Shown: in pieces, positions 1 through 64,000 of the stretch
How positions within the stretch are numbered: position 1 is the stretch's first letter
Layout: each line of letters opens with the position of its first letter
Source of the DNA: Octopus vulgaris
Taxonomy: Eukaryota
Assembly: GCA_951406725.2 (NCBI GenBank)
Contig: OX597815.1
Coordinates: 80,724,001 to 80,788,000, forward strand
DNA length: 64,000 nucleotides
Reading direction: 5' to 3'
Program-made: the position numbers and the translations under genes
The notes under the pieces: model-generated
What the model was told of the DNA's origin: nothing
Databases searched by the model: none
What the model saw: only the letters and a program-made list of their open reading frames with translations

Positions 1-574
1 ACGTACATATATGTATGCAGCGTCCAAAACAGATGACCCGATGACTCGGATGTTGTTGCTCTTCCATTACTTTCGCAAACAGCAGTAACTTTCTTCAGCT
101 GAATACACATCATTGATTGGTTAAAATTACCTAAATATGACAAATTCAACACGAAATAACTTCTAAAATACAAAATTTTGTCAAAAACGTTAAGAGTAAA
201 CCGTGTTCTACGTGACTCAACCAGTATCTTAAGTTTCAAACTGTTTAGTTAAAAAAAATAATTAAAAAATCTGTGACTGAGATTGAAAAGATCCGATTCA
301 GCGGGGGTAAACCAGCATACGCTGTCGGGCCCCACTACTGATATCTGGGGTTGCGTTCTATGTCTTGACATGAGCATAGGACGGGGCTCGCCTCTTTGAG
401 TTTGGAAATGAATGGAATGCCTGGTGTGTGTCTTGCTGTGGCTACCCACTCCTAAAAAATGGAGAATAGGCCTGGGTGTTAATATAATATTGTGTGTATG
501 AATTGCTGTCACAGAATTTTAACATTATCATTACATTCCCTTGTTTTCTTGCAATATACATTTCAGAAGGAATT

Positions 575-1000
575 TTTAAAACATCGGAGATTGTAGTATG
601 ATGCAGTCATTGAATTTTTGACTTTAGGGAAGACTGTATCACAGACAGTCGATGATCCCATGTAAAATGTGATCCACCAGGACTGCCTCCATTTGCAACA
701 ATCAAACGTTGGACCACTGAGTGTCGTTACAAGAGGATGCCTCTTGACTGCTAACTGCGATCAGAACAGACAGTGAGGGCGACAACTAGAAAAAAAATGC
801 GCACGAGATTAATAACCGAAGTGGTGACTAATAACCGGAGTTGAGCCGTGGATCCATCAGTGCGATTACAAGCCGAAAGAACGACCCGAGCTGCAAAAGT
901 GTAAAGATTTTCTGCTGCGCAAGAAATTCAGATTTCTGTCTGGGATATACAAGATAAGAAACACGGCCTTCTAAGATTCTGGGGATGTGCTGAATATGTA
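575..1000 (+). mobile_element. Degenerate mariner-type transposase N-terminal fragment
   Basis: Broken translation 'IEFLTLG...PPFATIKRWTTECRYKRMPLDC*LRSEQ' resembles the mariner HTH region (S.ATV.RW...F..GR.SLED.PRSGRP). Stops and frameshifts present; boundaries approximate. Confidence 0.45.
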
Positions 1001-1526
1001 ACACACAAAGCAACGATCACAGGTGATTATAATGACGCGATTATTATTTGATGGTTAGGCGACTGCATTATAATAAAGCGTCATGGAAATTTGAATGCAC
1101 CTGTTTACGATGCTCGGGTGTTAAAGACTGTCATTCGTGAATATTTCATTGAATAGTTACTTCATTCAGCCTATTCATCAAACATTTTCCCCTGTCGTTT
1201 TCATGGGTTACCTAATTTGAATCTACCATTTGAGGGAGAGACAATTTTCCTGCGTTGAAGATCTTCATTCAGCCACAAAACAGTGGTTTTCTGAATAGGA
1301 CAATCAATTTTACCGAGATGACATTGAGTAGCCGTAAGACCGATACGTAAATATTGAAGTTAATAGTTACTTTGTTGAAACATATTTGTCGAAAAATTAA
1401 AATGAAACTATTCAATGTCTCCTGTCATGTCCGTAAATATGTTGGACTTGAAACTTGGAACAACCTTCGGGCATATATGTGCATACGCGCTTTTATGCGA
1501 GATAAATAGAGAGACAGACAGACAGA

Positions 1527-1564
<38 letters not shown>

Positions 1565-1898
1565 GAGAAAGAGGGAGACTTGATGTTTTCTCTTGCATAA
1601 AATTTACGTGTTCATTATGCGTGTGCAGAGGTTCTCTTATGTAAACATTACACACACACACATACACACACATATAGGCAGAGGCAATAAATACATACAT
1701 AAGCACATATATACATACATTCATGTATACATGTATATATATATATGTATATATATACGTATATGGATGCATATATGTATATACATATACATGCTTATAT
1801 ACATTCAAAAACATACACATATATATGTATATAGGTGTGTGTGTGTGTGTATACATATATATGTGTGTATGTGTGTGTATGCATGTATGTATAACTCA

Positions 1899-1931
<33 letters not shown>

Positions 1932-2145
1932 CATTATGAGTTATAAGAGTTTTATCTTGGCTATTGAATAATTGTCACATGTTATTTTACAGATAAATTC
2001 CTCTATTTAAATAATATTGAGGCCTCTTTCTTTCTTTTGTTATTTTACCGTTTTTACCAATATATATATATATGTATATATATCTTTAGTTATACACATA
2101 TATATTCATGTGTGTAGAAGTGTGTGTGTATGTATGTATACATAC

Positions 2146-2190
<45 letters not shown>

Positions 2191-2795
2191 AACAGAAAAG
2201 ATGTTGTACATAAAACTACAATCGCTTACAGAGAGGAAGAAAGAGGGGAAGAGAGAGAGGGAAAGGGGAGGACAAGAGAACTCAATACAGGATATATTTG
2301 TGTAATAAAATTTATTGTGGGAATGGGAATTTTCAATGAATTTCTCAAAATCATCAGACAGTTCGTTACGGAGAATCCTTTCACAAGAATGAGACAACCG
2401 GTCAGCGTTAAAACCTGCGTGTCGGACACACAAGCACACACGCGCGCGCATAGCTGTTCTATGTTCTATGCAGTGTCCGAAAATTTCCCATCGAAGTCGC
2501 CAGGTGTCAACTAAGATAAGATTACAATACTGAAACAGCAGACAAACTTATAAGTGTTACAATGTAAATAGTAAGTAAGGTGAGTAACAGTCGGTAACAT
2601 TCACGAGAAGGAATTACAGTTGAGCAAGTATTAAGAGAGAGGCGGGGGTGGAGGGATGACAATGTCGAGTTAGAAAGGAGAAAGAAGAGGAGTTAAAAAC
2701 TAGAGGTGGGTTGATTTAAGAAACGGGGTCGGAAATGGAGAAATGTAGAGGTGAGACAGACAGAATAGTTACAACATGGAGGGCGTTAGCATATT

Positions 2796-3137
2796 CTTTT
2801 CTACTGTATGCACAAGGCTCGAAATTTTGGGGGAGTGGGCCAGTCAATTAGATTGACCCCAATACGCAACTGGTACTTATTTCATCGACCCTCGGCAGAA
2901 TTTGAACTCAGAACATAAAGATAGACGAAATACCTATTTCTTTACTATCCACAAGGGGCTAAACACAGAGAGGTCAAACAAGGTCGGACAAACGGATTAA
3001 GTCGATTATATCGACCCCAGTGCGTAAGTGGTACTTATTTAATCGACCCCGAAAGGATGAAAGGCAAAGTCGACCTCGGCAGAATTTGAACACAGAACGT
3101 AGCGGCAGACGAAATACCGCTAAGTATTTTGCCCGGC
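2796..3137 (-). mobile_element. Dimeric tRNA-derived SINE (family A, Meta/Sauria-like core), 5'-truncated
   Basis: Minus strand carries GCCTTTCATCCTTTCGGGGTCGATTAAATAAGTACC and a second, partly deleted body. A 17-bp TSD GAGGRCGTTAGCATATT lies at 2779-2795 and 3138-3154. Confidence 0.85.
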
Positions 3138-5659
3138 GAGGACGTTAGCATATTGTGCATTCTTTTTTAAAACAACTGTATTATAGTTAAACATCTGCGC
3201 GCATATGCGTGTATGTGTATCTGTGTATGTGAATGTGTGTCTGTGTGTGTGTGTATGTATGAGGTTCAGACACGTGTATGTATGTGGATGGGAGTTATTG
3301 TAAAATTGAAGTGAAATTGTTTTTGTATTCCAGTCTACGGATTGTCTGACTTTCTCTCTTTGCCCGAGAAATCAAAAATCTGGTTTCGAGGTGGGAACAT
3401 GTTATTGCTAACGATGGCTTACGATATTTTGAATGAATAAATATATTTACATGTTTTATGCTGATTTGAACTCATTACATCAAATACGACATTACTTTTT
3501 GGTGCCCTTAATATGTGCGCATCCATGCATGTAAGCGTCGCTTAAATTTCATCAGTTAAAGAGCAATTTTAATTAAACTTCTTGTAAATCTTGTGTTCGT
3601 ACATTTTATTTTTCCTTTTCTTACTGTAAATCATGTACGCTCGCACAAGCTTAAAGGAAACTGCCTTGCGATGTCTGTTTCAGTTCTTTTGCGTTCTGGC
3701 TGCTATGCATGAGCGAACACTGATGCCACGCTGTCACGGATCAAGTCGGCGGTCTTTTTCTTCGATAAACAAAGATGGCGTGGAAAGAGAAGACGGGCAT
3801 GCTAAACTTCTTGAAAAAATATTGCTCAAGCCTGGACGTACACATACAGATACAAAGTAAACATCAACCTACGAGACCCTTCCATCTTTGCTACGAAATG
3901 TAATTTTTTCCTAACATACTTGTCTTCCATGTTTATGATTATTTATGTTTTAAAGTGTGATGGTTGATTGCATTCTGTATTATTTACTGAGACTAGCAAG
4001 AAAAGGGATGATGCATTATTGGAGCACTGCATTTTAGTTATACATATGGTGTACCGCTGGAGATCCCCTATTATAAGGTAGACAGTCCTTTTTCGATAAA
4101 GTTAAGAGGCGTGTTTGGAAGTTTGAAATTTAAGAAGTTCTACAGGATGTACACATTTAATATTTCTTTTTCTATGCGTTATAAACATCTTAAAACTTCT
4201 AGTGGTCGTAAGCTATGTATCGCGTCATTTCATCCTTGTTTGGAATTGTCAGCACGGCATATCACGAGGCAAATTTATTACGCTCAGTTTAGGAAGTTCA
4301 ATTTAGGCAATTCTTATCGAGAGAAAATAGTTTTCAATTTATAAGTCATACATGGGGATGCTGCTTTAAAAAAATACAAAATGGCTGATAAAGTGCTTTA
4401 GTTGCTGAGTAACTAAGTTTAAGGAAAGGTGGGAGTTATAATTATGGTGTCGGCTTTATACAGAGCTGTGATACATTTTGTTGGAGAGCGGGAAGAATAT
4501 GTCCACAAAACTTAATCACAGTAGGTGAAACGAAAGATCTTTGTAGTACACTATTTGGAATGTTCTCTTAAAAAGAGAATTTTGTGTTCTTAATTGCTAT
4601 TTAGTCCCGTGACAATATTTGTTAAGCAATCTACTGCCCAAAGGCATTGTAAGCTTGACTACTCAGGCTTTTTCACTATCATCTAAGACTAAATCACCAA
4701 ATGCGCCCTTCCTGTTGATTCGAAACAGATTCGGTCGCTCTTTGTAGTATACCGAACCACCATATGCAGGCTCTATCATTTGTGGAGCAGTCAGTGGTGT
4801 AACAAGATGTTTACACCGCAATCTTGTAAAGCTGCAGATCTCATAAATAAAAAGAAAGAAAAAAACAATAAAAAGACAAAAGGTAAAAAGAGTGTATTTT
4901 TGAAATCCATTCGTTTGTCGCAACAGTCAAAAACATAGAAAATTGAAAAATTTCGAACAGTTCCACTCATTAATACATTAATTGTTTGTTATCACAACCG
5001 ACAAAGTGTTTTATCTATAAGGCAATGTTTTGAACAGAAAGTTTTGTTTTGAAATTAGAAAAAATATAAACAAACAGTAACAACTTTTTTTCTTTGTTTA
5101 CATGTTTTTTTCTTTCTCTTTCTTTCTTTTCTTTTCTTTTCTTTCTTTCTTTTTTTTTTGCTATAAAGTTTCAAACTTCAAGAGAAACGTTACTACAACG
5201 AGTAATATATCTCGTGCATGTTTATAAATGCTTATGAATTAAAGAAAAGGTTGTCCAGTGTCCTATATTGAAAAAGATATTTAATTATTTTTTCAAAGTC
5301 GTCAAAACTGAACTGCGATTTTTCCGAAACAAAGACAAGAAACACCTACATACACAAAGATGCACCTGTACGCATGCATACAAATATCATAGGAATACAC
5401 ATATTAAACAACGTAGGAGTTCAGTAATCTCTAGTTTACCTTCTCCCCCTCCCCCGCCCCCGTTATAGCTATAGTCTGATGAAGTAAAGAAAGGACGTAT
5501 GTGTGAAAGAGACATAGTTTGAGGAACTGAAGTGACTAGTATCAGTGAGAGGGATTCAGTGTGACTAGTATCAGTGAGAGGGTGGGAAGAAACATAATGA
5601 CCGCTCATCTTCCTATCGTTTTCGTCATTAGTCTCAATTTCACACTTTGCCACACACTC

Positions 5660-5703
5660 TCTTGTATCACTCACTTTTTTTCTTACGTTTTCCTCTCTCT
5701 CTC

Positions 5704-5747
<44 letters not shown>

Positions 5748-5964
5748 TTGTATCACCAATTTTTTCTTACGCTTTTCCTCTCTCTCTCTCTTGTATCACC
5801 AATTTTTCTTACGCTTTCCCCCCTCTCTCTCTCTCTCTCTCTTGTATCACCAATTTTTTCTTAGGCTTCCCCCCCCTCTCTCTCTCTCTCTTGTATCACC
5901 ATTTTTTTCCTACGCTTTCCTCCCTCTCTCTCTCTCCTGTATCACTCATTTTTCTTACGCTTTT

Positions 5965-5990
<26 letters not shown>
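5660..5990. repeat. Compound minisatellite: 6 copies of TGTATCAC(C/T)(A/C)ATTTTTTCTTACGCTTTTCC separated by (CT)n
   Basis: Units start near 5663, 5749, 5792, 5843, 5892 and 5938. Confidence 0.9.
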
Positions 5991-5999
<9 letters not shown>

Positions 6000-6000
6000 C

Positions 6001-6048
<48 letters not shown>

Positions 6049-6366
6049 TGTGTGATTCTATTAGAGTTTTTAGACTTGAAAAAGATCGGAGTTCTAATTT
6101 CCAACCCCCATCCCGCTTTGCTTCTTTCTGCTTTCCTTTTCGTTTTCCGATTTTTCAATCTTCCACCTTTTATACCTACTTCTTTTTCACCTTTTCTGAC
6201 CTTTTCTCTCATTCTATCTTCCTTGTCGACCTATTTTTAGCTTCTTATGCCATGAGAGCAGTGCCTGAAGACTGCGCTGAGACACCAAACGCGCTAAAAA
6301 TAATGTCTGTCATGCTTTCATAGAATGAAACGGATAGTAACACATAAAAACATATACTGTATTTAT

Positions 6367-6435
<69 letters not shown>

Positions 6436-6474
6436 CCAAGACAAATGAAAATATACGAAATAAAAAGCGATTAC

Positions 6475-6548
6475 CTATGTACCATTGGTTTCACTTGTTA
6501 ATATTTGCATATATGGACACGCAAATATCTGCAAGATCATCAGCATAG
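6475..6548 (-). ncRNA. Type I hammerhead ribozyme motif, canonical core
   Basis: Minus strand: CUAUG-CUGAUGA-UCUUG..(AUAUUUGC/GCAAAUAU)..CAAGU-GAAA-CC-AAU-GG-UA|CAUAG. Stems I, II and III pair and the cleavage triplet is GUA. Confidence 0.8.
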
Positions 6549-7251
6549 TCTGTCGTTTACAAAACATAATTTCTACCCTTATTTAATTTTATACATATAT
6601 ATAGGTATGTGTGTATATATATATTATATGTATGTGTGTGTGCGCGTGCATGTATGTGTATGAGTGTGTATGTATATATATATATATGCATATATATATA
6701 TATGCACATTCATTCATACATACATGCATACATACATATGTAAATACATTGATACCCGTCCTTCCTATCTGTCTTCCACCATTTTCTTAATCTCCTTTCT
6801 GTTTCTATCAGTCTCACTATTCCTCCCTCCACTCTATATATCTCTCAACCAGTGTTTCTCGTTCTTTCATTGAAGTGAACCACTGTATCCTTGTTGAGCA
6901 CGTTTTCCTGAAACCCTTAACTCGACACTCTGTGTTCTCGGCGCACTTCTCTCTACAAGACTACTTCATCTAATGTATGACTTCAAGTTGCTAATTCTTG
7001 TTATTAATGCTTGCTTGTTATCGATTGCTGTCGCTGCTTTTGTTGGTAGTGTTGTTGTCGTCACCGTCGTTGACATTGTATCAGAATTTTCTAGTAAATA
7101 AATTAACAAAGAGAACTTTGTCAAAGCAGCAAATGTAAGATTTCTGACCTTATGGAGTTGCCATAATTATAATTTCCGACATATTCTCATTTTCTTGCTA
7201 CTCTAGTAAGTTGTCGTTTCTGCTTCTGTATGGTCTTGCTGCACTCGTGGC

Positions 7252-7410
<159 letters not shown>

Positions 7411-7965
7411 TGCTGTTGTTTTTGTTGTTGTCGTTAAGAAATTCCGGTGAAAGCAAAATACCATAAATCAATCGGCGCCGTGTAAGATAATTTAATTATG
7501 TTGCTATTGTTGTTACCCTTGTCTAGCTTTTAGCTCCGGGTCAGTTTTTATGTGACCTTATTTAGAAACATATATCCAATGTTACCATGCTTTTACTTTA
7601 TTCTTGTTTTTTTTAATTTTTTTTTCTTCAAAACTGATTGGTGTCGTTGCGATTTGGAGCTCGGCCGAGCGAGTGATCATACAGAAGTTCTTTTATTACC
7701 TCGAATTTCTTCTTGTTATGGTTAATTCTCTTATTGCAGCTGCTTCTGTGTTCTTAGTAGTTCCATGTTGTTAAGAATTTCACAGAGAAGTAATTATATT
7801 CATAAATTACTCTAATGAATTGAACAGATAAATGCGTCACAACTGATAAATGCGTAACCCAACACATCTTTCCTATATCTCTGTTTCATTTCATCTGTTC
7901 TCACTCATACATGTACAGACATGTACACAAACTCATGCATGTATACCCACAGACGTGCATACACT

Positions 7966-8905
7966 TAGATCTAACACGATTTATGAAAGGCCAGGGAGAA
8001 CAGATGAAGAAACTTTGGCAAGACAAGAAAATGCACAGTCAGTTCTTGAAGAATAAAGATGAGATCGATTGGAATAGAACCTGGCAATGGCAGCAGAATG
8101 GAAACTTAAAAGGGCGCAATGAAGCATTAGTGTGCAGCGCTTAAGAACAAGATCTCAGAACAAACTACTCTAAATATCACTTTGAGGAAATCACTGACTC
8201 ACCACTGTGTAGCATGTGCTCGGAGAAGGGAGAAAGTATAAGCCATATTGTTAATGAGTGCTGTAAGCTCGCATAACGCGAATACAAAAGGAGACACGAC
8301 AAAGTGGCCAGATATGTCCACTGGTTGTTGTGGGGTAAAGCAAACCTCGAGAGAGTCGAACAATGGTATGAACATTAACCAGAGGGAGTAATAGAAAAGG
8401 AACATTACAAAATACTCTGGGATTTTAACATACAGTGGGACCAAGTCATAGAGGCGAGACGGCCAGATATCGTGATCATCCATAAAGATGAAAAAGAAGC
8501 AAAGATAATAGATGTTGCAATACCAGGCAATTCGAGGGTGAAATGTAAGGAAACAGAATAGAATGAGAAATACAAGCCACTGCGGGACGAGATAAGAAAG
8601 TTATGGGCATAAGGAAAGTAATGGTGATACCGGTGGTAATTGGAGCATGAGGAGCAGTTTCCAAGAGCTTTGAAAAACATATTAAGAATATTGGAGCTAT
8701 TGCACGGCTCGAAGTAATCCAGAGGACTGCATTGTTGTGTACAGCTCGCATTCTAAGGAGAGTATTGTCTCTTTGAGTCACAGGAGAGGCACTACTTGAA
8801 ACCTTTGGTAATCTGTTATTGCCTGCTTTCAAGTAAAGAACAACCGGTAATTAAGAACTATCCGGGAGTCTTTCAGAATAATAACAAAAACAACAACAAC
8901 AACAA
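7966..8905 (+). mobile_element. 5'-truncated R4/Dong-clade non-LTR retrotransposon (CCHC knuckle + restriction-like endonuclease), pseudogenised
   Basis: Translation 'LCSMCSEKGESISHIVNECCKLA*REYKRRHDKVARYVHW...ILWDFNIQ...RRPDIVI...IIDVAIP...EKYKPL...ALLCTARILRRVLSL*' with stop at 8774-8776, followed by a short 3' UTR and an AAT/AAC tail. Confidence 0.9.
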
Positions 8906-8999
8906 AAGTTCCTTTGTTACTGCCAACAGGACCACACATATATTAATAGCATAAAACATCGAATTTACAAAACGCTCTGGATACTCAAAAGTTAAGTTA

Positions 9000-10020
9000 T
9001 ATAAAACTGGGGAGCGAGGGAAAGTTGTTATACAATATATTAAAACGTTAAATGCTGTTACAGCTACAGAAAGTCAGATGAATATATAAAAGAAAATATT
9101 CAATTTAAGAAAATAAAACATTCACGCTTAGGTAAGAATCCACTATCTACTTTGAATTAAAGCACCCCACAACTTCAATGTCAACCCACCCCAGCCACTC
9201 GTCATATAGGGATCTGGAACACTTCAAGATTCGACATGAGAAATTTCTTGGTTGGATAGGAGAAAATCCATCCATTGTACTTTGGCTAAGCTTTCTTCGA
9301 GTGATAGATCATTGATATATTCTTCAACAGCACCTCGCTTCTATATCTTTTAAATCAAGGCTTAATTCCTCCTCCTCAAATATCATACCATCAACTTAGT
9401 TACACTTCAGAACGACCAGAGTGATGCTAGGGGCGCCTTACTTATTAGCGTGAGTGTGAATTTCACATCATCCTGTGGTGTGGGCCCTTTCCATGCATTT
9501 TACACACATTTTGATTTTGACTCATTGTTTTTGCTCTTGTTTTTTTTTAACTGGCTCCGATGGTTTTCCGACCCTCTCGACCTCTACTTGCATCCCATTG
9601 AAATACGACTTTTGAGAGCTGATGTTATTGATTTTGGCTCAGCTCCGCTCTTTTTCTCCGCCTCTTTAGTTCTTCCTAGCAGAAACCCCACAGATAGATT
9701 TTACTACCACACATGTAGCAATTAGGTCTTCTGCCTTGTGCTACTTCTCTTACGGCTTTTACTTTAGCATTCTCAACAAAGTAATATTTCGGTATGCTAC
9801 TGCGATCTTGAGGGATGAAGTCATTAGGGCATGTATTCTCATGGAGACCCCACACAATCATTTGTCCGCACTGACCTACTTAGGTCAACGTCATTCTCAA
9901 CATCTTAACGCTTCCCTCATTTGTAGAGAAAATATTGCACTAGATATCGGCCAGGGCTATATCTTATTGCTGTTCTGGGGCAAGAGGTAACCCAGTTCAA
10001 TTTTTGTGATAGATATGCAT
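9000..10020 (-). mobile_element. Probable LINE ORF1 (Gag-like) remnant with zinc knuckle
   Basis: 'VAQGRRPNCYMCGSKIYLWGFC' (about 9677-9745) fits CX2CX4[H>Y]X4C preceded by GRRP, as in L1/Tx1-type ORF1. Boundaries uncertain. Confidence 0.5.
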
Positions 10021-10784
10021 AGACATGCAACATCTCCCTTCACCGGTACTTAGTTCTTAAATGCAAAAAATTTCCGACTGTATAAGTATTTTAGTTACCG
10101 AAAACTGTCAGATTTCTTCTATTTGTATTGAAAATATGCTTGTTATTGGCAATGCTAGCAAATGAGAAAATGTTATTTTTTCTTGTTTCCTTCATAATTC
10201 AGAGTGCTCGTGAGAGTGTGTGTGCGTGTATGCGTGTGTGCATTGTATGTGTATGTGTGTGCGCGCGCGCGTATGCGTTAGTGTGTGTGTGAGTGTGTGT
10301 GTGAGTGTGTGCTTGTTGTTTTCGTTGTTGTTCGTTATCACTATGAATGTTCGACTTATAATTACAGTTTTCTGTGAAAAATTCATTATTTTTTCTTCTT
10401 GTGAAATGTTTATCTTCTGCTGCGTAATTAAACTTATATATTTTTTCTGTTTAATTCTCCGTAAACACGTGTTAGTCTTCATCCGTATCTTTAGGGGAAT
10501 ATACGACTGTCCTAGTAACCACATTGAAAAAAATTTAATCAAACGAAAATAAAATGAGGTCTCAAAATATGCCCTTTTTTGTCTATCTCAAGTACTATGG
10601 TAAATTCTAAACTTCGTCACATTTCCTCTACTCGAAAATAATCCATAAAACGAAATTTTCATTCACTAAATGTGACAAAAATTTCGGTTCTATTGAAACG
10701 AAAACTCAGACAATTTTCTATATCCGTAAATGATGGTGACAGTGATGACGATGATGATGATGATGATGACGACGATGATGATCT

Positions 10785-10965
10785 TGGAATTTGGTGGGAT
10801 GAGGATAGTAGATTACCCCGATCCAGTATTTGACTGGTACTTATTTCATTAACTTCGAAGGATGGAAGGCAAAGCCGACGTCGACGGATTTGAACTCAGA
10901 ACATAAAGACGGATAAAATGCCGTCAACTACTTTTTTCAGGCGTGCTAGCGATTCTGCCAGCTTG
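10785..10965 (-). mobile_element. SINE family A, degenerate copy
   Basis: Similar to 11315-11532 (ctggtacttatt...ggatg.aaggcaaag.cgac...tttgaactcagaac). Confidence 0.75.
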
Positions 10966-11314
10966 TGCAAATTGAAGGAAATTGTGCAATTATTTCTTGC
11001 AGTTCATGTTCTCTAGGTAGTGGTTCGCTTGTTAGCTCGTTAAATACTTGCGGTTGATTCTAAACTACTAAAAGATCACTCAACCAAGAAACTCACAGTT
11101 GTATTTAATCCAGAATTATATGATTGCAAAGTGAAATAAACTACACACAGCCAAGTCTTCTCACATATATTTAGATAGATAAATTCTATATGTAATGGCA
11201 CCTTTCTCAGTAGCGGTCAATTTCCTTTAAATCATATCCTGCTGTCTTAAAGAACTGGCGCATTATTGAATAACATAGCCCTAGACATATCCCTGAACTC
11301 ATGGTAGAATTTCT

Positions 11315-11532
11315 TATTTCTTTATTGCCCACAAGGGCCTAAACATAGAGGGGACAAACAAGGACAGACAAACGGATTAAGTCGATTACATCGAACCCAG
11401 TGCTTAACTGGTACTTAATTTATCGACCCCGACAGGATGAAAGACAAAGTCGACCTCGGCGGAATTTAAACTCACAACGTAACGGCAAAGCATTTCGCCC
11501 GGCGTGCTAACGATTCTGCCAGCTCGCCGCCT
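11315..11532 (-). mobile_element. Full-length monomeric SINE family A with TSD
   Basis: Head GGCGGCGAGCTGGCAGAATCGTTAGC, B-box-like GAGTTTAAATTCC and Meta-like core. TSD TCATGGTAGAATTTCT at 11299-11314 and 11537-11552. Confidence 0.9.
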
Positions 11533-12745
11533 TGAATCATGGTAGAATTTCTGTAACTTTGATCGTTAAATTGAATTAGCAAAAGCAACATGCATCTAAT
11601 TTAGGCATAAATCCTGGAGTTTTGGGGTGAAAATGTTACTCGATTATATCGACCGCAGTACTTGGCTGGCATTTATTTTATCAGCCTTCAAAGGAGGATG
11701 GGCAAAATTGCAAAATTGATCACGTTTTGGGTTTGAACTGAAAACATAAAGAACTGACAAAAATACTACAAGGTAGTTTGTCCGAGGTGCTAACGAATCT
11801 GAGAATCTACCACCCTTACAAATGAATAGCATAGTTTAACGTAGCAAGTTTTTATTTGGAGGTTGCAAGATATTTTACTGTTTCATCCATTCCAACAGGC
11901 CAACCCATTCCATTTACTCAAACACGCGTTAACAATAACGTAAATGTAATGTATATTATGCCAAAACAAAGAAAGGAAAAAGACCCCAAAAAAAAACAAA
12001 GCCAAAAATAATGAAGTCTAAAAAGATAGTGATGCTGTTGTTGGTGGTGGGGGAGGATGGTGGTGGTGGTGGTGGTGGCGGCGGTGGCGGAGGTGATGGT
12101 ATTGATGATGGTGATAATGATGACTGACGAAGGCCTGTGAGTTTTTTTGCACGTTGAGCGCGAAATCGTGTGTTAACTACTAGCCTGGCTAATCGTTTTT
12201 ACTCGCACCAACGTTATTTCTTACAAACGATCGTCATTGAAATAGAGAGCAGATGTGGTTAGCATGGAAAAAAACAATGAGGTAGCGGTTGAGTAAACCA
12301 AAGCATAGCGTGAAAGTAACTCTTGAGAGCGATGAAGCCAGATAGGGAAGATAGGGAGATATATAGGAAAGTGATTACTATAATATAGATTATTGTGAAG
12401 ATTCGTGGAAATAATAACGGAAAACCAAAACAGATCTGGAATTGTCTCCCGTACTTACCATGGTAATTAGAATAATATTAATCATTGAGCTAATGTTGTC
12501 TTTTCCTCACCACATAATTATTAATTAGATATTTGATGCCCATTACATTAAATATGTCAACACTAATTTAAATACTGTTTTTTCATGTGGGTGGCGTTTC
12601 TCAGTGGTTTATTATTTAAATTAAGGGGAAGGCGTGAGAGAGATAGCATGAGGAAACAAGGAAGAAGAGGAATGTCAGATAGGAAGAAGCACAGAGAGTG
12701 AGTGAGTGAGTGAGTGAGTGAGTGGGGGAGATAGAGATAGAGATA

Positions 12746-12802
<57 letters not shown>

Positions 12803-13312
12803 AGTATAAGAGGACATGAGTATTGCTATATGAAGGATTGTTAGCGCCTAAAAGTGGGAAATTAAAAAGAGGCTGTCAGAGATAAACTGGAGAAAGAAAA
12901 AAAAAACAAGGAAGCGGAGGTTATGAGAACTGTAATGGTGTGAGGAAGCAGAGAAGTAGATGCTGGGAAGGAAATGATGGTACCGAGAAACAAGGTGGTT
13001 ATTGAGATTGGGTTAATGTGAGGGAGGATGGAGGCAGTCATGTAAAAGAAACTGAAAATACACAAGGTTGACGCGGATACAGTTTCTGGGTGTGTCGTTA
13101 GTCTCTCGGTGTCTCTTGGTTTCAATATTTTTTTATTTTTATTTATTTATTTTTTTTTTTACCTAAAATAAATAGACCTCAGGCGCCGAAATGACCCGAT
13201 TATAAAATATGATCAAATAAAAATAAATATTGATATAAAATATTCCTGTAGAGTGTTATGAAGGTGATGAAGGTGATGGTGATGGTGATGGATGCAGACG
13301 CTAATGGTGATG

Positions 13313-13313
13313 A

Positions 13314-13377
<64 letters not shown>

Positions 13378-13390
13378 GTTGTTGTTGTTG

Positions 13391-13469
<79 letters not shown>

Positions 13470-13490
13470 TATCATTATTATTATTATTAA

Positions 13491-13526
<36 letters not shown>

Positions 13527-13575
13527 CATTATTATTATTATTATTATTATTATTGTTATTATCATCATCATCATT
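13313..13575. repeat. Compound (ATT)n/(GTT)n/(ATC)n microsatellite
   Basis: Read directly from the sequence. Confidence 0.95.
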
Positions 13576-14557
13576 GCTTTTATTTCCTTATTTGCCACAA
13601 GGGATGCAGTAACACAAAACCTTTAAATACACCAGGCAAGATAAACATTTGGGGATGAATAAAATCATTAAAGTGCCAAAGATATAATCAAAAATACGCA
13701 CTATAAATACATACATACATGTATGCATGCATATGTGATGGCGAAACTCCTCAGTGAATATGTTTCGGCATTATTACACCTTGTCAGCAAAATATAGTGT
13801 TAGAATGACTAGAGACATATCAGCCTTTCATTAATGAACTCCGAGTAGTTTAATAAGTTAAAAGAATTACTGGGGAAAATTACCGAAGGATGACTTGCCT
13901 CTAGGACAGATCCGACTGACGAAATGACAGTGGCTTTAGAGCTTATTTCAAACACCCCACCCCTATCCCTTTTCTTCCAATAGCATTGCTACTCCAAGGA
14001 CTTTTGAAATTATAATGTTCAACATGAAAGTCTTCTTGAAAGTATATCCTCATCGATGTTTGTAGCATCCTCAAGAACCCGTCGCTCATATTCATCTCTA
14101 TTGACCCCTAAACGTAAACAGACAAATATGCTTTCCGGCGCTCTCTCTCACCGTCTTATTACTAATACCAATACTACGAATAAGGGTAATACTAAATCCT
14201 AACCAGACCATAGATTTAGGAGGTAAAGTTAGAGGTAGCGTCAGTCATATCCATCCATTCTAGTACTTGGCTGATGTTTATGTAATCGTATCTGGTAGGA
14301 TCAAATGCAACGTCAACCTCGGCAAGAACTGAACTCACTCAGAATGTAACTATTAGTCATTTTGTGCGACTCATTCTACCATCCACCACTGATGATGATA
14401 ACAGTGATTTATAAGATAGGCTCAAGTAACATGTTTGTAAAGGACAAGTGTAATCTGAATTAAAGAAAGCAAAGTCAAGCCTCGGGCAACAGACTATAGA
14501 TTTTCTGCATCTAGAGAAGTTGAGAAAACAATTGAATCAATTAATCTTTGTATAATA

Positions 14558-14959
14558 TTGATTTCAAATTTTAGCACAATACTAGCAATTCAGGAGGAGG
14601 GAACTTAATCGATTACATCGACCACAGTGTTCAACTGGTACTTATTTTATCGACCCAGAAAAGATGAAGGGTAAAGTCGATTTCATCGGAATTTGAACTC
14701 AGATCGTGAAGACGGAAGAAATACCTATTTCTTTACTACCCAGAAAGAGCTAAACATAGAGAGGACAAACGAGGACAGACAAACGGATTAAGTCAATTAT
14801 ATCGACCCCAGTGTGTAATTGATACTTATTTAATCAGTCCCGAAAGGATGAAAGGCAAAGTCGACCTCGGCGGAATTTGAACTCAGAACGTAACGGCAGA
14901 CGAAATACCGCTAAGCATTTTGCCCGTCGTGCTAACGATTCTGCTAGCTTGCCACCTTC
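14558..14959 (-). mobile_element. Dimeric SINE family A with TSD
   Basis: Two tandem bodies under one head. A 15-bp TSD AATCTTTGTATAATA lies at 14543-14557 and 14960-14974. Confidence 0.88.
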
Positions 14960-16189
14960 AATCTTTGTATAATAATAAAAATAAATACAACAGACTTCAG
15001 TCCTTAACTTTCTGTAGGGTAGCTTGCACACCACTATAACTGAGCGTTAAAGAAAGAAAACGACAACTTCCAAGGAACATAAGATTTGTCCGGAGAGGCC
15101 AGGAAACGCAACATGCTAAGTTTCTCAGACAGATGCATATTCTCGTTATCTGTGCCTGCGCACAGAGTGTTTTCTCAAGCAGAGAGAAGAATGGAATAGC
15201 CAGAGTTCTAAAAATGTGTACCAAACCCAAACATTTGACCAGCCACTTACATGCCATAGCTCTTTTCGATCAGGGCTGACACAGACTATTCAACAACAAA
15301 AATATAAAAGGCAATAAACAGACTATAAATTGGAAGACACTTTTTCAAGTCACTCTTTCCATTTCTCAGAGTAAATAAACAGCATTCTTGAGTCCCTAGT
15401 AAATATCTAGTGACGTAGCTTGTCTCTTCAAACTGAAATACTACAAACTTAAAATTTGCTTTCACATTAGCAAAACTTAAACGTTTGCACGTTTGATTTT
15501 CCTCTTTTGTTGCCTTTTCAAATACAAATATTGTTTTAGTTTTACCAAAGCCACTTTTGAACACCAATATCCTTTTCATTAGACCTCTTTTAAAGCTCAA
15601 GTAAACGATAATGATAATTCTTCTTTATATTTATATTTTTTGCTACAAGTTTGCAGAACTTCCAAATTCCTCTACCCACCTCCACATCCACATGCACATC
15701 AACATCAACAATTCAACCCTCCTTTGTTCCTACTTCCTTTTGGCTCGTCTACTCTTTAAGAAGTTACCCGCATTTAAAAAAAAAAAAGAAAAAAAACATT
15801 CAGTATTCTGAGATGTTACCACTGCCATAGCTTAACAGATTTATTCTAAGTTTTTTCCAAACAGTTTTAAAAGTTAGTCACATAATACTGAGGTATGAAA
15901 ATCTTTACTCCCAGTTGCACGGTTCCTACATACAGAAACACTATAGACAACACGAAGAATTCACTGAGCACACTTCTGAACGAGGGTTCTACGGGCATTC
16001 TCATTCGCTTTTCACCCACTCTTTACCGCTCTAGCCTCACAATATGTGCATCCCTTCCCTGTAAGTTCTCTCGATGCACCTATGTTTGGTCCTTTTCGTC
16101 AACCCTTATTGTATTTGACATTTTTCTGCGTTAAATACGTTACTCAGTCCTTTTTAAACAAATCTTCAACCACCTCGCTATTTTCGCTG

Positions 16190-16445
16190 TTGAGGTGCAT
16201 GGCTCAGTGTTGTTAGAGCGTCAGGCTCACAATCACGTGGTAGTGAGTTCGATTCCCAGACCGGCCTGTGTGTTGTGTTCTTTATTTCATGTTCACTCAG
16301 CTGTAGAAATGAGTGACAAAGTTACAGGTACCAAGCTGTATCGGACTTTTCCTTTCCCTTGGATAACATCATTGGCATGGAAAAGGAAGACCGGTATGCA
16401 TGGGCGACTGCTGGTCTTCCATAAACAACCCAGCCCGGATTTCCC
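16190..16445 (+). mobile_element. tRNA-derived SINE family C, partial
   Basis: A-box TGGCTCAGTG and B-box AGTTCGATTCC; body homologous to 40620-40972. Confidence 0.75.
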
Positions 16446-17215
16446 CACAGTTTTGCCCGTTTGCGTTCACTCATAAAGGTTGTATAGACTCCAAAATATA
16501 ATAAAAGTTACTTATCGAAGATATCAAGCAGAAGAATCGAATGCTAGGATTCAGGATCGCAAAGTAAACTTCTTAATCACTAGGACTTGTCTGTTGCTGT
16601 TTGTGTTGTAGTGAATACTTATAATATAATGTCGCCCTTAGAGCGGTTTATTTTCATACTTTAAGTGGTTAATATCATCTTAGGACCGCCATTTAATATT
16701 ACGATATTCCATTCAGCTTGTAGGCGGAAAGAAACAGAAAAGATAGTTGAATTAAATTGGAAATATCATTTAGTTTTGTGACTTTGTGTTCGAAAATCAA
16801 ACACACTAATGTCAACTGAAGCTATTTCATGCTTCCGGAATCGATAAAACAGTACCAGTAAAAGCTGCTACTTCTGTTGTCACTAACAGTGCTAATCTCT
16901 TCTAGACATCACTGGTACATCAAGTATATCTAGTGAGTCATCGTCTATAACTTTGTATTTCTTTGAACGACACTCACATTTCAACCGAGTCAAAGGCTAT
17001 CTACGATATTTTCATTTTCGCACTGAAGTTGACACCTTTTGTTTCTGCTCGCCAAAGAGTGATAACTAGCAAATGAAATGTAAGGGTGATGTTAAAAATG
17101 TCTGCATTAGAAAAACAAAAACCAAAAAAAACAAATTGAGAGTTTGTTTCTCTTTCTAAATTATATTCCCTTCCATTGCCTGCTTTAATAAACTACAGTA
17201 ATAATGATAATAATG

Positions 17216-17265
<50 letters not shown>

Positions 17266-17283
17266 AATAATAATAATAATAAT

Positions 17284-17924
<641 letters not shown>

Positions 17925-18199
17925 TATTAATAAAAATGATATGGCAAAGCACGAATAACATACGAGATTATATAGAAATTATGGAGTTGAATTCTAAAAT
18001 TCGCATGAGAAGTAAACTGTTTGAATTCAATATTAGTGCTGCTATTATTGTTGCTATTGTTGTCGTTGTTGTTGCTGTTGTTGTTGTTGTTGTTGATGTT
18101 GTGACTGTTATTGCTGTTGCTATACTTGTTGTTTTGATGATGATGATGATGAGGAGGAGGAGGAGGAGGAGGAGGAGAGGGAGGTGAAGGAAAAGAGGA

Positions 18200-18370
18200 T
18201 GAGAAGAAGAAAAAGAAGAAGAAGAAGAAGAAGAAGAAGAAGAAGAAGAAGAAGAAAAAGAAGAAGAAGAAGAAGAAGAAGAAGAAGAAGAAGAAGAAGA
18301 AGAAGAAGAAGAAGAAGAAGAAGAAGAAGAAGAAGAAGAAGAAGAAGAAGAAGAAGAAGAAGAAGAAGAA
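18200..18370. repeat. (GAA)n microsatellite
   Basis: Read directly from the sequence. Confidence 0.95.
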
Positions 18371-18593
18371 TTCTATGACAAAAGGCCAGAAATTGTGAAG
18401 AAGGTTATGATTCATTTGAAGAACTGGGGAAGTCATTTTATCAATCTCGAATGAAAAAAAAACATGAAACCAAATATGACAAGATTTCGACTCAACCTTT
18501 CAATGGATATTTTTTTATTGTCTTCATCTTCTACAACTTCGTTACATAAACCTATTCATTAATTTCGATAAAATAATCAGAGAAAGCAATAAG

Positions 18594-18632
<39 letters not shown>

Positions 18633-19031
18633 ACTAACCGGATTGTTGATGGGTGACCTTGTATCTAATGCATTCGTTTATTTTATGAATTGCAATGCTC
18701 TTGCCAAAAAGTAGCTTGCATTGCTCATATCTGCAGTAATCGCTAAATAATGCACCACGTGTAAACAAACGTCAACGAGGGCACTAATGGATAAGCCAGA
18801 TAAATTTTCCTGGGCAATATAAGCAAAAACCTTAATGCTCATTTGAAAGATATCTACACACACACACATATATATATGTGTGTGTGATATATATGATATA
18901 TAACAAGGTAAAGGTTTTTATTTTTCATTTACTTCGAAATTTGCTATAAAATTGTGGTTTTGGGCCGTGTTGGCTGCTATTTCTAGCGTGTAAAAATTAC
19001 CTGTCAAAGGGTAATTTTCTATTTTGAAATA

Positions 19032-19106
<75 letters not shown>

Positions 19107-19117
19107 CATAGATATGT

Positions 19118-19158
<41 letters not shown>

Positions 19159-19177
19159 CATGCATATATATTCTTAC

Positions 19178-19232
<55 letters not shown>

Positions 19233-20207
19233 CGAGGAGGTACCCAAAAGTAACCGGAAACGTTCTCTTTGGGACAAACCCGTTTTAGTTCATGCTTCCG
19301 CCGCTAGAAGCCACTTGGTGCAACCCTCAGGAATCTGTCTGCCGACAGGCGACGTTCGGTGGAGTCGTACTGTCATATAGACCATCTTTGTTTTGCAGTG
19401 CTTCTCCTCTGTTCGTCGATTTTCGCGATGGCTGAAACGAAGAAACACCAGGATTTCTGTTGGGGAAAACGGCGGCCGACACAGTTGCCATGCTTCAAAC
19501 AGCTGATGAGGACGCTACTATGAGCAAATCACATATTTACGACTGGCTTTCATGCTTTATGAATTGTCATTTGTCGCTTGAAGACCAACCTCGTTCAGGA
19601 CGAGCGAAGACCTCCCTAACGAATGAAAACATCACGAACATTCCTCAACTGATCTTGGAGGACCGTCGCTGAACAATTGACAAACTTTTTGATGTGACTA
19701 GTGTGTCCTAGAGCTCCTGCCAACGAATTTTGAGCGAGGAATTGCGAATGAAAAGAGTTGCATCAAAATTTGTGCCTCGCTTGTTCTCAGATGATGAAAG
19801 GCAGTCACAACTGAATGCGTGTCGTGAACTGACGGAACAGTTGGAAGGCTTGGTCAAAGAAATATGAAACAATTTTTAACCAAAAATGACATGACCCCGC
19901 TTACCCACCTTCCCTATTCACCCAATTTTGCTCCTTGCGACTTTTTTTTGTTCCCCCGAATGAAAAAAGTCCTTAAAGGAAAACTTTTGGTAGATGTCGA
20001 AGAGGTGAAGAAAAAAAAAACGAAGGAAGTGTTAAAAGGCATCACTTTGCAAAAGGTCCAGGACAGTTTCGAACAGTGGAAAGCTCGTCTGGTCCGATGC
20101 ATCGGTTCAAATGGAGAATACTTTCAAAGTAGTAAAAGTGTAAACATGTAAAACTAAGTGAATAAAATAATATTGCAAAATTCTAGTTTCTTTTGGGTAC
20201 CCCATCG
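19233..20207 (+). mobile_element. Mariner transposon, internally deleted, with TIRs and TA TSD
   Basis: TIRs CGAGGAGGTACCCAAAAGTAACCGGAA / CGATGGGGTACCCAAAAGAAACTAGAA with TA at 19231-32 and 20208-09. Motifs SLEDQPRSGR, KFVPR (WVP-like) and YSPNFAPCDFFLF. Confidence 0.95.
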
Positions 20208-20263
<56 letters not shown>

Positions 20264-20290
20264 TAGGTAGATAGATAGATAGATAGTAGT

Positions 20291-20375
<85 letters not shown>

Positions 20376-20829
20376 CTAACCGAATTTACTGACAGGGAGT
20401 TAGTCCCGGGTTGATTATCAATATATAACTCCATACTGAATGAGATCATGCACGATGAAATATAACGTTCCGTAAGGGCATCATCCACTCTAAGAGAAAG
20501 CTTAAGAAAAGAAGCAAAGTAATCATATTCAGATCTGCAAGTATTTGATATATGTATTTTCTTGACTCCTTTATATTCAAAATTTACAGTTTTACGATAT
20601 CAATTAATGCCCTTGATGACGACAAATAAATTAAGAACGGTACACATGAACAAAGCAATACGAACAAAATTTCGAAAGAAACCAACGCTAAACGACGCAT
20701 CCATAATGAATGACAATGCAAAAGAAATAAAAGTGGCATTCATCGGTCAATGATTTAAGAGGAGCATCGCACACTAACTCCCAAAGAACGTGTAACACGA
20801 GTATCAGAAAATTCTCTGGAAAGCTTCTC

Positions 20830-22400
20830 AGTAAAAGGGTTCGATTGCTACTGACTTTTTCTCCCGCTGGTTTTGTGGATTCTCACGATTGTCTGTCGCC
20901 ATCCAATCCTATTACTATGAATTTGAATTAAGCCATAGTGAATTTTTCATTAATTGATTGCACAACCATGGACGCCATCCCTATGGATGCAGTTACTCTA
21001 TTGATAGAGCTTGGTGATCCTAACAGTTAATCTTCTAAGATACCTCCACTCGTCATCAATGTAAGAAGTACCGTTGGCTCAATTGAACTCTTCTGCTACC
21101 TCTTCCTAATCCGCCACGCTACAGTCCCATGACTTCGCAAAAAAACCATTACGGGAGCAAAATCAACCATGAAAAGTCAGTGGTCTTGCAGCTCGGCACC
21201 TGGAGAAACAGCTCAATGCCATTCAACCGCACCATGAGGTGCTGGACAGATGAACTATTTAAGCTGCTTGGGTTTGGTTTGATCCTGACCTCCAGCTGGA
21301 CGAGAACTAAGAAGAGGTAATAGGGTTTGTAGGCTAACCTAACACAGAAATAGGCTGAGAAAAAATTATCGAAGCAGGGTCGGCGAATACTTACATGGGA
21401 TCTGTCTTCTACCATTTCTTGACCGTCGTGCCTTACCCCATTTCTGCTGCTCAGAAAGTTCATTTGCTCTCAACATCCATTGAGTGAGAGGAGTGAGCAT
21501 GCGGTGGCTAATGAAATACAGACATGCGTTAAAGACTGCTTCAACTCCAGCATTTCTTTGACGGTGGGTAGGTGTGGTTACCGTTTGTTAGACGTGTTTG
21601 TTATCAGCTGATGTCCTGATGATATAGACCGAGGTTGGGCGCCTGGCACCTTGCGTGTCACCATCAGTCCACAGCCCTCTTGCATTTTCGGATATTGCGG
21701 TCGGTGTATTTTTCACAATGGCGTTCTGTTGAGGATTAGTGGTATGTAAAAGCGATGATGTCTTCAAGGAAACTCTGGGCATCAATGAAAATCAATAAGG
21801 TGGGGTTTTTTTTCGGAGAACTTTTCCAGAAATCCCTGGTTTGCAATGCTACTGGGGTGGTGTGTGGGGCATTGCCGGCTTGGAATAAACTCAACAGTCA
21901 CGTGATGCCTGTAGCGAGACGAAGCTGTTCTGCATGCATTCGTACAGTGCTTCAGCATTGTGACTCGTGGAGCTATGGCGAACAGTGCTATCATACGTCG
22001 GACGGATCCGGCTATCGACTGAATACATCATCGAGATTGTCCCACAACATTGCTTTTCCCGAATTAGCAGGTAGTTTAACTATGTCTATTTACGTTGGTC
22101 ATGGTGAATGCGAATGAACAGACTGGGTGGGGGGTCATTTTTCTTTTCTGCCAAGACCTCATCAACTTTCTCAAGTTTCACAAATAAATCAAACTGAGGA
22201 TACAAAGGGTTGTCTGCTCCCCAGTAAATTAGTAAAAAAGTAGGAGAATGTAACCACAATGGCCCGAATGAATGTACTTGCTCTAAGCATGCGTCTGTAA
22301 ACTGAAAAATAAGAAAACGAGAAGAGCATTTGCCATTGTGCTCCCGATGAGTAGGTTGACTTGGAATCTGCAGGATTCCTTGGTTGGTGTTACTCCCTAT
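20830..22400 (+). mobile_element. Highly degenerate L1/Tx1-clade ORF2 remnant
   Basis: 'YGSKINHEKSVVLQLGTWRNSSMP...RCWTDELFKLLG' matches the post-YADD region of Tx1-like RTs. Many stops; boundaries approximate. Confidence 0.65.
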
Positions 22401-23204
22401 TTGGAAATTTTAATGATAGAAATTTCTTGTTATTTGTCAATGTTTTTATTGTTTGGACGTATTTATATAAAACGTCATTGTTGATTACCTTTGTGTTATA
22501 TGAAATGTGTTTTTTTGCGGCATGGGGTCGATTTTGTTTTCATTCCTTCGTGGTCTATGAAATAAATTACCAGTCAAGTACTGGGGTCAGGGAAATTAAT
22601 TAACACCCTCTCACAAATTTTAGAACTTGTGCCAATAAAAGAAATAATAATTATTATTATTACGTTGAAATTTTATTTCCTGTCATCGGAAGCTAACAAA
22701 GAGAAAAGGCGAAAAACATTTACAAAACATTAAAAAATATTTGACCTTGTTTGCCCATGAGTAGAGAAATAATGACGAGTGTTCATTATTCTATCACTTT
22801 GCTCAACGTATAGACTTCTTAGTGTTTTGAGTTTGTTTTTTTCTTATCTTGTCTGAGAATGATTGTCGCCATATTAGAATGTCCAGTGTATCATTTATGT
22901 TTCACGTGACATCATGAGATCTGTCGGAAGTAAAATCAACCTAATAATTTTCGTATCTATAATTTATTAATCACCGGTGACACTGCAAACAGGAATTATA
23001 CATGTGTGGTGGGATGTATATATACATGTGTGTGTGTGCGCGCGTGTGTGTGTGTGTGTACATAAACATATATATCCACAACACAAAACAAATATACAAA
23101 TATGAAAATTAAAATAATGTTAATGATAATAATAGAGGGCTGTAAGGACTTGAAAGACTGCTGAAAACTTGTGGATACCTAAGGTTAAAACCAAAACCAA
23201 AATA

Positions 23205-23410
23205 ACAATCCTTTCTACTAAAGACACAATGCCTGAAATATTAGAGGAGGGGACCAGTCGATTACATCAACCCCAGTGTTTCACTGGTACTTATTTTATC
23301 GACCCCGAAAGTATGAAATCAAAGTCGACCTCGGTGGAATTTGAAATCAGAACGGGCGAAATATCGCCGAGCATCTAGCGTGCTAAGGATTATACTATCC
23401 CACGACCTTA
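23205..23410 (-). mobile_element. SINE family A copy
   Basis: gtcgattacatcaaccccagtg...ctggtacttattttatcgaccccgaaag...gtcgacctcgg. A second partial copy follows at 23435-23545. Confidence 0.8.
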
Positions 23411-23763
23411 ATAAAAATAATGATAACAATAATCCTGTATACTGTGGGCACAAGGCTTGAAATTTTGGGGAGAGGTTAAGTCGATTACATTATCGCCACT
23501 GCTCAATGGAAACTTATCTTATCGACCTCGAAAAGATGAAAAACACGAGATTGTAAAGACGATTGTAAAGAATGTAAAGACTAAAGAAATACTGGTAAGA
23601 ATTTTGTTCAGCGTACTAGCACTTAAAATGCTGATTGTCCAGACTTTGCCCAAAAGAGAGTATATCAAAAGGCTAGATCGACTCGATAACTATGTCTGTG
23701 GAATGTTTTTATTTCCAAGTTAATTCATAGAAGTAGCATACGGATGTACCAATTTATTTATTT

Positions 23764-24046
23764 GTGGAGGCACATGGCCTAGTGGTTAGAGCAGCGGACT
23801 TGCGGTCGAGGGATCGTGGGTTCGAATCTCAGACCGGGCGAAACACCTAAGCTCCACGCGGCTCCGGCAGAAGGTAATGGCGAACTTCTGCTGACTCTTT
23901 CACCACAACCTTCTATCACTCTTTCCTCCTGGATTTTGCAGCTCACCTGCGACGGACCGGTGTCCCGTCCAGGTGTGGAACCTATACGCCAAGGAAACCG
24001 GAAAACCGGCCCTTATGAGCCAGGCGTGGCTCGAGAAGGAACAAAG
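23764..24046 (+). mobile_element. tRNA-derived SINE with V-domain-like core and TSD
   Basis: A-box TGGCCTAGTGG, B-box GGTTCGAATC and core CCTGCGACGGACCGGTGTCCCGTCCAGG. TSD AATTTATTTATTT at 23751-23763 and 24047-24059. Confidence 0.85.
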
Positions 24047-24699
24047 AATTTATTTATTTATTTATTTTTAATGACAACGATCTCGCTACCATACTCTGAG
24101 ATAAATCTGTTTGTCCAGACTGACAACGATATTGAATTGAACCATCCAGATATAACACCAGTTGTCAACACAACCCCCACCACCACTACCACCGCCGTTA
24201 CTACCATCACATCACCATCACCTCCACCACTCTCATCACCATATTAATCATAAATATCGCCTTAAATGAGGTCTTCTTCTTCATGTTACCATCATCTTTC
24301 ATGACAGCCATTATTTTCTTTGTCCATGCCATTGTTAGAAATATTGTCATCATGATGATGATAAAGATGACGATAACGAGAATGACGATGATGATAATAA
24401 TGATAATGATGACGACGACAATGACGATATTGATGATGATGGTGATCATCATCATCAGCATCATCATCATCATCTTCATCAACAGCAACAACAACATCAT
24501 CATCGTCGTCGTCGTCATACTCCTCCTTCCCCTCCTTCTCACCATCATCATCATGAACAACATCGTCTTCGTTTTCCTCTCGCGAGTCACAATTTTCATT
24601 GGCCATCGGCTCTTTGTACGTCACATCTTCGCTGACAACTTGCGAATCAAGTTGGTTTTTGGTATTAAATCAAGTTTGATAGGCTGAGCAAGATACTCT

Positions 24700-24930
24700 C
24701 ATGGAACGGTGACCAAATGAGGCGTATTTTTCAACATAGTCTCCCTTGCAGTCCACACTTCTTCCAATTGGTGTTGCTGTTCTTGGATCCCATTGGAGAA
24801 GAAGCTTTCATCCTTTAGTCAAACAAGTCATCAACAACAGATATGAAGTCATCATCACTGCGAGACTCGTTCCCAATATTTTGTTTTGCTGGAGAACTAA
24901 TGATAGTCAGATGGGGCTAGAAACCTTATA
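24700..24930 (-). mobile_element. Mariner transposase C-terminal fragment
   Basis: Minus translation across frameshifts: 'LAPSDYH*F...RSDDDFISVVDDLF...NGIQE...KGDYVEK'. Confidence 0.7.
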
Positions 24931-24944
24931 TTATTGATAGGTTT

Positions 24945-26330
24945 ATCTCAATCCAAATTAGTATTACAGATAATATAGCTTTTCCAGAACTCTTTTAAGT
25001 TATTAGCCGCATTTTCCTTAGTAGTTGCCTTGATAGATTTTTGCATAGCTTTCCACATAGACTGAATTCCACTTATATTCAAAGGCAAAAATACTACTTT
25101 AATTTCAAGATAAAGATCCTATATTTTTTCAGGAACTCCAAAAACATTATTAATTTAATTTTAATTTGATCTAATTTGATTTAATTTTTTGGGCTCAAAA
25201 AGCAAAAAAGCAAGGCCATGTAGGGGGACATGGAGTTATGTACAGGGAGGGTGTTCATACAAAGAGTTGAAGCCATTTCTGGTCAAGAGAGACTTTGAAC
25301 CGAGCGGTCGTCGGCATCTTCACTATCTCGTCCGGCAGCTTATTCCACGGATCCGCAACCCGGACGGAGAAAGCCCCTCTCCTTCGGTTGAGATGAAATC
25401 GTCGTAGATAGAGCTTTTAGTGTCTATATTGGTTAATTATTCTTTGTATGATATTCCACAGTAACAAAATAAACGTTAGTCTTGAAGTATAATTGCAGTA
25501 ACCAGAGCACAGTATTTGCTTTCCAGTGAGCAGATAATATACCTTTAATTCATTTTTTCAAACCCTTAGCATTTAACGAACTAATAGACTACTACTGATA
25601 TGGTTTGCAGTTTGTCGTCTGACTTTAGGTACTTTATGCCCTGGTAAAATTTTCTCCTCAACTTATATATGTTCTTCCAGGAATCAACTTCGAAAATAAG
25701 CCATTCATCAACATCATATATCTGCTATGCAGTATGGTCCTCTTCTTCAACGTCAGCAAAAGTCTGCACAAACTCTGCTGCAACCTTCTTTATCTGCACT
25801 ACTTATTACTCCAGTCAGTTTAAGGTTATGCATAGTTGACTTTTTCTCGAACCTTTTCACACCATTCTTTGTTTATCCGAAATTTTCTGTTTCTTCTAAT
25901 TTGTGTATTAACCGATAACCTTACTCATTGGAGCATTTTACTTTCTATGTTAGTTAATCTATACTATTACTGAATTTTCCTTTTTTTTTTCACTATACTT
26001 CCTTTCTGACAAAGGCTGTTCAAAGTATTTCTTCTAAACTGCATACAAACTGATAACTTTACCTTGAATAACAAAACTCACTAGAGCACTTTTTTCCTGG
26101 TGCGGTAATTTCATTCTATCTCTATACTACGAGATCTTTTTTTACATAATTGTGGCCGATATATCTCCTACATTACGTACACATTTTTTAATTATCGTTA
26201 TCCTTAATAATTGGAGACACGGTTGATTTACTTATGTACAAAGCAGTACTTATTGAACCTTGAGTTTGGTTGATTTCTAAACGATTAGTAATATCCATTT
26301 CTAACAACATAATGTTAGCTTTAAGGAAGC
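24945..26330 (-). mobile_element. Tigger/pogo-family transposase fossil, interrupted by a CR1 fragment
   Basis: Collinear minus-strand motifs: STVSPIIKD, MHNLKLTGVISSADKE, QIYDVDE, PGRTYIS, EKILPGHKVPK, HWKAN, EIKVVFLPLNISGIQSM, LKEFWKSY. Confidence 0.75.
25150..25420 (-). mobile_element. CR1-like LINE 3' end
   Basis: 'KLYLRRFHLNRRRGAFSVRVADPWNKLPDEIVKMPTTARFKVSLDQKWLQLFV*', followed by a short UTR and a (TAAAT)-like tail. Confidence 0.85.
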
Positions 26331-26486
26331 CACACCTCTTCATATTCAATTCAACATTTCATATAGCAAAATTTCGTCAGGCTAATTAATATATAATAAA
26401 AAAAAATATCTCGAAAATAAAAATATTTTCAAAAACTATTTTTCTATAATGGTTTTGGTGTTTACAAACATAAATGAGAAGGAGCC

Positions 26487-26974
<488 letters not shown>

Positions 26975-27464
26975 TTTTTTTTTTACGATAAAGGAAGATT
27001 TGGCAACCATTTCAAGCAGGTCGTGCAACCACCTACAAATTCCTTCCCCGTGGCTCATATATGTGTGTGCCTGTCTATTTGTGTTTGTGTTGTCTTCTTA
27101 CTTCATTTTATTATCTATACAAGCACTCCCTTCCACATTAATTAGAAAAATATGGTATAACAGATTAACTTGAACATTTCAGAAACACGGCTTTAGATAA
27201 CTGATTTTAAGGAGGACATGTTTCGGATTATTTGATCTCATCATCACTATATAGTCTAATAAGGCCTGCCCAGGAGATGATGAAATTTTTCTTCAAACAA
27301 ATGCATACGTACAGTCTCTTCCATTGTTTATTTATTTATTTATTTATTTTGTCATTCTTTACTCAAACTTTCAAAAACCTCCTCACTTACCCACGCTATC
27401 TCATTGCCTCTGCCACTTGTTTGTACAAAACTTACATTTTTCGCTTATGCTTACACCTCTAGCA

Positions 27465-27526
<62 letters not shown>

Positions 27527-27531
27527 CTTTC

Positions 27532-27564
<33 letters not shown>

Positions 27565-28286
27565 TTCTTTTGTATGCTCTTAGACTGACATGCATTCACA
27601 TACGCAAGCACACGCAAACAGCCACATAGATAAATATAGGCACGTTCGTGCAAATCTCTTTCTCTCCTGTACACACACACACACCCACCCACACCCCACA
27701 CACACACACACATACACACACACAAACATACACATGCTCACACGCACACATGCTCACACGCGCGCGTGCGAGCACACTGAGCGAGAGAGAGACAAACATT
27801 CTGCAATCTTCAATCTCTTAAAACTTATCCTATTCTCATATATACCTCTCTCCCTCCCTCTCTCTCCCTCTCTCTCTCTTTCCCTCATTCTTTTTAATCT
27901 TTTCAACGGGCCCTTTTTTCGCACGTCTTTCCCATAACAAAAATCTTTCTCACAAACACAGAAACAGACAGAAGCTCTCATTTCATCAAACTTTACCCAC
28001 CTCCCCACTGTTCTTTCTCTCTCTCTCTCTCTCTCATACTACTGACCTCCTGTGTCACTTTATGTATCAAAGGTTGCTTCCTTTCAATAAATAGCACACA
28101 TGCTAGATGCTCCTCCATTGTAATATGACACCTGATCTCCGTGTTAGGCTAAAATGTTGCCGGGACACGCATGGTCGACACCGAATATTATCGGAGTGTC
28201 ACTGGAGCATAGCCAAGCTAATTGTTTCGGTCACCGAATTTATTTGATGTTCTCGTAATTGGTATTCATGTCGTCGTTGTTGTCGA

Positions 28287-28331
<45 letters not shown>

Positions 28332-28340
28332 TATAATCAT

Positions 28341-28417
<77 letters not shown>

Positions 28418-30179
28418 CAATCAGCATCACCCCCACCTCACCACCACTACCACCTACACCACCACCACAACCACAATCACAACCACAATCTTGACTAGCA
28501 CTAACCCTAAACCTAACCACCAACAACACCACCATCAATGCCACCACCCCAACGATCACGATGATGATGATGATGATTATGACGACGACGACAACGATGG
28601 TGACGACGACGATGGCAACAATGTTGACGACGACGACGACAACGATAATGATGATGATGATGATGATGATGATACTCTACATCGTCTTTGCCTTCATCTT
28701 TCTTTTGTTCGCATGTGGCAGGACCGGCTGAGCGCCTGATTAAACGCCTTACAAGTATTTAGTTTCTTTCCTCGACACTCTGAATTCAGATTCTTCTAGA
28801 ACCGACTTTCCACCTTTTATCACACACTGATGTCAATAAAATAACTACCGGATATATCCTCGACTGCGCCTCTTTTTTTCCTTCTCCACCAACTCCACAC
28901 TACAAAAAAAAAAACGATGTTATGATCTTCGTCAAAGCTTGAAACTTTTATTGATTTATTATTCATATTTGATTGCTGGTTTTCATCGTCTTTCCTCCAG
29001 TCTGTAATAGTACGAATATTAATTGCGTAGTTAAAAACTATCACATGACGACTGTCTGCTGTTTTATTATTATTATTATTATTATTTTTTTTGTATCTAA
29101 TAAGAATATTAAATGCGTATACTCTATACACCTTCTTCTTTACTCTTTGATGTAAATTCTAAATTTTCAAACCCGCCTCAACTTAATCTGGAAGGGATTG
29201 TCTCTTCTATAATAGTTGACCACCAGGGTACACCATGTATTTGAACGAACACAAATTATCATTTAGTTATATTCTGATAAAAGATTGAAATAATGTGAGA
29301 ACATATTCACTGTCTGTACACTTGTGGTTATGAACATCTCTAAAAAGACGTTCGATTCGATTTAGTCTAAACATTATGGAAGCTTTAAACAACGTATATG
29401 GCTACAGATAACTTTAAAAATTGCTGTCAGCATAAAACCGAGTTGAATAAAGAAAGATGGGTTATTACCGTAAATTTTCGCCTTTAGTCATCGCAATCTG
29501 ATTTTTAAAAAAAATTATATTTAATCCGTTTCTTCACAGATATCTACGTTTGTGTTTGTCTCTTGTTTCCTGTATGCTATACGGGTGTTCGACAAATCTT
29601 CCTCAAGAGGACCATACGTCATATGCAGTCACTACATTGTATTCGTGGAGATGGAATTTTAATCACAACTTCCATGTTCATATACATAAAAGAAGATATC
29701 ACGTGGAAGTATAATTCGGAGATATAAACCAATATTTTACTGAATTTCAATTCAATTCCACTTGCAGAGAAAGATAATTAAGACAGACTACGAGATTTAT
29801 TTTTCCTCCATTTAACTCAGAAAATCTGAAATAATTGCCGAGTCCAGTGAACTGTTGAGATCGATGGAGAGACTGTGATGTTGTTCAACGTCAAGGGTAA
29901 GGTTTTTAAATCTCAGTAAATTGATTAACACGGTATCACTCTTCATTTTCAGATGTAACCTCTTCACTGTTACTTAAATAAAACTCGGTGCGAGATAGAA
30001 TCAGGGAAACCACAGCTGTTTAATTTCTCTCTCCCTATAAATGCTGAGCTATGTCCATCGTCTAAAGAAAGCATTATGAGGAATAATTTACGAAAAGAGA
30101 TAAGCTTTTGCTAGGTTCAGTACAGCATTTCAACTCTATTTCACTTTGCAATCATATTACTTGACTTACATCCTTAATA

Positions 30180-30990
30180 ATAAACACCCAAAATTTACAT
30201 TGTAGTAGCCTTGACATTCACGCAGACGAATTGAGTCGGTTCCACCAAGTGAATTTACTGCATCACGAACGGGAACAGACCACACCGACATCGCAAACGT
30301 CATACGCGTAGATTGTAAACCAGTTGCAATTCCAACGGTGGACGACAAACACATCAGGACCAGATATGTATTCAAGAGTCTACTTGATTGTATCAATTCT
30401 CATTTCCGGCCGTTCATTTTGCCATTTTCGCCATTCAAGTACGATCGCTTCAAGTGTAAGTTTTCTGTCTGGATAATGTGCGTAACCAAATTAAGATTTT
30501 GAGCAAGAGCTGCTGAAAGAAGTCCATCTGACAGCAAGATGTCACCATCAATGATTTGGACTACGCCGACAATCTCTCAATAATTACCGACAGATACGTA
30601 GATGTCCAGCGGGTTCCACGCCGTAGTGTGTACTACCCTCATGTTGGCATACAAATCAACGCGGCCGACAGAAAAGTTACATCTGCTTGCATTTCATCTT
30701 CTGAAAAGATTCCTTTCATATTCGGTGCCAAAATTCAGGAAGAGGTATCTCAATTCAAACAATTCTGTGCTACTTTCATAGTTATATGGCCAGAATAAAT
30801 ATAAGATTTAAGTCTGTTTCAATCGTGCAGGTGATGCATTCTGGTGTCTTCAAAGCTGACTTTCATCTAAGTCAGAGATTTATGTAAAGGCAAAAATTCA
30901 CATCTACCTAGCATTTATGTGTTTGTACTATTCTGTTCCACAGCTGATAGACATGGTCAGTTGAGAGAGTTTGTGTTTGCCGATTGTTTG
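30180..30990 (+). mobile_element. RTE-clade LINE reverse transcriptase remnant
   Basis: 'INDLDYADNLSII...VGIQINAA..K...EEVSQFK...RAGDAF..L...SEIYVKAKIHIY'. Boundaries approximate. Confidence 0.7.
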
Positions 30991-31023
30991 TGCATTTTTA
31001 TATTATATTGGATGTTTTATCTT

Positions 31024-31105
31024 CAGCTAGCAGGCCTCTGCTACTCTAGACCGATGATGGGCAAAGACCCTGAAACATGCGTGTCTCTAGATGCAGGCCT
31101 AGCTG
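31024..31105 (+). ncRNA. Extended type I hammerhead ribozyme motif (U4C core variant)
   Basis: UCUAGA-CCGAUGA-UGGG-CAAAGA-CCCU-GAAA-CA-UGCG-UG-UC|UCUAGA. Stem I extends through bulges to CAGCUAG/CUAGCUG. Confidence 0.75.
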
Positions 31106-32230
31106 TTGGGGGTATTTGTCTCCCCTTCGTAAATATATAAGGACACAGGAAATGTGTCAAGGCCGACAGGAAGAGTCGATGCTTCATTGGGCTAAACAGC
31201 GGTGGTGTAATTCCCTTACTGTCACGTTAAGTTGACAGTATACAACCACTATATCGCTCCACCACCGTACATATCTCTATGAGATATTTAGAAATTAATA
31301 TTTCTGATTTTTATATTAAATTGTCTCACTATTCTTATTCAACAATTCCAATTATAGCACATTCGGTGCCATTGATGGGATACAACCAATTTCTGGTCCC
31401 AGCCCTTTTACCTACGAAAGTTAATGATTTTGAAAAGTGGCAAAATATCACAAATAAATACTCCCATTTTCCGCTTTTTCCACTATATGTCTGGTAAAAA
31501 AATAAAAAGAACACAAAATTTACATTTTCGCTTCCATTGTTTAGTACAGAAGAAAGATAACTGACCACGGTATTCGTATGCTCTCTATAATTGGTGTACT
31601 TGATTATTTTGATGTTTAGTTTGAACATCTGGGAGTGAACGCCTGTAGAAAAAACGTGGGCACGGGAGGGATTTCCAGAGGGATGACGTTCTGAGAAAGA
31701 AGAGTTAAGGAAAAGGGTTAATTGGAGCGTAGACAGTGAAAGAGAGAACGGTTAAGGAGGAGAGATTTGCACTGGATACGGGGTGTTATGCGGCTGGTTA
31801 GTTCGGGACGCAAAGACCGTTGAAATAACAAAACACTTTCCTAATACTGACCGAATCGATAGAATGAGGAGAGAACGTATATGTGAACTGCTGCATAACA
31901 TAAAGTTCCAGGAGGGTTGAGTTTGTATATTAACGTTACGCTAATATCATTGGAAAATGTCCTAAGGGAATATCCAGTAGAAAGGCTTATTTTCCCACTA
32001 CGTATAAAATGCGGTTTCTGTTTTGATTTATGCCAACAAAAAGCTACAAATACGTCCGCTTTAATAGATTAATTTTGGGGACTGCCCCAACGACAAAGAA
32101 TTCTTTCACAGCTACGAGGCCCAGACTTATGCTTCTATTACAACTTCAGTAACTTCAGAAGCATTTCGCTTTAAAATCTGCACTTTGATCACTAAACTGA
32201 TACACATACACACGCACACACGTAGTAGCG

Positions 32231-32281
<51 letters not shown>

Positions 32282-32487
32282 ACACACGCACACGCACACA
32301 CGCACACTCAGACTTGCATATAAACATACCTATATACACACGAATATGTGCGTCGGTGAATGGATCATTTAATCCACCGCACATACACCTATGTCATGAA
32401 ATCAAATCTACGTAATAACAGTAAATGGAGATGGGCAATAATCAAATAATAATACTGTCTTGTGCATGTGTGCAAATATGTGCGTGC

Positions 32488-32537
<50 letters not shown>

Positions 32538-32851
32538 ATAAAACAATAACTCTCACTACAAAGGAAAAAAGAAACATTGAAATGACAACATAAAGAATAA
32601 TTGATACGAAATCAAAATATGATAAACTCTATGACCTTCATAGCTAGGTTTTGAAACAAACCTCGCTTTGTGTTTTGTATTTAGCACTGGAATTAAGAAA
32701 AGACAATATATAAATGTGCTTGTGTGTATGTGTGTCTGTATGTGTATGTGTGTCTGTATGTGTATGTGTTTCTGTATGTGTATGTGCGTTTGTGACAGCA
32801 CAAGTATATATTTGTGCATATGCATTTCTCTCCCGCTTTTCCCGTCCCCAT

Positions 32852-32929
<78 letters not shown>

Positions 32930-33023
32930 TAATTTATATATAGAGGGCATTATTATACATACATGCCACACGCTAAGAGGGACATTAGTCATTTCTACCA
33001 AAAATTTATATATATATAAAAGT

Positions 33024-33056
<33 letters not shown>

Positions 33057-33281
33057 GCAGAAAGAGAGAGAGAGAAGTAGACATACACAAATATGCATAC
33101 ATTATGCGTATATGACTGTATATGTGTATACACACACACGTATACACTCACAAATATATTTATATACAGACACACTCGTAATATTACGTACATGTATATG
33201 TGTATGTCAATATCATATGCATATACGTATCTGTATTTGTGTGTGCATATATATATATATATACATACATACATACATACA

Positions 33282-33317
<36 letters not shown>

Positions 33318-34128
33318 TATATTATATACATATTTCTATATATTATATACATATTTTATATTATATACTATTTTTATTATTTTATTATATTATTTTACTT
33401 TACTTCTTCACATGTTGGATTCTTACCATTATGGACTCTCTGAAGAAGCTTTGGGGGTCAATTATTGTCCAACCTATGTCCAGTTTTTGCTCAACCTTTA
33501 AACAATTTCTCTATAATACTGGTATGATGTGCAAACCTTGGCAAGTTGGACACTCCCAAAGAAGAAACAGATGTAAGAGTATAGTATTATTCACTCATTT
33601 ATTCTTATTCATTTATTTATTTATTTATTTATTTATTATTTTATTTATTTATTTTTTATTTACTTGTTTATTTACTTATTTACTTATATATATATATATA
33701 TGATTGTAATTAATTAATAGATCCAAATGAAGGTTTGCAGGTTGATGTTTGTTGACTGATTATCTTCTCCATTTTCTTCCTTATAAATTCTTCTTTATAA
33801 AATTCTTCTTTATAAATTCTGGGTAAATTCATGTTTACCCCCACTCATGCCTATTATTCAATTGCGCTACTACCCTACAACAGTAAGCATTTGGATATAA
33901 ATACGTAGGTATACATCCAGTAGCACATTGGATATTTATTATCCCTTAGATGGTTGCTTAACCTATAACTCATACCGACGTATATTATATACATATATTT
34001 ATTATATATAGATATATGTATATATATATATATATATATTATATACACACACATACATGTATATATACACACACACAGTGCTGATATCTCTGATTTGTTA
34101 ATGTTAGGCCTAACCTTAGTATTGTGTT

Positions 34129-34227
34129 CTAGGGAAAAGTTTGATAGGATATCAATATATCGGCCAATATATTTATTGCCTTTTGGTGAGTGAAATTTGA
34201 TTTATTCCTTACTAAGGATTCTTCGGT

Positions 34228-34296
<69 letters not shown>

Positions 34297-35075
34297 GTTA
34301 TTATTATTATTATTAGTGAAGAATTCCACAAGTCGCAACTTACGACAGAATTTTTGGATTTCTTCCTTTAGTTCATGGTGGTTGACTGTTGGTGTAGGTG
34401 TAAATTTCAGGCATTTTAACAGGAGTTGGATTTCATCCTTGTCAAGATTAATTATTTTAGAATCTATATGTCTAGTTGTTCTGAGTATGCTTCCTCATGG
34501 AATGTTTCTTTCTCCGGTGTTTGTTGTCCTGACGTTAAAAAAAATGGATTTTTTTTCTTTTTGTGATATCTATTTTTGTTGTGTGTTAACTTGAAGTTTG
34601 TGTTTTGGTTGTGTTATTTTACCTGGCTTTGTTATGTTTTCTGTCCTATTTTGGGAATTATACCTCTTATTTTTCAATTTATTGTTAGTATTAATTTTAA
34701 TGATCTGAGAGAATGATCTAGGTTTGTTTCGGTTCAAGAGCGGTTTTTTGCCCACTTTTGTAGATAGTCTTTGTTTATGTGTTGAAAATGATCTATTATT
34801 TTTACTTCTAATAACCTGATCAAAATAATATTTATCTTATGTTTTTTGTTTATATTGTGTTCATTAGGGTGATTGCGTAGAAAAATGGAAGGGTTCTTAC
34901 CGTTGTTCCTTTTTAACTCATGGTGGAATGAGCGTTCATGTTGCCTCATATTCTGGCTTTTGTTACGTTGGTGAGATTGTTCTCTTTTACTGATATCTCT
35001 CTGGGTTTCATAGATTTACCGTAATTGGTAATATTTATCGAGGAACAATTGTTTCTGCTGCCATAATTCTCTTGA
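34129..35075 (-). mobile_element. Penelope-like element ORF N-terminal remnant
   Basis: 'IINLDKDEIQLLLKCLKFTPTPTVNHHELKEEIQKFCRKLRLVEFFT-(N)n-ETEESLVRNKSNFT' matches the PLE motif L..GL.F.PTP...F.R.LRL...F. Confidence 0.75.
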
Positions 35076-35372
35076 TTTGCTCTCTTCTATATATAATTGT
35101 TAAAAAGGACAACAAACGTTAAGGCAAACGTAGAGGACTTGAGATGCTTGTATTGCCTTAACTTTTATTGTCCTCTTTAACAATTATATATATCCGCTGT
35201 ATCGGAAATCTACAATGGTTCCATAACTCACATCTCGGCCATAACCTTGGAGCCCTGGTATTCCGTTAAACCACTTACCCGGCGTACCTAGTCGTTTAGA
35301 TCACCTGTGAACTAAACCCCCATGTTTTGTATATATATACATACAAAATTAACTTATATTAAGTTATATATA

Positions 35373-35801
35373 ACTCTTTTACTCTTTTACTCTTTTACTT
35401 GTTTCAGTCATTTGACTGCGGCCATGCTGGAGCACCGCATTTAATCGAGCAACTCAACCCCTGGACGTATTCTTTTGTAAGCCCAGTACTTATTCTATCG
35501 GTCTCTTTTGCCGAACCGCTAAGTAACGGGGACATAAACAATATCGGTTGTCAAGCATCGGTTGTCAAGCAACGCGAGGGGGACAAACACAGACACACAA
35601 ACACACACATGCATAGATATATGTATATACATATATACGACGGGCTTCTTTTCAGTTTCCGTCTACCAAATCCACTCACAAGGCTTTGGTCGGCCCGAGG
35701 CTATAGTAGAGGACACTTGCCCAAGGTGCCACGCAGTGGGACTGAACCCGGAACCATGTGGTTGGTAAGCATGCTACTTACCACACAGCCACTCCTGCGC
35801 C
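35373..35801 (-). mobile_element. Full-length SINE family B
   Basis: Head GGCGCAGGAGTGGCTGTGTGGTAAG, B-box GGTTCAGTCCC and tail CAGTCAAATGACTGAAACAAGTAAAAGAG. Confidence 0.92.
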
Positions 35802-36404
35802 GTATATATTAACTTATATATAAGTAGATATAATTAAGAGGAATAAATTGATGAATATTTCCCTCATGAGGTTTTTTCAGGCTAACTACTTGATAAATTC
35901 TTATTAAGATTTTATCCTATTTTTCAATACAAAATTAACGGTATGACAAGGGAACAGGAAGTAAGTGATAATGAATTACGTGACAATGAAGTTGACTACG
36001 TAATTCATGCTCCTTTGTCATTCTATTAATTTCATTTTACGCTCTGTACTCATCTAACTCTTTATTCTGAAGCATATTTATATTGAGTTCTAACAGAAAC
36101 TTCTTAATATCGCTTTGTCAAAGCAAAATCATTTTACATACATGCATGCATACATACATACATACATACATACATACATACATACATACATACATGCATA
36201 CATATATTCTTTTACTCTTTTATGTTTCAACCCTAAGGCTGTGGCCATGCCGGAGCAGCGACAGTGTCATCGTCGTTTCAATGGCGAATGTCGTGTAATT
36301 GGCTTTTGGTGAAGGAGGGATTTCGACTCTGCTGCACACTTTTCATATACATTCATCTGGGACATTGAATAGCAAGAGGTGAAGCTGTTACTTGAAAACG
36401 TGTA

Positions 36405-36473
<69 letters not shown>

Positions 36474-36519
36474 TGTGTTGTGTGTGTGTTTGTGTGTGTG
36501 TGTGATGGCAGTCTCTTGT

Positions 36520-36775
36520 AGTCCGACAAAGACGGTTCTGCAATTTCTTGCTGAACAACCTGCACAATGACTTCCTTGCAGTGATCAAATGTTTTGTGCA
36601 ACACATTAGTTTACTCTCTTCATCTAAACGACGTTGCCACGCGTCAGGTGTTGAAGTGATTGCACAGTAACGTAAGATGAAGTGTCTGCTCAAGAACACC
36701 ACGCACCACCCGGTTCACGAAGTGAAGCCACGATCTTTCGATCGTGAGTACAACGCCCTAACCACTAGGCCAAAA
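36520..36775 (-). mobile_element. Degenerate tRNA-derived SINE
   Basis: Minus head TGGCCTAGTGGTTAGGGCGTTGTACTCACGATC followed by TTCTTGAGCAGACACTT. Confidence 0.65.
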
Positions 36776-38766
36776 CATTTTAGCATACTCATACTATACG
36801 TAGACCAGTACACTGTTGCTAATAGTTTCATAACGGACTCAATAACTCATGATACCTTTGGGAAACTTTGTCAGTATTTTATCGTCCGAAGATTGCTTGG
36901 ATTGTTAAGTATATCATGAAACTAACAGTAAGGATGTGTTGGTCTATATATTGACTCTAGGAGAATCAAAATGAAACTCTGAGTAACGATTCTCACAGAC
37001 TTAGCTTTGCACAAAAATTGTTCCACTCGACCTAGCAGTACCTTCTTACGTTTGGTTGCATTTCACACCAGCGTGATGCAATCAGCTGTTTCATATGTAT
37101 GCATGCATGTATATATGTATGTATGTATGTATCTATATATACAGAGAGAGATATATAGATATATAAATACATACATACGTACACATACATGTGCATACAT
37201 ACAAACACACACCACACCACACACCCCCAGAGAACAAAGCGAAAATGGAACAGGAAGTGCACATAGGGAACAAAAAGTAAGAGACGATTAGGACAAAAGA
37301 GGCAAGTAGAAAAGACAAAGAAGAGAGGCGAAGAGAGAGAGGGTGGGGTAAGTGAGAGATAGGGAGATGAGAAGACAATAAGAATAGAATTAAATACAAT
37401 AAATAAGAGATAAAGAGATAAAAGAAAACAGAATAGAGTGAGAAGAGGAAGAGCGAAGAATCGAATCGAAAGACTTTGAAAGATCTATCGAATTCTTTTA
37501 GATATGTAGAGGTAACCGAGGAGGAGGGCAAAACAAGAGTAAGAGAAGATTAGGAGAGAGGTATATCGTAAGGACAATAAAGAAATACGTGTAGAAGCAG
37601 CAACAGGAGGCTGTAGAGGGGTTGTGAGGAGAAAGGTAAAATTTACGAATGAGCAGACGTTAGAAGGGTGTGTAGGACAGAGAGGATTATTAATAAAGCT
37701 TGTGTTGACAATGTCCGACATCTTGCGATGATGGTGGAAGGAGGAGTAGGGACTGACAAGTCATTGTATGTGGCAAGACAAAACATAGCCGTCTTAATCC
37801 CATCAAATAACCAGGGATTTTTGAAAACCAAATATTATAACAAGGGGAATTGCACAAGAGGTTAAAACAAAAGCGAAAACTAAAAACAAAAATCTAAAAA
37901 CAAAAAACAATGAAAACGCTCACATAAAATCAATAAGCTAGAATGAGTGAGAATTAAGTTTCCGGTATGACACATGATGCGCCGACCTGTTTTTTTTTTT
38001 TTGTGTGTGTGTGCCTTTGTATAATGGAATTGTCTGTGCATGCGTGTGTATAAGTTCTTTTGTAACATCATGCCGGGTTGGTGGGAATATAACTAAATGC
38101 AAAAGAAGTTGAATTGCTAAGTTGGTGATGCCAATGCGAGAAGATTTATATCAAATACCATGCAACATAAATTCATTTAATAAAAATTTTCTCTGCCTCT
38201 AGAGAATGTATCATGAATAACAAAGTGGCAGTTATGAACTGCTGCTCTATATGAAACGGGGAATTAAGAATTCTCCGAATTTGACATACTAATAAGGAAA
38301 AAAATTACTTTATTGTCTGGGGGTAGAGAACAGTCGCTCGCGTTTCTACCTCAATAGAAATCATCGCAATAACAGTCATCCTCACCTATTTCCAGCAGCC
38401 AAGGGACTGAGACATAAACGGAGTTGAACATATTTGTGGTCTTGGAAATTTGCATGATTTAAACAAAAATGGGCCTAGAGAAATAAGTCAGTGTGGCCAG
38501 TGGCATGCATTTGTCGCCAGGCAATAAACCGGCGATTTTTTCTCAATGGGATACTAGCCTTGGAGAAATGTTGATTCATCAGATTATCTCCCCTTTTCAA
38601 ATGGAGCTTGTCTTAATTACCATAGTGTAATTATGACAAATCCTCTAGAACAGAAGATAATTTTAGTAAATTAAGAATTTATGTTGTATGGTATTTGATA
38701 TTCTGTATATATATATATATATATACATACTTACACACGCGCGTGCCCCCCACACACACACATGTG

Positions 38767-38829
<63 letters not shown>

Positions 38830-39742
38830 TAGCTTACTAGCTTCCCTATAGGGCGGTTTTTGAGCCAGCTCCTGCGGAGGGCTCTTCAGTGGGCGTTGGG
38901 CTTGACAATGACACTTCATGCATTGAGTACATATTAGATTTTATTAAACTTCAACAATATTTTTCAAGCAATGAACAATTTTCATCAAAACAATGATATA
39001 ATTTGTCGACTTAGAACTTATTGCAAACCTGCATGATCAACAACACTTTGTGTTTTCCCATTCGGGGGTCAGTACAATTTTTTTCTGTCTGTCTGTCTCT
39101 CCCTCTCTCTCTCTTTCTGTTGATTGTTTTCAACTATCAGCATCACTAGTGCCACCGCCATCGCCACCACAACTGCCATACACACACCATTCAAACTTCT
39201 GATGTCACCACCATCCCTACTTTTGACTTCACCGCCTTTCCCTCCACCACTGTCTTTCACATCACTTACTATCACCGTGATCCCTGACCGTCTTGGCCAC
39301 CACCACCACCACCACCATCATCATCACCGTCGCCTCCGTCTCTATCATTACTACAGTTCATACTACTACTATCACTCCATTACCATCGCAACCGTCAATC
39401 TACTACCGCCCTCACCGTCTCTATTACTTTCACCCCAGCCGGAGGAATAGTAGAAGTGTCATTGTGGGTCAAAGTGTGGCACACTAACACACAGAAATTC
39501 GTTTTGGCATTTCTTCTTATTATATATAAATGTAACCAAATGTGAATCGTTGGCGGCTTTTTTTTTCTCCGTCTTCCTTTTCTCTTGGACTTTCCTCCGT
39601 CTCTGACGAAGACCTTTGCTCGGGACGTAAAAACTACCTTTCTTTCCTTCCCTGAGCGTCTGCTAATACTTTGCATGTACCATGTCTTCGCGTTGTTGTT
39701 TTTTTCATGTGTTTGTAATTGTTTTTTTTTGGTGGGGGGATT

Positions 39743-39788
<46 letters not shown>

Positions 39789-39826
39789 GTTGAAAAAAGA
39801 TTAGAGATCTATACAAATCAAATTTT

Positions 39827-40487
39827 TATATATAAAAGATGGAGGTGGATATAGTACAGAAGTTAAGTTTAAAACATTACAATTTAAGAAGGAATTTAAT
39901 AAAAATGATTTTTAAGCTTCGATGAACTGGGCGCCACTGCATAGTGCCAAGGACTCCAAATTTGCCATCAAGATGTTGGACAAGATACTGCGATAGCCTG
40001 GGCTTCAGAGGTCCACAGCTCTTCAATATCCTCCCGAAGGACCTGAGAGACCTGCATGGGGTGGATGCAGATGTCTTCAAAATAAAGCTGGACCTCTTCC
40101 TGTCAGGTGTCCCAGATGAACAAACTTCACGGCAGGAGGTGCAGATGAGGGCAGCTGCATCAAACTCTCTCATGTACCAAATGTCAATTGGTAAGAAGCA
40201 TTCGTGAAGTAAAATCATGTAGCAACACCGAATGGCGGTGCCCTAGCATGGCCACAGCTTGTGAGCTGAAACTAGATGAAAATGAAAAAAAAATGAATGT
40301 TCTTGACCCCAGACAGAAGATAAACTGTTTTTTACCTCAAATGTTATAAATTTTTGCTGATATTTGATAAGATGAGATTCATTGAAACCGGTTATATTTT
40401 CTTTATATAATTTTTTATAATCACTTTTATTAAATTCCCTCTTAAATTGAAATGCCTTAGACTTACTTCTGTGCCATTTCCACCTCC

Positions 40488-40500
<13 letters not shown>
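39827..40500. mobile_element. TIR element (MITE-like, ~85-bp inverted arms) in a (TA)n context
   Basis: 39827-39912 (TATATAAAAGATGGAGGTGG...AATTTAATAAAAATGATT) is an imperfect inverted repeat of 40417-40500. Confidence 0.7.
39918..40292 (+). mobile_element. CR1-like LINE 3' fragment nested in the TIR element
   Basis: 'GRHCIVPRTP...YCDSLGFRGPQLFNILPKDLRDLHGVDADVFKIKLDLFLSGVPDEQ...AASNSL' with stop at 40207, then a 3' stem-loop and A-rich tail. Confidence 0.85.
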
Positions 40501-40557
<57 letters not shown>

Positions 40558-40574
40558 CACACACACACACACAC

Positions 40575-40619
<45 letters not shown>

Positions 40620-40620
<1 letters not shown>

Positions 40621-40972
40621 GGTAAAAGGGTAAAGACCCATTTCGGCCATGATTGACTATGAGATTGCACCTAGAAAGTTTCCCTTCAAAGCACAAGTCC
40701 GGAAAATGTTGTTTATTGAGGACCTGCAGTTGCCCATGTATACCAGCCTCCTCTCACCACACCACTGATGTTATTTATCCAAAGGAAAGACAAAGGCCGA
40801 TACAGCTTGGCACCAGTGTTATCGCAACTCATTTGTACAGATGAGAGAATTGGAGCAGCGTGAAATAAAGTGTTTTATTCAAGAATACAACATACAGCCC
40901 AGTCAGGGAATCGAACTCGCTACCTCATGGTTGTAAGTCCGACGCTCTAACCACTGAGTCATGCACCTTCAC
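40620..40972 (-). mobile_element. Full-length tRNA-derived SINE family C
   Basis: Minus head GAAGGTGCATGACTCAGTGGTTAGAGCG...GAGTTCGATTCCC; tail TTTACCCTTTTACC. Confidence 0.85.
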
Positions 40973-42337
40973 ACACACACATATCAAGAACTGGGGTCGA
41001 TATAATCGTTTCAATATATCTCGTAGTCATGGCCTGTTCCTGCATCACGAATATATTTTGTTTCTTCCTCCATTCAGGCGACTTTATGAGCATTTCAATT
41101 AAAATATATTAAAGAATGCTCCACATATAAGTATATAAGTGATTTCTGGTTTCTTGTTCAATTAGTAGAAATTATACATACATACATACAGACGCACACT
41201 CATATACATACACACATATATGAAGTTTCTTCTTTATCAACACTCCAAACTTGTTAAGGCATACCATAGCTGGCCTCAATACCATTGGCATGCTCGATTT
41301 TTATGCTACCTTTTTCACTGTTCGAAATCTAAACGAATTTGTAAAAGATCTTATTCTTGTACATATAATCGATTTACTACTTTTTCTATCATCATCGTCG
41401 TGGTCGTGGCTATTGATATTTGCAATATAAACAGCTCCGACGAAGAATTGAATTTGGCAGGGATGTTTTTTTTTTTTCTTTTTGCCAAAGGGCGTTTGAC
41501 ATTTGAGCTTCCGCCTTGGAGTGGGAACTCAAAGCTTTTTTCTTTTTTTTCTTGGATATATTTATTTTATATTTTTAAATACATTGTTTATTCAGAACTT
41601 AATACACCTTTTTCTTGATATGCAAAAAGAGCTGCTTGCCACAAACGTGTAGCAAAGAAAACAAGACAAAAATTTTGCAGTGCGTTTTGAAAATTGTTAA
41701 ACTGATAAATCTGATTCTCAAAAAAAAAAATCAACTGACATCTGGCAACTGCAAAGATAATCCCTTTTAAACGAAGACAATCACACTTTAACAAGCACAA
41801 GTGGTGAAAATGTAAACGTTGAAAAACAAAAGCGACAACAGAAACTTGCAGTTTGCAAATATTGTGAGCTAGGACGTAAATCTGAACATGGTTAGGTTCC
41901 AAAAATACAAATGAAAAGGGCAACATTTCACTGAAGCTTGTGCAAGAAAGTGCAAGAGAAGAGTGATTTACCATTGCTTCTCAAAAGGGGAAGTAAGCGT
42001 CCATACACAATTGAAAGGGTAGTTATAGAAAGTCAATATGTGGCACGATATATACACCCTCTATATCTGGGCGTATGCAAATATGTGCCTGGTCTTTACA
42101 ACTGAAGGCGAAAATAAGAAAATATGTGAACTTGGTACATCACACATTACCTCATAGGTGTTGCTATGTGGGTAATTGAATGACAGTGGTAAGGTCTTTG
42201 GTGGTAGCGTTGACTCTGGGTTTGCCGTTACATCAGCCGCTCATTACAGGCTGTTGGTAAGTGCAGTGACAACGTTCAACAACACCGGGTCGTATGGGAT
42301 CTGCATAAACATGCTGATAACAAAGTCTCCAGAAAAT

Positions 42338-42435
42338 CACGGGGTTACCCACGGGGTTACCCACGAGATTACTCACGGGGCTACCCACGGGGCTACCCAC
42401 GGGGCTACCCACGGGGCTACCCACGGGGCTATCCA
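42338..42435. repeat. 12-bp minisatellite (CACGGGGCTACC) x about 8
   Basis: Read directly from the sequence. Confidence 0.9.
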
Positions 42436-42884
42436 TGAGATGTACTTAATTGTGGTTGTGGAGATAATGCAGGCACACAAAAATTCAGTAACGCACTAAA
42501 ATTCTAAACTGTATGATGCAGTAGTATAAAGAGATGAATAGGTTGTTAATTAACTAACCACTTTTTGTTGCTATTATCGCTTGATCACAGCACACCATAC
42601 TACACTAGCTCACGCCACACCACACCGCAAGATACCGTACCGTTAAAGTTATAAACCAAACAAATATATTAAGTATCGGGTCTCATGATAAACAGTTGTC
42701 TGTCATAGAGAAAATATGTACGCTGCAAGCATATATTTTTATGAGGAACTAACACATTAAACAATTTTTGGCTTTTGAATAAAGACTTGTTTTGATGCGC
42801 CTTCCGTGATTCTAGTTTATTTTAAGACTGTATAGCGTATGAATGAATGTTGAATAGTGTCTGCATATACATACATACATACAT

Positions 42885-43015
<131 letters not shown>

Positions 43016-43339
43016 GACGTACATACATACATATACACAAACAATTGCGTAAAACTATATTCAGAATAAACACGTACATATATATACACCCATTTACTGC
43101 AGATGCGTTTATAATTATTGATATGTAATATGGGATTTAGTGGGGGGTTTTGTCTGATCGAATAGAGATATAAATGGACACTTTTCTCTGTGTATGTGTG
43201 TGAGCGTAGGTGTGTGTTTGTGGACGTAGGTGCATGTGCGCCTGTACGTACGTATGTATGTATGTATGTATGTATGTATGTATGTATGTATGTATGTATG
43301 TATGTATGTATGTACGTATGTACGTAAGTACGTAGGTAG

Positions 43340-43370
<31 letters not shown>

Positions 43371-43699
43371 TATGTGCGATTACGTATACTTGTATGAATG
43401 CATGCATCTATGTATCTTTTATTTTTAAAATTTACTCACAGATAGAAAAAGAGCCGGTTTCCAGCCATGAGACATAGCTCTTTCATTAGAAAGAATAACA
43501 AATCGCAGCTATGTTTGGATCTGCACAAGTATGTGCATGCGTGCATATCATTTCATACGTAGGTAAGTATGATTTCAATTATCTATCTGTATATATAGAT
43601 ATGTTTGTATATCTAAAAGTTTGTGCATGTGCATACTACAGGCTATACGTCTGTAATGTACATATTTCCACTGTTTCGTAAGCAGTGTGCAAGTGTAAT

Positions 43700-44110
43700 T
43701 GCTTAATTAAACCTGTCTTTTCTGATTTTGTGAAACCCAGTCATATAAAAGTAATATACTTAGGCAGTCAGCTCTGCAACATGTCAATAATTACAGGTAT
43801 AGATATAAAGTTGTAACCCGAGTAAAGTATCTTTTAAGAGTTCCTATTAGTTCCTCACATATTTTGTTTTACTTATATCCTTAACATTATTTTAACCTCT
43901 GCTGGTTAGCTGATTTCTGCAACATAACACACCTTCAATTCGTCCCAGATTAGTATGTCTGGTCTTTCTGTAGGAAATATTTCATATCTTTCATTCATAT
44001 TATTAATGTGTATGCATTCCACATCATTGTAACTTCTAATATTTGACCTTCAGGACCACCTTTCTACCGATCGTATTGTATGATGCTTTGGCCTCTACAT
44101 CTTGCCTCAT
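43700..44110 (-). mobile_element. Second R4/Dong-type restriction-like endonuclease remnant
   Basis: Minus translation 'ERPDILIWDELKVCYVAEIS*PAEVKI...KILYSGYNFISIPVII'. Confidence 0.65.
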
Positions 44111-44126
44111 ATATGAATATTATCAT

Positions 44127-44174
<48 letters not shown>

Positions 44175-44446
44175 AGGTTACATATTCGAATTTAATTCCA
44201 TTCAGTCTATATCGATAGTCAACTCTGACTGATTTACCTGCATCCTTTTCCTTTTCTGCACAAGGTATTTTGCTGTTATTTCTTGTTTGTAGATTACGAA
44301 AGCGAACCCAACAAAGTTGGATCTAATTTGACGGCTATTACACTATTCAGTGTATTTATATCGTTGTCAAGCGAAGCTTTCTGGCAGCATAGCTGTTCAT
44401 GATCTGTTAATGGACGGAACGTCTTTTATCTGATGCTATGTTGCAA

Positions 44447-45090
44447 TAAAAGATGCATTCCAGAAGTTTTGATACTTTTTTTAGGGCAGACATTTATTAA
44501 CTCTAAAGAAGTACAAAACTGTAATCTCCTTCAAAGTATGATCCTCTGACTTCAATGCATTTGTTGTAGCGCTCCAACCATTTTATGAAGGCCCTATGGA
44601 AGTCTTACAAAGTGAAGGTGTCCATGATCCATGTCGCAGTCTTCTTCATCTTATCGTTCAGCTTGAGGAACAACCAGAAGTCACAGAGAGCAAGACCTGG
44701 ACTGCAGGGAGGATGAGGAACAGCTTTGATGCCCATCTCTGTCAAGTAGTCACTTACCAGAATGGAATTGTGGACTGGCCGGTTGCAATGTCCTGGCTTT
44801 AGTGTAGGAAACTCTTCCTGAACTCCCTCAAAACATCCACAAAGTACTCTTTGTACCATCTTGCCAGACTGGACCTTGCTGTCGAAAAAGTGGATCGTCA
44901 TAAATTCACGGAGGATTTACTTTGCTTGGCCTATTTTGCCAGCGAAAAATAGATGCTCGCCTCATTCAGATCGATCCATAAGCATTCTGGAGCATTTCAT
45001 ATGTTTCTCTAGCCTTTATTCCCATTTTAACATGAAACGTTATTGCATGGCGAGCCTCCAAATTGTCTTCAGATATTACGTATATTACCC
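44447..45090 (-). mobile_element. Internally deleted mariner remnant
   Basis: 'EMGIKAVPHPPCSPGLALCDFWLFLKL' and 'DFHRAFIKWLERYNKCIEVRGSYFEGD'. Confidence 0.8.
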
Positions 45091-45309
45091 CAAAATAAAA
45101 TTTCCAGTTTCCGTCAACCAAATATCTTTCACAAATCGTGGGTCAATTCAAGATATGGCAGAAAACACTTGTCCAAAGTTCTGCTCAGTGAAATTGAATG
45201 CGGTACCATGTAAAGATGAAGTGAACCCTTAAAGAATTCGGCATGCCTCATATTATTCTCTTCGGCTATGATTAACTTAAACTACAACATCAGTCAAAAG
45301 TGGGTCTTT

Positions 45310-45348
<39 letters not shown>

Positions 45349-46134
45349 ACGCGCGTGCTTGTGTGCATGCAACAAGACCATAGCTTCTCTCGTGATTAGA
45401 ATTATTTAATTGGCTGCTTACTACATATCTGATCAAATGCAGCATTGATCAAACCTGGATGATCTTTTCTCGAGGAATCAGTTTTTGCTGTATATTGCAT
45501 AATTTATCGACAGCAGACAAATGAAAAGTGAGATGCTATCGATCTCTGCGTGGTTTGGAATCTGATGAAGTGGGTTAAAATGAAATAATGTGTGGCATTC
45601 ATTCCAAATATATTTTTAATGCTGAATCGTAACAAATGATTCTTTACCTGGTTAACTCACGCCTAACTGACCAAGCTCAATGCTAATACAACTAAGGCAA
45701 CATTTTCGGAGAATGCGAGATTTTCCAGTACATTTTACCGTCAGGCATTGATACACAATTAAACACTACAAGATATTTTATGAACAAAACGATTTAATAC
45801 TTAAATTTCTCAAAAACGTAATACTACTGTCTATCCATTTAAGTGTTTCCTCTTACACTGTTTTAAATAATGCGACGGAATGTATCTGATATTAGTTGAA
45901 ATAACCTGAATATTTTTTATTGCGGACGAAGAATTAAAGGATTCAACATGCTTAAGCCTTAATCTTGTGGCAAATAATGCAGTTCCAGTCTGTAGTCTAT
46001 CTAAGGCTTTGATGTTCTTCCTGTAAAAGTTCAATCCATTTAATCTTTTTTGTTACGCCAAATATTTTTTTACTACTACCATGTCTGCAATCGTGGTCGC
46101 CACCACCATCACAACAACAACAACAACAACACCA

Positions 46135-46187
<53 letters not shown>

Positions 46188-46235
46188 ACCAACTACTACT
46201 ACTACTGCTGCTACTACTACTACTACTACTACTAC

Positions 46236-46270
<35 letters not shown>

Positions 46271-46289
46271 TTTTCTTCAATTTACAAGA

Positions 46290-46688
46290 GGTGCAGGCGT
46301 GGCTGTGGCAAGAAGCTTGCTTTCCAACCACATAGTTCTGGGTTCAGTTTCACTGCATGGCATCTTGGGTAAGTGTCTTCTTCTATAGCCTCGGGCCCAC
46401 CAAAACCTTGTGAGTGGATTTAATAGACAGAAACTGAAAGAAGCCCGTCGTATATATGTGTGTGTGTATGTGTGTATGTGTGTCAGTGTCTGTGTTTGCT
46501 CCCCACGTCGCTTGAAAATCAATGTTGGTGTGTTTGCGTACTCATAACTTAGCGGTTCGGCAAAAATGACCGATAGAATAAGTACCATACTTACAAAGAA
46601 TAAGTCTTCGGGTCGATTTCTTCGACTAAAAATACCTTTAAAACAGTGCTCCAGCATGGTTGTAATCAAATGACTGAAACAAGTAATA
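46290..46688 (+). mobile_element. SINE family B with (GAA)n-expanded tail to 46802
   Basis: Homologous to 35373-35801. Confidence 0.88.
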
Positions 46689-48307
46689 GAAGAAGAAGAA
46701 GAAGAAGAAGAAGAAGAAGAAGAAGAAGAAGAAGAAGAAGAAGAAGAAGAAGAAGAAGAAGAAGAAGAAGAAGAAGAAGAAGAAGAAGAAGAAGAAGAAG
46801 AATTGATCGATGGAGGAGCAGCTCAAAGAAAAATTGCAGAAAAGAAACGGTGAGGGATTTTGCAAACGAATGTGAAAAATAGGCCTTAGAAGAATAACTT
46901 ACACTTATAAAAAATGAAAATGCCCCAGTAGGGCAACAGCAAAATACTGCCAATAGGGAAACACACAAATTATGAATTGCCTGTCTAAATTGTGTCCTCA
47001 ACCTACTTGGTCAAAGGATGCCCATTCATATTGGTCATGATTGTTATTCTCGCGGACATTTCAGCAAATTTTACTGGGGCGTAAGAGCAGCATTTCGCAC
47101 ACCGCACTGAGTTGCCTCTTCAAGTGGTATATAAAATAGTTGATAAGGTCTAGAGAGAAAGTAGTCTCGAGAACCAGTCTATCACACATTCTCTTTTGTT
47201 GTAGATAGCAGATAGAGGGAAACTGTCTGTTATTTCTAGCCAAATGAAAAGGGCGAGATTATCTTCATGATATACAAAATTGATAGCTGGGGACTTTCTA
47301 CAAGCAAATACACACGCAAACACAAAGACACTCATCGAAAAGAATGAGAATATATTTTAACCACATATCATAAGAAAGCAGAATAGAAAAGGTGTGGTAA
47401 ATGCTTTATTCTCTTCCTTAATCCACTATATACGCTCCTCCCTTCTTTTCTTTGTTATTTCTTACTATTATAAAACTAATGGATAATTAAGTGTTCCATT
47501 TCAACAATTCGCCACCTGCATATGCGTTTTGGTCCCTTGGGCTTTTTCAGTTCAGATATCAGTCCATGAGATTCAACAAAGAATTATATTTCAAGGTTAA
47601 AAGAAAAACGTCATAGTCCATACATTGTTAATCTGGAGCGAATATCATGGACAAAACAGAGTGTAGTTATAAGAAACAAAGACTTTATGAGATGATGAAC
47701 AACTCGTAGATGACCAACTGCTTAAAATGGATAAAATTGCGTAAATTTCTTTCGTCATTTTTTGCAGCTACAAACTGAGGCTTACAAAATCATGGGACGT
47801 CTGCAGGTGAATTTTGTGCAAACGTACATCATCCTCGTTTCTCTTACCTTTGGTCCAGTAGAACATCTCCATGTGACAGCAGGGAAATTTAAAAAAGATG
47901 CACCAACAATCGGATGATGTAAATTTTCACCTGATCAGACAGTAGTAACGTGAAATGAAGTAACTTGCACAAGGGTACAAGGCACCGCTTCGTCCAGAAT
48001 TCGAACCTACGACCTGACGATCGTGACCCCAAAGCTCTAACTGCTAGATTATAGTTATATTTGCGCGCACTTGCGTGTGCGAATGTATTATGATGCATGA
48101 ACATCCACATATCAATCGGCAGTAATAGCAGTTTCGTGCATGACACTTTAGAAGCTTTGTTAATTGCTATGCATGAAACTTTCACCACCAGAGTAAACTC
48201 TGCAGTTATTCTGTGCATATACGATGATATATATATATGTGTGTGTATGTGTGTGTGTGCATGCATTTATATATATGTATATGTATGTATGTGTATACAC
48301 ACACACG

Positions 48308-48351
<44 letters not shown>

Positions 48352-48756
48352 TGATTTTTGATTAACTTATAAACAATTATGAACTTATTTTACTGCCTAT
48401 TTTGAACAGTTTTAAGTAAACTATTCAATCCTCTCTTAACACTTTCTTATTATTGTCAAAGACTATCACTCTATTTTAATACATCTATGTTTACTAATTA
48501 TTAACACCACAAAGGCTACACAAACCCTTGCACTTTTATATATTAATATTATATTCTTTATAATATTAATGTAGAATATAGAATATATAGTATAAATAGT
48601 ATAAATAGTATATATAGTAAAATGAAATGAAGTATTGATTGTCTTATTGAATAGATGAAATATTGAATATCAAATATTAAGAGATTAATATACTTTCTTG
48701 CATTAAAGCAGTCTTTAGGGTCCCAGGTTGTGACAGGAGTGTTTCAACTGTGAAAC

Positions 48757-48789
<33 letters not shown>

Positions 48790-48825
48790 TGTATGTATGT
48801 ATGTATGTATGTATGTATGTATGTA

Positions 48826-48880
<55 letters not shown>

Positions 48881-49175
48881 TGTTTTCTTGGGGATGGTCA
48901 TGTTTTGCTAATTAAAGACACACTATTTATTTGGTCTTCACTTCAGCTTTATTATCATTTTAGCTTCTTTGTCAAAGTTCTTTCGTCACACATTCTGTGG
49001 TCTATTTAGCAACTGTCTGCTTATTCCATATACCCCATGGAAACTGTGATTACACACACTCACGCACACACAATGTAACAACATGATACACATATATATC
49101 TATATGTTTGTATACATGTCAGTGATTAGTTTATAGAAAACCGTAAACCTTGATAATATTTAGTTATCGCTCTCC

Positions 49176-49217
<42 letters not shown>

Positions 49218-49406
49218 CTTCTTCGTCATTCTATTTTCAATCAAAATTGTTCAATTTTTAGATGTACTCGTTCGGGATTAATTCAGTCAATATTATACTT
49301 CATGCACCAGTTATTTTTGTATTTCTGTCAAAAATCTCTTTTCGTATCATGTACACACACACACACACACACACGCGCGCACATACATACATACACACGC
49401 ATATCT

Positions 49407-49494
<88 letters not shown>

Positions 49495-50574
49495 ATACGT
49501 ACTTTTTTTACCTGTGGGCTCTGGTCTTGCTGGGGCTATAACACTATAACACAAGCTGTAAACAGTTATTCGTTTACCATTATAGTATTCTTCATACTAC
49601 GCTCGTAATTATGGTAAAGTTGACTTTGTCTTTCATCAATTTAATATTGACTTTCTCCTTTCAATCGATTGAATATGTATGAGCAACGTCAGAGATGCAT
49701 GGATTTGTTTTTCCACTTTATTAACCTCGCGTTTTTTGCATTTCTATCTTAAATATTTATTCAGCCTATGTATTATGGCGGTTGAACCAAATGCGTCACT
49801 CGAATTGTGCTCAGGGGTATTTCTCTGACGCATCGTCACCACCCCTATTGAATTCAGATGAAGTGGAAAGGAAGTTATAACAATCGTGTTTTCCCCAATA
49901 CTGTTAAACGAATTAAGTAAAATAGCTACGACTCAGAATCGAACCGCTGAGTCGTAGTCTAGGTTATTTAAGATAACACCAAGTAAGCCGGATATTGTAG
50001 AATCAAAGGCAAAATGCGATTGTCTGCCTGTTTGAGTCAATCTTGGCTCGGTTGTTTCAACAAATTTGAAAATATTGACCTTACATTTAACAAGTAAAAG
50101 AATCATTTAAAGAAAACTTAAAAACGTCAAGTTTCAAAACACGGTGAATGGCGTCTTTTCTGTTTCAATTCTGATCCTCTGCTTGTGTTTTACTTTTAAA
50201 TCTGTAAATCATTTACAGATATATTATCTATTTGTTTATTTATTTGGAATAAAGCCAGAAAAAAAGTTAAATCAATGACGGTTGTCTCGGAGTGACTAAT
50301 ACATCCGGTTGTGACTGAATCAATGACAGCTCGCTCGACGCCATTTTAGAAGCAATTATTAACATTGCTGTTGTGGTTTCAAACGTCATTATTCGTTGTT
50401 CTTGTTCCTAATGTTGTTTTATTATGCCTGTTGCTGTTTCTCTGGATGATAGTGATGCTTCTGTTATTCTTTGTAGTTGTGGCTTATTTTATTGACTTTG
50501 TTATTCATAGTTAAATTATTGCTTCCTTTTCTATTAATGATTTTGCTTATGTTTATCACAAGATGTTGTTGTTA

Positions 50575-50634
<60 letters not shown>

Positions 50635-52661
50635 GGAAGGAGGAGGACGATCGTGATGGTGTTTACGATGATGATGGTGGGGGTGATGATGATGATGGCC
50701 ATCACGACCATAATGAGGAAGTTGGTAAAACTATATATGCTCTTGCTACCTCTGATTATATTTAATTCTGTCGCAACAGTGATGTTACAATTGTTGATGG
50801 TGTTGCTACTCTTGTTGTAGTTGTTGTCTTCATTTCAACCGCTGTTGCTTCCTGTAGTTAATGGTCCGACAGTTAATAATTTTGCCTTGTTTTTTTGCAT
50901 TTTATTTTACCGTTTGGTACTAATTACAATTGTTGATGTTACTAATACTGTGGTTAGTGTCATTGCTTTCGTTGTTGTTTACCTTGATGTTCGTGTTGTT
51001 GTTGACATTAAAATCTGTGTTGCTACCTCTGATGCCTGAATCTTCCAGAGAGCCTCCATGCAGTCGTTCAACCAGCTAGAAATAGCTGTCACATCTACAA
51101 AACACCTTTCACGTCTCAAGAAGAGAAACTTAGGACATATTTGGATAATATGATTCTGAGTTCTTCGCAGTTATAAAAATGCAAGATGGTGATAAACGGA
51201 ATGGTTTTCATCATAGATATGCTCTATCAGGTCAGACCAGGGGCTAAACAACAGGAATAATCATTATTTGTTGTGGCTATTGTTACAATTTTACATCTGC
51301 TGTTGTCCTTGCTGCTGCTTTTGTAGCTGTTGTGGAGGTCATTGATGTGTAATCCCAATTAGGTTTCTTCAGGACTTTGTCATGGAAGTATATAACTAAA
51401 TGTGGGAGAAAGCGAGCCACCTGAGATGGTAAAATTAGAAGCTAAATTTCCCTAGTATCACACACTATAGTCTTTGAAAATGTTTGAAAGAAAAAAGAAG
51501 AAAGAAATGAAATAATAGTGACAGTTATGCTTGGATAGAATTGACCTGAGAATTTAAACAACTATAGTCGAATTTTGAGAAAAATGCCTCAAATTTTCTT
51601 TATACACACACGCGCGCGCGACGTACGTACATACATACATACATACATACATACATACATACAAGCACATACATGCACGCACATGCACATACATACACAT
51701 ACGTATGTGTATGTATGCATATGTCTGTATGTGACCATGGATATGCAGTTCTTCACATTTATCTAGTCCCATGTTGGAAATACTACTTTGATGAATCTAA
51801 AATATATTCTACCAGGATCTGAGTTTAATCCAAAAATTGATAACACAAATAATGTTAAGTAATGTTGAATTTGTCCCTCATCATAAAATCATGCTTTGAA
51901 AGATTTTCTTTTTCGATTCGGTAAGTGAAACTCTCATGTTCTGTAAATAACATGCTTTCCGGTATTTCGGATGTCCAGTCTAAAAGACTTAAACCAATTT
52001 TGACATAAAATTTTAAATGACAGATAAACATGATATTTGTGTACCATTGACATATAGACCCCGTGGATCATTTATTGTTAAAAATTTTTCCTTTAGATTT
52101 AAAATACAGCCTTCCTTTAGGGGTTAGAATTAACTTATATAAAAGTAATAAACTGAATCTTGTAAAATGACACAACAATTTTTCATGACATATTTTAGGA
52201 ATATAAATGCATCCTCGATACTAGGAAAAGCGGTACATAAAATAAATGAGCAGCTACCGTGGCCGACCATTTAATACTCTACGAGTTATTCAACGTCATT
52301 CGTTGAAAATTAGTTCAACAGACAGAAATTTGAGAAAAAGAATTTCTGACTTGTATCTTATGCTTCAACGTTCTATTTCAGAATATCTGCCACGCTCACT
52401 TATCTTTCATAAAATTTGCTGGAGGGCAGTACTTCTTTCTCTAAGCTCATACGGAGAAAATATTTTATCGAATACTAGTAATTAACGACGGATGCAGTAT
52501 TAGTACCTAAAGACAACCTTTATATCTAGCTTAACGTGAATGCCTCATTAGAACGTCGAATACTGCAGTATTTTCCTTGATACGGCCTCTTATATAGATG
52601 CATGGTACATAAAACAGATATTTTCCTAGAAGACGAGAAACATCTGTAATAGGTGATGAAA

Positions 52662-52707
52662 CTGTCAGGTCACGTAATTTCAGTCTATTGGACCTCCTCA
52701 GTAGCAG
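52662..52707 (-). ncRNA. Hammerhead motif, tandem copy with U16.1>C
   Basis: CUGCUA-CUGAGGA-GGUC-CAAUA-GACU-GAAA-UUACGUGA-CC-UGACAG. Confidence 0.65.
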
Positions 52708-52756
52708 GTATCCATTGTTCGTAGAAGATGAAAATCATCTGTTAGGTGCACTGAAA

Positions 52757-52802
52757 CTGCTAGATCACGTGATTTCAATCTACTGGACTTCCTCAGTGGC
52801 AA
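52757..52802 (-). ncRNA. Hammerhead motif, tandem copy with intact core
   Basis: UUGCCA-CUGAGGA-AGUC-CAGUA-GAUU-GAAA-UCACGUGA-UC|UAGCAG. Confidence 0.75.
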
Positions 52803-53629
52803 GTGTTCGGTGACCGCAAACCAGCCGCGATATGTAGAATATCGCTGCCAATGTATATATATATATATAATTTCAGTATCTTTTCAGTCAGCAAGCTTAA
52901 TGATAAATAAAAAGTACTAAGATATGGACATACAAAATAACAAACTGTTGCAAGTGTTTGATAAACTTCTACGTGATTGCTTAACCTTCCTGAAATAAGA
53001 TCCAAACCCTCGTCAAATTATACCCGACAGTCTAAACTAAGACTTAATATAGTCTTATATACTCCTGGAAAATGACAAAACTATCGTGACTGGAATGCTT
53101 TTTTTCTTTCTTTTCTTTTTTGTTAAATGTCGGCTGGTCAGAGATACGCCAAAAGAACAAGCAATAAATCTAATTATACATAATATCTAAAAGAATGTGG
53201 TATATGTGTGTGAATGTGGTTGTACGTGTCTGAAAGTGCACCTCCGCATGCGTTTGTGCACCCACGTGTGCATGATTTAAATATTCTCTTTACGCTGAAT
53301 ACATAACATGGAAACAAATAAAAATATCAGTATTCTGAGATGCATACTGACTGAAATACGTCATGTGTCATAATGACGTATTTCATACATCAGGTGCAAA
53401 AACGTACGACCGGTTTGAGAAGCGATTCAAAACCTTAGCAGGTCGTTTGTGCATCTGATGACGGAAAACGGTTATAGTCCTACCTTCGTATACACACGAG
53501 GTACATTTCAGAAGTTTTGAAACTTTTTTAAGAAATGTAGTTATAACTGTTCTAAATTATTGTAATTTTAGTATATCATTACCATATGCTTAAAAAGATG
53601 ACCAATCAAATTTTGTTATTCTAGACTGA

Positions 53630-53778
53630 GACAGCTGAGACAGCTTCCCAACCACATTGGTCTTGGTTCAGTCACACTGCGTAGCAACTTGGGCAAGTAT
53701 CTTCTACTATAGCTGAGGGCCGACTAAAGCTTTGTGAGAGGATTTGGTAGACGGAAACTGAAAGAAGCCTGTCGTATG

Positions 53779-53840
<62 letters not shown>

Positions 53841-53920
53841 TGTGTGTGTGTGTGTAAAGAAACCAACACAGGTTGTCAAGCTGTGACAGTTGGGGAGGAC
53901 AAGCACAGATACAAGAATAC
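53630..53920 (+). mobile_element. SINE family B, partial and rearranged
   Basis: ggttcagtcacactgcgtagcaactttgggcaagtatcttctactatagc...ggaaactgaaagaagcc. Confidence 0.75.
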
Positions 53921-54127
53921 ACACACACACACGCACACACATACATACACACTTTGAAGACTACTTGGAGACATTACGTGTGTTATAAAAGCCTGTCTAA
54001 TGCATGAAACTATTGGTTGCTCATATCTACGCACCTTGTACGTTAAACGATATAATACATATATACATACATACAGACACACATACACACACTCATACAT
54101 ACATACATACATACATACATACATACA

Positions 54128-54201
<74 letters not shown>

Positions 54202-54209
<8 letters not shown>

Positions 54210-55110
54210 ATTAATGATATCAGGGTAATAAAGATTTTAGAAATTTTTACTACCACTGGCCTAGCGTATAGAAAAATTTGTCAATAGACTATATATTATT
54301 CATATAAAATACAGTGTATATTTAAACACATTAAGAGGTTTCCATCATAGGAATCCTTTACGCTAGAAAGAACAGCTAAAATCCAAACCACTAATTAGGG
54401 ATAAATTCTCGAAGGGAATGAAAAATAAAAACATTTAAAAACATTTATTTTATTTACTAAAATAACTAAGAAACTATGGTCCAAGAAAGAGATGGTAAAT
54501 GTTTTTATTTTTCATTCCCTTCGAGAATTTATCCCTAATTAGTGGTTTGGATTTTAGCTGTTCTTTCTAGCGTAAAGGATTCCTATGATGGAAACCTCTT
54601 AATGTGTTTAAATGTACACTGTATTTTATATGAATAATATATAGTTTATTGACAATTTTTTCTATACGCTAGGCCACTGGTAGTAAAAATTTCTAAAATC
54701 TTTATTACCCTGATATCATTAATTATGTATAATGATTTCTGGTAGATTCGTTCGAAGAATTTGCCGGCATCTTTTCTGCTGTCAACAAAAAAGACTGCGC
54801 TTGCGCAATGGATTTGCAAAAAAAAAAAAAAATTTTAATGTATAAGCAATGAGGCACATGCTGGATTGGCCTCGTTGTTTATATATTTAATCTTTGGCGT
54901 CCATGTTGATGAAGACTTCGCCTGGTAAACCATTTTATTTACTAAAATAAGTCAGAAACCATGGTCTAGGAAAGAGATGGTAATGTTTTTAATTTTCATT
55001 CCCTTCGAGAATTTATCCCTAATTAGTGGTTTGGACTTTAGCTGTTCTTTCTAGCGTAAAAGATTCCTATGATGGAAACCTCTTAATGTGTTTAAATGTA
55101 CACTGTATTT
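54202..55110. repeat. Inverted + partial tandem repeat block (PLE-like architecture)
   Basis: 54202-54436 is a near-perfect inverted copy of 54496-54731, and about 54445-54625 is repeated directly at 54931-55110. Confidence 0.9.
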
Positions 55111-55129
55111 AATATATATATATATATCT

Positions 55130-55320
55130 GGTGTGTCTGTTTGTCCCCCCAACATCGCTTGACAACCGATGCTGGTGTGTTTACGTCCCCGTTACTTAGC
55201 GGTTCGGCAAGAGAGACCGATAGAATAAGTACTAGGCTTACAAAGAATAAGTCCTGGGGTCGATTCGCTCGACTAAAGGCGGTGCTCCAGCATGGCCGCA
55301 GACAAATGACTGAAACAAAG
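55130..55320 (+). mobile_element. SINE family B 3' half
   Basis: Near-identical to the 3' halves of other copies. An inverted, decayed 5' half follows at 55345-55500. Confidence 0.85.
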
Positions 55321-55874
55321 AAAAAAAAAATATATATATATATATACGTACGATGGGCTTCCATACAGTTTCTGCATTTTAGCTCACAAAACATTGAACG
55401 GCTCTGGACTATAGTGAAAGACACATGTGCTGTGTGCCGTGGGACGGAACCTAGAACAGCATGGTTGCAAAGAGAGTTTCTTAATCACATAGCTATTCCC
55501 ACATCTTTTACTGCAAATATGTGTTCGTGCCAAAATCAAAAAAAATAATATATATTTTGGTGAAACCATATAGAAAAAATGCTATTGAAATATGGCGCAG
55601 AAAAAATATGACGACATACACTTCTAACACATATATGATTAACTTAAAATATTAAAGTCAAATAATTGAAGTGAGAATCTCATAAAAAGAGAAAACTTCT
55701 ATTAAAATCTGATTAGTTATTTGTATTCGCTTATATACATCAGGAGTACATTGCATATATTGCATTCGTGCAGGAAGCCCCACTCATACAGATGCAAAGA
55801 GAGAAGAGAGAGAAAGAGAGAGGGAGAGGTGGGGGATAGCTCGACAGATACAAACAGACAGACAAAGAGCGAGG

Positions 55875-55908
<34 letters not shown>

Positions 55909-55957
55909 CAGACAGACAGACAGAAAGGGAAACAGATAGAGAGAGAGAAATGTATGT

Positions 55958-56385
55958 TTCTTTTATCTTCAACTTGTTTCAGTCATTGAATTGCGGCCAT
56001 GCTGGGGCACCACCTTGAATGGTTTTAGCCGAACAAATCGACCCCTTTACTTATTTTTTAAATGTGGTACTAGCCCTTTTATTGAACAGATACGTTACAT
56101 AAAAAACGTAAACAAACCAGCACCGGTTTGATCAAACAGTGGAGGAGGTGGGACAGGCACAAACAACACAACTACACACTCGTACATATACAATATGTAC
56201 ACATATACACATATATACGTACAACGATCTTCTTTTAGGTTCTGTCTATTAAATCTACTCAGAAAACTTCGGTCGACACGGGGGCTGAAATAGAAGACAC
56301 ATATCCAAGGTGCCATATATTGGGACCTGAAAGTCGAACCATATGATTGGGAAGCAGACTTCTTACCACACAGCTATATCTGCGC
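55958..56385 (-). mobile_element. SINE family B, diverged copy
   Basis: cttgtttcagtcattgaattgcggccatgctggggcacc...ccaaggtgcc...cttaccacacagc. Confidence 0.8.
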
Positions 56386-56947
56386 GTTGATTTTTTTTTT
56401 TTTTCCACATACATGTAAAACCATTACATAAATTGCTTTTCGTTAGTGTACAAATTTTTTGTTGTCAATTAATATGTAACCAAAATAGTTGTTTAATCAA
56501 TCAAACTATTATTTATGGCATTTAAATTAAGTGTGACATTTTCCCCCTGTCACACGTCACAGTTTTTCTAACCAAAATCGTGACTCGTTTCAGTGACTTT
56601 ATTTCCATTCACCTTTTTACTGTTTACCTGAATTAATTTCCTCATGTCATTCTGTTTATATTTTATTTTATTTTTACTCTCGCATTCTCGAAATCTATTG
56701 AGCCTTCTCATAAACTTTGTACGAAAGAACACCGGTATTTCATATTCTGTGTGCGTGTGTGACTGTGTGTGTGTCTAAAAGTATGTATATGTATGTACCT
56801 GTGTGTTAGGGTGTGTATGCAAAATTGAAAATATACGCCTTAATGTATACAAACAGAAAAAAGCATTCACTACAAGGAGAGACTATAGGTTTATCAGAAG
56901 AGCTATAAATTTATGTGTGTATGTGTAAAACCACATATGAATTGGTG

Positions 56948-57011
<64 letters not shown>

Positions 57012-58054
57012 TATGTATGTATACATATATATAGACAGAGAGAGTGAGAGGGAGAGAAAGAAAGACAGAGAGAAAGAGGGATGAAAGAGAGAAAGAAAGA
57101 AATAGATTCAAATACGCTCGTAAATTCTTTCAAAAAGGTTCATACATACAAACATAAACGTCATGCACGCACACTCATTCACATACACATCGACGCATGC
57201 ATACATACATACATACATACATACATACATACATACAAAAAAGAAACACATACACACACACACATACCCTTGTACAACGTGGTGAATCCGTTTAATCAGC
57301 CATGAAATATGCGATCTGGCATTACTCTCTACCGTTCGTTCCACTTTGAAAAACAGACGAAAAGCGACAAACGATTGTGTCTATGGGGTCAGCAAGTGTA
57401 TTTATTCGTTTAATGTCTTCGTTTTATAGCGATTCACTGATTTTATTCATAGTGCGTCACTATCAACATTATCAACAACGCTCACCATAACCAACCACTG
57501 GCGCCAACATCTTCCTCATTAAAAAATACTACTATCTCTTTTTCCATTAATATCATCAACACCAAAGGGCGGTGAATGGAAAAACCGGTACAGCGCCGGA
57601 TAAAATGCATTATATGAACCATAAAGCCTCTGTGTTGTCGCTCAGCGAGAAGAAATAGCAGCCAAAATCTACCTCGGATGACATCCTACTATTTGTAAAT
57701 GAGGCATGGCACATTAGATATTATTATATTGTCCATTATATCTGACTGAAAGAGATTGTCATGGTCGGAGAGCTGTTAATCATCAGTCTGCTCGATTCCG
57801 AGTGGTCTGAAGTTGATAAGAAACAAGACGCGTGCGCGTGCCAAAACAGACGTTCATTTGGGTATTTAGTTACGTCCCTTTGTGAAAAAAAAAAAAACTG
57901 AGCTGGCAGTGAATCTTTGATGGATGAAAAACAACTCTGGTGAGAACGAAGCAAAGAGACAAGAGAAGAGTCAGGGAAGAAGAGGAAGAAATTTAGAGGG
58001 AAAGAGGGAGAGAACAGAGAGACATAGATAGGAGAGAGAGAGAGAAAGACAGAC

Positions 58055-58097
<43 letters not shown>

Positions 58098-58245
58098 GAA
58101 AGAGAAGGGGAGAGAGCAGAAGAAAATAAAAGGATAACATTTGTTTGTTTGTTGTCGGCGGAGTTAGTAAATTGAAGTAATTTTATTAAGTTGAAATCTT
58201 ACCGAAAATTGACTTTGGTTTTTCCTTCATTTTGTGAGGTTTATT

Positions 58246-58276
<31 letters not shown>

Positions 58277-58976
58277 TGCTGGTGTATGTCAGCTTTAATC
58301 AGATACACCTATAATCAGATAGACCTTTAAGCAGATAGACTTATGACATTTGTGACCATCTCGTCAGATTTTTGGTGTTTTCAGTCATGGTGTATCTAGG
58401 ACGAACACTATCCTTAAGTCGTTTAAAAAAAGAAAAACACTCGGGAGCAATCTGAGGTTGAACGACCACGTACGTAGAGCCTTCTTCTGTTCAAATAAGT
58501 AAAAGTGAAATACTTGGTTTGAATTAATCAAGTATTTCGCTTCCACCAAAATCTGTCGCCTTGTGCCAGTGCCAACATTCATAATCACCTCAATCAATCC
58601 CTACTAACGCCATCGTAAAATTGGTCTCCCAACACCAACCAACGTGGCTTCTTTTTCGTCTAGTTATTCTTCTGTGTCAATAAACCGTTGTTTTCTTAGC
58701 GGTGAGTAAGCAGAAATAATTGAAAGTTGCACTAATTTACCTTCTTACAACATTTGTGTTTATTCACTCCCTTGATGTTCCGGAGTTCAAGACTGGCCAG
58801 CATCGATTTTCACTTTCATCCCTCCACGCTTCGTAGAATATGCACCAATCAGCTGAAGAAATTGATGATAATCGTCTACAGCTTTCCAATACAACAATTT
58901 TGTTCGACTTTGTCAATATGAGAATTGCTCATGATCAGTTAGTAGCATAATCATTACTGTTTCAATAGTAGGATTA

Positions 58977-59230
58977 AAGGCGGCGAGCTGGCAGAATCGT
59001 TAGCACGCCGGACAAAACTACTTAGCGGCCTTTCGCCCACTTTACGCACTGTGCTCAAATACCACTGAGGTTGACATTAACTTTCATCTCTTTCGGAGCC
59101 AATACAATAAGTACCAGTACAGTACTGGGCGGGGGGAGGGTCAATGATATCGACTATCCCCCTCCCGCAAAGTTTCTGGGAGAGGAATGCTATTGATATC
59201 ATTCCTCCCAGTGCCTGTAGTAGAAAGGGT
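58977..59230 (+). mobile_element. SINE family A
   Basis: AAGGCGGCGAGCTGGCAGAATCGTTAGCACGCCGG...ATAAGTACCAG. Further decayed copies lie at 58700-58900 and 59585-59960. Confidence 0.8.
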
Positions 59231-62200
59231 TATGATAACTGGGCGTAAGGATATTAATGGATCCTACTCCGTGATGCATTAGTATCACAGAGTAGGATCA
59301 AAATCCAATAATGCGTATTTGTGAAGCAGACTCGATAACCACATAACTATCCTCTTGTTGCTTCAGTTGAACCAAGGTCTTGAGAGTTAACATTAGTAGT
59401 CGGAAACAGAGTGGAAGTTCGTCGAAAAGAACATTCTTGTTCTGAGTAACAAATTCAATCTGTTAAAAATATCACTACAATGCCCTTAGTAGTTTGTCCA
59501 TGACCCACCAGCCCGGGTCTTAAAAAGGGGTCAATACTGTTATTCTTCCCTTCTTCGATTAAGCTATTTAAAAACAATAGGAAATGGCAGAAATGGTAGA
59601 GAGACAAAGTAAATACTTTGAGATATTTACTTAGTTCAAATCACACCGAACCTACTCGACTTCCATCCTTTCGCGATCAATGAAATAATGCACCGGTCAA
59701 ATACACGGATCAATTTAATCGATAGTAGCTCGCTTACAAAATATTTAGCCTTGTGTTAGGAAGCTTTATTAGGATTGTCGGAAACAGTAAAGCCTCGGGC
59801 AAATTGAGTTGCTCCAAGTTCAAATGACGCCTTGGTCGACTTCATAATTCATTCATCTGTGATTAATAAATTAAGTACCAGTTGAATACAGAGTTTATAC
59901 AATTGATTTTAATTTTAACATTACATTCACAAAAAAAAAGACTGTCTGGCCATGTGCAATGTTAGAAATCCTTATTGGTTCTGGGAACTCTCTGGACTTG
60001 AAGGTATTGTTTGGAAGACGACAAACAAACAAGTTAAAATTTTAAAGATCGTCAGGCAGTTTTTTTTTCTGGTTATTAATACAAAAACCATAGTATAATA
60101 GTGGACAGCATCGAGTTAAACAGCAACTACAATTGTCTACAACTTCACTATACGCACGTGGAAAGATACTTACTAGACCGTCATTTTATGTCCTTGAAAA
60201 CCCATTAATTCTCAATAATAATTATAACATGCATAATTATTATTTGTTTACATTTTAGTATGTAGAATTCAGTTGTTGTGATTGACTGTTTGAGAAGTTA
60301 AGATGAACAATTCGGCTGCATTCCGAACTACCGAAAAAGTCCTTGTGAGTCTAACATCACGGAGTCTGAGTGCATAAGTATAAGAGACAGTATATTTATT
60401 TCAAAGCTGTACATTTATTACACATCGATATTACAGTGGCTGTTTTGCTGCGGGTAATTACGATAAATCTGAGTATAACAGCAGTAAGATAAAGGTGAAT
60501 GTTATTAAAGGTTAATTGAAGGATTTTTAAAGGTCTGAGGTGGGATGCACAAATAATTGTACCGTAACTGTGATCACGGCTGGACACTTCTCGGAACAAC
60601 GTAGCGCAATGTTTAACATCTTGAAATTGTGATTAGTGCTATTTAGAGACCCGGGCAACTTTGGCTGTACCAACATGAAATCAAAGAGATCTAGCAGTGT
60701 GATGTATCTAGGACTACATTATTCAGTGTACACTGCATATTCAAAAGGTAACAGTATCTAATTTGGATGAATTTCGCAGAAAATGTTAGTAGATCGAGGT
60801 ATTGCAAATGGACCTCCTTTGTTGATTCGTCTTTCCGGAGCATTTGTGAGCTGTAAGCGTATTATAATTACAAAGTAAGCAATATTATAATATGCATGGC
60901 GCGCAGTTCCCTCCTTTAGTTATAAGTTGTTTATTTTGATATCCATCCATATTCAGTTCTCTCTCCTTTCGTCTTATTTTACGATGTTAAATCAATGGAC
61001 CCACCTCAGAGTTTCGCTCGATATTCTCTCAGATCTGGCATATCTTACAACAGAACACCATTATTTCATTGATGTTTGGTTGCTTTTATAGTAAGACTTT
61101 TCACTTATGTGGTAAGAAATTCCTTTTCATGTATCCCGAAATTGTTTAGCACTCATTCGAAGCTTTCAATGTTTTGACTAAATAGCTATCTTCATTGTTA
61201 TGATGTCAACTTTCTGTTCCGGTTCTTTTTTTTTTTGTCTTTTCTTTTTACTTGTTTTTTTTTCTTTGAGTCTTTGATTCTTTACATTCCTTTAATAATC
61301 CCTTTCAAAAAAGTCTCTTAGCGATATTTCTTCCATCTTATATCCCCATTGAATGTTTACCATTCCTGTATTCTATTTTTGTTCTAATAGACTCCATTCT
61401 TGTGGGAGACAAATAACTGGGTTATATTTAATAGCCAACATATATCTTTACTGCTGTTGTTATTAGTTTTCGACGTCTGCCCTGATCAAGCAGACTTAAG
61501 ATCATAATCTTTTCAGCGTCACCATCTTTCATTCATTCATTCATTTTTTTCCCTTCAGATGATATACATCTAGTACTACTTTATCCAGATATATCCTCCC
61601 CCTATATGTGTGATCTTTAGGAGAAACAGTTATCATTTCTAACTAATCGAGTGAGGAAAGGCTCCGTTGTTGTCTCGTCGATATCGCTATGCTGGTATCA
61701 TATCGGATTTAATTCTAAAGGTTTCCATTTACATATATGCAGCAAGGTTTTGTGAAACAGCCGCTTCAGAATTTGAGTATTGACCATTTACTATTAATGA
61801 AACAATAGCTATCAGACGTAACTTATATAAACACTGTGCGTAAAATGACTGGTGTCGATGGGGATGACTCCATAGTCACTAGGCCATATCATGTAACACG
61901 TGATGGTATGAAAAAACAGTACATGCTAAGCACATTACAATTATTTTTTTATCTTTTATTTTATTTTATTTTTCATTTCTTTAGGCACAAACAGAATAGA
62001 GTAATTGTGAGTCAAATCTTCTGGAAGCCGAATAATGGAATGGTGCATTAAATTGTGTGATGTATTACAGAATTATTAATGCTTGTCCATCATGTGTGTC
62101 TATGCATGTATGAATTGTTGGATGAGAGGAAAGATAAATGGATATCGCTTTCTGTGTATGTGATGTACGTATATATGTATGGAAGTTGTTTGTGTATATG

Positions 62201-62521
62201 CATCTATGCATGTATGAAGATATGTACTTATGCAAACATATCAACGGTGGCAGAAAAAGTTTGGAATTATATGCAAGACAAAGCAATTACTGCTAAATAA
62301 TACAATACGAAATGTAAATTGTGTTGTCATTGACTCAACACTTTCTGTAACTGCCTTGAGCAGAACTAAACGCAAATGTGTAATATATGTTACTTTAAGA
62401 AAAAGTACATGTATATAAGCATATATTTAGTAATATACATTAAAACATGCTAACACACACAAACACATATATATCTTTATATATACATATACATGAATAT
62501 ATATATATATATATGTATATG

Positions 62522-62582
<61 letters not shown>

Positions 62583-62663
62583 AGAATGTACAAAAAAAAG
62601 GACGAAGACGGGTGTGTAAGCAACAAACAGATGTATTAGTTTAACGCTCAGGAAGTAAGAAAG

Positions 62664-62703
62664 TCTTTTACGTTTCGAGCCTACGCTCTTTGTCAGAAAG
62701 AAA
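62664..62703 (-). ncRNA. Minimal PLE-type hammerhead motif (G8A variant) within a probable non-autonomous PLE repeat
   Basis: UCUUU-CUGACAA-A-GAGC-GUAG-GCUC-GAAAC-GUA|AAAGA, next to a (TA)n tract. A related copy lies at 39595-39670. Confidence 0.6.
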
Positions 62704-63584
62704 CAGAGAGAGAAAATAGAAAAAGGTTTAGTGGCTAGCGATCTATCATGGCAAATGCCGGACAGAGGGGTCACACAGGAGAACCAGGAAGAAGGAGAGA
62801 TAATAAAGTAGTGGTAATCCCAAAACGAGGGTGTGCATGTATATATGAGAGCGTGTATGTGCGTGTGGAAGGGGGATGGTGACATTGACGTGTGTGTGTG
62901 TGCATGTGTAGGTGTGTGGATGATGGTGTAGGTGCTGGGACGCGGTCAGTGATAGTGTGTGCGCTGGTGTGGGTGCTGGGAAGTGGTCAGTGCTAGTGTG
63001 TGCGGAGTGGTGTGATGTGGTGTGGTATGGTGGTGTGTGGTACGATGGTGTTTGGTGTGGTGGTGTATGTGGTGGTGGGGGAGAGGTGAGAGTGAGGGAA
63101 GCAAGGGTGGGGTCTTATGGATGTGGTGGGTGGGATGGGATTATAGGGATGGTGAGGTTGTAATATGTAGGGTGGGGTAACGAGGGATGGGGTGACGATG
63201 AAGCGCACACATACAAACACGCACCCACATATATTTAATCTGCACATGCACACCTGTTTTCTTTTTCCCCGAGAGAGAAGATGGGATGGACGATGTGGTA
63301 TAATGTTAAACAGTGGTTAGAAAAGACCTTCAAAGGCTCTCTAATTCCTGCTTAACGCGTAGCCCTTCAATCAACCATACCTAACTTTTTCTGTTTTTGA
63401 GTTTTCTTTTCAGAGTCAGTTTCATCAAATCTACTTTTCACGCGTTCATTCCCTTAGCATGTTCTTGGAGCACGGAGCAACTTTATTGAATATGTTTCTA
63501 TCTGAAGATGCACCTTGCTGATAATGTCTATGACAGGCTTAATAATCGTGGACAGATGCTCGAAGCTTTTGTTTATATAATAAA

Positions 63585-63976
63585 CTAGCAGTATCGCCCG
63601 GCGTTGCTCGGGTTTGTTCCGACCCTTTAGAATTGGAATTATTGAAAAGTAAAAATTTTGCATTATGTAGCTTGTTATTCTCTTGAAGTGAACATTTTTC
63701 TGGTTGAAATACACCGAAAAATGGCGACGCAGCAGTCAAAAAATCGTAAAAAATAGGGATTTTCATAGCAAAAAGTACCTTTTTGATGTTAATAATTTTT
63801 TATGTTAACATGGTCCGATTTGAATTTTTTTCTTCTACGGAAGGAAGAGCAAACCTTCTTCTATCATACTCTCAATATTGGTTAACTTGCGACGCAGGGT
63901 CTCGGACGAGATAGTGTTAGTTGAAGGCTATCAAACCTGCCACACACACACAGACAACATCAGCTTTATATATAGA
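63585..63976 (-). mobile_element. Intact non-autonomous Helitron (392 bp)
   Basis: Minus strand starts TCTATATATAAAG and ends CCCGAGCAACGCCGGG-CGATACTG-CTAG (GC hairpin + CTAG). Inserted between A and T with no TSD. Confidence 0.92.
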
Positions 63977-64000
63977 TTTCCTCATTCTGTTTATAAAAAT

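Follow-up and report, generated by a model that had tools for sequence, protein, structure and literature searches.

Hammerhead-bearing repeats are known in many animals. Animal retrozymes are tandem, circle-forming elements that have been argued to be PLE derivatives, with a length of approximately 150-400 nt and a GC content below 45-50% (PMC7229834; PMC7761336; 10.64898/2026.07.22.740005). A mollusc example, from the mussel, reaches about 5000 copies (PMC7229834; 10.64898/2026.07.22.740005), the retrozyme families of Xenopus often include dispersed monomers, and 8 of the 9 retrozyme dimers assayed did not cleave (10.64898/2026.07.22.740005). The SINE-like hammerhead elements of schistosomes have a Pol III promoter (PMC6765202), and type I hammerheads of metazoans characteristically have a palindromic helix III that permits dimers (PMC4209133). 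The 5' ribozymes of RTE-clade LINEs are HDV-like (Ruminski 2011, cited in PMC5786205); RTE ribozymes also include truncated twisters (PMC7761336), and twister variants occur at the 5' end of Perere-3 (PMC8501958). Among natural core variants, U4C is found in a viroid and is considerably slower in vitro, with enough activity left for viroid infectivity, and U10.1-U11.1 is the best tolerated natural mismatch (Perreault 2011, PMC3088659). For cephalopods, PMC11662667 reports no active twister among those assayed, and 10.1101/2021.04.23.441226 describes the Naiad PLEs of Octopus as lacking hammerheads. In the literature searched, no active small ribozyme is found in cephalopods, nor is a cephalopod hammerhead repeat found in the accessible literature, a search that subscription papers, Repbase and Dfam lie outside.

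The locus described here is located in a window of 64 kb, by which the whole stretch of DNA analysed is meant. The host is likely a cephalopod, presumably an octopod, judging from the appearance of another repeat in the window. The hammerhead is best read, with a probability of about 0.6, as forming the 5' end of a repeat of 300 bases that is dispersed in high copy number and, at this locus, lies between target-site duplications (TSDs) inside an older, inverted RTE remnant. On this reading, the copy likely represents a non-autonomous retroposon of the animal retrozyme or Sm-alpha kind, present as a solo monomer and with a ribozyme predicted to be slow. All of the hammerhead elements named in the initial annotation are found at the positions given there, and the motif is composed as follows:

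31045..31091, plus strand: hammerhead type I core (sequence and descriptor scan), with the predicted cut after 31085
31045-31050 / 31086-31091, plus strand: stem I, TCTAGA/TCTAGA
31051-31057, plus strand: core CCGATGA, in which position 4 (31052) is a C
31058 and 31071, plus strand: U10.1-U11.1 apposition, a U at each position (sequence)
31059-61 / 31068-70, plus strand: stem II, GGG/CCC, 3 bp, with the 6-nt loop CAAAGA
31072-75, plus strand: GAAA
31075-31084, plus strand: stem III and loop, ACA-TGCG-TGT, with a 3-bp stem
31083-31085, plus strand: GTC, predicted cut site

Three helices surround the core, helix I is open, and GAAA and a UH cut site are present, as in the type I layout. The core itself reads CCGAUGA (31051-31057) in place of CUGANGA, and the U4C change reported previously is indeed present as a C at 31052. 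The bulged stem I of about 20 bp is also recovered, with 18 pairs within 31024-31105 and 30 pairs over 31011-31120 when the hammerhead fold is enforced. In this predicted fold, the bulge 31042-31044 and the 6-nt loop II sit where a loop I-loop II contact expects them, an arrangement that may resemble the tertiary contact of Sm-alpha. An alternative register of stem II, with an extra U and a G.U first pair, is 3 kcal/mol worse and is rejected. The U.U pair that the initial annotation describes as common to the hammerhead at 31,045 and a motif at 6.5 kb (minus strand, ~6480-6543) is present in both, and it is nothing new because U10.1-U11.1 is already known in natural hammerheads. This second type I hammerhead-like motif (6480-6543, minus strand) has a canonical CUGAUGA, a U.U first pair and a long stem II hairpin. 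Its core also translates as DYADDLA, an RT catalytic motif, with a weak tblastn match at 6577-6530 (E 0.3), and the motif may possibly be of RT-remnant origin or a coincidence.

A descriptor in which one core substitution is allowed gives one match in the real window, the hammerhead at 31045..31091, and in dinucleotide-shuffled windows it gives matches with a stem I of at least 5 bp in 2 of 30 and of at least 6 bp in 1 of 30. The folding z-score of 31015-31115 is -2.67, with 2 of 200 shuffles equally good. The covariance-model scan proposed earlier yields no Rfam hammerhead match at the gathering score, and a search of the window and the motif against Rfam returns nothing even at E up to 10. 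In an energy model without tertiary terms, the hammerhead-competent fold lies 4.5-5.5 kcal/mol above the minimum-energy fold, which is predicted to bury the hammerhead core. The ensemble cost of the competent fold, again without tertiary terms, is 5.2 kcal/mol with C4 and 3.95 kcal/mol with U4, a predicted widening of the misfolding gap by approximately 1.2 kcal/mol. Stem III and its loop are self-complementary over all 10 nt, including two G.U pairs (self-duplex of 10 bp, -12.5 kcal/mol), and because of this self-complementarity, cleavage as a double-hammerhead dimer may be possible.

The hammerhead occupies the head of an insertion with the following parts:

31011..31306, plus strand: inserted repeat copy, 296 bp, 44% GC, with the hammerhead at its 5' end (depth step, loose ends, TSD)
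30994..31010, plus strand: left copy of the TSD, 17 bp, 16/17 identical to the right copy
31307..31323, plus strand: right copy of the TSD, 17 bp
31018..31141, plus strand: extended bulged stem I, in which 31018-31050 pairs with 31086-31114 in this copy
31141..31306, plus strand: 3' body, predicted to fold into a pair of small hairpins, a helix of 8-9 bp and, at the end, two A+T-rich hairpins

The insertion is assigned to 31011-31306 because a 17-bp direct repeat bounds the high-copy stretch. In a control, none of 600 box pairs reaches 15 bp and the best is 14, with 22 A+T-rich pairs included. The fold of 31011..31306 has a z-score of -3.56, which none of 200 shuffles equals. In 13 contigs of run X4 (described below), the 5' arm is approximately 30 nt longer and complementary to ~31112-31141, as seen in the loose-end consensus before 31018, and compared with such copies the present one has probably lost at least 30 nt at its 5' end. 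At the opposite boundary, other copies run on into short (ATTT)n-like tails (loose ends behind 31296). The predicted helix of 8-9 bp in the 3' body, 31200-31208 with 31259-31267, encloses a further hairpin. A possible second pairing, 31189-31199 with 31251-31259, crosses the helix 31200-31207 / 31260-31267 and is strengthened by family alleles at 31197, 31251 and 31258; a pseudoknot and an alternative fold are both conceivable. When the 3' body is parsed by hand against the consensus of twister, pistol and HDV-like ribozymes, required elements are missing each time. A scan with the B-box consensus of Pol III promoters, with at most 1 mismatch, finds no B box on the plus strand of the element, and no tRNA is found either.

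The abundance of the repeat is evident from the contigs of four public runs (4 of the 24 listed), which were placed on 30451-31650 at 80% likeness; runs X1, X4 and X9, with the organism labels A, B and D, are DNA-type or untyped, and run X8 is only guessed to be RNA and is not used as evidence of transcription. None of the 24 listed runs is recorded as RNA. The depth over the RTE remnant is flat at 76 (X1), 49 (X4) and ~6.5 (X9), and right of 31370 it is 64, 52 and 6, respectively. Over 31011-31290 it amounts to 5e4-6e5 (X1), 3e4-6e5 (X4) and 1e3-4e4 (X9), exceeding the flanks, both of which are single-copy, by 300- to 10,000-fold, and 3032, 2610 and 1245 contigs align to the region in these three runs. 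Because the flanks are single-copy and the insertion is far deeper in three runs, the insertion belongs to a dispersed high-copy family, the other copies of which are without the RTE flank of the 31011..31306 copy. Summed contig depth is not equal to copy number, and hundreds to thousands of family copies is the safe reading. The unique flank contigs end at 31047 and restart at 31267-31269 in X1, X4 and X9, and this identical break indicates that the same insertion is common to labels A, B and D, the flanks of which differ by approximately 3% (16/602 letters for B).

Within the insertion, the depth at 31065 is ~1/5 (X1), 1/8 (X4) and 1/15 (X9) of that at 31249, a lower head than body depth that 5' truncation or divergence of the head would give. 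The loose ends at both boundaries are mixed, with an agreement of 0.63-0.74 and no single shared flank, and one in X4 enters (AT)n. A divergent subfamily also has a head end composed of GUC plus stem I, as seen in one X8 contig with a loose end before 31108. None of the 4 joints listed connects the 3' end to the head, a list that covers linkers of up to 40 nt. In X4, a single contig passes from 31272 to 31108 over 7 intervening letters and may represent a partial tandem of a divergent subfamily.

The 64-kb window contains no second copy of the element, and exact-pattern scans of metagenome, prokaryotic genome and viral contigs, in which DNA of this animal would not be expected, give no match. 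Its other repeats are the following:

54202-54437 / 54496-54731: inverted repeat, 236 bp, 98% complementary, 58 nt apart
2898-3138, 11303-11548, 14689-14973, 23201-23545 and 58972-59129: repeat family F1, ~250-300 bp, 75-89% alike
26487-26974, 35380-35801, 46290-46690, 53643-53795, 55146-55324 and 55959-56385: repeat family F2, ~430 bp, with a central microsatellite

The inverted repeat at 54202-54731 is possibly a MITE or a PLE-type inverted insertion, and a further partial copy of it is present at ~54961-55127. Some F1 copies contain internal partial duplications, and F2 is presumably an abundant octopus SINE.

The repeat is dispersed and abundant, the 31011..31306 copy is flanked by a TSD, the coverage is weighted toward the 3' end, and the family is independent of the RTE; the high copy number, the 17-bp TSD and this independence support the separate retrozyme or PLE-type fragment that was one of the two origins suggested initially. 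For the retrozyme kind, the length of 296 bp and the GC content of 44% fit those of non-coding animal retrozymes. The element is also a short, dispersed retroposon with a TSD, seen at one copy only, as is a SINE of the Sm-alpha type, and the Pol III promoter or tRNA-related region of such a SINE is not found. The tandem arrangement that defines non-LTR retrozymes is absent from the listed joints, which counts against the retrozyme reading, and the 31011..31306 copy is solo. The predicted misfolding and the flat X8 depth across the cut site (11.5 before and 13.1 after, in contigs that cannot show RNA ends) count against an active ribozyme. No partner element is found at the locus or by Pfam over six frames of 28900-32200.

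Under the preferred reading, the repeat would be transcribed from a host or tandem context, and cutting at GUC 31085 would trim the resulting read-through or multimeric RNAs. The trimming would be slow from U4C and would possibly occur only as dimers via the self-complementary stem III. A borrowed reverse transcriptase/endonuclease, for which the candidate source is a PLE according to the literature or else a LINE, would prime at the A+T-rich 3' end (target-primed reverse transcription), and copying would proceed toward the head and mostly stop early. Copies like the present one, with 75 nt retained upstream of the cut site, may go back to RNA that escaped cutting or to a template that was circular or multimeric.

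C4 probably predominates among copies at least 80% alike because 31052 is absent among the variant rows listed (40 of 76, from contigs at least 80% alike) while its neighbours 31065, 31068 and 31101 appear in the same rows with shares of 13-40%. The variants 31068 (C>T) and 31101 (A>G) retain G.U-compatible pairs, and 31065 falls in loop II. The existence of a second allele at position 4 is likely because of the bubble geometry in run X8: contigs 17 and 18 both cover 31022-31111 (contig 19 begins at 31082), contig 18 is the window sequence with C4, contig 17 differs from it, and for 31-letter words these coordinates fit a bubble whose first difference would be at 31052 and whose last would be at 31081. 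A CUGAUGA homologue is not directly seen among the contigs of runs X1, X4, X8 and X9. By analogy with the viroid variant, a ribozyme with U4C likely cuts slowly, whereas the initial annotation pointed to the architecture of fast hammerheads such as Sm-alpha.

U4C may, on the other hand, have killed the hammerhead in a founder, after which the repeat spread with the ribozyme as a passenger. The considerable loss of activity caused by U4C (PMC3088659), the misfolded state favoured by the predicted energies, the unchanged X8 depth across the cut site and the lack of an Rfam match are consistent with such a dead relic, but apart from position 4 neither the core nor the helices are damaged, the family variants listed are compatible with the helices, a more distant subfamily retains the GUC-stem I junction, and the energy models leave out the loop I-loop II contact, and we consider this origin unlikely. 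U4C could also be a selected brake in a SINE-like family that is headed by a hammerhead instead of tRNA, 5S or 7SL RNA, a speculative proposal that is itself doubtful. Slow cutting would free some RNA from host transcripts and spare sufficient uncut RNA for copying back with the ribozyme intact; the monomer would keep spreading without tandem arrays, whereas a fast U4 copy would be inserted without its head. If true, this model would imply that, in thousands of copies within a cephalopod lineage, the ribozyme has been slowed in favour of transposition.

The preferred reading of a non-autonomous monomer can further be weighed against an autonomous source. The repeat may be the terminal pseudo-LTR (pLTR) of an autonomous PLE, with most copies 5'-truncated to the pLTR and the long fold-back being a PLE-type inverted segment. 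pLTRs carry type I hammerheads and are mostly solo (PMC4209133), inverted 5'-truncated copies and a microsatellite bias are PLE traits (10.1101/2021.04.23.441226), retrozymes have been argued to derive from pLTRs (10.64898/2026.07.22.740005), and at this locus helix III is palindromic and a loose end in X4 runs to (AT)n. However, the minimal PLE hammerheads described in PMC4209133 have a helix II of 7-8 bp and a short helix I, whereas the motif at this locus combines a helix II of 3 bp with a helix I of 6 bp plus a long extension; the loose ends at the boundaries have no flank in common, and neither a Pfam domain in the six frames of 28900-32200 nor an ORF for a PLE RT or GIY-YIG is detected at the locus. 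This origin is rather improbable.

A SINE-like element mobilised by a LINE, with a hammerhead head instead of a tRNA and possibly with the help of an RTE-clade LINE elsewhere in the genome despite the unrelated flanking remnant, would account for the 17-bp TSD, the fixed 3' end, the short-repeat tails, the terminal hairpins and a body that is covered more than the head. Bipartite non-autonomous elements arise from only a few clades, RTE being one of them, and the short motif 31189-31199 is similar to the portion of the Ceph domain that derives from RTE (PMC5786205), but the latter match is at chance level, with 5 in the window at no more than 1 mismatch versus 2.9 expected. The missing plus-strand B box and tRNA, together with a 3' body that is not significantly like the F1 family (121-324 of 500 shuffles score equally), also argue against this reading, and it is quite unlikely.

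The RTE remnant into which the repeat is inserted consists of two parts:

30535..30995, plus strand: inverted 5' part of an RTE-type ORF (YADD to LLYGCETW region), single copy at 80% likeness
30305..30490, minus strand: C-terminal part of the same RTE-type ORF, with its 3' end facing left and thus not toward the hammerhead

Residues 754-882 of a 1044-aa APE+RT protein match 30535-30919 on the plus strand (tblastn E 8.5e-11), a further RTE match lies within 30900-31010 (~1/200 shuffles as good), and residues 947-1015 of ~1040-aa proteins match 30472-30305 on the minus strand (E 0.001-0.007; score 70, reached by 0/100 shuffles). The peptide of the YADD region matches RVT_1 clusters at 0.96, and 5 of its 6 matches in a representative library are RT proteins, two of which carry DUF6451; the sixth is an unrelated repeat protein. 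The longer relatives are single-ORF APE+RT proteins of ~1000 aa, and it is on this architecture that the RTE label of the remnant rests; membership of the RTE clade beyond that architecture is our assumption. No domain is found by Pfam in the six read-through frames of 28900-32200, the remnant included, a word-index protein search with the remnant gives 13 candidates, none at E up to 1, and a search of the PDB returns nothing.

In protein coordinates, one part almost continues the other, while in the DNA they lie back to back, and judging from this arrangement the remnant is a 5'-inverted insertion of twin-priming-like pattern. Twin priming is known from L1 as a source of 5'-inverted insertions. 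By its coordinates, the repeat appears to have landed at, or no more than ~30 bp from, the outer end of the inverted part. The placement of the hammerhead directly downstream of an RTE remnant is therefore correct in that the remnant is real and its plus-strand piece adjoins the repeat; the hammerhead does not lie beyond the 3' end of the RTE because the RTE copy is rearranged and that piece is its inverted part. To the right of the insertion (31324-31520), no RTE similarity is detected. A candidate TSD of the RTE itself is present at 30186-30203 / 31511-31528 (16/18). That the hammerhead is a 3' ribozyme of the flanking RTE, the same-strand link raised because the motif directly follows the plus-strand RT remnant, is highly improbable: the RTE flank is single-copy whereas the hammerhead repeat is hundreds- to thousands-fold deeper in three runs, which refutes the link for copies at least 80% alike and answers in the negative the question of whether other copies also lie 3' of RTE sequence, the repeat carries its own 17-bp TSD and has no fixed terminal position on the RTE, and it interrupts the RTE ~120 codons short of a C-terminus that lies on the other strand.

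The class of hammerhead-bearing repeats is thus not new, and the RTE link, the striking part, fails. An abundant family nevertheless escapes the canonical descriptors and Rfam because of one core change, which suggests that hammerhead censuses undercount animal genomes. With C4 and probably further alleles at that position, the dispersed copies, in their thousands, form a natural experiment that bears on how hammerhead elements keep their upstream half during retrotransposition and on which autonomous element moves them.

Compared with the described systems, the repeat resembles animal non-LTR retrozymes (Cervera and de la Pena 2020, PMC7229834; Li et al. 2026, 10.64898/2026.07.22.740005) in its type I hammerhead of canonical size and its non-coding, self-paired, high-copy unit of ~300 nt with less than 45% GC. 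Unlike these retrozymes, it shows no tandem junction and has a 17-bp TSD at the 31011..31306 copy, a fixed 3' end with short-repeat tails in the family and a U4C core, probably in most close copies. As in Sm-alpha and Sj-alpha of Schistosoma (PMC6765202), a short, dispersed, retroposon-like repeat carries a type I hammerhead, but the present repeat is without a B box or tRNA-like region, its core is non-canonical, and the hammerhead forms its head, enclosed in a hairpin 30 to >50 bp long. With the hammerheads of PLE pseudo-LTRs (PMC4209133) it shares type I, a short palindromic helix III and mostly solo copies, whereas the short helix II and long helix I are the reverse of the minimal PLE hammerhead and no PLE ORF is nearby. 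Like the 5' ribozymes of RTE elements, it is a self-cleaving RNA motif beside RTE sequence; unlike them, it is of another ribozyme class, is not at an RTE 5' terminus and was inserted independently. The same two departures, U4C (in a viroid) and U10.1-U11.1, are found among the natural core variants of Perreault 2011 (PMC3088659), which are single RNAs, whereas here both changes occur together in a genomic family of hundreds to thousands of copies, presumably throughout it. The repeat satisfies part of the definition of each known system and fails on, or leaves unmatched, one feature of each, and among the mobile elements with hammerheads that other animals are known to carry, it would be a variant not described before.

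Follow-up and report, generated by a model that had tools for sequence, protein, structure and literature searches.

The minus strand of the 64-kb stretch of DNA analyzed here (hereafter the window) carries a decayed copy of a dispersed repeat in which two type I hammerheads are spaced 95 bp apart. The repeat belongs to a multi-copy family in which an upstream flank, a hammerhead, and a body are linked, the junction that creates the 95-bp spacing is locally unique, and the copy has decayed. We consider it probable that the locus is a neutral, decayed copy of a noncoding repeat of ≈300 nt with one canonical type I hammerhead per unit, that is, a non-LTR retrozyme. The family is apparently an unreported, Penelope-dependent retrozyme, with a one-off partial duplication at this locus. 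This reading keeps the central element of the original prediction, a remnant bearing dimer-competent type I hammerheads of the retrozyme type, which is supported by the predicted architecture and by the decay. It departs from that prediction in the size of the unit: a self-processing circular element of ≈95 nt is not supported, given a junction that is single-copy in all three DNA runs, the lack of any listed joint with a 95-nt period, and the loss of U16.1 from the second copy.

Results

Two hammerheads are spaced 95 bp apart

Both alignment and a structured descriptor confirm the two minus-strand hammerhead copies and their 95-bp period. The direct copies at 52623–52709 and 52718–52804 (87 nt, 95 nt start to start) share 77% ungapped identity; blastn of copy against copy within the window returns 79.8% over 89 nt (E = 1e-16), and the lag-95 identity spans ≈52806 to 52718. 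On the minus strand, CUGAGGA is followed in each copy by a stem II of 4 bp closing a loop of 5 nt, then by GAAA and a helix III that is palindromic. A strict descriptor combining the core, a 4-bp stem II, GAAA, a fully self-pairing helix III, and U-H was compared with 300 dinucleotide shuffles. It matches the window once, at copy 1 (52796), and the shuffles average 0.0033 matches, with 1 of the 300 holding a match. When U16.1 is relaxed, the window holds two matches, which are the two copies; the shuffle mean is then 0.02, and none of the 300 shuffles holds two.

Less specific searches were less informative. A loose core pattern is no rarer than chance (8 matches in the window, 6.9 expected), and an Rfam scan of the window gave no match at the gathering score; below that threshold, Hammerhead_HH9 falls over copy 2 with 15 bits against a cut-off of 52 (E = 4.8). 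A single-copy descriptor that demands at least three stem I pairs has no match in the window, as each copy's own stem I is interrupted close to the core. Searching both copies, the body, and the flanks against the window by blastn yielded no third copy (next best E 0.088–0.18). A candidate third hammerhead at 52900–52845 was rejected by eye, having an A at G8, no stem II, and no U-H before the 6-mer. Thirteen metagenome loci that combine a core with a palindrome were judged to be chance; each has a single core and matches the window over at most 19 nt, and inspection by eye shows neither stem I nor stem II.

The hammerheads lie within a larger repeat copy

The coordinates of the locus are collected in Table 1. 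The whole copy is ordered as a linker-like stretch, the (TA)n tract, the upstream flank, the two hammerheads, the tail, and the body, and depth in the DNA run of organism A (X1) is back at the single-copy level at 52478 and at 52904–52951.

Table 1. Features of the repeat copy (X5 and X10 are the DNA runs of organisms C and D)
Feature	Coordinates	Strand	Basis
Whole decayed repeat copy, ≈423 bp, 39% GC	52481..52903 (ends approximate)	-	Summed contig depth above single-copy level
(TA)n tract, 5′ side of element	52852..52869	.	X10 and X5 contigs: element flank adjoins tract
Family upstream flank, starting with 6-mer UGGCAG (52850-52845)	52803..52850	-	Multi-copy depth
Copy 1 of 95-bp segment: extended hammerhead and 47-nt tail	52715..52809	-	Lag-95 identity
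Hammerhead 1, type I, intact core; own stem I with one C-A mismatch	52752..52809	-
Hammerhead 1, 5′ arm	52802-52797	-
Hammerhead 1, core	52796-52790	-
Hammerhead 1, stem II	52789-86/52780-77	-
Hammerhead 1, GAAA	52776-73	-
Hammerhead 1, palindromic helix III; triplet AUC	52773-64	-
Hammerhead 1, predicted cut site	52763|52762	-
Hammerhead 1, 3′ arm	52762-57	-
Tail hairpin after cut site, 6 bp, 3-nt loop	52726..52740	-	MFE and centroid fold
Copy 2 of 95-bp segment: starts at 5′ strand of distal helix I, continues into body	52620..52714	-
Hammerhead 2, layout as hammerhead 1, 95 bp on	52657..52714	-	Enzyme strand intact
Hammerhead 2, dead substrate side: C at 16.1, own stem I mismatched	52669 (C at 16.1)	-
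Noncoding body, 134 bp, multi-copy, linked to hammerhead in other copies	52481..52614	-	Depth, joints

Several of these parts recur beyond the locus. The tail-hairpin stretch is, by eye, also self-complementary in the loose-end consensus of other copies, and the 6-mer UGGCAG, able to pair with the 5′ stem I arm of either copy and the only such 6-mer in 52440–52950 besides the copy-1 3′ arm, is also present in an X10 contig. The body has no second copy within the window. The (TA)n tract may belong to the family unit, or it may be a microsatellite into which the element inserted. No direct word longer than 6 nt is common to both flanks of this old copy beside (TA)n, and no target-site duplication, which exceeds 4 bp in those retrozymes that have one, was found.

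The window is animal noncoding DNA, with 32–40% GC per 2 kb, 187 tandem-repeat rows, and dense microsatellites. Its microsatellite density and SINE-like motifs suggest a genome of octopus type. It holds no tRNA gene in its 64 kb, and no host gene was identified in it. Among its 218 filtered open frames of at least 55 aa, no Pfam family scored above the cut-off; six weak sub-threshold matches were returned, none to a reverse transcriptase (RT) or an endonuclease. With no RT or GIY-YIG match in these 218 frames, no autonomous Penelope-like element (PLE) is seen in the window, and the six scanned frames that overlap 52481–52903 match no Pfam family.

The architecture is canonical, and the predicted cutting capacity is limited

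Helix I consists of 6 bp followed by a 3 × 1 internal loop and a distal stem, which is 3 bp long in copy 1 and 4 bp long both in copy 2 and when copy 2 is cross-paired with copy 1. Helix II has 4 bp, and helix III has 2 bp beyond the core pair and is capped by a palindromic tetraloop; the pair 10.1–11.1 is A-U or G-U instead of the usual G-C. This geometry matches the canonical metazoan type I hammerhead and not the minimal PLE type. The canonical form is described in PMC4209133 with a helix I of 6 bp, a helix II of 4 bp, and a helix III of 1–2 bp with a palindromic loop, and the minimal PLE hammerheads described there have 7–8 bp in helix II, 4–5 bp in helix I, and a base bulged out ahead of stem II. 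Unlike the latter, the hammerheads here combine a 4-bp helix II with a 6-bp helix I and a distal stem, and the window holds no PLE frame.

Much of the pairing originally proposed for the two copies is borne out. The stem II differences preserve pairing (A-U to G-U, and G-U to G-C), and the arm of one copy pairs perfectly with that of the other, as the copy-2 5′ arm CUGCUA and the copy-1 3′ arm UAGCAG match at 6/6 positions. The self-complementary helix III of the proposed consensus is present in copy 1, but the copy-2 palindrome is imperfect in this genome; likewise, that consensus captures the overall layout but masks the C at 16.1 of copy 2, which turns the triplet into ACC.

The own stem I of each copy has five of six pairs, so that neither is complete. 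Joined together, the copy-2 enzyme strand and the copy-1 substrate strand make one complete site, with stem I at 6/6, stem II at 4/4, a 9-bp helix III, and AUC. Constrained folding places this cross site 2.2 kcal/mol above the minimum, at ≈0.2% of the ensemble, with a cross stem I probability of ≈0.01 and inter-copy helix III pair probabilities of 0.65–0.91. The reciprocal site has no A15.1–U16.1 pair. Because copy 2 lacks U16.1, the locus could, on established hammerhead chemistry, cut at most once and would release no 95-nt monomer or circle. The predicted fold of the 95-nt monomer does not surpass those of its shuffles (z = −1.07), and other decayed segments of the window give z values of 0.29 and 0.53; decay of the window segments could account for the poor folding. 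Between the copies, 1 of 11 core positions and 13 of 46 other positions differ, which is not significant (Fisher p = 0.26).

The hammerhead, flank, and body are multi-copy

We aligned the contigs of four runs, X1 (organism A, possibly the source of the window), X5 (organism C), X10 (organism D), and X15 (guessed to be RNA), to 52400–53100 at 80% likeness, a procedure that copies less than 80% alike or arrays collapsed in assembly would escape. The four are drawn from 24 runs listed under five coded organisms, and X1 was covered to ≈80%. Part of the stretch is present in 14 of the 24 listed runs, with no RNA run listed among them. Most of the aligned records are diverged: 103 of 136 in X1, 118 of 162 in X5, and 80 of 101 in X10 are less than 90% alike. 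At 52778, the summed depth is 49, 95, and 55 times that of the contig of the locus itself in X1, X5, and X10, respectively, a ratio that is not a copy number, and body depth is 14–73 times the single-copy level at 52512 and 52581. We read these depths as dozens of related loci at least. The hammerhead, the upstream flank, and the 134-bp body are thus all multi-copy, and 55–72% of the aligned records continue into unlike sequence.

A single stem II variant is found in 25 X1 contigs. Among the 40 of 65 difference rows shown, none lies on a copy-1 core position, and N7 (52792) and stem positions vary. Other copies have U16.1 at 52669, in X1 and X5 at all depth except the contig of the locus itself; in X10, 8.3 of 47.5 remains. 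Since the alignment selects for conserved cores, core conservation in other copies is supportive only. The family is also polymorphic at 52761 (in X1, 17 contigs and 901 of 1905 depth). X15, which may contain DNA, contributes five short pieces, 80–95% alike, all of which run into unlike sequence and none of which comes from the locus. Contigs carry no information on ends, strand, or level, and these pieces bear on expression in neither direction.

The unit appears longer than 95 nt

The 95-bp spacing depends on the junction at 52715, where the tail of copy 1 meets the head of copy 2. Depth at this junction is 55.4 in X1, 26.9 in X5, and 4.31 in X10, equal in each run to that of the contig of the locus itself (ratio 1.0), whereas the hammerhead 60–80 bp away reaches 43–95 times the junction depth. 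Of the 463 pieces, 29 were listed, with the longest retained, and those that cross the junction are all contigs of the locus or its orthologs. Few records fit two places (2, 2, and 1 in X1, X5, and X10), and within the 80% likeness limit none of the nine listed joints (7 + 2) has a 95-nt period. A single-copy junction in 3/3 DNA runs, together with the lack of a 95-nt joint, makes the 95-bp period look locus-specific. The 95-bp period was not found at other loci among the contigs of the three DNA runs at 80% likeness. One result foreseen as fatal to the original prediction, a one-off local duplication without further copies, is borne out by half: the spacing is apparently one-off, but the hammerhead itself has many other copies. 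Coverage is also thin at 52633, in the tail of copy 2, which means that divergence by itself may reduce depth.

Other joints point to a longer unit. Hammerhead and body are linked in four skip-joint rows and eight contigs, and an X10 contig with a single hammerhead has upstream-flank-like letters joined directly to 52714, the head of the copy-2 type. The end of the body leads back to the upstream flank in three joints: one back 334 (X5), one back 338 (X10), and one from 52869 to 52487 with 19 added letters (X5). From the last, the one joint with known letters, we infer a unit of ≈307 nt (383 + 19 − 95), assuming the spacing of the window; the contig behind this figure (depth 24.3, near single-copy) may continue the orthologous locus rather than represent another one. 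Head-to-tail order is seen in these three joints only, with no full array in the aligned contigs, and the copies may for the most part be solo or ends of PLEs.

The duplication is old, and the locus is decaying

Orthologous contigs from organisms C and D carry both copies. They differ from the window at 16 of ≈470 positions (3.4%) and 18 of ≈439 positions (4.1%), stem positions included. The 23% difference between the copies far exceeds this ortholog divergence, which places the duplication before the split of organisms A, C, and D. Arithmetic on depth and distance to contig ends indicates that both orthologs have C at 16.1 (52669), an intact copy-2 palindrome, and G at 52665. In the organism C ortholog, a further change at 52760, in the copy-1 3′ arm, disrupts the only stem I still intact. 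The locus is decaying independently in each lineage.

Discussion

Relation to known hammerhead repeats

The family resembles the metazoan non-LTR retrozymes described in PMC7229834 in its canonical type I hammerhead, short palindromic helix III, noncoding character, GC content below 50% (39% here), and many copies. Experimentally studied monomers in that account measure ≈170–400 nt, the genomic range is 150–450 bp, and a mollusc example is known, with mussel units of 350–390 bp; our inferred ≈307-nt unit lies within the range. Unlike those elements, the circles of which are described as highly self-paired, the present locus is decayed, has a local second hammerhead at 95 bp, folds no better than shuffles, and has no target-site duplication that we could find. 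On balance, the family appears to have the testable structural features of a non-LTR retrozyme, tandem order being seen indirectly.

A broader size range is predicted by Li, Clavereau and Pollet 2026 (10.64898/2026.07.22.740005), whose sample is given as 31 vertebrates, 3 insects, and 1 anthozoan, with no mollusc. The tandem type I hammerhead units in that work occur as monomers, dimers, and multimers, and both 95 and 307 fall within the predicted consensus lengths of 51–972 bp, which average 98 bp in the only sarcopterygian sampled. The original statement that described monomers are longer than 95 nt is accordingly true of the experimentally studied ones in PMC7229834 but not of these predictions, and size gives no novelty. 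Eight of the nine dimers assayed in that study showed no cleavage. Unlike its "active" class, our locus lacks two consecutive complete hammerheads, which lowers the case for an active locus and not that for the origin of the family.

The hammerheads are also like those of PLE pseudo-LTRs (pLTRs; PMC4209133, PMC6765202) in being type I, with a palindromic helix III, dimer folding, partial tandem arrangement, and widespread solo remnants. Non-LTR retrozymes themselves are thought to borrow the PLE reverse transcriptase, in a cycle of tandem transcription, dimer cleavage, circle ligation, and reinsertion (PMC7229834, PMC7761336, PMC4209133). By analogy, a head-to-tail array of the present family would be transcribed, and neighboring hammerheads would join by way of their palindromic helix III, or a hammerhead would fold alone on its short helix III (the structure shown here). 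Established hammerhead chemistry predicts that each would cut after N-U-H, and, as outlined in PMC7229834, the resulting ≈300-nt monomers would be ligated into circles. A PLE enzyme would then copy the circles into DNA of more than unit length and insert it elsewhere, perhaps at (TA)n. The 95-bp period would go back to a single old event: the extended hammerhead and tail underwent partial duplication, or ≈210 bp were lost between two full units.

Alternative explanations

The strongest competitor, which we regard as unlikely but deserving of serious attention, is that the repeat is the terminal pLTR of an autonomous PLE, its copies being mostly truncated ends and the 95-bp pair a 5′-truncated partial tandem produced by insertion. 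PLE pLTRs are described as always carrying type I hammerheads with a palindromic helix III and partial tandems (PMC4209133, PMC6765202, 10.1101/2021.04.23.441226), the adjoining (TA)n is in line with reports that some PLE clades target microsatellites (10.1101/2021.04.23.441226), and many aligned records (55–72%) run into unlike sequence. The canonical form of the hammerhead argues against a pLTR, albeit not decisively, as some PLEs carry less atypical forms (PMC4209133). Against it, too, stand the three joints in which the body end returns to the upstream flank, the one with known letters showing no room for an ORF, and the 218 frames of the window without an RT or GIY-YIG match in Pfam. Because retrozymes are derived from pLTRs in 10.64898/2026.07.22.740005, the two readings are continuous with one another. 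Chance resemblance within a local duplication, by comparison, is refuted. The loose core is as common as expected and Rfam has no match at threshold, but the structured descriptors average only 0.003–0.02 matches per shuffle, depth peaks on the hammerhead in 3/3 DNA runs, and the differences seen in other copies are at N7 and in the stems.

Two further proposals give the 95-bp pair itself a function, past or present. We think it improbable that the 95-nt cut-to-cut segment is a fossil of an internally deleted mini-retrozyme, once an RNA circle with a compensated stem I of its own, that integrated in or beside a full-length unit at the cut site. The segment takes in the complete extended hammerhead together with the tail hairpin, its inner arms UAGCAG and CUGCUA pair at 6/6, and its outer arms also pair in the organism C and D orthologs through the G at 52665, a pattern expected of an RNA unit or a double hammerhead; comparably short units have been predicted for other animals (10.64898/2026.07.22.740005). 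A neutral duplication simulation, however, yields such a reciprocal position in 3.2%, 6.6%, and 9.5% of cases at 8, 12, and 15% change per copy. Since the pattern arises neutrally and 52761 is polymorphic in the family, the arm-pairing signal is weak. The junction is crossed by no listed contig other than those of the locus and its orthologs, the listed joints include none of 95 nt, the fold is poor (z = −1.07), and the 3′ cut site is dead. If it were true, such an element would be about half the size of any experimentally shown retrozyme circle and would set a lower size limit for a mobile self-cleaving animal circle. Lower still in our estimation stands a working double hammerhead, in which copy 2 would be kept as an enzyme strand only and a host transcript would be cut once, after 52763. 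The complete cross site, only 2.2 kcal/mol above the minimum, and the inter-copy helix III probabilities of 0.65–0.91 are in keeping with this proposal, but the active site occupies ≈0.2% of the ensemble and cross stem I has a probability of ≈0.01. The organism C ortholog, moreover, is mismatched in cross stem I (52760), the orthologs vary at 16/≈470 and 18/≈439 positions with stems included, and the window has no identified host gene.

Novelty and significance

A non-LTR retrozyme family thus remains our preferred reading, and its novelty is partial. The original suggestion of an undescribed system does not hold for the kind of repeat, as ribozyme-bearing repeats of this sort are known from many animals, but it may hold for the family, which is apparently unreported. 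Our literature search found no paper on a cephalopod retrozyme family, one of which supplementary tables may list, and the word "ribozyme" is absent from the main text of a 2026 octopus repeat annotation (PMC13282606), the supplements of which may differ. The finding, of modest importance, is a hammerhead-bearing family of retrozyme type common to at least three related animal organisms, with the locus itself a fossil. If intact arrays still form circles, the family would provide an extra lineage for testing the mobilization of retrozymes by PLEs.

Sequences adjoining the hammerheads

A 6-mer upstream of the two hammerheads can pair with either 5′ stem I arm, and it is present in another copy of the repeat family as well. 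This 6-mer could form an inhibitory alternative stem that holds the ribozyme off, or it could be the relic of an earlier hammerhead. On the other side of the predicted cleavage position, a short hairpin appears to be retained among other family copies. Short multi-copy stretches, with raised depth in the DNA sequencing runs X1 and X5, adjoin the element at 52400-52447 and 52976-53023.

Features near the hammerheads and the inverted repeat
Feature	Position	Strand	Location
Arm-complementary 6-mer	52850-52845	minus	42 nt upstream of 5′ stem I arm
Short hairpin	52726-52740	minus	directly past predicted cut site
Inverted repeat and partial copy	54205-54728 and 54932-55120		

Other repeats in the window

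The 233-bp inverted repeat has arms that are 98% complementary, 58 nt between them and (TA)n on its flanks. A third copy of the sequence, partial and in direct orientation, follows at a distance of 484 bp and matches at 96% across 139 nt. Judging from these sequence features, we read the repeat and its third copy as a putative young fold-back or MITE-like element. Pieces at 53680-53760, 55160-55310, 55420-55500 and 56020-56380 presumably resemble octopus SINE families. At 19436-19669 (plus strand), the Mos1 transposase HTH domain is matched weakly and below threshold (E = 0.0067), which marks a possible mariner fragment. A GC-rich 12-bp tandem repeat of ≈8 copies at 42337-42446 is atypical against the AT-rich background.
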